A stretch of DNA of 64,000 nt from Podarcis liolepis (Eukaryota): the NCBI GenBank assembly GCA_965112155.1, contig OZ218106.1, one strand, 5' to 3'. This document shows positions 1-64,000 of the stretch, in pieces. The stretch's first letter is position 1. Each line of letters opens with the position of its first letter. The notes under the pieces are model-generated. The model did not search any database. It had not been told where the DNA came from and saw only the letters and a program-made list of their open reading frames with translations. The position numbers were made by a program, and so were the translations under genes.

Positions 1-684
1 CAGAGTGGTGTGTACATAGAATAGGCCTGTGGATGTTGTGGTCACATGCTCCAGATGACACATACCTTCTCAGCCAGTTTCACCATGTCATCATCTAAAA
101 CTTAAAAACAACAACAACAACAACGCACTCTATTCAATTTATGGAAATTACTGAGATTCTGGGAGAAGTTAGGAAAATTGTGGGAGAAAATGAGTTGACA
201 ATGTAGCAATGTCAGTATTGAGGTGACACCCCCCCATGCATGTGTTAGGCTCAAGGCAATTGTTCCCCATGCCCTCCTCAAACAAGCCTACCATTCAAAG
301 TGTTTGTGACTATTGAATTCTAGTGGAGAAGGATCTGAAGATATCCTATGGAGCCATAGTAAATTTCAGGGAGTACGTAGTGACAGGTTTCAGTTCTCTG
401 AATGGAATTTCACAAAAAACAACTTAAACAACTCTAGCCGTGAGTGGGCAAAAGGCATTCAGAAAACACTCTTCCCTAAGGCATTTTGCCCTCCTGAACT
501 ACATTCCTTTTAGCAAAATAACAAAAACCTGCAGCAAATCTGACAGTACCTGTACACAGAGAGCCTGGACTTTCCTTCTCCTTTCAGAATAAACACTTTC
601 CTGCTGTTTCGCTCGACTAAGCAAGATACATGTCCCTGGAAGCTTATGTAGACAAACTGCAACACCATTTGATACAGCTCCACG

Positions 685-845
685 GTTATTATGGGAGGCC
701 ATGACATCCCATGGCCTCCTCCGGATGAATACTGAAGTCACCCAGAACTATCATCCTGGGTTCCCTGAATGCCATGCCAGAGATCACCTCAGTAAGGGAT
801 ACTGCTGGGCAACAGGTTCCCAGGTTCAGTTTCAGGTTCAATCTT
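685..845 (-). mobile_element. Degraded L2/CR1-clade LINE endonuclease fragment
   Basis: Minus ORF 689-916 contains PRMIVLGDFSIHPE, resembling the APE-endonuclease 'lvlGDFNih' motif. Confidence 0.55.
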
Positions 846-2671
846 GTGTAGACCGCTGTTTGAAAGCCTAGCAAGTATCTGCCAGCCAGTGGGGAAAGGA
901 CTCTTTTCAGCATCATTGAAGTTCAAGAACACACTTCAGGCAAGCATTCAAGGAGAGTTTGAAACATTCAAGGAGAGTTTGAAGCAGAGCTGGGGAAAGG
1001 TGTGGGTTGGCGAGAGGGTCAGTGTGCATGAAGAAGCGCTATGGCATGTGTAGGGTCCAGAGGACCCAATACAGAGGTCTGCAGGGCCACATTTGGCCGC
1101 CAAGATGACATTCCTCATGCCTGGGATAGAGGCAATACTGAGTAACTTCCTATGTTACTCCAGGTTATGACTTGAACTGGAAAGAGTGTTCATGGTAGGA
1201 GGAATAATAGTAAGTAGGATGGCTTTACCGTTTTCTTGTTGATCTTGTGTTTTATTTTACTGTACTTTTGTACACCACCCTGTGAACTCAGGTTGAAGCT
1301 GGTCCAATAACAACAACAACAGTGCAGCACACTATTCCTCCTGTCTTAGGTTATTCTGTAATGACATAGATCAAGATGCAGTTAAATCTTTAGAAGGTGC
1401 ACTGAGCTTGCAACCCAAATGCTAAGTGTAGGTTCTCCCCATCAATGTCTGCTTTCATGCTGTTGGTAGGGATAGCACAAATGAGCCATGAACAGAAGAC
1501 AGGTTCTGCTAAGGCAGCTCTTGCTAATTAGCAGCCTCCTAATATCTGCGATACTAATGCTAGCCCAAAAAGGGGGGGGGGGTAGGAAGAGAAATACACA
1601 CCTAATTGTTAATGACTGGCTGAGAGAAGTCTGGAAATTAATAATAACTTTTGGTATGATTAAAAGCAAGAAAGGAAATGAATAAGTCATTGTCCAAATG
1701 GAATGTTGTTACATGGAAAGATATGCACATTCTGTTTTGTACTGAAAAATGTAAACACCGCAGAAAATGAATTTTCTGTGTCAATGTGTATTGGTATGTG
1801 GGAGGAAGGGACTCACAAAGGTGGTGTCTGTTTTCACAGTGTTCTGCTCTGGCCCCTTGGAGGTGGTGTGTAGAGCTCAGATGAGAGGAAAGACCGTTCT
1901 CCCTCTGGTCTACTCTTTGACCTTAAAGTACCAATAATATTTTAAAATGTTGTTACTATATTCAGCACACAACGTAGCAGTGTGTCACGTATCATGTTCT
2001 GAAGTGTCTTTCATTATTCTAAAAAGTAGTAAAACCAAGCGCATAATTTTCAAAATAATGTAGATGATATTGATTCAGTAAAGTTATGTGGGTTTTTTAA
2101 AAAATTAAAAATAAAACCTCCACAGTTGTATAAGGTAGCTAACTAATTAAGCATCTTCTTGATATAGATAGTTAGGAGCCAAAGGCTAGCCTTAGGAATA
2201 CTATGTTGGTAATGCACTAGTCCCATCAGAGTTCATTAAAACTCCTGTAGAGAGATTTAATTTTACTCCTCATAGCTGTCAGAAAGGACCAATGAAATAT
2301 ATTCAGTGGCATGTCACAAAAAGTATGTCATCAGTTTCATTTTGAAGCTAAGTCCCAGAGTTGAGCAAATATTTATAAAATGTATGCTTGCTTACCATTA
2401 ACTCCCTTCATTAACTGACTTGTTTCCTGGGATTTCTATTGCCCAAAATGAGAAGGCAGCGTAAGAAAAACTAGCAGATATACCGAGGAAGCCCAAAATA
2501 TTTACGACTATTCCAGGAAACTACACTGAGTAATGTTTTCTTCTTAATAAAGATTCAGGTTTTGTCTAATATGTCAATCTACTTGTTTACATTCAGCCAA
2601 GAAATTTCCACAAAAGGCAGGTACAAGTTTCAAAAGTTCTTGTTCTGAATGTACTAACACTTTACAATGAA

Positions 2672-2884
2672 CAGTGGTACCTCTGGTTACGTACTTAATT
2701 TGTTCCGGAGGTCCATTCATAACCTGAAATTGTTTTTAACCTGAAGCACCACTTTAGCTAATGGGGCCTCCTGCTGCTGCCATGCCACCGGAGCATGATT
2801 TCTGTTCTCATCCTGAAGCAAAGGTACTATTTCTGGGTTAGCGGAGTCTGTAACCTGAAGCGTATGTAACCCGAGGTACCACTG
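2672..2884. mobile_element. Tc1/mariner (pogo/Tigger-like) MITE, family A
   Basis: TIRs CAGTGGTACCTC...GAGGTACCACTG, TA on the right flank; same internal sequence as 8494-8730 and 28513-28754 but in the opposite orientation. Confidence 0.9.
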
Positions 2885-4067
2885 TACATATTTAAATATC
2901 TGTCTTCTTATTACTGACAGACAGAGGTATTGATCTTATGGATAATTACCATCTCATACTATCTAGTATGATCTTCATTTCATTCTGTCTTCCCACCTAT
3001 TTTACATCCACCCACCCAAAAAATCAGTGTTCTGTGGCAACTGAGCATGCTCAATTCTCCTCAAGCTATTTGGGGGGGTCCCCTTTAAATATTTTTGGTA
3101 CTCTTGCAAACTTGGGGTCTCCCAAGCATGCCTCCCTCCTGTTTCTTAGTAACCCCTCTTTTGTCTCTAGTCCTATCAGCACCCACAAACAAATTTTGCT
3201 ATTAGAGGAACTGATATTGCTTTGTTATTGCTGCTATGGGGTCTCAGTCCTTCCTCCCTATATTCTGCCTGTCCTGTACGACTTGAATGGCTATCCTACA
3301 TACCACACACATGACTGGTAGTGAAGGTGATCCTATGCATGCCCTTGCAGAAGTGAATCCCACTGAGGACTTTCTGCCAGGTTGGTGGGTATGCGATTGG
3401 ACCCTCACAGTTTAATCTAGATAGACCTAAGTCCTACAGAATTCAATGGGGCTCACTCTCAGGTCAGTGCAGTTGTGACTGTAGCCAAATCAAATCAAAG
3501 GAGGCTAAGTAAAAACTTGATTGTCAGTTAAATGAGCTAGCGCTTCCAACCTTGTGTTCAGGTCAGGCTCACCTTCCAATAGCAAAGAAAGAAGAGTAAG
3601 AAGATAGTTATGGAACTGATCTGAACCTTTATTGTGTCAATAACATTCCCACTGACAGTGGGAAACAGGGCTCATAAGTGTGCTGCTCACAATGTATGAA
3701 CTGCAACAGTCAGCCATTACCCAATTAAATATCACCATGTTGTCATCAACTATCAAATATTATGAAATTATTAAAGAAGGCTAGCTCATTCAGGCAGATC
3801 TAACTACATTTGAGCATACCTGATTTTGTTTGTACGCTGAAACTTGCATCTTCACTGGCAGGCAGGCAGCAGGACATAAAGCAGCTTCTGCAGTTCCAGA
3901 GTAATCCCCGCAGTTGTTCCAAAATGCCTTCAGTGCTGCTGTTACTGCTCTGGCCATGCAGCAATTCAGGAAGCCCACTCACTGCCTTATGGGTGAGGCC
4001 TTCCTATGCCAGTTATCAAAGCATTAAACAGTCACTCTTCCAACAGGGGAGGAGGAGGAGGAGCTCA

Positions 4068-4330
4068 GCAATTGAGTACCTGCTTTGTGTGAAAAAGGCC
4101 TCAGGGTCAAACCCTGGTATCTCCAGATAGGAATGGGAATGATACCTTTCTGACATTCTGGCGACCCACTGCTGGTCAGGTTTGTAAGAGCATGAGAATA
4201 ATCTGCTGGATCAGGCCAGTGGTCTATCTAGTCTAGCACCCTGTGCTCAAAGTGGCCAGCCTATGTCACTATGTCAAAAATACAAAGCTAGATGGATTGA
4301 GGGGCTAAATCAGCAGAATGCAGCATCCAT
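4068..4330 (+). mobile_element. Degraded tRNA-derived SINE, apparently interrupted by a CR1-type 3' fragment (~4183-4260)
   Basis: tRNA-like head (gagctcagcaattgagtacc...gggtcaaaccctggtatctcca) with A/B-box-like spacing; ctgctggatcaggccagtggtctatctagtc resembles CR1 3' ends. Confidence 0.5.
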
Positions 4331-4599
4331 GTCCTCAAGTCTCCCATGCTCTCTCTCTACTTCTGCTACAGTGGGCAACATGTTTCTTATCCTTGACTGC
4401 CATTGCAAAACCATAAAATACAAAATGTAGTTTGTCAACATAACTCATCGGTGCACTTGTATGTCTGCTTGACTTGGAACAAAATTATTGATCTGATTCA
4501 TGTCAAAACATTTCTTGAAGACTTTTCAAGTCAAAAAGGAACTTAACAGGATTTCAAGATGTTCACTAAAAGTTGTCAATACCCTGTAGTTTCCACAAG

Positions 4600-4769
4600 G
4601 GAATGCTGGTTTTTGTTAACAGAGGACTATTCAGGCTCCCCCCCCCAGCCAGAACTCACTGGAGCTCAGCTCTGGCCCCTCTTAGGTGGACCCCATTGCC
4701 ATTCTAAGAGAACAAGGGAGAAGTTCATGGTGAGCTCCAGCACCTCTTTCTCTAGAAAAATAACACTGG
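4600..4769. mobile_element. Short non-autonomous DNA element, copy 1
   Basis: Shares ccattgccattctaagagaacaaggga..gttcatggtgag..ccagcacctcttt...aaaata.ca with 55565-55782. Confidence 0.7.
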
Positions 4770-5793
4770 GAATATTGATAGTGCACCCAATTTCTTTTTC
4801 TGACTGACAACGTGTTTGCTACTGCATCAGACCAAAGGTCCTTCTACCCAGTATCCCATTTCCCACAGGCTGCCTCTGCAAAGACCACAAACAGGGGAAT
4901 GAACAGAAGACATTGTCTTCCTCCAGTTGCCTCACCAGACGGTGGTTTCCCATGGTGAACTTATCTTTTAGAGTCATCAAAGCTAGTAGTCATTACCATA
5001 TATTCTGGTAGAGAGTTCCATAAATTATGTGTGGCATGAAGGAGAGCTTGCCTTGCCTGTCTTGAAGATTTATTAACTTTTGGTATCACTAGAAATAAAA
5101 CATTTCTTTATGCAGCATACCCAGTGCACAATTAAGAACTTCACCACTGTGGGAGAATTCTACAGGAGAAGGAAGGGCAATATTTTCTTCAACATTAGGA
5201 AATCTAATAAGAGGGTATGGTCAGATGAACCCTTTCATACATAGGGCTGGGCAAGAGTTTTGATTTAGTTTCTATTTAAAAGCAAACCCTCTTCATTAGC
5301 ACTTCCCAAAACAATATAAGAACAAAGATACGACAATTCTCTAAGATTTTCCAAATGTTGCTATTCTCCAGCCAAGTAATGTGTAAAAATATATATGCAT
5401 GTACTGGGTCAAACTGTGCACACAAATGTGGATATTAATAAAAAAAACAACCTGCCCAAGGCCCCCAAGACATAATGTTATGGGAAACTGTTCTACAAAA
5501 ATTTGTATATTAGGCAAAATTGTAGGGGGGAATGCACTAAAATGCCAATGGATTTTCATGCAGTCTTTTTGAATAAATAAACCACGAACTGAAATGGACA
5601 GATTCATCAATTTTTAGACACATTTTAAGGTGAATACTTGAGGCGAGTCATGTAGTCCTGCCCTCTGTCACTAAGCCCAAGAGCCATGCCTCCTGCTATC
5701 AACCTGCACATAATTCATCTTTGCCCAAGATTCCCTTGCAGGGAGCAGCTCCATGTTGATTTTGATTTAATATGACAGCTTTCCAGCAACCTT

Positions 5794-6293
5794 GGCGCCC
5801 ATCTGCACTATACATTTAAATCAGTATCATGCCACTTTAAACAGCCATGGCTTCCTGCAAAGAATCCTGGGAAATGCAGTTTGTAAAGGGTGCTGAGAGA
5901 GGTTAGGAGAGACTTTGATTTCCTTCCCACAGCTACAATTCCCAGAGTTCCCAATGAAGAGGGATTGACTGTTAAACCACACTGAAAGGGGAATTCTTTG
6001 CGGGGAGCCATGCCTGTTCTCCTTTAAATGTATAATGATTCTGCTTTAAAAATATATAGTCGTACCTCGGCTCCTGAATGCCTTGGGAGTCAAACCTTCT
6101 GGGTTCCGGTTTTTGAACATTCTTTTGGAAGCCGAACGTCTGACGGGGCTTCTGCAGCTTCTGATTGGCTGCAGGAGCTTCCTGCAGCCAATCAGAAGCT
6201 GTGATTTTGAAATTGAGCATTTTGGAAGTCGAACAGACTTCTGGAATGGATTCTGTTTGACTTCCGAGGTACGACTGTACTGCAGATGGGGTC
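5794..6293. mobile_element. Palindromic MITE-like repeat hosting a nested Tc1/mariner MITE
   Basis: Ends cccatctgca...tgcagatggg are inverted; the body (aagaatcctgggaa..tgcagttt..aagggtgc) is similar to ~10000-10170. Confidence 0.6.
6057..6277. mobile_element. Tc1/mariner MITE, family B
   Basis: TIRs (T/C)AGTCGTACCTCGG...CCGAGGTACGACTG with TA on both flanks; central palindrome cagcttctgattggctgcagga/tcctgcagccaatcagaagctg. Confidence 0.85.
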
Positions 6294-7607
6294 TAAGTTG
6301 AGCTCCATGCTGCTCACAACAGTAGCAAAACTTTAACTACTTTTCCTGATACCAAAGAAACATACAATAAAAGCACAGTGCAGGAATCAAAACCATATAA
6401 AAGGGCAAAATCACCAAACACATTGGTGCATGTGGCTGGCATGTGAAGACGAGTAATTGCTTGAACATCCCTCAAAGGACATGATAAGGATACACTGAAG
6501 TTTCTGCTTGTGCAAAGCTCTGTCTGTGTATCTTGCAGAGCTTTGGATCCCAGCTCTACAAAACGGCACATGTCGCCACCAGCACGGCATATCTAACTAG
6601 TCTGAAACGAATGCCATAACAGAGAATGCTGCTGACCATTTTAAATAGCTTTCTTTCTTTGCCGTCTGGAGCCGCTAATTTTGTAACTGCACAGATGGTG
6701 CATAAAAAGAATCTGATGACACCTTGGTTATTTGTTAAAAAGTGCGGCTAAAGAGTCTTTCCTACTCCATTCAATCACATATGTAACTATGATCTTAGGA
6801 CAAAGATAGAAGACAGAGCCTTTTGGATCCCCAATGGGTATTAATAGATATTCTAAATTCAGAGCTTTCGTTTCACTAACTATGGCCTAAGGCGGTAATA
6901 AATCATTTTCAAACAGTGCACTGAATAAAAGATAAGTACAAATATCACTAGGATCAATAGCCTGGGGTTTTATCATTGTACTATAATTACCAACATAATT
7001 TAGCTCTAATGCTATCTAAAATTGAGTTTAATTACCTAAAGGGAACTGAACAATGGGACAGAGCACATAAGCTAAAAGTTATTTCTGACAAAGTAGACCC
7101 ACAGCTGGAAATATTTCGTAACCCGTTTAGACATTTCAAGAGCTACTTGAATTCACATTGCCATTTTCAAAGCGCAGATGCAGCAAAGGGTAAAGAATTA
7201 GCTCTTTAGCTTCTAAACATTTGGACAGGGGAGGGGGGAGAATGTATTTGCCATGCCTATTAATGATCCTTCCCCATTCAAGATTTCACATTTTAATGTC
7301 AGCTATTCAGTCCATGAAAATCCCACAAGGAGTTTCATTAGCCGAAAGGAGAAGCGGGGGTAGGGAGTAGGAGAAATCCTTTTATTATTCCATTAGTAGA
7401 TATTCCCTGTTCTGCTCCATCACACCACAATCCAGACCTGAAAAGGCCATCTTTTCTAGGGATAACAGAGTAATTGAGTCCCCATTCTCATCTTAGCAAA
7501 GACGGAGCACTGTGCCAAACAGTTAAAGGGGTTTATTCATGCAACCATCTAACCGAAGCTCAACTGAGACCACAATGCCTGTTTCAATTTCCCTCCATGA
7601 GTGGAGC

Positions 7608-7608
7608 C

Positions 7609-7644
<36 letters not shown>

Positions 7645-7656
7645 AATAAAGAAAGA
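7608..7656. repeat. (GAAA)n microsatellite
   Basis: Directly visible. Confidence 0.95.
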
Positions 7657-7984
7657 ATCAGGATTGTGGGTTTTTTTGTTTTTGTTTTTAAAGTTGGTGA
7701 TTTTCTCATAATGTACATAATATACTTTTTTTTTTCAAAAACACAAGTTGTGTTCCAGGACACAAGTATCACTTTAGCAACATGTTCTGTACTTTTCCCA
7801 AAACCTATATTCCCTCTCTACAGTTTTCCGCAGATATGATTGTACTGGGAGAATAACCTCAGTCACAGCTTGAGTAAAGTTATTGAAATTTATTTATTTT
7901 TTACTAAATTTGAAAACTTCACTGTTATATTTCCATCATATAATTTAATCTGGTAACAATAAAAGCATCATGACTCAAGTTGCT

Positions 7985-8113
7985 TTATGTTTTGGGAAGC
8001 TTTTAACGTTTGATGCTTTATTATGTTTTTATATGTGTTGGAAGCTGCCCAGAGTGGCTGGGGCAATGCAGCCAAATGAGTGAGATATAACAAAGTCATC
8101 ATCAATATCATCA
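7985..8113 (+). mobile_element. L2-type LINE 3' tail fragment ending in a short (ATC) tail
   Basis: gaagctgcccagagtggctggggcaa... followed by simple repeat; similar to 63870-63944. Confidence 0.5.
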
Positions 8114-8236
8114 TTTGCGTTTGCCTGAATTTCGACTGAATGGAGGCGCAGTTATGCTTAAGAAAAAAATGCAGGCTCCCAGGACAAGGGGATAACCATA
8201 TATACTAGCCTGGTCTTCTTGGAGGAAGAATAGGAT

Positions 8237-8239
<3 letters not shown>

Positions 8240-8282
<43 letters not shown>
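8240..8282. repeat. (GT)n microsatellite
   Basis: Directly visible. Confidence 0.95.
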
Positions 8283-8284
<2 letters not shown>

Positions 8285-8493
8285 CATTTTTTCCTTGTAG
8301 AGAGAAATAGAACTGTACGCATGGTATTGCATCAGAGTTTAATCACAGGGAAGTACCCAAAAGAGTCAAATGAGGTAGTATCTTCTCCCAAGCTAGTTGG
8401 AGTGATGTTTAAGATGCATTCCTATACATGGAATAAGTCCCTTTGAACTTAATGCATCTCACTTCTGGGTAGCTGGCACAGAATTTCCCTGTA

Positions 8494-8730
8494 CAGTGGT
8501 ACCTCAGGTTACAGATGCTTCAGGTTACAGACTCCGCTAACCCAGAAATAGTACTTCGGGTTAAGAACTTTGCTTCAGGATGAGAAGAGAAATCACACGG
8601 CAGCGGCACAGCAGCGGCACGGCAGCGGCGGGAGGCCTCATTAGATAAAGTGGTACCTCGGGTTAAGAACAGTTTCAGGTTAAGAACAGACCTCCAGAAC
8701 GAATTAAGTTCTTAACCCGAGGTACCACTG
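8494..8730. mobile_element. Tc1/mariner MITE, family A
   Basis: TA|CAGTGGTACCTC...GAGGTACCACTG|TA. Confidence 0.92.
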
Positions 8731-9391
8731 TAGTAGAAAGCATAATGTTGAACAGCACCCTATGCATCAGCTGAAACTGGGAAAGATCCCCATGTAATAA
8801 ATAAAGCACTTTATAAGATACATGTGATTGCAGACTACCTGTAACTGGATGAGAAGTAGGATGGCCATAGTTTGCGTACTGCAACTAGTTCCTACCACCT
8901 TAGATAAAAATTCAGGGGGCCTAGAAAATGCAATATTCAGGTTCAATGAAAAATCACATTTCTGCAACAATTACAAAAGACTCTATGATGGGTTGTTTTC
9001 CAAACTGCAAATATTCTCAGTTCCCAGCTGTATATTTCACATAACTTTAAAGATATGCTTCGTTTATCACCAAAGTACTACACATTTCATCTGAAAAGAG
9101 AAGCGTGTGGCATCTATAATAGTTTAGATGGATAGTTCATAAAATTGAAAGGGGAAAAAATCCACAGTATGGCGTATCCCTGGTGGAGTCATCATTTTAA
9201 GGTTTTTTTTTTCTTTTCCCCAAGGATAATCTCTACTGGGGGTGGATGGAATCCTTGTACTTTCTTGAAACATGGATCTATCCATACAAGTCGCTTATGA
9301 AAAAAGCCTGTATATTTCATTCCTCATGAGCACAGATGATTCCTGTGGCTGAAAGCTTTATGTATATCACTAAACAGACACTAAAGCCTAC

Positions 9392-9488
9392 TTAATGGTC
9401 CGTATCTGAAGGCTTGAGGATGTCAGATGCTATACTGTCATAATAACTTTCCCATCTAAGATTAGAGCAGCTACATTCCTGTACTGTG
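9392..9488 (-). other. Candidate exon of unidentified gene (TVQECSCSNLRWESYYDSIASDILKPSDTDH*)
   Basis: Pyrimidine tract ttgcttgctttttctttcacaaag followed by a short open frame; no homology confirmed. Confidence 0.2.
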
Positions 9489-9700
9489 CTTTGTGAAAGA
9501 AAAAGCAAGCAAGCAAGAATCACAACAGAGGAATTCTCAGGCTCCATGACTCGGAGCAGCGATATACCCAGATGCTGCTTATGTGGCATATAACCACATA
9601 GTTAAATGGGCAGAAAGGGTAGACATTGACAGCCATGGTGCAGAAGAAACCACAGAAATGGCAGCAACAAGACCTCTTCCAATAACCCATGTTACATGGG

Positions 9701-9971
9701 CAGGGGCAGAGGAAGGGGAGCGGTGGGGGTGGTATGCCCCAGCTGTCACCACTGAGGGGGGGGGGTGACAAAATGCCAGGTGGCACTCACCGTGGGGCCT
9801 GCAGTGCGCCCGAGCCATAGGGCGGCTGAGTGGGACGAGGCAGGCAGACTCCTCAGAGGCCCCGTGGAGCAACCTGCCCTTGCTTGCCCCTCACTGCAGG
9901 CGGCTGACCCTGCCCCTGGGCACAGGGCACACGCGCTGCCCCGGGTGTCCGATCAGCTTGCTCCGCCACTG
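9701..9971. mobile_element. hAT-type MITE (271 bp)
   Basis: Imperfect TIRs CAGGGGCAGAGGAAG / CTTGCTCCGCCACTG; 8-bp TSD tacatggg (9693-9700) / tgcatggg (9972-9979); GC-rich. Confidence 0.8.
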
Positions 9972-9999
9972 TGCATGGGCCCCTGCTCTGATCTTACTC

Positions 10000-10170
10000 T
10001 GGCTGTGTACACACATTTAAGGCAAAGTCAAAACCCATTCCACACCCTGCCAAAGAATCGGGGAACTGTAGCTTAAGGGTGCCGGGAATTGCAGGTCTGT
10101 GAGCCAAAAGCTAGAGTTTCCTCGATTCTTTGTGAGGGGGTGTACTTTAACTGTACGGTGTGTATGCAGC
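10000..10170. mobile_element. MITE-like interspersed repeat related to 5794-6293
   Basis: ggctgtgtacac...gtgtgtatgcagcc inverted ends; aaagaatc.gggaactgtag..taagggtg core. Confidence 0.55.
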
Positions 10171-10232
10171 CTCTGTCTTGTCTCCTTCCAGCTGTTCCAG
10201 CTTTCTGTGTCATACATGAACATGATTAGCTG

Positions 10233-10300
10233 TGATTCCTGCAGTGCAGAGGGTTGGACTAGATGGCCCTTGGTTTCCTCGCAATTCTATAATTCTGTGA
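10233..10300 (+). mobile_element. CR1 LINE 3' end fragment
   Basis: ttcctgcagtgcagagggttggactagatggccc...ttctataattctgtga: typical CR1 3' UTR and (ATTCTRTG)-like tail. Confidence 0.7.
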
Positions 10301-10457
10301 ATTTTTCATGTAGAGTTTCAGGTAGCCTGAAGACTTGCGGATTGATGGTCAAGGCTGAGGAATGGCTGGCAGTCTGAGCTGAGTCACAGACAAGTTTTGG
10401 AGGGCCCTTGAGCAAGACTCCATGGTTTTCCCTTGCTCTGTGAACCTACGCTTGAGG

Positions 10458-10501
10458 TTATAACAATTATGGAAACTTTAATAAAAATTTATTAAAAAAA
10501 A
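10458..10501 (+). mobile_element. 44-bp poly(A)-ended retro-insertion with 16-bp TSD
   Basis: gaacctacgcttgagg at 10442-10457 and 10502-10517 flanks an insert with AATAAA and an A tail. Confidence 0.8.
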
Positions 10502-12571
10502 GAACCTACGCTTGAGGATACAGTGGTTACATTTGGATTTTTGGTCTCCAGTCACAAAACAGCTGCTGTGGAGCGTGGTATATTACAAATTGGATGCCAT
10601 TAGGGCATGGTGTAATGCAGAATGAATATTTACTGAGACCTTTCACTAGTGCTATAGGGGGTACTGGCAGGCAAACTGACACCTGTGGATGATATGTTGG
10701 CAACTCCTCTAATGGGGTGCTTGGGGTGGATATAGACACGGGGGGGATGCTATAAATAAATCAGAAATTAGATCGTTATAGCAAAAGAAAGAAATCCCTA
10801 TGGAAAACCGAGTTCTAAAATTTCCTGCTCTCTGGTGCCATCTGGTGCCCATGTTTATAGCACAAGTCGCCCATGTTTAACAGCACAAGTCGCTGTTTCT
10901 TCACTAATGTAGCTGAGTCCCCTGAATACACTGATGATTCAGGACATGGTGATGAACCACTTCACCCAAAAGCTTGAAGATTAGGATGACCCGCTGGTAG
11001 CTATAAAGGCCCATTATGTACAAGTGTCTGCTTGAACACAGTGTTCAGGCATCGCAGTGTAAAACTGTGGATGGGGAAGTGGTGCACCCACACCCTAAGG
11101 GCCCACCACTGACTTATTAGGGTTTATAATAATGAGGAATCTTTCCAAGTGTGTTCAGCTGAACGTGCTTTAAACCCGTCTTCAGTCCTGCGTGATAGTT
11201 TCATGAAGATATGAAGAGCAACTCAAGTGCCTGAGGATGTTGGATGTGTGCACCCTTGCCCCATGTGTGTTAACTGTTTTGCATGTTCAGGCAAGTGCCT
11301 GAACACAGCTATTTTCAGCTTGTTATATAGTGCTAACTCATTGGCTGATGATATGTCTGTGCATGTTCACATTCTCTGCCTTTGGCTAGTGGAGTTAGGC
11401 TGCCCGTAATGGCCATGCAAAAGATGGGGAACTGCATGGAGCTCAGTAGCAGGCCCAAGGCAGAATATCTACTCATCAAAGCAGCACACCCCAAGAGACC
11501 AATGTGCAGCTTCATTAAACTCAAAGGGGGATGTTCTTAGAAGATGCAATGTACCCTAGAGTGTGAACTGTTGGCAATTGTTGACTTTTATGCTTTCAAA
11601 AGTCACTAGTATCCATCTCTTTTGGTTTTTAATTACCACATTAACCTTTCATCTCTTGACTTTTTAAAAAAGACTTACTAGATCATGTTTCTGGTTATTA
11701 ACTTCTATCGTGTACAGTAGAACTTTGTCTTATAAGGCTTATTTCTGTTCATAAGTCAGGTAGCTTGCTGCCTTAATATATCATCTTCATTTTCTCCTCT
11801 AACTAGGTACATTCTTGCCACTCATATATTCATAAAATATAATTTAAATACGATTCCATTTAGCTCTGGGTTTTTAATGACCTTTCCTACAATACGCTTC
11901 ATATTCATATTTCTTTTGTCGCAATGACATTTTTCCCGCATAAGCATTGCTACCACAGTAAATAATGGGTAAAGAGACTGAGCTTCCTACAAACTAATCA
12001 TCAGTGGAGTACTGATTAATTTCTATGGACCACTTATCAAGCAATGACAGAGTATTGCTGGAACAACCACTTTCAACCATACTTCTGTTACCTTGATATA
12101 TTGGAGCATATAGACATGTTAAATTTGCAGGTCCCTGCACCCTACCTCAGCCGTGATCCATGATATGGCCACTTAAGACCAACGCGGAATTCTATAACCT
12201 AGTTGTAGTATTTGGCTAACAGTGGCCTAAAAGTGTGTGGCTAGATTACGATATGGCAGGCTCACATTTTCAAAATGCCTTTCAACCACTACATCTTATA
12301 AAGTAGGGATGGGGAACCTTTGGCTCTGCAGGTGTTGGGCAGCAGATCCAGCCTCCAAGGAGTACATTGCCTGCTGTTGCTGCAACTGCACTCATCCCTT
12401 GTCCCCAGAGTAAATCTTCACTCCCCTTGTGTTCCTGATGTACATCTTTATTCCCCCTCCTTGTTCCTGGTGTAGGTATTCACTCACCCCTTCTTTTCCA
12501 GTGGGTGGGAGGCACCATTTTGTAAAGGCTTTGGCCATGGTGGCTGGGACTGATGGGAGCTGGATTCTTGA

Positions 12572-12865
12572 GGAAAAGTAAAGTAAAGCACCCCTGGATG
12601 GTTAAGTCTAGTCAAAGGCGACCATGGGGTGGGATGCTCACCTCACTTCTCAGGCCGAGGGAGCTGGTGTTTGTCCACAGACAGCTTTTCCAGGTCATGT
12701 GGCCAGCATGACCACACTGCTACTGGTACACAGAGCACCATGATGAGTGTCAGAGTGCACTGAAATGGGAGCTCACCCTGTTGCACAGATTTGAACTGCC
12801 GACCTTACGATTGGCAAGCCCAAGAGGCTTGGTAGTTTGGACCACAGCGCCACCCGTGACCCCCT
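12572..12865 (-). mobile_element. Sauria SINE (internally deleted) nested in a short hAT-like repeat
   Basis: Homologous to 44426-44796; TSD tggattcttga (12561-12571) / tggactcttga (12866-12876). Confidence 0.88.
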
Positions 12866-14937
12866 TGGACTCTTGAAACATGGAAGGTCACAGAATCTTC
12901 ATCCCTGATCTATTGTATTCCATTGCATGTATTCTTCCTTTGGTCTTAAATGAATTATTTTCTCAGATGGTTTTTTAACAAGTTGTGTCCTTAGACAAGG
13001 TGTGTTATACAGAGAATGTGTGTGGCAGCCACTGTATGCCACAACATGAAATACCTTGTGATTGTTTTATTCGCATTTCCACATGTAAATTCCTAGATTC
13101 CAGCAGGCATTTTATCTCCATGCTTTCCTATGTTTATTGACAAGAAAGGTAATTAAAAATGAAGAGGTAGCTTCTGTTCTCATCACATTTTAATGCTATC
13201 TCTGGTTTTTTACACAGGAATTTGAAAGATCTATGTTATAAAGTTTTATGATTTACAAGCAGAAAAAAATGGAGTACTATTCCAAATGGGTTTGGTAAAT
13301 TCTGAATTCCTATGGAAAGGAATGGTCAGTGGATTGCCAGTGCCTTGTAATATAGGTGCAATCTGCTTTCTGGATTATATAGAGACATTATTTTCTGTAT
13401 ACTAAAGAAAGGGTATGCTTTTATTTCATAACGAATACAAAATGAACTGAATGGAGTTCAATTTTCATTTGTCACAAAATTAAAACCAAGATTATGAATA
13501 GGATTCATTTCTCTCTCTCTCTCTCATAATGCCTTTGTATCCATTCACTACTCCACATATGTGAATGGGATTACCATATCTATGATCTTCTTGCCTGCCG
13601 CCATTCAGTTGCCATTTTCTTTTTCCAGAATGCTTTTTGTGTAACATTCTGGGACATTTGGGAAGGTGGAAGGAAAATGACATTGGTTCCCCCCAAAATG
13701 GTGGCTGCCAGACAGTCAGCTATTCTTTTTGTGGCAGCTACCAGTTTTTGCCCAAAAATAATGCAATAGGTAGAGCATTCTGGGAAAATAATATGGTGGC
13801 TTTCAGGAGGCAGCTGCAGAGGTGTGTTCCAGTGTTGTGAACTACCACAAGCAGCAGCAAAACCAAAAGTTTAGCAGAAAAAACGGACACAAAAATGAAT
13901 GCAAGCAATGAAACAAATGGTTCATTTTCCTCCCTTGCCAGTACTGAGCCTGACTAGGGGAATTCTCTTCATTACTAATAATAGCACTAAAAATGCACCA
14001 TACATTTATAAATGATCATTAGAAACAGACTATGCAAACTGGATGACCAAATTGTTGTGAAGTGTTCTGAATTTATAAAGCTCAATACATGACTTTTAGA
14101 TTTCTGAATTTAAGAGAGAGAATGTAATCCTTATCAGAAATGCTATAATTATGTGGCTACAAGATTTGGGAGTGAAACTCAACCACAGAGCTGAGCCCAT
14201 GTTTCTAGTTTACACTGCAAATTGCCCAGCTGACAAAAGCTAAAACGAAGTAAACACATGCAACATTGCAGTCCTTTAGCAAAAAGGAGAAGATGAACTA
14301 CAGAATAGAAATAGAGTGAAACAGGTGTTTATGGGAGAAAATAATAGCTATTAAAGCTAGCTCTTCCTACCACGTCTCATTAAACCAATCAATGTCTGTG
14401 CAGGCACTAAGACTCTCCATATATATGGTCATTATTTGCAAGCATGTGAGAGTTGTTTTTTCTGTATTGGATTTCATGCAAAAGCAGAAAATCACAATAA
14501 TATAAGTATAGCCCTTCTAGATTAGAATAAGAATTCTCCTTCAGTGGAGATGTCATGGTTCCACCAATAGTCAATGGGATAGGTTGTCATTTTTCAATTT
14601 TTTTGGACAACATTATCTGGTATTTAAAAGTGTACTGGCTCTAAACATGGATACTCCATTAAGCTACTGATTGATATAGACAAATGCATAGAAGATATAC
14701 CTACCATTAAATCTACCAAGTGATGGAGTGTGAATTGGAGTATTTTATTTGTCCCTTTGAAAAATTGTGGTCTAATGCTACATTACAGAAGGGGTATAAA
14801 AGATTAGCATTCAAGTGGAATGAGATAAGTGAAGGCTGATAATGGTCCTGTACAATGTAAAAGTGCCAATGCAATGATAGTAATCTCAGGAAAAGAAAGA
14901 AATGGCCAAAGATTAGAAAAGCTTCTGAAATTCTTCT

Positions 14938-15205
14938 TCATCATCATGATCATCATGATCATCATGATCATCATCAAATTTCTATACCTCCCTTCATCCA
15001 AAGATCAAGGATGGTTTACAATATAAAAACACAAAAATACAAACATAATAGCAAACAAAAACATTAACTCCCTTCCCCCCAGTTTAAAAGGCCATATATT
15101 GTTTAATTAGCCAAAGGCCTGGGAGAAGAGGAATGTTTTTTTTCCAGATGCCTAAATATATCTAAAGAAGGCAGCCAGTGAGCCTCACTGGGGAGAACTT
15201 TCCAT
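14938..15205 (-). mobile_element. L2 LINE 3' fragment with (ATCATCATG)n tail
   Basis: ccaaaggcctgggagaagaggaatgtttt...gcctcactggggagaactttcca resembles reverse-complemented L2 ORF2 C-terminus; simple-repeat tail at 14938-14976. Confidence 0.6.
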
Positions 15206-16059
15206 GCCTGGAATGCCAAGATCTGAATTCCTTTGTCTTCTACTTTCTTTAGTAAAAGGAAATGTTGCAAGCCCTCAATTGTTCAAATTATATACCTCTG
15301 AATTCTGTAGAGTGATGCTCATGTATAGTTTGGCTCAGCTTTCAGTATATTCATGCCTTTCCCTCCATCCCACAATATCAAAGTGAATTTGCACTTTGAT
15401 AATACACTGAAAAAATGAGTACTGATGTGATAACTGGTTGCACCAAGGTTCTTTTTGTGTAGTATTTTACTAATAAATAAACTGTTTGTGGCAAAATGAG
15501 GCAAAAGCAACATGCATGCACTCAAGATGTGGTCAAGAACTTGAAACAGCCTGGAAGAAGAATGAGCCCAAGAGAATATGGCACAGCTCCAATCCAAAAG
15601 TACCAGAAATTATCCACATATGTTTCAGGAAGTTTCAAAGAAAGCTAGAAGATTGTTGTCGTGGAGGACATCCAAGGTGTTTAGCTTTGTTAGCATTCTG
15701 AAAAACAGCATAACAGTGCTACTCTTTTGAAAGCTATTTGGGAGAAACAAGCCTTAGTAACCATAGACAAGGATAATTAGTTTGCTTTTATTAGAATAAT
15801 TGAATTAATGAATAAACTTGAGTATTTATTTTGCTTTGTATTCAAGAAATTAAGCAGTCTTCTACCTCCCGTTGATTAGAAATTAGATCTCAATTGGCAG
15901 CATGTGCATGTATTTCTGATAAAAATATTAATAAGAGATTAGACACCTATTGACTTCCATGTCAACAGATGAACTCAAGATTCTACCTTTCATGTTGCTT
16001 GGCACAACATGGCAAAACCCACCTGATGCTTGCAACACATTCACATAGCTTTCTTTGAA

Positions 16060-16135
16060 CGTGTTCCCTACATTGGCAGGGGGTTGGACTAAATTATCTT
16101 TGATGTCTCTTCCAATTGATACTATCATTCTATTT
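16060..16135 (+). mobile_element. CR1 LINE 3' end fragment
   Basis: ttccctacattggcagggggttggactaaa...ttccaa...attctatt. Confidence 0.6.
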
Positions 16136-18294
16136 TCTCTCCTCCTAGTGCTCTCTAGATGCCCCTGAGGACCCATCCACGTAGATAATTTATTCTATAA
16201 ACTAGCTCTCTATTAATACAACCACCATTCTTGGGTGGGCTATTTCTATGATTGCAGCTACAATAAAAGAAATTGCTGCCAAAAAGCAGCAGCTTTATGG
16301 TTCTTACAATACATTCTCTGCATGAATGAATAAATCTCCAGGGATCGTCTGAGAACAATGCATCATGAGAGAATTGTAAATTGCATAAGCTGGACTTTTG
16401 AGAATGACTGGAGTGATGGCTGTGTTACCTTTGTATGCAATCTGAACTTAAGGAAAACCTGACATAGCACCAGGGAAAGATGGGGATCTCTGATGGTGCT
16501 TAAAAGTTCATACCACTTGGGGCTGGGATCCACAAATAACATAGTGCATACTTCTATTAAGGCATCTCATAAACTAGTTCAATAGGACTGTGTTAACATA
16601 AATGTGATATGCCAGTTTTGGTACACAGTGGCTAACCATTTAAACCTGCACATCTACTCAAATGTAAGCCACATTGAGTTCCACAGGGCTTAGTTCTGAG
16701 TAGATGTGTGTAGAGTTGCACTGTACTAGTATGAGCAGAGGGATATGGAGAACCTGTGCCACGGCAAGCATAGTAGGAACTCAGTTGTGGGCCAAGACCC
16801 TGTGACCCCCCACAGTTCCCTAAGGAGTGAATAACCAGACAAGACAACAGCATATAGTTTATGGGTTCAAATAGGCCACAATATTTATTGGGTCCCCATT
16901 GCACACCCATTGTGGGGAGTGCTATGGCCCTAGCCCCCACCTGGGCACCAGACAGAAGCTACTCCTCCCAGATCCCTTTAACAAGATGCCCTTAACCAAG
17001 GAGGGGCAAGCAGAGGCTACAACCTCCCCTGCAGCCAAGACAAAGTCCTACCCAATGCCTAACTGCCTGCCATTGAAGAAGAGCGGACATCCCATCAGCT
17101 CTATTCAACATGGCTTATGCTCAGGAGTGACGGGCGCTATAGTCCAACAACATCTGGATGGCCACAGGTTCCTCATCCTTAGTGTAAGTCTCACATCAGC
17201 CTTAAACTCATCTGAAGGCCTTAGGTAAACCATATCCTCTCACCTCTCTGTAACACGTGAATCATAATGTTTGCCTTTTTTTATAATGTCCCTTTCATCA
17301 TTACCTGCAACAATGCCTAGAAATCAATACATAGATATTAAGTACAATAGCCCAAGCCAGTTATTTTTGTTTCGTTTTTTGTTGCAAACAAATGCACATG
17401 TTGCTCATTAAATAATCAGATGAAAGCAGATTCTGATGCTCCTTCATCTCAATGCATCACATGCGTTTGCGAGCAACTAAGCTACCGAAGCTAAGCAATA
17501 GCTGGAATCACTAATTAGTTCACATGCAAAATTCTACAGTAGCAAACAGTCCTTTATCCCTGGGTGAATAGTCAAATAGAAGTACTCTATTTCTGATCAC
17601 TCAATCCTTTCTTCCCCTTCAAAAAGAAATCTTTACGCCTTCCAAAAAATGGCCTAGAACTATAATTCCTAGCTCTGCTGGATATCAAAATCCATCAACT
17701 TAACAGCGATAACTAGCTTTATATCTTCCTACAATAGTTTAACACCCTCAGACATTAACCCCTCAGTTGTCTGGGAGCTGTTAGCCCCACTTCTTTAGAA
17801 CAGCTTCATGCATTGCTTAGAAGCATTAAGAAACAGCCCCATTGCCAGATACAGATTAAATGCATCGTGCTGCGAAGGGAGAAGTGCAGGTTCCCTTTGT
17901 GCACTACACTGGCAGCACAGAGTGTGTTGCCTTGTCTTTGTAATATGTGATGCTTTGCTTGCAGATAGAGCGATGGGTATGACATTAAAGCCTGACCCCC
18001 AAAGTCCCTGCTTCAGTCTCACCTTTGTCATGAACTCACTTTAGGGAAACTTCTGTCAGCTTCAGCCTCTTCATCTGCAATGCAGGGATAACACCACTGA
18101 CCTGCCTTTGGTTATAAGGATTACTGAGATTATGTACGTAAAGAGGGATACCTGATATTAAAACTACAGGAAGTTTCAAAGTCATGTTTTCCTCTTTAAT
18201 TGTATATCTGCTGCTGCTGAAGTGTTACTGGGGATGCTTTCAAAATTCTTCTTGTCTAGATTCCTCCCAAGATTATGGAGTTATTAGTTCTGTG

Positions 18295-18329
<35 letters not shown>
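18295..18329. repeat. (GATA)n microsatellite
   Basis: Directly visible. Confidence 0.95.
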
Positions 18330-18883
18330 GACCACAGAATTAATAATACCAGTGTATTAAGAATTCTCCATTGTTCCATTTTTGTTTTTGTACAGGGCAC
18401 TGTAGATATATGGTTTTGCTGCATCCTTCATTTGTGGCTTTTCATCCTCTAATATGTTACTCTGGTGCAAGCATGCTCCACCACCACTCTGATGTTGTAC
18501 CCTCCCCAGTTTCCCAAATGGAAGTCTGGACAGTGGGGGGAAGGGGGGCTGAGGCAAGAGGATCCAGCAAACCAAGAGGTTGTTAGATTCCAAATTCTAT
18601 CCATCCCAGCTAGCAAGGCCAATGGTCAAGGGTGAGGGTAGTTATAGCCCAGCAATACCTGGAGGGCTCTAGGTTCCCCATTCCTGGTCTACTAGATTCT
18701 ACTGATAATAGTCAGATGAACAGAAGCATCCATTGCTATTGCAGGACCAGTGAGGTGAAGTTCTCAGAGTGTCCAAACCCAACACATGCAATATCCATTC
18801 TTCAGTTTTGAATATTTATACACTTAAGTTTATCTAAGGCCCACTCCAGGCTCAAAGCTGGGGGCTATAGAAGGAAGAAGTAC

Positions 18884-19025
18884 CTGCGTTGCTCCTCCTT
18901 TCTGGATTCAGAGATATGGGGTGGAATTGAGGACGATTCTTTTCCATCCTGTTGAAGTCAGATAGCAATGGTGCACACCCCGTCTCTTTCTGGTGTTTAG
19001 TCGGTGTGAGGAATACTTGGTGTCG
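18884..19025 (-). other. Candidate exon of unidentified gene
   Basis: Preceded on the minus strand by ~280 nt pyrimidine-rich sequence ending ttcatcag; possible donor gcag|gtactt; retains CpGs; one frame is open across it (RHQVFLTPTKHQKETGCAPLLSDFNRMEKNRPQFHPISLNPERRSNA). Confidence 0.35.
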
Positions 19026-20021
19026 CTGATGAATTGCATGAAGAGGAATAGAATGGGTGGACAGATGAGAGCATGCAGCACACAACCACACAGAGAAACT
19101 GTAGAAAGAAAAGGAGTGAAGTGGGCAATGGAAGTACAGAGAGAAAAGAGTAGGTAATGGGGTAATAATAGGAAAGGGGTAACATGGAGGTATAGAGACA
19201 GCTGTGGTGTGAAAAAAATGGGATAGTTGAGAGACACGGTGAGATAGGGAGGTGCCGCTGAGGGTGCTGTTGGTTGGAGAACAGAAAAGAGGGGTGCAGA
19301 TATGTGGTCACACACACATACAAAGCACTTGAAGTTGCGAAGAGAAGTGTATTAACAAAGTATGGGTTAAATACCACAACACTGAGGTAAAATTGTAATA
19401 AAAAAGTTTTCTCCATTGTTAAAAATGTAGCCTCCTTGAATCGTTAACTCAGCAGATGAGCACTGAAGTTTAGTCCTATATATTAGCAACAATATGTAAC
19501 AGCTCAAAACACTGATACTTAAATAAGATCAATAGCAGTCTAGATAGCTGTCTGGATAATGGAATCCACAGTGGAAGATCATAGATACAGAAGAGGAAAT
19601 TTGCAAGTGAACACATAATAACTGCGCTATCCAGCAAATAGCTGGAATTGAAGGCGGACATTTGCTCATTAAATAATAATCACCAAGTCTGAGACTGAGC
19701 CACAACACTTAAATGAGAGGACAAATAGGAGTCAGAGGAGTAGTGTGTAGAGCTGGGAGTGAGAAACCATGAAAAATTTAAAACTTGGTAAAATCCCCAA
19801 TAACTATAAGAAAAAACCCTTTATTTGTTTGCATATTAGATTATGTTGTGTTCTCTGTCTCAGAATAATTGTATTTTTCCCTTTTGCCTGAATGCTTTAA
19901 ACTATTAATGCTGATTTTTCTTATTCAATTTATAACAATCAATGCTTCAAGCATGTCACAAAGCCACTTAATTGGAATGACACCATTTCCAAAGATTTGT
20001 CATCAATCACAATTTAAGGTA

Positions 20022-20154
20022 NNNNNNNNNNNNNNNNNNNNNNNNNNNNNNNNNNNNNNNNNNNNNNNNNNNNNNNNNNNNNNNNNNNNNNNNNNNNNNN
20101 NNNNNNNNNNNNNNNNNNNNNNNNNNNNNNNNNNNNNNNNNNNNNNNNNNNNNN
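20022..20154. other. Assembly gap (133 N)
   Basis: Run of N. Confidence 1.
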
Positions 20155-20936
20155 ATGTAGCACAATTAAATAATTTCTGACTTTTAATTTTGGAATTTAT
20201 TAATTTAAATGTAGAAACTACTCTAAGTCAGAAAAATAAAACAAACAAAAAACACGAAAGATAAAATTTGGATTATAAGATACTTTGAAAATATGCTTGT
20301 TCCGAAAAGATCTTGCTTATTTTATTACATTATTTATTACATAATGCTAGTTAAAATATAAAATTCTTCCATGGCCCCAAAGGGTTTCTTTGGTTAACCT
20401 TGAGAAAGAAGCGACTCCTTATTTTAGGCAATATAATTTTGGATTCCCACCAAAATTCTGAAATTTGAAATGGAACAAGGTGAGACCTCTGTTGCAATTT
20501 TGCAGAATCTGTAGAAATGTTGATGGAAAATAAAAGGATTTCAATTTGATGTGCTAGAGTTTTCAAGACAAGAACTGGCTGTCCTTCAAAACAGTAGGAA
20601 GCTACAAGGAAATAGAAAAAGTTGTGCTGGGAAAATATGTCAACACAACTACCACTACAAACTCACATATCCCTTATATTTCTAAAGGTGTGGGATGCTG
20701 TACAACAGTACACCAGAGAGAGTCGACAAGGGCCATGGAGAGCTTTCCAGGAACACTTAACAGTGGTGAAGGTACCATTTGCAGTGGTTGAGCACTCGGA
20801 ACCACATTCAGTCTTCCCTGGAATTTCCTACCAAAATGTTGAATTTTCATGAGGACCTTTTTATTTAGAGAGAAAGAGAGAGAGAGAGAGAAATTGAAAA
20901 TGTGGATAATGAATTAAATATTGGAAAAGTGAAAAA

Positions 20937-21003
20937 TCAAAATTGACAGATTTGCCCAACCCTACCCCCATTTATGTTTCCCCTCAACAGGTAAAAGAAC
21001 ACA

Positions 21004-21059
<56 letters not shown>

Positions 21060-21555
21060 CCCCACGCACATAGAGATCTGGTTAAAACGTGGATCCAAAA
21101 AAATTAAAATAGATCTTTTGGATTTACATGGTTTTACATGGATCCTGTCCCCACAAGTCAATATCAAATTAAAGCTTATATTGGTGCACTGTGAAGTAGA
21201 GATCCAGAGTGTCAGGGAACTGACATCAGAGCAGAGGGGGGAGGCGAGGCTTCCAGACTCTGCAGGAGAGGGAACGAGTAAGGGTAGAGAGAGAACGTCA
21301 TCTCGGGAAGAAAGTCCAGGTGACACCAGGAAGAAGGGAGAGGGAGAGAGCATCTCGGAGGTGAGGCTCCGAGACTCTAGCAGTGAAGTCAGTGAAGAGG
21401 GTGGAGGACCACCACTGGGCACGCCCACTCTGCGCAGGAGGCTTCTGCGCAGAGAGGCGAGGCGAAGGTTGTCCGTTAAGGAATTCTTATGCTGGAGGAA
21501 ATTTAGGAGACGCCCACTCACGGATTCGTCGAGCGACTGAGCAGCAGCACCCAAG
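20937..21555 (-). other. CpG-rich candidate exon with the longest ORF in the window (205 aa, no ATG start)
   Basis: Acceptor-like tgtgtctttccctgactgagcag|, more than a dozen CpGs in 21340-21590, internal donor-like cc|gtgagt; not TE-like; product unrecognised. Confidence 0.4.
21008..21059. repeat. (CT)n microsatellite, with a (GA)n tract at 20869-20892
   Basis: Directly visible. Confidence 0.95.
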
Positions 21556-22599
21556 CTGCTCAGTCAGGGAAAGACACAACCGCCCCTAAGCAGTTTGGAA
21601 CAGCTAGAGGTTTACACACAAGCAACCCCAATTCCAGTGACACAGAGCTTGCAAGCACCTCAAAAACATTGACCCCAGGTACAGTTCCTCATGGATCTTT
21701 ATGATTTTCACACATGATGACAACGAAAATACTAAGCAGATACCGTACAAAACATTACCCAAACCACTTGACATTATCCAAACTGTCTTGAGGGTAAGCT
21801 AAGAAGGATTTAGCCCTGTGTCCTTTGGAAGTTTCACTTCTGAATTCAGAATGGAAATTATTCCATTCTGCCCCAGTGCTCTTGAAGGTATGCATCTCAC
21901 TGCTCTTGTGAAAAATGAAATCAACTTCAGATTGCATCAACAACCCAAGGAGGAGCAAACCCTGGAGCAATGCAAATGGGCTGAACAGCTGGTAAGTGCT
22001 TTATTACAACAACTAAAAGCCGTGGCATAGCTTTCTTTTCTCTGAAAGACTAGTATTTAAAGTACTGCAGGGAACATCTTAGAAATGCTTCATAGAAAAT
22101 ATTGTTATGCTGAAGTTCTCATTACTACCTGTGAGGGCTGCTTTGATTTGGCTCTGCCAAAGTACTGTAGAATGCGATCATATTGGGTTTTTTGTAACAA
22201 ATTATCTCTATCCAGCCAATTAGAATGAGAGAAACAATATAGCCAGAGCATTAAAAAATAAATAAATAGCTGACTGGCTAATTTAGGCCCATTACATAAT
22301 TCCCCTTTTATTCTACCACAATGGCCCCCTGTAGCTAACATGTCTCTAGCATGTTAGTCTGCTGCATTAAATATCCTGAAGCCCCTTTTGGACCCCCAAT
22401 AGCTCTTTTTTTCCAGTTGCACCTGCAAAATGACCCTATCATCTGGAGATGAGTTGCAAACTACCATGTTCTACTCCTTAAGTACTTTTTGTTGCCTGTG
22501 AACATAGGAGTAGGAGAATACTGTGATTACAAAATGCCAACACAGGTCTCTTAAGAACTACCCACACCAGACTAACTGTACCTCCTTTCCTGATCAATT

Positions 22600-24190
22600 T
22601 AAAAACTTATCAGGAGAATATTATGGACCTAGTTTATCTTGATTTCAGCAAGGCTTTTGACAAGGTCCCTGTGATATTTTTTGCTGGGTAGCTGATAAAA
22701 TGTTGATAGATCATATCCAACAATGATAATGAACAGCTCCTCACCAGTAAGAGAAGTGACTAGCGGTGTGGTCCTGATGTTGTTTAACATCTTTATAAAT
22801 TGTTTGGAAGAAGAAGCCGAGGGGATGCTCATGAAACATGGTTATGACACCAAACAAAGTATGGAAGCTAATACCTTAGAGGACAGAAAGAAGATTCAAG
22901 ATGATATTGGAAGATGGATTACTAGTAGCCAAAACTAACAACGACAACAAATAATTTCAACAGAGATTAATGTAAAGTTGAGCATGTAGATAGGAAGAGT
23001 CAGATGCAAGAGTCAGAGTCAGATAGGCATAGCTGTCAAGTGTCCCTTATTTGAAGGGACAGTCCCTTATTCCAGCACCATGTCCCACTGCTGTCCCTTA
23101 TTGATGGATGTCCCTTAAATGTCCCTTAAATGATATCCCTTAAATTTCAAAGGAAGCAGCTCCTCTCCCTCCCTCCCTGCCGGCCAGGGAGGAGGGAGGC
23201 TCCATCTGTGTTGCTTTGCTGTGTTGCTCACCCAATAAGAAGTCTAAGAATGACTGGGGGGTGGAGCTTGCATGCCTTGTGTGTGGCTAGTTAATGCAAG
23301 CAGAGGGGTTTTTTGAATGCTGGACGCCATTTTGTTGCACGTGCTGTTGCAAACTTTGCAGTGCAAAGCCAGGCCGGGGAGCCATCTTAAGTTGAGGCTG
23401 CATAGGCCTTGTGGTGCATGTGATTCAGATTCTATTCAGTTGAACCTCTGGTTACAAAGTTGGTTGGACAGTGTTCTCGAAGCTACCAGCATGAGTTTGA
23501 CCAGACTGCAGGAGGACAGGAAGACTGGAGTGCCTGGAACAGGTGAGGCTGCAGTTCCCTTATTTTCAAGGCTGCTGGTCCCTTATTTTCAAATCTGTAA
23601 GTTGACAGCTATGGTCAGATAGGGGACATCTAGCCTGGCAACAATACATGTAAAAAAAACCTGATTTGGGGATTTTAGCAGGCCACAAGCTCAACAAGAG
23701 TCAGCAGTGTGATGTGGCAGCAAATGGGAAGGGGGAGGCAAAAGCAATTCTAGCTGCATCAACAGAAGTATTGTCTCCAGGCCATGAGAAATTATGGTAG
23801 TACTTTATGCTGCTTTGGTCACCTGCAGTGCTGCAGATTCTGAGAATCACAGCTTAAGAACGATAACAGTGAACTGGAATGCAGTGCCAAACATGGTGAG
23901 GAGCCTGGAAACTGATAAACAAAAGTTATAAGAGCTGGATATGTTTAGCCTTGAGAAGAGCTCTCTTCAAATATTTTAAGGGCTATCACATAGATGATGG
24001 AGCAACATTCTGTTGCTTCAAAAGCAGGACCCAAACCAACTTGTTCAAGTGATAAAAAGAACTTAAGGCTGAACATTAGGAAGAACTTCCAGATGGTATG
24101 AGCTGTCTGACAGTGGAACAAATTGCCTCAGAAGGTGGTAGACTCTCTATCATGAGAGGTTTTTAAGCAGAGGCTGAATAACCACCGAAA
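22600..24190 (+). mobile_element. Degraded CR1 LINE ORF2/3' portion, interrupted at 23028-23613
   Basis: RT motifs YLDFSKAFDKVP, VTSGV, LFNIFIN; CR1-typical ccacaagctcaac..gagtcagcagtgtgatgtggcagc and gctgaacattaggaagaacttcc...gaggtttttaagcagaggctg. Confidence 0.9.
23028..23613. mobile_element. Non-autonomous TIR DNA element (586 bp) with 10-bp TSD and internal BovB fragment
   Basis: TIRs CATAGCTGTCAA...TTGACAGCTATG; flanks gtcagatagg on both sides (23018-23027, 23614-23623); reiterated gtccctta motifs near both ends. Confidence 0.85.
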
Positions 24191-24275
24191 CTGGAGTGTG
24201 AGTCAAAGCAGACAGACCACAGAGTCTCAGAACAGTTAAAGCTGCTTCATGAGGTGACTACTACAACTATAAACA

Positions 24276-24560
24276 CAGGGGAGATTGGTCCATTAGGGCA
24301 AGTGTGGCACTATCCCACCAGCCACCATTTGCCCTCAGCCAACCTACATTTGCCATCTTGCTTACCAGCAGTTCAGGATGTGGCCCTGGCTGTCAGCTTC
24401 CTTCTCCTTGGCTGCAGTTTTGCCCTCACAGAACTCAGCAGAAGGATTGGGGGGAAATTAGAATTAGTTGGCTCCAATGATCATTGCTCTGTCTCTGCCT
24501 GTTACTTGCTCTAGTGCCACCTACCATTAGCCTCCTTGTCTTCCACACCAGCCACCACTG
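24276..24560. mobile_element. Probable old hAT-type MITE
   Basis: Ends cagggg.g.ttggt...accagccaccactg are roughly inverted; TSD degraded. Confidence 0.4.
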
Positions 24561-26848
24561 TACAAATGTATTCCTGGGACCGGTGCATAGTCTTGCCACT
24601 ACATGTTTACCTGGAAAACCATTATTAGTATTTTCTTTCTGAATTAAAGCAGCTGAACAGAGATATCTGCTTCAGCTAGTTTCAATTTTAGTTGCCCTTT
24701 CTGCAGCAAGAAAGCATTGTTTAGCTACTGAATGAAAACCTATTTGCTTTTGTCTGAAACCTTTATGATTGCCTATGAGTTTTCCTTCTTAGTCTTGAAA
24801 TTTCAAGTTCTCTGGAGACACTTGTGCCTCTTCCTTCTCTAGGAGATGAAATCTATTAGAGTCTGGTGTTGTGAATCTATGTTCTGCCTCTAAAGTTTAC
24901 CCACTTTAAATTATTTGTCATTGGGTTGTGGTGGAAATGTAACCTGAGGATTTTTTTTCCAATGCCCATTAAAAATAAAAATAAAAATTTAAAAAATTAT
25001 ATAGCATTAAAAATGTAAAATGGTATGAAAAAATAAAACTTTAACTATTCCAGCCACGATCACCCAGAGAAGTTTAAAAATAAATCCACATAATTAAAAA
25101 AAGAGAATTCAAGAAAGTATAAATGGAACCCAGAGAACTCAACAAAGGAAGCACCGCCTAATCCCCGTACTGCAGTTTAAACTGCCAACCACCACTCTTG
25201 TAGAAACTTCAGATAAGCCTTAAGGCTTAGATTATCTCTGAACGCACAGCTGCTGCAGCAAAACAGAATCCTAAAGGATTTCAAATGAAGGCCGTTCCTT
25301 GCTCTCCTGTGCAAGTTTTCTTTGGAAGTAATAAAGAGGGTGGAGTCACATAAGCTGCAGGCACAATAGGGAAGTCCTGACCAGGATCAAAGCTGTTTTG
25401 TGGATCTTCTCCAGAAAAAAACCTGCAAATCTCAACAACTCTGCGCCCTGTGTGTCGTGATTATTTGCCGCAGTCTTTGTGGTACAGGTGACAAGCCACA
25501 GGATGAGAGCCCTTTGGTTCTTGCCCTTCAGCTCATGTGAAGGATTAATATCTCTGGCAAGGTATCTGGCTTTATATACCTGGGTGGGACACAGCACAAG
25601 AACTGCAGTAGAAGACTGAAATGTAACCACTCCCTCCCTCCTTCTCCAGCCTTAACAATCTAAAGGAGAAAGGAACTGATCCAATAAAACAGGTGTGAGG
25701 AACCTTTGGCCCTCCAAATGTTACTGAGCTACAACTCTCAGCAGCTGTATGGCCAATAGGAACAATAGGAGTTTGAGTTCAGCAACTTCTGGATAGTGAA
25801 TAAATCATGACCTGCTGTCAGGGACTGGGCAGAGGAGGAATGGTGGAGACCGCCTCCCCAGCCTGACCCTTCCAGAGAAGCAGAAGACAGTTCAGAATCA
25901 CAACAGGGGTTTGAGGGAGGTCACAGCTCAGAGGAAGATGAGGGGGAAAGTTGGGAAATAATCGGAGAGGAGGAGCAGCAGCTGGCTGACACGTTGTCAC
26001 TAGAAAGCATTCCAGACCCACCATCTCCCAGAACCTGGCGAGCCTTAAAAGTAGGAGAGCAAAGAGCTCAAAGACAGATGGCACTAAGTGGTACCCCTAG
26101 AGAAGGTGATGCTGATGACAAATGAGGAAGTGGGAGAGAAGAGGGTTGGGGAATGTTCCAAGCCTCTCTCTGTAAATATTGAATAAAAAGCAGATGGTAA
26201 GAACTTGTCCTTGTTTTTGTATGTTCCTGGCAACCGGCTGTGGGAGTTGCTTACAGCCACCTGACACATGCTTATTTTGTATGGATTTTATGTTTTTTTT
26301 ATTTATTTCTAATGCAGGCAGCAGCAACTGTCTATACTGATTATTTTATTATTCCAAATAGACATTTTTGCTTGTTCTGTCCTACCTCTTCCTAAAATGC
26401 ATTAACTCCAGTTAACTTTTACGTGGGCAGAAATCCTACCAATGTCATTCTTGTAGGATGTTCCTCCTGTGTATCACTTGCTATTACACTGCTTGCATGC
26501 TTTTCAGTTGCCATTCAGACTAATCAGAACAGAATCCATGGGCTTAAAAGGTAAACACGTAAGCTTTTTGTATTTGCTGTTTAATGAACACTGCTGTCCC
26601 ATTCTGACTCAAATATAAATGCTTCTTGTTCTCCTGAACTAACAGATGCTTGATACACACGATCATCCTCGCTTATTGTCCAACAGTGTATGTCTCAAAT
26701 AAATAGCAAATGTGGCTTTTATTCCTTCTGAGACACCCAAAGGCTTGCAACATTTTGCTATGGCACATTCTGCTCACAAGGTAAAAACAACAACAAAACT
26801 ACTAAACTTGCTTTTAACCTGCTAGTTTTCACACCCAGATTGGATATA

Positions 26849-27005
26849 CAGTGGACCCTCTGGATACGAATTTAATTCGTTCCAGGGTTCCGTTCATATC
26901 CCAAAAATTACGTAAATAGAGGCGTGCTTCTGCGCATGCGGGTTTGCCGTGGCCATAACCAGAAGATTCCGTATCCAGAGGGATACGTGAGTAGAGGTAT
27001 GACTG
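26849..27005. mobile_element. Tc1/mariner MITE, family C
   Basis: TA|CAGTGGACCCTC...GAGGTATGACTG|TA; internal inverted ccctctggatacg/cgtatccagaggg. Confidence 0.8.
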
Positions 27006-27716
27006 TATTGCTAAACCATTTTGTGATATATGAATGAGCCTGCTGAGGCCCTAGTCTCCCACTACATACCACAACCCTGGTCCAACAACAAGAAGGAGAC
27101 TGGAAGAATCCACTTCCTGTTTAGCCGTAGCTGCAGTTTATTGTATCTCCCAAAATGACAAACTGTAGATTAGTGTAAAATATGATTTATTAATATACCA
27201 GGACCATAAACCATGGTCTGAGTCTGACTTGTCTCACTAAACTGTAGCTTACACAAACCACACTCCTTTTAGGGTCATAACAGTAAGCCACTGCTACTAC
27301 TAAATGGGAAGCAGATATTGCCAATTGTGGCTCATACGGTGCTGGAGGAGTGGGGAGTACAGAAGCTTGAGGATCAAGAAAACTCGTTCACGTAATCAAA
27401 CTGAGAAATCCTATTTGATCTCTTCATGCAGCTATATGCGATATAGATTCATCTTGTGCTATTTCAGTCCCTTCTTCATTCATGATGAACCTTCAAATGT
27501 TCATTTAAAACCCCAACAATGTAAGGTCCCTACATTTCTCTCTCTCACGCTTGTGTGTTTATACACACACACACATACATATAGATAGATAAATTTAATT
27601 CAATCAATAATTGTTCTTACGGAATTTTTTCTTTCTATTTTTTAGCTGTTCTTATTTTTATCTGTAAGCTTCCATGGGTCTCTGTAAGGGAAAAAGACAG
27701 GGTATAAATAAATATA

Positions 27717-28320
27717 TTGTTGGCATCCATCTGTCTCAAGAGACAATGTAGTGCACCTTCTGGGGTGAAGTCAAACCACTGCACTGGCAGTGCCAAAGTG
27801 ACCTCCCTGGGGTAGAAATGCGGGCAGTGTGTATGGAGGTCCTGAGCTGCCTAGACAACAAGACCTCCCCTCAGCCTTGCTGATAATGGTCCAGAGGAAA
27901 GCAGAGGAATATGTTTGGTACCAGCTTGACTGCAGGAGTTGCCGGAAGGAGGCGTACCAGACACCATCCAACCGTCTTACAGACTCCACTCTGTACAGTT
28001 TGCTCTTTAGACCAGGGTTTCCCTTCTCCTAGATGGGCTACTTTCCCAGGTTGACAAGCCCCTCACTTCCCTCTACTGCTTGTGCAGAAACCACCTTCTT
28101 GACTTGTCATGTTCATTCAATCTGCCAGAGCCTGTCTTTACATGCAGAGGAAGTCCCTAACACACTGAGGATTTGAGACCCATTGGCTACCCTCACCTGG
28201 TTTAGCCAGCCATTCAAAGCCATTTCCCAGAGGGTAGGGACCAAAGGCAGATGTACTATCCCAGAAGGAGCACAATGTGTCCTCCACCAGAGGTACTACA
28301 CCTTCCCTAACACCCCATGC
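27717..28320. mobile_element. Interspersed repeat, probably RTE-clade LINE UTR-derived
   Basis: GC-richer block beginning tgttggcatccatctgtctcaagagacaatg, resembling RTE termini; no coding motif recovered. Confidence 0.45.
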
Positions 28321-28512
28321 ACCTCATAAAATAATGTGCTTATGAAAGCTGAGCATTTTTTTTCCCATTGAGGAGATTCAGTTTTAAATTTCTACTGTTG
28401 CATTGCCACATACCACACAACAACGTAAAGGAAGCACCCTGCCACAGAAAAAGGTAAAGACCACCAAGATGGTCACGATACACATTCAAGAAATGCATTG
28501 AGTTTCCAGATA

Positions 28513-28754
28513 CAGTGGTACCTCGGGTTGCATACGCTTCAGGTTACATACGCTTCAGGTTACAGACTCTGCTAACCCAGAAATAGTGCTTCAGGTTAAG
28601 AACTTTGCTTCAGCATGAGAACAGAAATCGTGCTCCAGCAGCGCGGCAGCAGCAGGAGGCCCCATTAGCTAAAGTGGTGCTTCAGGTTAAGAACAGGTTC
28701 AGATTAAGTACGGACCTCCGGAACAAATTAAGTAATTAACCTGAGGTACCACTG
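28513..28754. mobile_element. Tc1/mariner MITE, family A
   Basis: TA|CAGTGGTACCTC...GAGGTACCACTG|TA. Confidence 0.92.
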
Positions 28755-29189
28755 TACTGAGTTACATCCAAATTAGATATATTCAAAGTAGACCAATTAA
28801 AATTAATGAACACAGTTTAGCTCCATTGCAATGGGTCTAATCTGAGTATAACTTTGTTGGAAACAACTCATTTCCTATAATAAATCCACCTACGCTTTCA
28901 AATCCTTGGTCACATAGTTCAAGGGAAATGGTTGCAAGACACACACAGAAATGCTATTCATACTGGCTTGTTTATCACAATACACTAACTTCTAGCAGAT
29001 TGTTTTCCCATTTAAAAATGGATTTGGATGGATTAGTGAAATAAATGAAACCTTATTTCGATTATGTATGAGGTATTGTTTGGAATTCAAACTCACATTG
29101 CGTTGGCAAGCATTCCCATATAAGGTATAAAGCCAATGCATGCTAAAAATAAAAGTTTCATTGGGGAGATCTTCTTTGTGCATTATTAA

Positions 29190-29305
29190 TCCAGGGGTTG
29201 GCAGCGTGCTGACCTCCAGATATTATTGGACTGCAGTTTCTACCAGCCTCAGCCAACATGGGCTCTGGTCAGGGGTGATGGGAACTGCAGTCCATCAAAA
29301 TCTGG
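29190..29305. mobile_element. Short ancient hAT-like repeat; related copies near 17090-17180, 18590-18690, 25693-25800, 32480-32615, 41060-41185, 49780-49900
   Basis: Recurrent motif tccagatgttgttggact.caact.ccatcagcccc and its inverse gatgggagttgtagtcca. Confidence 0.55.
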
Positions 29306-30468
29306 CTACATCTATATTAGAGGTTGCCAAGATGTCTAAGAACTAGTACAGAGATAAATATTTACCAAAAAAACAAAACAAAACAAAAACCAACCCTCAC
29401 AACTCTGGTGTTTTGATTTAACTAATATTTCCCACTACCTATTTGCTTCCAAGCCCAATTCAAGGAATTAGTTTTAAAATTGAATACCTTCATGTCCTGG
29501 GACGCTTGGACTTTTGAAAGCATCCATCTGTGTATCAGCTCTCATACTTATCAGAATCAGCAGCTCGCAGGATCACACCTGGCACACTCCAGCAGAAAGG
29601 CAGCACACACATGCAAAAAACCTCAAAGGAACAAATTTTTTGTATGATGGAGTTGCTGTTGTTGTCTTGAATGTGTCCAAAATTCATTAGCAATATTCTA
29701 AAATAAATCTTTTCCTCCCCCCAAAAAAGATAAACACCTTGTAACTAAGTCATAACTGAATGGTAGAATAAATTTCATAGAAATGAGTGAATATACTTAT
29801 CCCTAGTTGTTACTCTTGATTTTTGTAAGGCACTTTGAGGTTGTGAAAAAAAGTATAGGCTATTATTTTTTTTTTAAAAAAAAATACCTACAGTAATAGT
29901 TTGTATGCTGAGAGGCATCTAATTGAATCTCTTTCTGCATACCTGGATAGGCTCCAAATTTAATGTCTGAACTATTTCTTGCTCTAGATTGCATCATCCA
30001 GTTATTGCAAAAGTGTAATCTATTTGTCCTGTTAGAAATGAAAGTGGACACCTATCAAACACTCTGCAAATGGAACTTTGCCCCCAAGGCTTTCATTTCA
30101 GTTTTTCAATCTGATTTTCCAGTGTCTTGTACCAGTATTGTGCTGGTTTGATTTTTCATTGTACTGTGCAAATAACAGACATACCGTTTAAATGGCAAGT
30201 CTCCCATAAAATCATCAGGTTTAGTCTCTTGCAACCATGTTTCACCTGCACAAACAGTCATGTTCCTATTTCACACAAGCAATTGGTTGGTAGAAAGAGG
30301 ATGAAAGGACAAAATAAAATCCAAAGATCTTATGAGGGAAGGGAGGTTTCTCAGTATGTAATATTAGAGAATCGGTAGCTCCATAAAAGAATATTTCTGA
30401 AAAATTCAACACACTCTAATTATACACCAGTACATCTCTGCCCATTATCATCACTTCTCTACATGGTA

Positions 30469-30837
30469 GGTAAAGGTAAAGGAACCATGGATGTTTAAGT
30501 CCAGTCATACTTGACTATGGGGTTGCAGCGCTTATCCGGCTTTTCGGGCCAAGGGAGCTGGCGTTTGTCCACAGACAGCTTTCCAAGTCATGTGGCCAGC
30601 ATGAGGAAACCGCTTCTGGTGCAACAGGACACCGTGACGGAAGCCACACAGTTTACCTTCCTGCTGCAACGATACCTATTTATCTACTCACTCTGGCATG
30701 CTTTCAAAATTCTAGGTTGGCAGAAGCTGGGACAGAGCAATGGGTGCTCACCTCATCATGCGTATTCGAACTGCTAGCCTTCTGATCAGCAAGCCCAAGA
30801 GACTCGGTGGTTTAGACTACAGAGCCACCCATGTCCC
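30469..30837 (-). mobile_element. Sauria SINE
   Basis: (AAAGGT)n tail, ggcgtttgtccacagacagcttt.caagtcatgtggccagcatga core, 5' end ...gccacccatgtccc. Confidence 0.9.
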
Positions 30838-30850
30838 TGGTGACATGAAA

Positions 30851-31050
30851 ATTGGATTCCAGACCATACCTGAACTACTGTGTCCAGTTCTCGGCATCAC
30901 AATTTAAGAAGGATATTGACAAGCTGGAACTTGTACAGAGGAGGGTGACCAAGATGATCAAGGATCTGGAAACCAGGCCTCGTGAGGAACAATTGAGGGA
31001 GCTGGATATATTTAGCCTGGAAAAGAGGAAACATAGAGGAGACATGATTC
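30851..31050 (+). mobile_element. CR1 LINE ORF2 C-terminal fragment
   Basis: [37 protein letters not shown]...[16 protein letters not shown] matches the CR1 consensus pattern. Confidence 0.92.
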
Positions 31051-34000
31051 AGGAAAATTGAGTCTGTTAGTCAAGTGTTCACCTTATTTCTTTTAAATCT
31101 TTCAAGCAGTTACACATTTTGAACAAGAAAAGCATCAAGAGGAAGCCTTTAAAGGATTATATTAAACTATTAAATCAAAGCTAAGCTAATGCACAACATA
31201 AATGATAAAGGTCAAGAATCTAGATTCAATAGAAATAAATGTCTTTAATATAGCATTCTATTTGAACATTTCATATGTATCAAGCCAGATTTGATATTAC
31301 GAGTTCAGATTTAGTGGGAGGGGAGGGGATATCTAACACACTGGATGGATTTGCATGAGATGTGTAAGTGACACAAATACCATCTGGCAACAGCAGAGGA
31401 ATCCCCCTACTGTGCAAATTTTATTCTAACGAAGTCCAGAATTAATACTTATAAATAGATAATATAGATTGTGAAACACATTAGTGTTGGATTTGGAATC
31501 CAACACATTATTGGCCAACCTGAGATTCTTTCAGAATAGATAACATGGAATTCCATCTAGCTGTGATGAGAGAATGATCTATGGGCAGCTCTGACAAGAA
31601 GATACATCTCAAGGTTTACAGTGATAAGCTAGAACTGGGCCAATCAGCTGGAGAACAATTGGGAGAATCTCAATGAAACATCTTTATTCAAAATAGCATA
31701 CCTCTCCTCAATCAAAGGACAAAAGAAGTCCAACACTTAGATGACCTGCTTATCAGCTCCCATGGGGATCTGGCTGGCTGCTGTTGAAAACAGATCAATA
31801 TGGACAGTGGTGTGATTCAGGAGAAATCTACTTAATTCTACAATTCCCAAATCACCATTTTTGTACCACAAGTGTAGTACAGAATCACTTCCCAAACAGA
31901 TCCTCCTACACTCACCAAAAATCGATTTCCCACAGATTCTCCCAAATTTATTTCTCCTTGAATCCTGCCCCAGCCTTATTTTCTACACAGATATCTTCCC
32001 AAAGAAGAAGAAATAAATCATGAAAATGGAATGTTCTTGTGGCCAATCTACATCATCTGCCTGGTACTGTGGGGCCTCCCTCCACACCAGAGGGTGAGGA
32101 CCAGTCATTGGAGCTATGCATTGTCATGCCCAGTGCCATCAAGAGGTTTTGGCTTGCCTAGGGCAGTAAATTGAGATTAGTTTCCTACACTTTTCCATTC
32201 ACCCTGCAGATGTTATGTTAATAAATGTGAACTTGTGCAACCTGTTTTATGTATCTTGTCTCTTCATTCCTTGGTCTGGTCATAATCCATGTCAATGGTA
32301 TTCACCAGGAAGGGATGGAAATCACTACCACATAATAGCTGCAGTCCACACATTGAGCTGTACCAAATGAGATAGTGGGAAATGGTGGTAGGGAACTCTC
32401 TATGTGGATGCTGATCTGTAAGGTGAATGTATTTCAAGGACCAGTTCTCTCTCTCTCTAGCTTCTATAACCTTAGATCAAAAATGGTGACCTTGCAACTC
32501 TCCAGATGTTGTTGGACTCCAACTTATACCAGCCCCAGCAGGCATGACCAAGATGGAAGTTGTAGTTCAGCAATATTCAGGAGGCAGGACAAGAGGCTCT
32601 CCATACCTGCCTTTAGATGTAGGCTGAGGATCATGTTTATAAAAATAGTTCTCGAGATTTCTTGAAGGAGGAGTGGTTTTGTGTGGAGATAAATAGAGAT
32701 ATGAATATTTAATTTTTGCATTTCAGGTAGCTCACAACAGTTCTGTGCATAATCTTATTCAACAGAACATGAATGGTACAGGCAGACCTTTGATACCTGG
32801 CTTGCTTTCTGCACATTTTTGTTTGTTTGTGAGGTTTTGGTTCCATAAGTTATCTATGGACTGAAGTGAGTGAAGTTGTCTAAACAGAGATGCAAATTGA
32901 AGCATGCAATTATTTGTTCCAAAGCAAGTGACTGAGAAAGGAAAAGAAAAGAAAAGAAAAGCAGTGCCTGATTATCTGACCTTTACTTTCTTAATCGTAA
33001 ATGAGTAAATAAATCATGCAGGATTATTTATTGTTCCTCTTGTTAAGCAATCCAGTTCCTTTTGTATTACTTTTAAAAAGAAAGGTCAAAAGTAAATCAG
33101 GCACAAATTAAACTAAAATTCCCTTCACTCTAGTCCTCAGGTTAAGTTGTGGAAGAAGAAATTGCATTGTTTGTATAGCTCTGTGAACATTTTATTGACC
33201 ATGCCCTTTGCACCGCTACCTTTCTCTTCTGGTTAGATTTTCATCATTATTTGCTCTAAACTCATTAGGACATCTGTCTGGAGAACTCTGTAGGTCATGC
33301 TCACCTAGGAGCAGTCTGAGTTACATTTAGGTCCAGAGGGTGTATAATGTTGTTGATTAGATAAATCAAGCACAACATGAATGCTGTTAGAACTGCATGT
33401 GAGTTGATTTGGACCTGGCTTTCCTCACCAGCTTTCACATAGAAATCAATTCAGCATAACGGACCCTTCTCCACCCCAGCTGCTTTAGGTTCTGTTTTCA
33501 TCTTGGTGAAAGTTGCAAGGAGTATGGTGTTACCGACTGTAACATATAGGATTGCTACTGATAGCTTCTTAAAGTTATTTTTATGGATAACCCTCCTTTT
33601 TATAGTATTATGCATGCTCGTAACAGACACCTACCTTCAATAAACAAAAGTGTGTGTCCCTTAGACATCATTAAGCATCAACACAAAATTTGTGGATCGG
33701 GGCAGATTCCATCACTTCTTTGAAGAAATAAAGTAAGTTCATCTCCATGGACAAGTCAGAGGACTGGTTCGTGCATATAACTTTTCCATAACTAATACAT
33801 GAACACACTTCAAAAGGAATCCAGGGAGATAAAGTGGATTAAGACTCTGTTAGCTGCCCCATGCTCTGCGAGGAATGATGGGATATACCTGTAATAAACA
33901 TGTTGACCTCTTGAATGATAGTAAAAGCACTTAAATCCATTGCTTTCCATGGGTGCACTCTGAGTATGACTAGCGTTTATCTATGGTAGCCTCCTTTGAG

Positions 34001-36725
34001 GTGCTTCTCCAGATTACTTGTACATTAAGCATTCATCTTGATTTGTGTGCACAAAGCCTATGCAGCAGTTAGACTATGTCCAGTCTTTATTGAGCATTCA
34101 TCTTCATTTGCTTGCAGGGTGTATATACGTCTTCCCATTAATCATTTATTCATCTCACACCACATCATCCCTTTCCTAATCCTTAATTTGATCCCATCAC
34201 ACCATAAACATTTTTCATCTCTCCCCCCTTGACAAAGAGAATGCACAGTTTCACTTTCTTTGTCTGAATTTGGCCTTTAGTGCTGTGCAGTTCTGGATTG
34301 TAACTGGAATTGCAGGCCGTTTCTATAATTTAGAAGATGCATAAACAAAATGTGAGTATGGAGGGGGGAACCCCACTGGTTTAGTAAGACTGAAGGGTAG
34401 AATGCCAATCTGCTTTCTTATTGTTGATATTTTGTCAGATGGTATTTTGCAATATTTTGTTTCAGGGATTAGGAGGGAGACTGAAAATGAATTCAAATTA
34501 GGACTGTCACATTGCACTAATCTCACAATCTTTTAGAAAACTTTGATCAATTTACTTGTCTTGTGTTAATAATTTTCCCTGATGCTTCTACTAATTATAG
34601 CATGTTTTGGGACTCTTTATCCAAAAGGATTTCTCTCTCTTACAGCCCATCTGTTCCTCACACTTTGATGTTTCAGGAAGTGTGTGAACGCACGGCAGTT
34701 ATTTCAATTAAATGGAGTCTGGTTCAGTTTTTACTGAGCTAACAGCAGTTTTCAATTGCCATTATATCTTCTTACATTGTATAGTCCCAGGAAGCAAGCA
34801 CAAGGAATCCCCTGAAGAGATTCCTCACCTGGCAATGGGTGACCTCGACAGGAGCATCCCTCCCACCACTATGTTGGCAGCAGACTCTTGGCAGCTCTGA
34901 CAGAATTTATCTGAAGTATTGTGCTATCATACATACTGGAGTGAAGTAGGTCACTAAGTCTCCAGGGGGAAGATGTTACACCACACATTTTAAACCTGCC
35001 ATAAAATGTTGTACTATTGTGAAAGCTTTATAAGCAGCTGGTGGTATACAATGGACAGGAATGTTTGATATGGGACTCTTCAGAACCCCTGTAAGAAATT
35101 TTTGCTAGGCTTCATCAAAACAATATTTGTTTCCCTTCTTCCATGTTTTGCCAACCAGGAAATTCAAAACATGCCCTTAGTTGTTTCACCATAAGCAACA
35201 TTAGCCTGAGGTAAATGGAAGGTGAAGTAGTTGAGTTCATCTCATGTTTTGTTTTGTTTTATGCAGACAGATAGTTGCTGGGATATTTCACCAAAATATC
35301 TATTTTTTACCTTGTATATAAAATTATTATTTCATTTTCTGTTTGAGAAATACAAATGGATGTCAAGGCTTTTAAAAATGAATGATTGTGTGCTGCCACG
35401 TATCAAATAATTGTGGAACCACACACAGAGTGCCTTGCAGTAGGCTAACACCAACATAAGAGACTGATCATTCAACAACAGAGCACTGCACCTTACATTC
35501 GAGGACTGTGGTATTTTTACATATTCAGCACCCTGTTTCTGTTTGTGAGTTATTGAACTGAAGGAGCGAGGAACAGCCACTGACAAAAACACACACACAC
35601 ACACAAAAACCCCAACAACAAATGCCAGGACACTTCTTGTTGCCATGCAAATGGTTTTGATTCCATGGCACAGAAAGATATTATCTTTTTAACTTCTCAC
35701 ATCTTGCCCTTGGTTCTATAGAAAGGTATTTACTTTACAGAACGAACAGCAGAGTTGACAGATTAAATGGAAAAGTTCACACATTTAGAGTTAGCAAAAG
35801 AAAGGCAAATCTGCAGAATGCCACAAAAACAGGTTTCCTTAAACATTTTGTGAGGAATCAAATCATAACTTATTGCCTGCTAAAAGTTACTCCATTCTTT
35901 TATTGGATTTCCTCCCTCCTCTCTCAACAGCTTGTTGTTTCAGCACAGTGAGATGTTTGCAGACTTGCTTTGGTCAGCCATAATTTATACTTCTTTGTGT
36001 GCAGAAAATCCCAAAGCTTATAATGCTTTAGAGTCTCGAGTGAGCAGCATCCTTGTATACACTTGCTGCCTTTCAGTGTGATTTCCTTTATACTCATTTT
36101 ATATTATTAAACAGTAGCTCCCTTTATTAAAGAAATAAAAACCCGTATTTTATGGGCCTCTGATTTTCTTGGCATGAGGAGAGACACTTTATTTACCGCC
36201 TTTTGAATTTATGAAAGACCTGAAATATGAGGTAGGTATAGATGGAAGCAGGTGGCACATGTGGGCTAATGACCCCTGTAACTTCACACATCCCACTACC
36301 ACCACAAACCTATTGTGTGATCTGTAGGGATGAAAGAAGGCATCCTTCTCCATTGTTTCCATTCTGCTGCAGTTCATCTTCCAGCATCTCTCTGTTCACT
36401 GTGGCAAAATTATGTTGTCATTACATCACCCCATTCATTCCAGTGCGAAGGAAGCACAATGCAAATCATTTGCGGACTGAAAGCAACAACAACAGTGAAT
36501 GCCGATCATATTCAGTGGCATTGACTTCCATTCCAGACATGTGGCAGATAAGCAAAGATCTGCCATTTCTGCTCCTGTTTCTGCTCTTGTCAGAATCCTC
36601 TGACTTCCTTAGTGGTCTGCCATCTTGGATGCTTTGCCATCTCATTTCCTCATTCTGAGACGCTAAGTCCTGAGCCAAGCCAAGAGTGGGGCTCATTTTG
36701 TCAATGCTACCCCAAGTGTACTCAC

Positions 36726-36904
36726 CTTTTATCATTGCCTGGGTAGGAGCTTGACAATGTTCTCATTGCACAAACACGTTCAGGAAGCTGCAACCCCATC
36801 TGACAAGTGACCCAAACCAGGATCAGAATCCGCCAAAGGGAGATAGCCTCATACCGTTCCAAAAATTCTTCTGGCAGCCAAAGAGGTCCAGGATCAAATG
36901 ACAT
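36726..36904 (-). other. Candidate exon ending in a strong 5' splice site
   Basis: ATG-led 60-codon frame runs to aaaag|gtgagt; non-repetitive; no homology recognised. Confidence 0.25.
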
Positions 36905-39310
36905 GCTCTACTGCAGATCAATACTTAACAGAACTCTTCTTCAATATTCCATGCTCAGTACTAGAGTCTTTAACTGTAAAGATGGAAATGACAGCAGGAA
37001 TTCTATAGCCACTGTTTAAAAAACACCCTATGTGTTGGCACAGCTACACCCTCTACTTCACCAGATTCCCTAGTTTAACTATCCGTAACTGTTATCAGGG
37101 ACAAAACTTTCTCCTGCCACACTTAAAAGCCTTGTAATGTTTCATTTTTCTTAAATAATTTGCAGTACTGTCCTGTTGTTCTAATAGATGCTAGCGCACA
37201 ACTGTGGCGTTTCGGGCTTTATGTTTTGATTTATGGCATCTTGGAACTAACAGGGAATCATATTTTTTACATTTAGCTTTAACTGCCTGCCAAATATTTT
37301 CCATTTGGAAAAAGAGTATTTTCTGAAAGCTAAATATCATACAATTTATCTGCAGCCCTAGCTCTGGAATTAATTTGTTTCAGGCAAGAGGGGAGGAAAA
37401 CATTACCCCAAAGACTGCCTACATTTATCAAGAAGTCATAAAGCTAAAAGGTTTAACAGCTTTGATTTTATAAGTGAACTCAGACTGTGTAAAAAGTTCA
37501 ATTATTCACGGTTTGATTTTTTTTATTTAAAAAGTATAACATTATTAAAATGATGGCACAAGCAAATTATCTCTAATTCCCTGACTTTATTTTTTAAGCA
37601 GGAGCCTGTCATTACAAGATCATGAAATCCCCCATTCTTGGAACAAAATACATATTATATCTGGACTTCCAAAAAGCTTTTGACAAAGTCCATCCGACTA
37701 AGAGTGCATTCAGAAGTGGGGGTTATTGCATTAGGCTTCCTGCTTAGAATGTCAGCACTTCTGTTCTAGTTTCTAATGTTCAGTTCACACTGCATTATCT
37801 GTTGCATAATGGAACTGTCAAGATATCAAGATACTGCTGTGTCATGAATTTCACTTGTGTAAATTTCACTCCTGCCAGAGGACATGGTATAACACAACTG
37901 TGGATGTCATTTGACATATCAACCCCGCCCCCTTTGTTTCCTTGTGATTTACTCATGAAAGTGGCAAAGAAGAACTGTATGACAGAATACTGCCCCAAGT
38001 GCTTAAATTTTCTTATTCATTTCCTCTACTGAATCATGACACACATTTGGGCAAGAGGTGCTGGTGCATAATAATTCCTAATGCTTGGTCATATTTCTAA
38101 CTATCTGTACATCTGCCTCTTGTTGCTGGATTAGAAACCAAGTGTGCAGTCCTGTTCAGGAAGGGACGGCATTCAATCCCTACACCTTCCTAAACGGGTG
38201 GCTAGCACCTTTTGTTATGTAGGACAGTGAAGCTTATGAGCCTTGACCACCGTCTGACTCAGAACAAGATTGGGTTTTAATAGCCATGAAGCATAATTAA
38301 TATAGGGCTCTCCAGCTGCAACAAAATTATGTATTATAGGGCCATGATGGAGTACTATGATAAAAGGGAGTTAAGTGGATGGCTCCACAGAGTATTTAAG
38401 AGTGTCCATCATAACTTAGATAATATTTAGGTGTCAGCACAAGAAATAAACCCCTGAGGTAGTTTTTTTTAGACATCAACAAAAACGAGAGCCATCAAAC
38501 TGTCAGGCTGATTTTTTATCTTAAGGGACCTTCCTGAGTTTGTGTGGGCACATCAGTTAAGGATTCACAAGACATGAAACAATGCTTTTTCTCAAAAAGT
38601 GCTGCAAGAATCTTATTACAGGCAGCTAAAATTCAGATGGAAATGCTTCACAATCACATGCAGTACAAGCCTATAAAGACTAGGGTTTAGCGCCAACCAG
38701 AACTTGGAAAGTTGGTTTTAAAAATAAATTAGGTTTTGTTCAATTGCAACATGTCCCTAAAGGAATGAATCCAGTTCACGTTTATCCCCTTTTCAGTTCA
38801 CAGCTCAGTTCAAGTTAAAGGAGCCTCATTGGGGGGGGGGGGGTCAACATTCAAAACGCTACAAGCTGCTGTGATGAAATATAAGATATGCTTAAGAAAA
38901 AAGTTGTGTCTTTTGTTGCTGTTGAAGAGATTAATGAATAACTCCACCCGCCCAAAAGAGATATACATACAAAGCATACACACAGGTGATTTAATGTCTG
39001 TAGCATGTTTTGGCTGTCCAGCTCACTGAAACTTGGGGAGAGGGGAGGTTCCCCACTTTCATTACTGGCACCTCATACAGATCTTGCTTCACCTTGGACA
39101 GGCCCAGAATTTTTCTGACGCACCGCTCTTTGGCTCAGATGTTAGGATTAATCCAAATCCACTTCACACCCCTGATAGTGATACAATGTCAGCATAAGTA
39201 CAACCACAAACAAAGGTAATGTGTGTTTCATTGTATGACTTTTACTTGGGAAGTCTTTTCAGTCTTCATATCAATCGTTGAGATGCCTGCTAAATGACTC
39301 TCGGGCTCCT

Positions 39311-39731
39311 TTGTTGTTGTTTAGTCGTTTAGTCATGTCCAACTCTTCGTGACCCCATGGACCAGAGCACGCCAGGCACTTCTGTCTTCCACTGCCTCTC
39401 GCAGTTTGGTCAAACTCATGCTGGTAGCTTCGAGAACACTATCCAACCATCTTGTCCCCTGTCGTCCCCTTCTCCTTGTGCCCTCCATCTTTCCCAACAT
39501 CAGGGTCTTTTCCAGGGAGTCTTCTCTTCTGGCCAAAGTATTGGAGCCTCAGCTTCACTGTCCTTCCAGTGAGCACTCAGGGCTGATTTCCTTCAGAATG
39601 GAGAGGTTTGATCTTCTTGCAGTCCATGGGACTCTCAAGAGTCTCCTCCAGCACCATAATTCAAAAGCATCAATTCTTCAGCGATCAGCCTTCTTTATGG
39701 TCCAGCTCTCACTTCCATACATCACTACTGG
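39311..39731 (-). mobile_element. BovB (RTE clade) LINE, 5'-truncated 3' end
   Basis: Encodes YGSESWTIKKAD..RIDAFELWCWRRLLRVPWTARRSN and SLEKTLMLGKMEGTRRRGRQ.TRWLDSV...WRALVHGVTKS; (CAA)n tail. Confidence 0.95.
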
Positions 39732-41184
39732 GGTCCTTTACTACTCTACAATTCTATTATTCTAGAGCAAGGAATTGGTATTTTTTATTTTTTAAAATTG
39801 GACAAGTTACACCAAGAGGGAGCACAAGCAAATATGTGATAGAGTATAAAAGTACCTGCTTGAGGTAAGTGCTTCTGGGGGAGGATTTTTGTTCTAATGA
39901 ATCTCTTTCTTGCACCAAACATGTCAGAAATAAAGCTTTCTTGTATGATTCTGATGTTGGTCCCTCATTCCCCAGTCAGCAGGGGTCAGGCCTGACAACT
40001 CACTTAACTTCTTATGGAGACAGAATATCTCTTGACTCGTGTAACTTAAAGTAAGCCCTCTGGCTGAATACATAAGACAGGATCCGCCAGGAGACCCGTC
40101 CTTTCCTTTCCTCGCAGTCTCTCTGTGATGCAAGGTTTCAAGGAAGGCAAGATGAAAACAGATAAAAGAAAAAGAGCTCTCGATGGAGCTTTTTTTTGAA
40201 TCCCAAGAGTATGGACCCCAAGTTAAACTCCCAACTTTGATTCAAATATATAACTCCACAAGCCTTGATCAACCAAACCCACGCACTGCCACTAGAGGAC
40301 ATCTTAGCTTGATAGCAATGGCTAGGTTTGCAAAGCACAAAACACACAGGCACACCTCGCCCATCCAAAAGCAGCTATATAGACTATTTCAAGAAGAAAA
40401 TCAGGTCACTGGCATTTACATATAAATCACATTTTAGTAATATATCCCTTGTAATAGACAGACTGTTCTTTCAATAGTGAGTTCTTACACAGCGAGTAAG
40501 ACTAGAAAGATCCCCGTGACTGGGAAGGAGATTTCATTGTGAAGTAGAGAGTTTCCCACCACAGCTGGCACCTTTCCTTTTTTTTTTTTTTTAAAAAAAA
40601 GCATCAGATTTGTCATTTTAAAGCAGATGATAGGATAACTTGTAGTTTTATATACACTATTTAGAAAAAAAATGCCAAAAAGAATAGTTTACCCAGGAAA
40701 TAGTACATTAATCACATTTTAGACCTCTCCTGAAATCTAGAGACCTCCACTTCTTCAGACTTAGGCCGCAATCCTAACTGTATGTACTCAGAATCAAATC
40801 CTACTGAATTCAGTCGGGTTTACTCTCAGTTAAGCTAACTTTCAATTTTACACATTCGTCTTAAAGGGATTAATTTGGAGGTATATGCCATTAATTTCTT
40901 TATAATTAATTTCTAAGTATATCTAGAGGTTAACAGGCCATGCAAAAAAAAACCCCAACTACTGCACTTCAGCAGTTCCTTGGGTTCTGCATAAGGATGT
41001 AAGAAGCCCTATAGAAAATATTCAGTAATCACATCAAAATTCTCTAGACCAGAGTAGACCAACAGGGTGTCCACCTGATGCCGCTGAGCTCCAACTGCTA
41101 TCAATTCCAGCATGGTCAATGTTCAGGGGTGATGGAAGTTGTCATCTATCATGATATGGAGGGCACCACTTTGGCTGCCCCAGA

Positions 41185-41565
41185 TTTAGACTGGGGTGGG
41201 GGAGAAATTTGATTTAGTTTGCATTTGAAGGCAAATCTACCTAATTCAGTTTTTCTGAAACAATACATAAACCAAAGCACGATCATACTTTGACAACTGC
41301 ACTTCTCTGAATTTTGCAGTGAAGTTTTCCAGTCAAGCAATTTGAATGAAAAAAATGCATATCTCAGGGTAAAGTGTGCATATATGTGTTTATTGAATTG
41401 CATTGAAATGTTGGCTTATTGGGAGAAATTTGCATTAAGATACCGATGAATTTTCAAGAGAACTTTAAAAAGCACTTCAAACTGATTTGGAAATGAGGAG
41501 AACTGAACTTTAGACTGGGAAAATGAGAAATCGAGAGAATCCAAAACTGGAAGATTTAACGACAC
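41185..41565. mobile_element. Older interspersed repeat; related copies at ~5245-5625 and ~60340-60540
   Basis: Shared tttgatttagttt.catt.taa.gcaaa...aaaaatgcatat...gggaaatttgcattaa...gatgaattttca. Confidence 0.55.
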
Positions 41566-44425
41566 CTACTTTCGATTATATACTGTATGTTCTACTTGAG
41601 ACGGACAATCCAAATTTGGTGGCAACCTAGACATGACCATGCACATTGCTGAGTAGTATCTCTGATTTCCATTTCCTATAGTGTTTTGCCTGAGCAGGAG
41701 CTTGCCAGGACCCACAAAAATTGTATCCATTTTTCCATTCAGCAAACTTGGATGGCAACTGTGTCGAGATTCAAGCCTATATAAGTAGAAGCTGGCAACT
41801 CTCCAGGCACCCGGCTTGATCTCCTGTTGACCTCCCTGTCTGCATTCCTCAGCAAGATCCAGGCAGAGGTCACGATAGGCGATCCTTCTCAGCGTGAGAA
41901 GAACACCCCCCTCTTTCTTGCCCCCTCGGCAGGGGAAAGAGATAGACAGAAACGTATTTACATGCCTTTATTTCTGTCTTTGCAGCATTACAAAAAACAT
42001 GACTGCTCTCTTCAAACTCCAGCAGTCGAGTGACAAACACTTCCTGTACTTACTGGACAGGAACAAAAGGAAGAGCTCATATTACACTCTGAGCTAATTC
42101 AGGTGCTTCGCACTGTGAATTGACTGTCCCTCTGTTTCCCACGGACAGTCCCAACATCATGTGATGTTTTCAAGCTAGCAGCTCGCAGCTGCATTGCTTC
42201 TATATCGTAACAAACTGTTAACTGCCACCACAAGAACCACAGCGGATGTTTTACAGCACACATAGCTGAATCATGAATTTTGCAACTGCATGGTGTTATA
42301 GGGAGGACCCTGCTAAACCCAGGAAACAAATAAATGGTGGAATTTTGATTATTTGGGATATGCATGAAAATACTCACTGCAGAACTGTGCTAGACAAGGA
42401 ATCCCTGAGCTGGCTTATGCAAACCAACCTGGCCAGCCTAGTGAAGAGCAAAGCCATTAACATGACCAAGGGTGCTGATGGCCCATCTAAGACAGGGGTT
42501 GCCAAGGTGATGGGGAGGGGGTGAGGTGACAGGGAAAGAGAGTCTTGAACAAGGTGTGTTAGGAGGAGAAAGAAAAAGAAAAAGGAGGAGGAGGAGGAGG
42601 AGGAGGGAAAAGAGATCCATCTCAGGCAGGCAGGCTGAAGGCAGGTTGGATGAGATGCTTTGGGCTCCAGTGCTGCACTGCTATGGGGAACAAGCCCCTC
42701 TTGAGATGCCTATGGCCCTGTGGGGGGCGGCTTCCAATTTTTGTAACAGTATGCTAACATTTGAGTTTGGGGAGATTTTTTTTTTCAAGCATGAGGAGAA
42801 AATAGAAGGTGAAATCAGTGTGAAGCTCCTAAGAAATAAATATATTCCATGAAAAATAGCTTTGTGTGTTTGTGTGTGTTGAGCATGGTTGCATGTGGGT
42901 TTGGCCTTATGCATTACTGTAATGCAACACCCATCAGTTTTCCAGTCAGGTCATGTGGACGTCAGCCCAAAAAAGGTTCTCCATACCTAATGGAGAGCAC
43001 AGACAATGCCACTATGCAGAGTTCTACTCTTGACAGAGATTTTTCCATGCTACAGTCTGTCACCAGAAGCAACTGGTGGTGAGCAAAATCTCTCCACTCA
43101 ATGAGAGTCATCCACACATAGGGCAGCTCTTACTCACAGGTTGTTTCCATGGATTGGTATGTGGTCCCTGAAAGACTTTAGATAGGCACTCACACAAAAT
43201 ATACTTTAAAAGGCATCTAATTCATTCATCTTAGCTGCCCTTTCTTTCCAAGTGCAATTCAAAAGCTGTAGCTTCTCAAGTGTACATTTTGCCTCCTACT
43301 GTAAAAGGTGTGCCCCTTAATCAAAACTTTAAAAAGAGCAATGCGAATACTGAGGGGGAAAAGTGCCACAAGAAACCTTTTGAAATTATGTATTCCATCT
43401 GGGAAATTGAAATATATTCTTTAGTTGCTGCCTCCCTTTCACAAAATAAAAAAAGAGAAAGACTATCAATATTCTGTGGAGGAGATTGAGTGAACATTTC
43501 CACCACGGAAACCTAAATAGTTTCAATAGAATATATTTCAATGCAGGCTATTCAGAGTCTTTCAAGGGAAGAAGCACAATAAAAAGAAACCCAGATCTCT
43601 TTCTTTTCTGATTCTTGGCTGGAGGCAAGTGGTTTCTGAAAGAGAATTTTTAGCATTTGAAGGAAAGAGCTTCCTGCATTTTGTGCACAAATGATCATTG
43701 GGCAGTAACAACATAGCCATATCCAAGGCTACCAAAAATAATGGACAAAGTTTGTGTCTGTGTGTGGGAGTGGGGTGTTAGAAGGAGTCAACTGATTTAC
43801 AAAATGTGCAGTAATAACAGACCTCACTTTAAAACAGAGAGAGGGAAATATGCTGTAACAGCATGTAAGGAATCTGCCTCAAATACATTGCTCCTTTTCA
43901 GTATGAGGAATGTGTATCAAATACATCGCTGCTTTTAAGTGTGAAAATATTGTTGGTGCCTCTGGAAACTCACTCAGATCTGAAAATCTCTTTATAGTTC
44001 AGTTGTCAACCCTTCTAAACTCACATTGAAGGAGGAAATTTATTTTGTAAAACCTTCCAAAATTTGTCTTGAGGCAAACACCATTGGCTACAAAGATGCC
44101 TCTGAATAATGAAAAAACATTAATATTGGTAAATAGATGAAAGTATATCCCTTCATCTGAAGATGTTAAAGGACTTGCTCCAAGTGGTACTAGAGACTAC
44201 AGGTACATGGGTTTTTGAAAGCTTCACAGAGACTCGCATTCAAACAAATGAAAATTTGGTAGCATTCATAATGAGTGAGCTAAAGAGTTCAGGTTGTAGA
44301 AAAAGCTTGGGACATTATACATGTAGACTGAGTTTCATCCCAATTATTTCTACTCAATCCCAATTATTTCTGATGCTGTCATTATCATGAAATAATGTCA
44401 AGTATAGTTTTCCTTTCAGTAAGGA

Positions 44426-44796
44426 CCGGGACGCGGGTGGCGCTGTGGGTAAAACCTCAGCGCCTAGGGCTTGCTGATCGCATGGTCAGCGGTTCAAATC
44501 CCCGCGGCGGGGTGAGCTCCCGTCTTTCGGTCCCAGCTCCTGCCCACCTAGCAGTTCGAAAGCACGTCAAAGTGCAAGTAGATAAATAGGTACCGCTTTA
44601 TAGCGGGAAGGTAAATGGCATTTCCGTGTGCTGCGCTGGTGCTGGCTCGCCAGAGCAGCTTTGTCACGCTGGCCATGTGACCCGGAAGTGTCTCTGGACA
44701 GCGCTGGCCCCCGGCCTCTTAAGTGAGATGGGCGCACAACCCTAGAGTCAGACATGACTGCCCCGTACGGGCAGGGGTACCTTTACCTTTACCTTT
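44426..44796 (+). mobile_element. Sauria SINE, full length, young
   Basis: gggacgcgggtggcgctgtggg head with B-box ggttcaaatcc, (ACCTTT)n tail, CpGs intact, perfect 23-bp TSD (44403-44425 / 44797-44819). Confidence 0.95.
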
Positions 44797-44842
44797 TATA
44801 GTTTTCCTTTCAGTAAGGAACATAAGATTGTCTTCCATTTAC

Positions 44843-45391
44843 AGGACTGCCTCTCCTGGTATGCCCCACAGAGGACCTTAAGGTCCATGAATAATCATAG
44901 TTTAGAGGTCCCGGGCCCTAAGGAAGTCAGATTATCCTTCACCAGGGCCAGGGCCTTCTTAGTGATGGCTCCGACCTGGTGGAATGCTCTGTCCCATGAG
45001 ACCAGGGCCCTGCAGGATTTAACCTCCTTCAGCAGGGCCTGTAAGACAGAGCTATTCCGCCTGGCTTTCAATTTGAATTTAGCCTGATCTTTTATTCCCC
45101 TTCCTTCCCTCCCCCTCCCCTTTTTATGAAGATTACCCGCTCTGGGATCCCACAGCTAATTCTCCCCTGGCCTCCTTGCTGGCCCAAATAGGACTAATTT
45201 AGCCAGCTAGCCCTGGTGATCATCTAATGTTTATTGGATGGATTTCCCCTAAATTGATTTTAGGACTTTGAATTATTGTTATTCACACTTTTATACTATA
45301 TTTTATGCTGGTTTTTTGTATTATCACAATTAAGTGTTTTAAATTTGTTGTTAGCTGCCCTGATCCCGGTTTTCTGATGGGGTATAAATAA

Positions 45392-45438
<47 letters not shown>
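44843..45438 (+). mobile_element. L2 LINE 3' end with (TTA)n tail
   Basis: RARAFLVMAPTWWNALS...SFSRACKTELF matches the L2 ORF2 C-terminus (RAFS..AP.LWN.LP); tail at 45392-45438. Confidence 0.85.
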
Positions 45439-45439
<1 letters not shown>

Positions 45440-45634
45440 TGAAGGAGAGAAGTCTAATAATACTGTGCCTTCCTTTCTGAAAAGCCAACTTCGGGGCCAT
45501 TTCTCCAGCAGTTGCTTTTCTGGGCAGGAAAGACTTATGGTAAGCAAAAAAGTCACAACTACTACTGGGACACAGAAGAGCACAGCAGTTCTTCGTCCAC
45601 TCCTTTCCTTGTAGCTCCAGTGGCACCTTCTGTT

Positions 45635-46003
45635 TCCAGGATGGAAAACCTCAGAGCCAGGGGCCAAATGTGTCCCTCACTCAAGCGTTTGTATCTGGTG
45701 CTCAGGATTCTCCTCAGTCGGACCCTGCACCACTGACTGGTCTTGCTGCATGCCTTACTTGCGTGCTTTTGCTGGGCTGGAATGTGTCCGTGAACTATAA
45801 TCATGCCTCTTGCTTTGCTGGATGGATGGTAGAGATGGGCAAGTGAGCATGTGTAGAACCTGCCCTATTGTACAAAGACAAACTTTACATTCATTGCCCT
45901 GCCCACTTTTGCCTCTGGTCCTGCCCATTATTGGCATGTGGCCCCTGGAAGGTTGCTCAGAAGGAAGTGTGGCCCTCGGGCTGTAAGGCATTATTTCCCC
46001 GTG
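45635..46003. mobile_element. Probable hAT-type MITE
   Basis: caggatggaaaacctc...ggggccaaatgtgtccc and gtggccctcgggctg...ttcccc inverted-like ends. Confidence 0.45.
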
Positions 46004-46886
46004 TTTGATTTCTTTGCAAATGTAGAGGATGAAAAGAGATGCCAGGCAGGCAATTGCAAGTGGAAGCAGGCCTCACACTCAACTAGTTCAAAGCAAAATG
46101 TGAGCCAGCTTGCTTCTCTAGCCTTAGAAGCAATTAGATAATTACAGATTTTACCATATTAACTCCATAAGCTGATAGTTCATCTGGAATGATGATAGAG
46201 TGGAGGGAGAAATCCTATCTCCGTCCTTGAGGTTTTCATAAAAGCTGTGGATTTCATTATTCACTTTGCTGCCTGTGCAGTTATGTAGAACATTGTTTCC
46301 CACCGCCAAGGTAGTTACAGCCAGCTCGGAGAGCCAGCCGTTTCATGCATTCATTGGGTAAGAGGTGCCTTTCACTCCTTCTGTAAAAATCGCTGGTCTT
46401 CAGCTAGTGCTTTTTGAGGCAGATGGAGGAAAAATGGAAATTGGGATTAGGGAGGCCAAAAATAGAGTGTGCTTAGTACCAGAGACTAAAAAGCAGCGTA
46501 TATGAGCAAGGAGGAGAGGCTATTACGAATGTCAGTCAAACTCTACTTTTAAAACTTGGAGATAGAAGAATAATCAGCGGGACAGATTTGCAGCTTGTCA
46601 TTACCAATAGCCACCTCTAGCATGATTAATGATGTGAAAGCCCAGCGTGAGATATTCTCTCTGGTGTCCAAAAGTTCTGTTAAAAGTATCTAGGCAGCTT
46701 CTGCAAAAACAGATTCCTTAGTTGTCAACTGCATTACATCCTCTCTCCATGCTTCTCCTCTGAATACTGAATATATCTACTTTTCTAACTTCAGAAGCAA
46801 CCAACTGCTGATTCTGACTACAGTGGAGGGAGGGGAAAAACCATCACAACCAGCTGAAGGACATAGAATAAACCTAGACTACTTAC

Positions 46887-47261
46887 CTGTTTGCTTTCTC
46901 TCTTGATGCCTTAACATTTCTCCAGAGAACTTGTATGACTAACTGCTTTGACTTACAAAGAGTCCTTATGCACAAGAGCCGTGATGCATTATGAATAATC
47001 TGAATTATGAACACTTTGGCAAGAGAGGCTGCTAGTAACTTGTGATGCTTTCAGCGATATTCTCATCCAGGTGTTTCCCTGTAGTTCTGAATTATCTCAT
47101 CTTGTTTCCAAAGTGGAACTGATGCATTAGGAATCCTTCACTGTTCTTTTTTTCCCCTTTAAATTTTGTGTTGAATGCAGTACATGTGGAATTTGCTGCC
47201 TCTTTGAGTTCCTATCATGCATTTGTGAGTCTTTCCTCGTCTATTTTGCTGTGATAAAACA
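46887..47261 (-). other. Candidate non-coding or poison exon (375 nt)
   Basis: Strong acceptor tttccttttccttttgcag| and consensus donor cag|gtaagt; stops in all three frames. Confidence 0.35.
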
Positions 47262-47944
47262 CTGCAAAAGGAAAAGGAAAAGCAATTGTACATACATGTG
47301 ATTGCATCAAGATCCTTTTGTGTGTGGTGTTTTACTATTTTTCACACATGCATGGATGTACTAGTAAAATAACACACAAAACCAACCTTCATGAATGGAA
47401 ATGCTGTTACATGGCTTTTGCTGTTAGCTTCCATTTTGTGTTTGGGGCTAACCAAAGATTGCTTTAGCTAAAACACAGGAACATGGGAATGACCATTCTT
47501 TCTTGATGTTACATCCAGTCTTGTAGTTGATTTCTCTATGCTTGGCCTTCTTGTCAGTGAGGTCATGAGGATCCAGGAAGTTGACTCATGGACTACCAGG
47601 GAGCTAGGTTGCAATAACAATAATAAGGCAAAATGATTGGTAAGATCACCAAATGATGGTTTATGCATCTAAAAGCCCCTACATTGAGCTCCAGAGACAA
47701 ACTTTCTCCATAAACCAGAAATTTTACACAAATATAGATGCAGATAGAAATGACCTACCCATTAGACAGGTGGAAGCAGCTGCCTCATGTGACAGAATCC
47801 CGCAGGGCCCCACCCACCCCTTTCACTAGGGTGTCATGGCAGCGGCTTCCAGAAAATTCTTATGAGAACTTGCTGGAAGCTCCCACAACTCAACCCCAGT
47901 AAGTGAGACTTCAGCAATGAGGGCAGCTGTGAGGAGTCCAGGTT

Positions 47945-48361
47945 CCCACATAGAGTGCATTGCAGTAGTCCAAGTGAGAGATAACTAGAGCATGCACCAC
48001 TCTGGTGAGACAGTCTGCAGGCAGATAGGATCTCAGCCTGCATACCAGATGGAGCTGGCAAACAGCTGCCCTGGACACAGAATTGACCTGTGCCTCCATG
48101 GACAGCTGTGAATCCAAAATGACTCCCAGGCTGTGCACCTGGTCCTTCAGGGGCAGAGTCACCCCATTCAGGACCATGGAGTCCTCCACACCTGCCCGCC
48201 TCCTGTCCCCCCAAAACAGTACTTCTGTCTTGTCAGGATTCAACTTCAATCTGTTAGCTGCCATCCATCCTCCAACCGCCTCCAGACACTCACACAGGAC
48301 CTTCACTGGTTCTGATTTGAAAGAGAGGTAGAGCTGGGTATCATCCGCATACTGATAAACA
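47945..48361 (-). mobile_element. L2 LINE reverse-transcriptase fragment
   Basis: YQYADDTQLYLSF, WMAANRLKLNPDKTEVL, LGVILDSQLSME, HALVISHLDYCNALY. Confidence 0.95.
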
Positions 48362-51300
48362 CTAGGCATATGCAAGAAAAACAGCATGAGTCACCAGGAA
48401 GACACTTGGTATAGTTATTGTTCTTGAAAGATAAATACATTTAGAAATAGCATCTACAAGATAAATCTTCCAGTTGAATCATCCTTGTTTACACGCCCCA
48501 ATCTTAGCAGAACCTTCCCTGCCATATTACTGGGTCTTCTCTCCTGTAACCCCTCCCCAATGCCCAGGCACACCTAGCTGTAATTTATCCAATCCCCTTT
48601 CATTTCCTCATTTTAACTGCCTCCCATTGGTCATCATGCCGGCTCACCTAAACACACTTTTGGATCTAAGCCCAATGGATACATGCCTATCTAAGCCCAA
48701 GTTTTAGCCTTAGTTGCTGTCAAGTCTTCTCCCTCTGTGCAACCTCTCTGTGTATCCCACGAACACAGAATCACATCTTTATGTCAACGTTGGACTTCAA
48801 ACCTAAGGCACAGCAAAGAGTCTATGCTGCTGATCCTGCACTCCAATATATTGAGGCCAAAAACTGGAATGTGCACCTTCCCAGCTGCACTCCCACATGA
48901 CTCACATGACCTGCGTGAGATCACTGAGCCCCAAAACACATATTTTGGGGCAAAATGCATGAGATTGTGACCTCACGATGGGATGTCTCAATTTAATTAG
49001 GGCAGTTGAGGGGTGGGCAATGGGGTTTATCAAGACATAAGCTGCTATTTTCAGAGCATATAATTTGGTTAAGTTATTTACGATCAAGTTGCTTATCTGA
49101 ACCAAGTCCGAAATTTCCCATAAATAAAATATTTTTTAATGAAAATGAAATCTTGGAATGGTCTGAGGAAAGGAGAACAGATGGGGCCTGCCTTTTAAGT
49201 CCTCGGAGACGACCAGGAAGAGCAAAGTCTTCTGTCTGGTCCACTCATGATCATTTTCAATAAACAGTATTTTAAACGAGGGAGGGAAACCGCAGATGGT
49301 GGGCATTTGTACTTCTTGTGTTGTACTATATAATGAGTAATAGTAAAGAGAAAATTCAAAACACAGACATTGTTTAATTTCCGATAACAGCTGGTGATAA
49401 CATGGGTACACAAACCTTCTGAGGCTTTCAAGTCAAGCTGTTGCTTCTCCATTCCCTCTGAAGGAATGTGTGAGGCTGGTTCAACATATGCCTCAGAATG
49501 AAATGGAAATAACAAGACAGAATGTTGAGGTACTTGACAACACAACTTCATCCTGCAGGTGGGGGAAATTGTGATCCTTCCTTTAATACAAAACAGAAAT
49601 ATTGATAAGTAGAAAACTAGCCAAGCTAGATTTTTAAGTGCGGGAAAGTGTTATGCAGTCAAACTCTTTTTAAAACAACAACTCTTTTTTAAAAAATGTA
49701 TCCCCTACATGCAGTTTGAAGTGCTACAGTCCATTTTGCCAGACAGCATTTTATTACCTCACTCTGATGTAAGTATAGACCAGCCTTCAACAACCCGGTG
49801 CCCTGACGATGTCTGGGATTACAACTTCCACAGCTGGGAAGCTGAGGCTGTTGGGGGTTATAGGCCAAAACACCTGGAAGGTACCACATTGGTGATGGCT
49901 AGCACAGACAATGCTTCAAACTTTCTCCTTGTGCAGGAATAAAGTAAAATAAAATAAACCCTCAACTATCAATCTGCAAAGCAGCAAATCATAAAGGTAA
50001 AATATGATGTTATAAAAAAGTTAGAACTGTTCCTCTCCAAATGCTTCTGGGGACTATTTGCCTAGCAGCATCTATGTTGGAACATTCAAAGCTAGAGGCT
50101 AATAATTTCATTTTTAGGAAGTCATAAACATCAATCCTTTTCATCAGATGATGAAAAGTAGTGTTGACTGAGTGTATCCAAATGACAAACATGTTATTGT
50201 GATATCAGTTGCAGATGCTTTAAGTATTATGATTCCTGTCTGTTTTGGTGACAGGCAAAGCAGAAGTAAATTTGTCTTCAAGAAAGGGTAAGATAATCAA
50301 TGGGTATCTGTGGTGAGGTCAAAAAGATAATCTCTGTGTTTTGTCCTGATCATAAAATAATCATTCATCACCAGCATCATTTCATGGCTATAATTTGCCT
50401 GGAGTTAGCCTTTTAAATGTGTGTATATTTAGAAAATCAGAGTGTAGTCAATATGCTAAGGAATATTTATATAGGATGCTTTGTTTGCACGTTACAATTA
50501 AATTAGAGAAACCTAATAGCCTATTTTGATAAAACTAGGTATTAGAGTAAGCAAATGTAAGAACTCCCCTATGTATTGCATTATGGTCCCCAACCATCTG
50601 CAGCATTTGATGGGGAGGGATATCAGGCTGCAAGAGACAGAACTTCCATTAGTGGATGCCAGAAATGCCCTTAATATGAGAGGAACTCTTCCCACAGATC
50701 CAACTCCATGCTTTGTTAACAATGAAAGCTGGGATATGCGCAGATCAAAACTGAGCCTCTACTTCTAATCTTTAACATGAATATTTCATAAATAGAAAAA
50801 TGTAGGTATTGATAAATCCAGAAAACATTTTCACTTTTGCAATAGAATTTTTCTTTCCTTTCTTCTCCAGTAGCCCTCACACAAACTCCAAAATTTGCCG
50901 GGGGGGGGGAACCACCTCAAGCAGATTAGGGGGCGGCATGTGGAGGATGTGAGGGGGGGGGCTGCAGAGGGAACCTCAGTCCATTCCACAAACAATTTCT
51001 ATTTCATTGGAGGGCCTTTTGATTTCACCCATAATATCACCAAGATATGTAATGATCAGATACTTTTGTTTCAAGAACTAGCAATCAATATAAAAATGAA
51101 AAGACTGCCTTTCTGTCAATATTTTGAAAGGCACATAGTTATCACATTAATCATGCAACATGTCAGGGCGAGATCAAAGTTTGAGAAACTTGGGCCACAA
51201 ACAATATTAAACAATCTATTAAGGTATCGAACAAGGAAATAATGGCAGGATTTCCTGGCAACTTGCCCATATCAAACTAAATGGGAGGAAGGCTTGGAGT

Positions 51301-52439
51301 TTTGCTGCACTGCAAGATGCATGAGAATTGATTTGGTATAATATATCCTATAAACTGATATGCATAATCCTGAAGGAATATGTCTCTCAAATATGTTTCA
51401 GCAGCACTTAACACTATGTAATTTCAACAACAGAAACCTAATTTCAACAATGGAAAAACCCTGGAAATGTGAATTATAAAACAGCCCAACAGCTTTTATG
51501 CATATATGATGGCATTGCAACAAATATTTTTTAAAAAAAACACCAAACATTCTGGAGGAAAGTTACAAAACAAATCAGGGAAATATTGGGATATGATTTG
51601 CCAAGGGATCTAGTGGTCTTACATTTGTATTATCTGGAGGGCCGAACTGAAACATATAATGAATAATTTGTTTCAGATCAATGCACTGCATATAGCAGAT
51701 AAGTGGAAGGATAATGCTGAAACTGCTTTAATGAATGTCTTTTTAAAAATGCAGAAAGCAGAAATAGTGAAATTATGTTAGAATAAGTTATAGATAACAA
51801 CAGGAACATATATTTATTGAAAACTGGATAATGTTTATTCAGTACAGTACAGTACTGGAATGTAAATAAGTAGCTGCCGTATACCACATCAGCCTATTCA
51901 TTCATCTAACTAGTTTTGCCTACTACTCAGAATCCCAGCAGGTAAATGCAATTGCTCAGTGAATTTTTCCTCTTTCTCCCCAGTTATAATTAATTCCAGG
52001 CTAGTTCTGTATTCTTCAAATTGCAACCTCCCTGGTATCTATATTTGGAAGTACATTATCTACTGATTTGGGGAGATGATGTTGTCATTGTAGCAATACT
52101 TACACTGGCGGCGGCTGTGTGAGATCTTCCTGAAGTTATTGGTTATTTAGCTCCAAGATGAATATCCTGCAAGGAAATATGAGAGGAACAACAGGCAGAG
52201 TGGAATGTCATCTTTAGTGTACCTATAAAACATGTAGGAGGACAAGCGTTATTAATCAGCTCTTTGTTTCATTTTGTTCTTCCTGGCTGTATGCAGTTTG
52301 TCAATCTATCACCAAATCCCCATCAAAAAGCCGCTTGTTTTCAGGCATTCTGGGTTGTCCATTAACTTCTGTGGGCATATTTTTATGTATGCTTCCTCTT
52401 TTTCTCAGGTTTCACATTGTTCCATCATTGTAAGTGGGA

Positions 52440-52705
52440 GTGAACCCTGATCAAGACCCCTGATTAAGTTTCAGGACCCAGTTACCTGGAGGAATGTCTC
52501 TCCCATGATTAAAGGTCTTCCAGGAAGACCCTTCTGGTTGCATTGGCACCAAATAAAGCCTGGCATACCAGGAACATGTGACAGGGCCTTCTTGGTGGTT
52601 GAACCACAGATGTGGGTCACTCTTCCCCCTGAGTTTTAACTGATATCAGTATTACCCGACTTTCATCACCATTTTGAAATGTTTGCATCCCACCAGGCAT
52701 TCCAA
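52440..52705 (+). mobile_element. Degraded L2 LINE 3' fragment
   Basis: ggacccagttacctggaggaatgtctctccc...acagggccttcttggtggtt...tgtgg...cttccc similar to 44843-45060. Confidence 0.55.
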
Positions 52706-55564
52706 AGTACACACACACCTTTTGTATTAATTGTATTCTGATTTAGCTACCTTGGTTTTATATGGAAATCTCAATACACCAGCCCAGTAGTTTATTCAGC
52801 AACCTTAGCTTTTGTAGCCAGAGTCAGTCCTCACCCTTTGAGACCAAGTGGGGAAAGACCTGCAAGCCAGAGTGCAGATCTCCCAGGACTCAAAGCCAAG
52901 ATGATGCGATATAGTTATGATTTCCATGCTATTATCAACATCATGATCTGCCCTGAGATTGTTACTTGATGAACGGCAGAATTCCTCCCTGTCACAATCC
53001 GAACTCCTCCCACTTCCCTGTTGCACTAACAGCATTTTTCTAGTATAATGGTTCCAACGGAGGTAGATGCTGCTGGCACACAACAGTGGGCGCTATGCCA
53101 GCCTAGAATCCATTCACTGACACATATTTGATGCAAGAAGACTTTGGAGCAATCCTATCTCTGCCCAGCAGGTCTAAATTGTGGACAACATTAGTGGACT
53201 TCATGGATTATGTTGCTTTCTTGGCTAAAGATGAGACCTGCCCCATGCATTCACAAAATACAAATACAAATGCACCACACGAAGTCCCAAGTTTTCTCAA
53301 CTGGGACTTGGAGAGCAGCTTGACAGGCCTGTGCCTGAGCTCACGGTAGGCATATATACATATAATCCCTTTCCACATTATAATTTCAGTCAGGGGAGTA
53401 ACTTGTCAACTCACTTCTGTTACTGACCATTCTAACATGGAAAGGGGTCTTTAGAGAGCTTCACAATGAGGCGGATGAATTCAGAAAAGCTATTCTCTAT
53501 AATGTAAGAGATCTCACAAGACCAAATGCATCATTTACTCTAAGGATATAACCTTGAAAATTTGTGAACCAACTGAAGTAGTCATTTCTTTTTCAAGCCC
53601 TGTTAGGCATAACATATCACCATTTCCCTCCTGCTTAGAATACTGCCTAAATTAGTAATTAGGAACACTCCAAATCTTCAAAACAATATGGAGTTCAAGC
53701 AATTAACAATGTGATCCTATGCATGCTTACTCAAAAGTAAGTATCCCTGTGTTCAATGCAGTTCCATTTAATTCTGCATAGGACTTCAGAAGAGTACCAA
53801 GAGAGAAGGCACAAATATTCAAATACTAGTATAATATTTATGTATTGATCACCACTGCCCTCATGAATAGTTGGAGGTCAAGGAACAGAACTCTCCAGCT
53901 TCTTCACATTTCACTTTCTACATAGAGAAGAAGATCTCTCAATTTTACTCTGAATTTCCTTTTACTAAAGAAACCAAATAAAACTCAGGTTTTCATTCAT
54001 TGTCATGAGGGGTACCATTTCATGGAAAAAGATGAAATTTGAAGAAATACTAAAAGGCCCACCTGGGAATATGTTCAGATTTAAACGGCAAAAAATATTT
54101 TAAGAGAATTTGCTGTAGCTTTTGGTATACTTCATAATGACTCTAGCAATGCTATCATAGTCACATAGAATCAACTCAATAGAGGGATTTCTGTCTTTGG
54201 TTTACAGATCTACCGATATATCTTCTGTGTGCTGCTGTTCCAGGATGCAGAGAAATCTGCTGAGGGATAAACAGATTTATTTATTTTTTACTCCACACAT
54301 TCAGGAACACACAACCAGTTCATTAGGGCTGTGTAGGGAATAGGAGAGCCATACAAAGCTGACCTAACCCTCATTCTCCTCTTGGTTAAGTTACTTTTAC
54401 TCTAGAGCTTGACTGAGCAAAGAATGGGATGGAAGATGCAGAGCTCCCCTTTCCTAGTTTATCCTGGAACATTGTATGTTTACAGAGCAAGGGTAGGAGT
54501 TGGTGGGGGGGGGGGGAGAAAGCCCTATGGGGAATCACTCCATGCATGGATATTGTGCCCACATAAAGAAGGGTCGTAGTCCTAGTCTATAGGACAATTA
54601 GTTTGTAATAGTAGTTATACAGTATGTGTATAAGCTGTGAATTGGCCAGAATTATAGGTGCCCCTGGAGAATAATTGCATTTGGTCAGAAACATGAGGAG
54701 GGAGAAGCAATACTCCCCACCTTCCTGAAATGGCATTGCATAAAGTCTGCATTGTATAAAAGAAATTGTAGGTCAACCACCTTGGAGAAAGATGTGCTTT
54801 TAGAGAAAGATCATTGTCCATTTTCCAAGATGCTTATTCATTAAAATTTGTCCATTAAAATAGCAGAGAACATTGTGTGGGTAAACGTCTTATTTAGAAA
54901 CCTTCCATTTTTACAAAACCAACTACCCTTCATAGCACATTTTTTGCAGCACACACTGAATTGGATTTTCAATGCACACTGAGCAGCATGAATACAACAA
55001 ACCCGAAGAAAGCTTATTTTCCTACCTGTAGGGCTTTGTTTACTAGTGTTGTTCTTCAAAATCATTACAGGGATGAAAACCAAGAAGTAGAAGTTACCAC
55101 ATGCCTTGACATGCAATTCTCAGCAGCACCAGAACACTATCTGGTTTAAATTGCCTAGTAATTTATTGAAAGAACAAAGGGGGGAAATGTGCAGGTTCCA
55201 TTGCTTTGGACAGCAGAGAGCTCTTTCTCTCTCTTTTTAATACTGAAAAAGAGAACAACAAGGGAGAACAATTTTCCCAACACCAGCCATTTTCAATCCG
55301 TCTGAACTCTGAAACGGTTCTTTAAGTTTTACAGACTACATACATGAGGCTTCCAACAGTGACTACTGCAAAACATAATTATCTTATTTTGCACTTGCTT
55401 TGCTATCCTGATTTTGCATGGTTTACTTAGTATACTGTTTGGGTTTATTATTGTTTGCTGCTTTAAGTACATTTAGTAGAAGAGCAGGAAGAGATGATGA
55501 TGATGATTTAGGAAATGATCAGAAAGCTCTCCAAAAAATGTACAAATATAATTATAGATAAAAG

Positions 55565-55782
55565 CAGTGCTTTTTTCAGGAGGTAATCAAGGGTACGCAG
55601 AACCGGCACCTCTTTTGTTGTTAAAAAAGTGTGGCATTTACAGGGCTTTTTAAAAAAATTTAGCAGGAACTCTCCAGAACTCAGTTTCTGCACCTCTCAG
55701 GTGGGTGCCATTGCCATTCTAAGAGAACAAGGGAGGTGTTCATGGTGAGTCCCAGCACCTCTTTTTTTCAAGAAAAATAGCA
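55565..55782. mobile_element. Short non-autonomous DNA element, copy 2
   Basis: cagtgctttttt...aaaaatagca ends; homologous to 4600-4769. Confidence 0.7.
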
Positions 55783-55953
55783 ATTAAAAGACAATTAAAA
55801 GCATTAAAACTTTTTTTAAAAAAACACACAATATATTTATCATCATATTAGTATTAGAATTGTTATTGTGTGATCAGGCGGTGACAGCCTCTAGCCCCCA
55901 GGGATCATAAGGAATAAAGAAGCAGGGGCGTGAGTCACCACTTCACACACCAT

Positions 55954-56288
55954 AAAGGTAAAGGTACCCCTGACCATTAGGTCCAGTCGCAGACGACTCT
56001 GGGGTTGCAGTGCTCATCTCACTCTATAGGCCAAGGGAGCCGGCGTTTGTCCACAGACAGCTTCCGGGTCATGTGGCCAGCATGATTAAGCCACTTCTGG
56101 TGAACCAGAGCAGCGCACAGAAATGCTGTTTACCTTCCCGACGGAGCGGTACCTATTCGAACTCCTAGGTTGGCAGGAGCAGGGACCGAGCAACAGGAGC
56201 TCACCCTATCACAGGGATTCGAACCACCAACCATCCGATCAGCAAGTCCTAGGCTCTGTGGTTTAGACCACAGCACTACCCGCGTCCC
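55954..56288 (-). mobile_element. Sauria SINE
   Basis: aaaggtaaaggtacccctg tail, conserved core, 5' end ...acccgcgtccc; flanked by cacacacca direct repeats. Confidence 0.92.
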
Positions 56289-57049
56289 CACACACACCAC
56301 ATAGGGAAGAAAAGATTAAAGGATTCCACCCAAGGCCATAACCCCCAAAGATGTGATGAATTGCTACAGGGATGACAAAACCTGCCAATGCAGGAAAATT
56401 TCTTCCCGGTCCTTCAACAGCAACCAGTCAAAGACCGTTGCAGCGCTGGCTAAACAGGAAGAAAAAGTTAATCTGCAAACAAGAAACATTAAGCAAAGGG
56501 AGGCTGAATCTCCAGAGCCAACTGCCTGGCTATTGTCGGCTCCACCCCTATTTATAAATGGGGCTGGCCCCACCTCCCAGCAAGAAACTTGATTACTGAG
56601 GCTGGGTGTGAACCTCCAAAAACTAACACTGAGAGGCAAGCCAGCCCCTGTTTGCCCTGTTTCCCTGGGAACTGTAGCACCATGTGCAATCCTGCAAAGG
56701 GCACCCACAATGTAAACTGTGAGTGCTCATTGTTGTTGTTGCTAACCCCTTGATTTTTTCTCACAAATTTTACCTTATGTAACTCCTCTTTTCCTACTAG
56801 TAGTTGTGCTGAATTTTTCAATTTTCAATCTCCAAAAATGAAGGGTGCTAGAAAGTTTTAACATGACATGGGAATTCAAAATATATGTTGGTTAAATTTA
56901 GTTTTGCTTGGTAAACAACTACATAAAAATGTTGACTTTTTTTTTTAGATTTTTGTGTAATTTCTATTAACTCTCAATTTCAAACTTGTCTTATTTTTTT
57001 GTTAAAAATATGTGTGCAAAATTGCATACAGGTCAATAAAAACATTTGC

Positions 57050-59169
57050 CAAGTAATATGCTTGAGCATAACAAAAAGTGGAAGTGACAAGAAGACAAGA
57101 AAAGAAGGCTTGTTGAATATAAGCAGAGAAGTAAGCAGAATGCTTCAAGAATATCAGATGAAATAATTTTCTCTGCTGATTAATTTTATCTGCTGGTTAA
57201 AATGAAGAGCAAATGGCTAATGCCCAAATGAAAATGATGGAAGGCTATAATAAAAACTAGGTGGTGGGACATTGAACACCAGGAACTAACAGCAGCAGCA
57301 GAGAAAACATGTTCCCCGCTTAACTTTCAACTTTCTTGGGCATATGAAATTAACCACAATTATCTTGAATTTTCGCTTAATCCTCAAGAAAGAAGGGCAT
57401 TTTCGCTGGCCAGGTTTAATTCAAATTCTTCAAACCTCCTACTGCTTTTATGGATGCTGGTCTGATCATGAAGGAGACAAGAGACAAGAGGAGATCCAAG
57501 AGAAAGTTATGAAATCCCTGGATCAGGAATTTGATGATCTTTATCAGAAGGGTTGAATCAACTGCATCTTCTTTTACGACCATGAAGATACAACTCAAGT
57601 TATGCTGAGAGCAGACAGTTCAATAAGCAGTTCCCCAGCATTGCCACAGAACAGCATTATTCTGTGTGCAGTGAGGCATGTGGAAGATATCTTTACCACT
57701 TAAGAGAAAGGCTCAAAGAAAGAAAAACCTGCTGAAGTTATTGCTAATGATATGGTAGATTTCATGAAGAAGAAAGGCATTGATAAGAGCCAACAGGCCA
57801 TTGGAAGTGATTCTAGGAATGTTAACACTGGCTGGAAGGCTGGTACCATGCATTAGGTAGAGGCAGGGGCGTAGGAAGCGGGGGACGGGCTGCCCCAGGT
57901 GGCATCATGGAGGGGGGTGACAAATTATCAAGGAACAATTACTGCCCTACTAGGGCAATTCATAAAAAACTTTTTTTTTTGAAAATGCCTGCTCCAAAGG
58001 TCTTATCTTACTACACTAGGGATTATATAGCTATATCTGAAATTTCATGCATATCAGTTAATATCTTGACCCTCCTCCATGAAAATAGCTGTTTACTTGG
58101 CCGTTTTTCTATGTCATGAAGGCTAAAATTTCAATTCAGTGGAGTAGGGTCAAGATATTAACTGATATGCATGAAATTTCAGATATAGCTATATAATCCC
58201 TAGTTTAGTAAGATAAGACCTTTGGAGCTGGCATTTTTTTAAAAAAATCAATGGGGGGGCTGACAAGAAATTTTCTGCACTGGGTACCATCTGACCTTCC
58301 TATGCCTCTGGGTAGAGGTCAAGTTTGGTTGTAAGCTGATCTGGCGTCCTCCATGCCAAAAGTGTTGCCTCAGTGACACTTGATCACAGAACAAGTAACA
58401 TTGGCACGATACTAGACAGTGCTGCAGATCTTGAAATTGATCCTTCATTCACCAAACTCTCAACTGAAGAGCCTCTTACGTCACTAAGTGATAATGCCAT
58501 AAAGGTTCTTGTCTACTATTCAAGCATACAGATATCAGATCACACAGACCACAAGTACAAGAAAACTTCACACATATCTACCTCTTCTTGAAATTGTTCT
58601 AGTGAGCCGTTCCAGGTGGTTAACAACAGCAAACAGGCTTTGTCACATATAAGTTTCAAAACATGACTTAAAGGCAAAACCCTCAACATCGTAAGAATGA
58701 TAGTGGAATCCATTGTTTGTCTGCACTACCCCTACAAAGCAAAACACTCTTGTGTTCAGATGACAGTGATGAGAGGAGAGCTGGTATCCAAAAGAAAATT
58801 GACTTGAGGGGTGGAAATGATGAGACACTAGGAGATTTTCCTGTATGACTGAGGAAGACACATTCCATCAACCCCAGAGCTTTGTTCCTGTTGGAGCTGA
58901 TAGACAGGTCAGATGGGGTATATGAACCTTCTTTGACATGTAAACGTACTGCAGCAGAAGTAAAGAAGTTAATTGATGAGCCCATGCAATAGTCACAGTA
59001 GCCCTGTCATGCTCAGGCTATAGAGAGGTGTGTGAAACAAGTCACAGAGGCAGCAGGTAGGGTGTATACGCATGAGAAATGTTAGGGCCACATCAGAGGC
59101 CAAGAAGCAAGCTGGCAAATGAGGTCCAAGAAAGAAACAAAGCAAAACATGATGAAACCTGTTGTTTAA
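57050..59169 (+). pseudogene. Decayed hAT-superfamily (hATx/hATm-like) transposase fossil
   Basis: Frameshifted pieces: EQHYSVCSEACGRYLYH; AIGSDSRNVNTGWKAGTMH*VE|VKFGCKLIW (57797 onward); LH..LP.*HLI; SRWLTTANR (58611-58637); ELIDRSDGVYEPSLT; PCHAQAIERCVKQVTEAA (59002 onward). The left boundary is approximate. Confidence 0.8.
57864..58310. mobile_element. hAT-type MITE (447 bp) with ~98-bp internal inverted repeat
   Basis: TIRs CAGGGGCGTAGGAAG / CTTCCTATGCCTCTG; perfect 8-bp TSD ggtagagg (57856-57863, 58311-58318); arms 57982-58079 and 58140-58237. Confidence 0.92.
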
Positions 59170-62100
59170 ATTTCTTATTAACTGATGTCGTTACTTTCTA
59201 ATGTTGCTTTTTGATTCCAGGGTGATGTTATATGCTTAGTAGGATATGTTTTATGCAGAGAAACAATTTTTATAGCATTATCTGACATTTTCAGAAGGCA
59301 AACTTAAAATTCTTTTGATTTCCAAGAAGAGTTTATGTGCTTTTAAATCAAATGTAGATTTACCAAGCTAAGTGTTGTCCAACCACAAAAATAATAGCAG
59401 ATTTGAATACTTCAAACCCAAAAAAGTATGCTAAGACCCCTCACTGAAAAGAATTGCAAAAGTTAAAAGTGTTGCTCTCCAGGCACACCTGGAGGGCTTC
59501 AGTTCATAGTCTTAACAGCTATAACTGAGTTTGGTCTCAAGTATCCATCTGTGTGTGGTGTGAAAAGGGGACAGTCAAATGCAAATATATTAGAAATGAC
59601 TGAAAGGATAATGGCAGTAGCAGACAGAGGGAGTGGAAGGGAACAAGCTGGAGTGTTATCTGAGACTGCAATCCTATACCTTTTTACCTAGGAGCAAGCT
59701 CAATTTAACCCAATAAGGCTTCTTCCGAGCTAGATTTCTTTAACATCATAATAGGGAATGCTCTTCTGCAAAGCCACAACACAGTGTTTGCTATTAACAT
59801 ATAACAGTTTCCAGCATTGCTTCATAACACTAGGAATAACACATGGTGCCAGAAGTAGGCTAGTCTGAAGTACATTTCTGGTAAGGCAGTATGAAATATA
59901 AATATTAAATAATAGCATGCCATTGGCTCACAGAACGTGAAAACCCTCACAGGCAAATGAGCAGGTGCACATTTATGATGGCTCAGCATGAACACAGACT
60001 GTAAAAGTTATTAAGAAAGAAGCTTTGCGGTCCTTTTTAGTGCCACTTTTGGATGGCCAATAATAGAAAAGGAAAGCACAGCATCTTCAAGTCAGAGCAT
60101 GCAACACTAAGGAGCTCTAACCCAACACGTGACAGTCTGCGCAGAAAGTAGTATCTCTACAAAGGGTTGATATGATGGTGATCTGGCGTAAACATCAGAA
60201 AGACACAAACAGATTGAACAAGAGCTTAGAAGATCTACAAGACAAAGCAAAGCAATATGGAGACTGGTAGAACACGGCCTAAAAGACGTGGATAGCATTT
60301 GTGTTAAAGGGGCAGAGGGTAGATTTCCTTTTAGCAACGGATAAGTGTGTAAATTTTGATTTCTGTCACCGTCTCATTTTTATAGACTAGCTCAGTTTGC
60401 CACATTTCTGCATCTGTTTCCAAATTATTCTTTGGAATAATATGTTCATGAAAATTCATCAGAATTTTAGTGTGTCTCTCCCCTAATATACACATTTTAA
60501 TGTGTGTGTTTTTCTAATATACAGCATTTTGTTTAATTACACCTCCCATGCTCCCATCCAGCTCTGCTTCCCTGCACAATGGAATTTAATGATTCTCAGA
60601 GTATTAATGATAATTTGCATGAAAAGCTGGATGGGGATGGGGGAGGCCTGCACAGACTTCTCATTCCTGCATGAGTACACCCTCCTGCACAAATGATGAA
60701 GGAAACACACCAGAAGTGAGTCCTGCAGTAATATTTCTGCATGCAGGCATTGCACCTGAGGTAGAACTGTCATCATATCCTGTTTATTAAATAGTTATTC
60801 ATGAATTAAATAAAAAGCTTAAATTAATTAAGTAAAAAAGAGGTGAAGTCTGAAGCTTTTCCACCTGCTGTGCCCTCCCTAGAGCTACATTTCCCTTGCC
60901 TGATCATTTCCCATCTGCTCGCATTTCACTTGGATTATATATGGCATTTGTGTCTAGCCTGCTTCTTTCTAACATGCTGGCTTTACAAGCTGGCTTCCTA
61001 CAAACTCACCAGTTTTACAGGCACCGTTGTGGACTGTATCTCTTTTGCTCCTGATTTTGGTTTGCGGCAGACTGTGGCCAGGGTTAACTGTGTTAAGCTG
61101 AGGAGAGTTGATGTGTGTGGCGGAGATCCTGCCCTGAAGCTAAATATTCTGTCTTTTTTTGTGTAGGAGTTCCTTGGGCGGGAGAGAGCAAATTTAGGCA
61201 TGCCCAAGGGCTTTTGCGTAGCTAGTAGGCTCTCGCTTCCTTCCCCTTTGGCCAGTATCGCTTCACATGCTGTATCATAAATAGTTCCAAAACCTCCTGC
61301 TTTTCAGAAGCACCTTACAATTTGGCTGCTGCTTGAGAAACGCACAGCATCAAAGCCTGCTGGGTTTGACAAGCTTGTAATATGTTTGATGTGAAGAGTC
61401 TGAGAATACGGTGAGCCAGATCAAAGCTGTGTTCAGCCAGCTTGACAGTGGCAGAAAGCGTCAGAATGGCCAGTAAGATAATGGATCATACTGAATATTT
61501 CCAGCAGTTCAAGGGTCAAGTGAAAGAAAGCATCAGGAAAAAGTGTGTGTGTGTTTGCCTGTTGCTAGCATTTCCCTTCTTGCTAACTATACTACTATTC
61601 CCCATTAAAGCAGGAATACGGCATTGACTATAAGTATTCAGTTCTAATGAAAGAAACCAGTGAATTTTTTTTTTTGTATCATATTTATTGTCAAAATGTA
61701 GCTATTGTACAACAGAAAAGCCTACTAAGAGTTGGAGGGGGGGGGGATATGCCAAGCATATTTAGTTCCTGCATTGTTTCAAAATGAAACTTTGTGATGT
61801 TAGGCTATCTAGTGTGACAGGTGTTAACATGTCAAACAGAAAATTGCCATCTATATAGAAGCCAAAATTATTTATTGCTACTCTTCCCTTACACCACTTC
61901 TCTGCAAGGTTTTAAAATCCATATGGAAAATCCATATGGCTGTTTCATAGCTTTTTTGTTGTTGATCCTCCCCCTTCTTCAATAGTTATTCCTCTTGCTA
62001 GTTATGCGTTTCTCTTTTGATTGATGTCAGTTATGCTTGTGAGTTAAAAGAGCCCAAACCAAAGGATCCTTCATTCTACTCTTTTAAAATATAAGCTTAT

Positions 62101-63765
62101 TTCATTTGTCCTCACCACCTGCCAAAAATATTCCATTTCATCCCCTCCTCCATCCTTCCTGGCCACTGAGCTTGCTCAGTCCTCAATGGGCTGATCTTGG
62201 AATGTGGGTTTTTCCCCATGAGGCTTTCGTTGTACTTCAAAAAACCTTGACATTTCCCTGAGTCTGGTGATACCTCTCTTGTGCATAAGTGATGCTGTCT
62301 TGGCTACATAATCAACACATTTCTCCCCTGAAGATTGCAATTCATATATAAAATGAACAAAAAACTCAGTCGCAAAATAACTACCGGTAAATACTGTGCT
62401 GATGCTTTATATTGGTCTTACTGTCTCCTAATTGCATGGCTAGGAAATGGTGCAGGGTAGGGCAAGGAATAGTTATTACCTGCTAGGACAGCAGGAGATA
62501 AAGTTCTCCAATTATTTTATGTTCTCGCTTTGCCTGTACAGACACTTGTATTATGAAGTAAGAGGCTAGCCAGGAATGTAGAATAATCACATCTTACATT
62601 CCTCCTATATGAAAGATGATACAGAAAGAGAGAGAGAGATGAAATTTATTGGTTTGTTAGTGCCACACACACTGATATGATTTCTGATGGCTTCCTAATG
62701 TCATGAATCTGCAGATAAGCTATCAGTCTTTCATTGAGATTGCTGTACAGTTAGCAGGGAATCATTAGGAAACTTCAAAATCTATGACAGAAATTATCCT
62801 GTTAGAATGATCAGCAATGGAAAAACAAACCAACTCCTTGCCTCTTAATTCTGTTTTACATGCAAGTGTCAGGGGGTGGAATATATGAATGTATAGGGGA
62901 AAGATCTTGTTAAAATAAATATATGTTCCTGTAGTTATTTGGAATCAACCTAATATTGAATGATACAAGAATGGATGTTAGGTTGAACGTGCATGGAACT
63001 GCGTTGAAAGCAGATAAATGATCACTAGTGAAATGGACATGAAAACACAAACAACAGATTGAAGGTAATCCTTGGAAAACAAAGTATAATTTCCATCTGT
63101 TCATGAAAACCAGTAATCATGAAATGAATCACTGACCCAAAAATGTTAGGTCTCTGGCTTAAAGGAGAAGTTTAATTGAAATGAGAATAGAGCTAACTTA
63201 AAAACTCAAATTTGGAGATTAGAAAATTAACAGGGGTTTAAAGCTGTTAAAATTATTTTTGGAAAGTTTTCACATTTACTGGAATGAAGACTTAAAGCAA
63301 TGGAAATATAGAAAGCTGGAGAAATGTGGCAGGACAAATGTTCCAGAAAATTATGCAACCCACATGAATACTCATCATTTGAAGCTGACGCTAATAATGT
63401 GCTGCTATCAGTATCGTGTTAATTTTCAAAATGGTCCTGTGAGCCAGCCAGGTCAAGGCCATCGTTACTCATATAAACAGATGTGGAAAGGGGGCCAGTG
63501 TTGTTTTCTAAACCATGCAGTGAAGATAAGTGCCGAATCCTGATCTCTGAGTACTATCAGACTCTAATGTCAGTAAATCAAACTGAGTAAGAACCAATTC
63601 ACACAATTCCTGAATGAATCACTGGGTTGTGTTGTTTTTTTAAAAAAACTTCATTGCCACCCACCCACCATCATGATGATTGCATAGAATACCATCCCAT
63701 TTGGATTCTGCATGAATTTGTCTCTCATGGGCAGGAATGAGGAACCTACGTATGGCTCTCCAAAT

Positions 63766-63867
63766 CATAGAAATATAGAATTTTACAGTTGGAAGGGACT
63801 CGGAGGGCCATCTAGTCCAACCCCTGCAATGCAGGAATCTCAGCTAAAGCATCCATGACAGATGGCT
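63766..63867 (-). mobile_element. CR1 LINE 3' end
   Basis: catagaa..tagaatt..agttggaagggac..gagggccatctagtccaacccctgcaatgcaggaat. Confidence 0.8.
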
Positions 63868-63944
63868 TGAAGTTTTACTATGTTTTTATATATGCTTAAG
63901 TCGCCTAGAGTGGCTGGAGAAAAGCAGTCAAATGGGAGGGAAAC

Positions 63945-64000
63945 AATACTACTAATACTACTAATACTACTAATACTACTAATACTACTAATACTACTAA
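63945..64000. repeat. (AATACTACT)n 9-mer tandem repeat at the tail of an L2-type 3' fragment (63870-63944)
   Basis: Directly visible; runs to the window end. Confidence 0.9.

Follow-up and report, generated by a model that had tools for sequence, protein, structure and literature searches.

The Transposon Copy and Its Parts

The window that we analyzed is a stretch of 64,000 nucleotides from the lizard Podarcis liolepis (contig OZ218106.1 of assembly GCA_965112155.1). It carries on its plus strand a decayed copy of a hATm-type DNA transposon which, aligned with the family consensus presented below, extends from about 56800 to 59466. A preliminary description of this DNA had given the range as 57050..59169, within which the transposase motifs do lie, but the element is wider. 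Six motifs follow each other on the plus strand in the expected order, scattered across three frames with stops: HYSVCSEACGRYLYH at ~57658, AIGSDSRNVNTGW at ~57797, LH..LP..HLI at ~58349-58385 (divided by a frameshift), SRWLTTANR at ~58612, VYEPSLT at ~58918, and PCHAQAIERCVKQVTEAA at ~59004. Because the intact relative P0311 aligns with the window in colinear pieces (tblastn, E 7.5e-68 to 2.8e-7), and a hagfish protein matches 58738-59166 directly, without recourse to the consensus (69% over 143 amino acids, E 3e-55), these motifs are not the product of chance; their reported order is thus confirmed both by position and by colinearity. A Pfam search with six window fragments gave no match.

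The copy begins with its 5' end and 5' noncoding part (56800..57055, plus strand, 78% identical to consensus 7-254), in which the terminal repeat is degenerate and the start lies at 56798-56801. Consensus 255-997, which includes the N-terminal coding part, is deleted immediately before a transposase remnant that lies upstream of the core (57056..57243, plus strand). The first half of the core (57440..57863, plus strand) is 84% identical to consensus 1290-1739 and, at the amino acid level, 56% identical to P0311 residues 323-454; it contains the mutated site of the first catalytic Asp, which reads FFYDH instead of FFDGR, followed by the second Asp in GSDS.NVNTGW. The second half (58319..59169, plus strand) has the LH..LP..HLI and SRW motifs, the catalytic Glu in CHAQAIER and a stop codon at 59167-59169, and has suffered internal deletions of consensus 1817-1850 and 2218-2356. 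In the 3' noncoding part (59170..59466, plus strand) homology stops 28 bases before the 3' terminal repeat and, since these final consensus bases are missing, the target duplication is unreadable. Altogether, about 1950 of the 3105 consensus bases are left. A coding function of this copy is refuted by its nine stops in 481 codons, its frameshifts, its inserts and a dN/dS of 0.95. That it might be a domesticated or functional host gene, as its still readable C-terminal motifs could suggest, is scarcely conceivable in view of the same features, together with two nested inserts and the loss of the first Asp.

Nested Inserts and Neighboring Repeats

The two halves of the core are separated by a MITE of 447 bp (57864..58310, strand unassigned) with CAG(G/A)GGC(G/A)TAGGAAG ends and an internal palindrome of 108 nt, flanked by an 8-bp target duplication (57856-57863 / 58311-58318). 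The segment proposed earlier for excision, 57864-58318, was therefore correct, as it comprises the MITE plus the second copy of the duplication. Its family has 690 candidates in the genome, 40 of which were scored, with forward matches of 82-94%; most other copies have extra sequence near the 3' end, which the window MITE lacks. Going by its CAG termini, which we take to be a mark of classical hAT elements, this is probably a classical hAT MITE.

A second insert had been overlooked in the preliminary description, which recognized the MITE: a LINE fragment of ~200 bp from the C-terminal region of ORF2 (57241..57439, plus strand), which stands in place of consensus 1154-1289. It matches many genomic copies (89-96%), and these sit inside repeats of 0.6-1.6 kb with LINE-like ORF2 ends. 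The fragment is internal, has neither tail nor duplication, and replaces ~136 bases of the transposon; it was possibly captured in the repair of a break. Both MITE and LINE fragment are younger than the hATm copy and were inserted later.

Elsewhere in the window there are four related SINE copies (55953-56288, 44428-44791, 30471-30837, and 12578-12743; 68-79% alike), presumably Sauria SINEs, and a reverse transcriptase fragment on the minus strand at 47914-48390 (RVT_1, E 8.6e-7, just under cut-off), which is a LINE remnant.

The Family in the Lizard Genome

With the 3' 1.2 kb of the window copy as query, the lizard genome returned 531 candidates; the 40 that were scored gave 67 matches of 70-86%, the window excluded. 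As had been suggested beforehand, a consensus was built from other genomic copies, in all from 48 loci (40 longer regions, 7 shorter loci and the window copy). It measures ~3.1 kb and has an uninterrupted C-terminal ORF of 520 amino acids plus a recoverable N-terminal part, which comes from other copies, the seed copy itself having an N-terminal deletion.

The distance of copies to this consensus has a K2P median of 0.114 (range 0.067-0.207, n=48), a value that is biased downward by the choice of 47 loci as top matches to the window copy, which favors better-preserved copies. Between copies the minimal distance is 0.12 and the median 0.18, none of the 546 pairs being <10% apart, while the pooled dN/dS is 0.80. 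Among 125 protein matches (115 scored of 164 candidates) there is no intact copy, the best one reaching 72% with stops; about 24% of the residues have been lost (median identity 76%), and 92 of 711 CpGs are retained. The spread of K2P, the absence of close pairs, the dN/dS and the lack of an intact copy together point to what was likely a single burst, followed by near-neutral decay. Its age is likely some tens of millions of years: K/r gives roughly 40-60 Myr when rates of 1.9-2.9e-9 per site per year are borrowed from lamprey and tenrec (PMC4079192), a squamate neutral rate not being established (PMC3157835).

The internally deleted copies differ in their breakpoints, and so do not show a MITE subfamily of the hATm family. 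In the 5' noncoding part, at consensus 255-400, an AT-rich microsatellite adjoins a deletion breakpoint that is common to many copies. One genomic contig of 52 Mb (C21), possibly a sex chromosome, has many scored hATm copies relative to its size.

Termini, Target Duplications, and Classification

The terminal inverted repeat of the consensus is perfect over 10 bp, TAGGGCGTGT, and is the same in the metagenome contig L102 described below; other lizard copies start with TAGGG(C/T)GTG. Five copies have two ends, and in three of them a 9-bp target duplication is found (8/9, 7/9, and 6/9 bases), the other two being unreadable; scored for an 8-bp duplication, the same copies agree at 1-2 of 8 bases. 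Thirty flanks show a preference for C-T at positions 1-2 and for A at position 8. Charlie, Tip100 and SPIN elements have CAG-type termini and an 8-bp duplication. Identity with these families, which had been doubted from the outset, is consequently ruled out by the TAGGG termini and the 9-bp duplication.

The hATm group is described in PMC6004678 by TAGGGTG/CACCCTA termini and duplications of 8 or 9 bp. The consensus end TAGGGCG shares six of the seven bases of TAGGGTG, from which it differs by one transition, and one copy has TAGGGTG itself; the hATm list of the same paper includes termini that depart further. The family thus fits hATm, the comparison being one of termini and duplications with the published description, and the earlier proposal of a divergent hAT element, of hATx/hATm-like type, is backed on its hATm side by the same features. 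With hATx the comparison is by duplication length alone: 9 bp in the lizard family versus the 8-nt duplications used in PMC8721813.

The Transposase

For the protein of the intact relative P0311, AlphaFold gave a model with a pLDDT of 90. Its best structural match is Hermes (Z 13.7, rmsd 5.1, 341 aligned residues; the next match has Z 10.5), with model residues 314-788 aligned to Hermes 133-609. In Foldseek, ISCth4 (E 3.9e-4) and Hermes (E 5.9e-4) are nearly level. The DDE core of the model is RNase-H-like and carries a large insertion domain, features by which hAT transposases are recognized. Pfam found no transposase family in nine relatives and did not detect the C-terminal dimerization domain PF05699, even though the Hermes alignment reaches residue 609; a PDB sequence search with a profile of 96 sequences gave no credible match (best E 0.13).

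Among the 96 relatives, the residues kept are D357 (94), D437 (96), C466 (95), H469 (96), R567 (96), W568 (95), and E754 (94). The D, D, CxxH, RW, and E motifs, to which we assign the roles customary in hAT transposases, are all present in the lizard consensus, the first D being the one that is gone from the window copy.

Relatives in Hagfish, Likely Soil Animals, and Other Taxa

Our searches covered protein collections, metagenome contigs and one animal genome, that of the lizard itself. At the protein level the consensus shares 91.8% identity with P0348, one predicted protein of the hagfish Myxine glutinosa (352 amino acids), and again 91.8% with P0311, an intact open frame of 801 amino acids (527 compared); several further open frames lie at 85-89%. 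Farther away are Mantella (72-76%), a fragment from the agamid Phrynocephalus (64%), and Hydra, snow crab and Aldrovandia (54-56%), the Hydra relatives being without a family name. All considered, hATm-like proteins are found in hagfish, fish, frog, squamates, crab, lobster and Hydra. The idea of a lineage confined to invertebrates is therefore not supported, since the closest named relative is the hagfish one and elapid snakes, an agamid, a frog and fish carry relatives as well. Two NCBI gene models, a frog ROS kinase (P0058) and a lobster MAGE-like protein (P0388), contain pieces of hATm transposase and are probably annotation chimeras.

A tree joins lizard, hagfish and P0311 with weak support (SH-aLRT 83; 83/90 without hagfish), placing the lizard consensus close to the base of the clade, on a branch of 0.015. 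P0311 shares 97.5% identity with P0306, a protein from a contig of 1.1 kb that had been binned as Candidatus Nephrothrix. Nephrothrix inhabits earthworm nephridia (PMC4445045). Pattern-limited searches for P0311 relatives yielded 24 pattern matches but none confirmed in GTDB genomes, and nothing in plasmids. Given the nephridial habitat and the lack of a GTDB relative, P0306 is likely to derive from worm DNA in the Nephrothrix bin, and by way of this one mis-binned contig the closest intact kin of the lizard element likely has a host of earthworm type.

The metagenome contig L102 contains an element that is complete, though decayed, and shares its ends with the lizard family. At 2297 non-CpG sites its identity to the lizard consensus amounts to 88.7%, in the noncoding ends to 86-87%, and it differs by a dS of 0.158 and a dN of 0.099, its own decay included; it keeps 17 of 22 ancestral CpGs and has no readable target duplication. 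An internal inversion occurs at L102:1396/2277, and short repeats of very high depth flank the element. For the more distant L101, dS is 0.665 and dN/dS 0.12, a purifying signal as expected between active elements.

At least half of the words of L102 are present in 12 of the 24 runs listed, which come from a non-lizard organism (A) and from soil and sediment metagenomes; holders of a small share (X18-X20 and organism B) were left out of the evidence. L102 is present also in RNA-labelled runs, contigs of which cannot show transcription. Within window 55600-60200, coverage by three runs of organism A (from two samples) and by one run from sediment is confined to the hATm segments, with zero depth on the SINE, the MITE core, the LINE core and the flanks, uncovered contig parts being weak evidence when taken alone. 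These runs differ from the window copy at 186 sites, and in 34 of the 40 listed they carry the letter of the lizard consensus, which provides an independent check of that consensus and suggests that the families of lizard and organism A differed little while active. From CpG retention, the soil and sediment holders and the missing lizard repeats, organism A would appear to be an invertebrate.

Could these close matches be artifacts of squamate DNA contaminating metagenomes and assemblies? Most of them are indeed metagenome contigs, and L102 and the lizard copies are equally distant from the consensus. We nevertheless deem this improbable, because P0311 and P0004 are long open frames, unlike the scored lizard copies, none of which is intact, the CpGs are kept in L102, this element is present in soil and sediment metagenomes from several studies, and lizard repeats are uncovered in the organism-A and sediment runs; the flank repeat of very high depth in L102, for its part, has no match in the lizard genome, a weak argument if taken alone.

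Horizontal Transfer or Vertical Descent

In evolutionary terms, the divergence of the transposon is far below that of its hosts, as judged from the transposon values alone (92% amino acid identity, dS 0.158, noncoding parts at 86-87%). Horizontal acquisition is therefore likely, considering the 91.8% identity to hagfish and P0311 and that of 89% to L102, which includes the noncoding ends and goes with a dS of 0.16; this closeness to hagfish, P0311, and L102 turns what had been a candidate for transfer into a likely case. If the element had instead been inherited only vertically, from an ancestor early in the vertebrates or bilaterians, and lost in other lineages, this could account for hATm-like proteins being spread from Hydra, crab and lobster to hagfish, fish, frog, and squamates, as well as for the hATm label in two birds. 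Yet we judge such descent very improbable: in the lizard copies about 24% of the residues were lost in one episode of decay, while the consensus is still 92% identical to hagfish, and the noncoding ends remain at 86-87% to a non-lizard element with a dS of 0.16. DNA transposons in vertebrate genomes evolve neutrally (PMC7070016), which also speaks against vertical descent.

The snakes require a separate discussion. Their fragments are short, with identities of 69-83%, and they resemble the lizard consensus (83 and 78% in two cases) more than P0311 (76 and 75%) or hagfish (76 and 73%). In a 30-row tree two of them, filling 13-14% of the columns, group with the lizard consensus (99/89) as sister to the P0311 group (83/90). 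This grouping, together with the hATm label in the corn snake, could be taken to mean that one old horizontal entry into the common ancestor of lacertids, agamids and snakes was followed by vertical descent, so that lizard and snake fossils would represent one invasion. We find this doubtful, though far from negligible. Eight residues are common to four snake fragments from different contigs but occur in no more than 2 of the 25-27 lizard copies compared, which points to a separate master element, and with an identity of just 60-64% the agamid fragment is remote from all. Moreover, since the lizard consensus lies near the root of a shallow clade, any member will appear closest to it. Finally, the split between lizard and snake dates to ~170 Ma, and a K of 0.11 would require a very slow rate to reach back to it. 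The snake-specific residues favor instead a distinct snake subfamily, and hence that snakes were invaded separately by a sister subfamily, as far as such short fragments can tell.

We thus consider it highly probable that the window contains a dead, internally deleted copy of hATm type, whose lineage entered the lizard, likely by horizontal transfer, likely expanded in a single burst and then decayed. By homology to Hermes, a transposase of ~800 amino acids would have bound to the 10-bp terminal repeats, cut the element out and reintegrated it with a stagger of 9 bp, preferentially at targets of the form C-T-n5-A-(G/A). A viral vector is unsupported by a pattern-limited search of IMG/VR for P0311 relatives (five pattern matches, none confirmed).

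A broader scenario, which we advance tentatively as possible rather than probable, is that a hATm lineage swept through soil invertebrates, lizard, and hagfish within the last ~40-60 million years while sister subfamilies separately invaded snakes, agamids, and frog; the source for the lizard would be earthworm-like prey, in which intact, possibly active transposases of 92% identity would survive. If true, it would make a transfer from annelid to amniote directly testable and supply a hATm enzyme competent in vertebrates.

Comparison with Known Systems

The window element is thus a real hATm fossil and likely a new case of horizontal transfer. Our literature search found no paper on this family or on hATm transfer into lizards; Repbase and Dfam lay outside that search, and the family may already be in either of them or in a RepeatModeler library. 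In a survey of 307 vertebrate genomes, 93.7% of the transfer events involved ray-finned fishes (PMC7070016). The RepeatModeler label hATm appears in its supplement for six species, namely the corn snake, three fishes, and two birds, and thus had already been applied to a squamate; in the supplements searched there is no lizard among these six, and no Lacerta or Podarcis. A hATm family at ~90% identity in lizard, hagfish, and soil animal provides a terrestrial, cross-phylum case in a little-studied hAT group, and it is unusual that one side of such a case offers dated fossil copies and the other open frames that are still intact, even if it reveals no new mechanism.

The lizard family resembles the hATm group in its TAGGG..CCCTA termini, 9-bp duplications, long DDE transposase, and Hydra relatives, but its consensus terminus reads TAGGGCG rather than TAGGGTG and Pfam detects no PF05699 domain. 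With Hermes, a hAT transposase of the Ac group (PDB 8edg), its intact relative P0311 has in common an RNase-H core with a large insertion domain, while sequence identity to P0311 is 9%, the rmsd is 5.1 A, and the duplication of Hermes is the classical one of 8 bp versus 9 bp in the lizard. Chapaev elements, which reptiles share with jawless fish and invertebrates at identities of 79-99%, have been interpreted in terms of repeated transfer (PMC4079192); they belong to another superfamily, and for the lizard hATm family the pattern-limited search gave no viral carrier. A parallel in squamates is SPIN, likewise a hAT invasion by horizontal transfer with patchy distribution that left deletion derivatives (PMC3157835), but it belongs to another hAT group with other ends, and lizard hATm copies stand ~11% from their consensus as compared with ~6% for SPIN in the copperhead.
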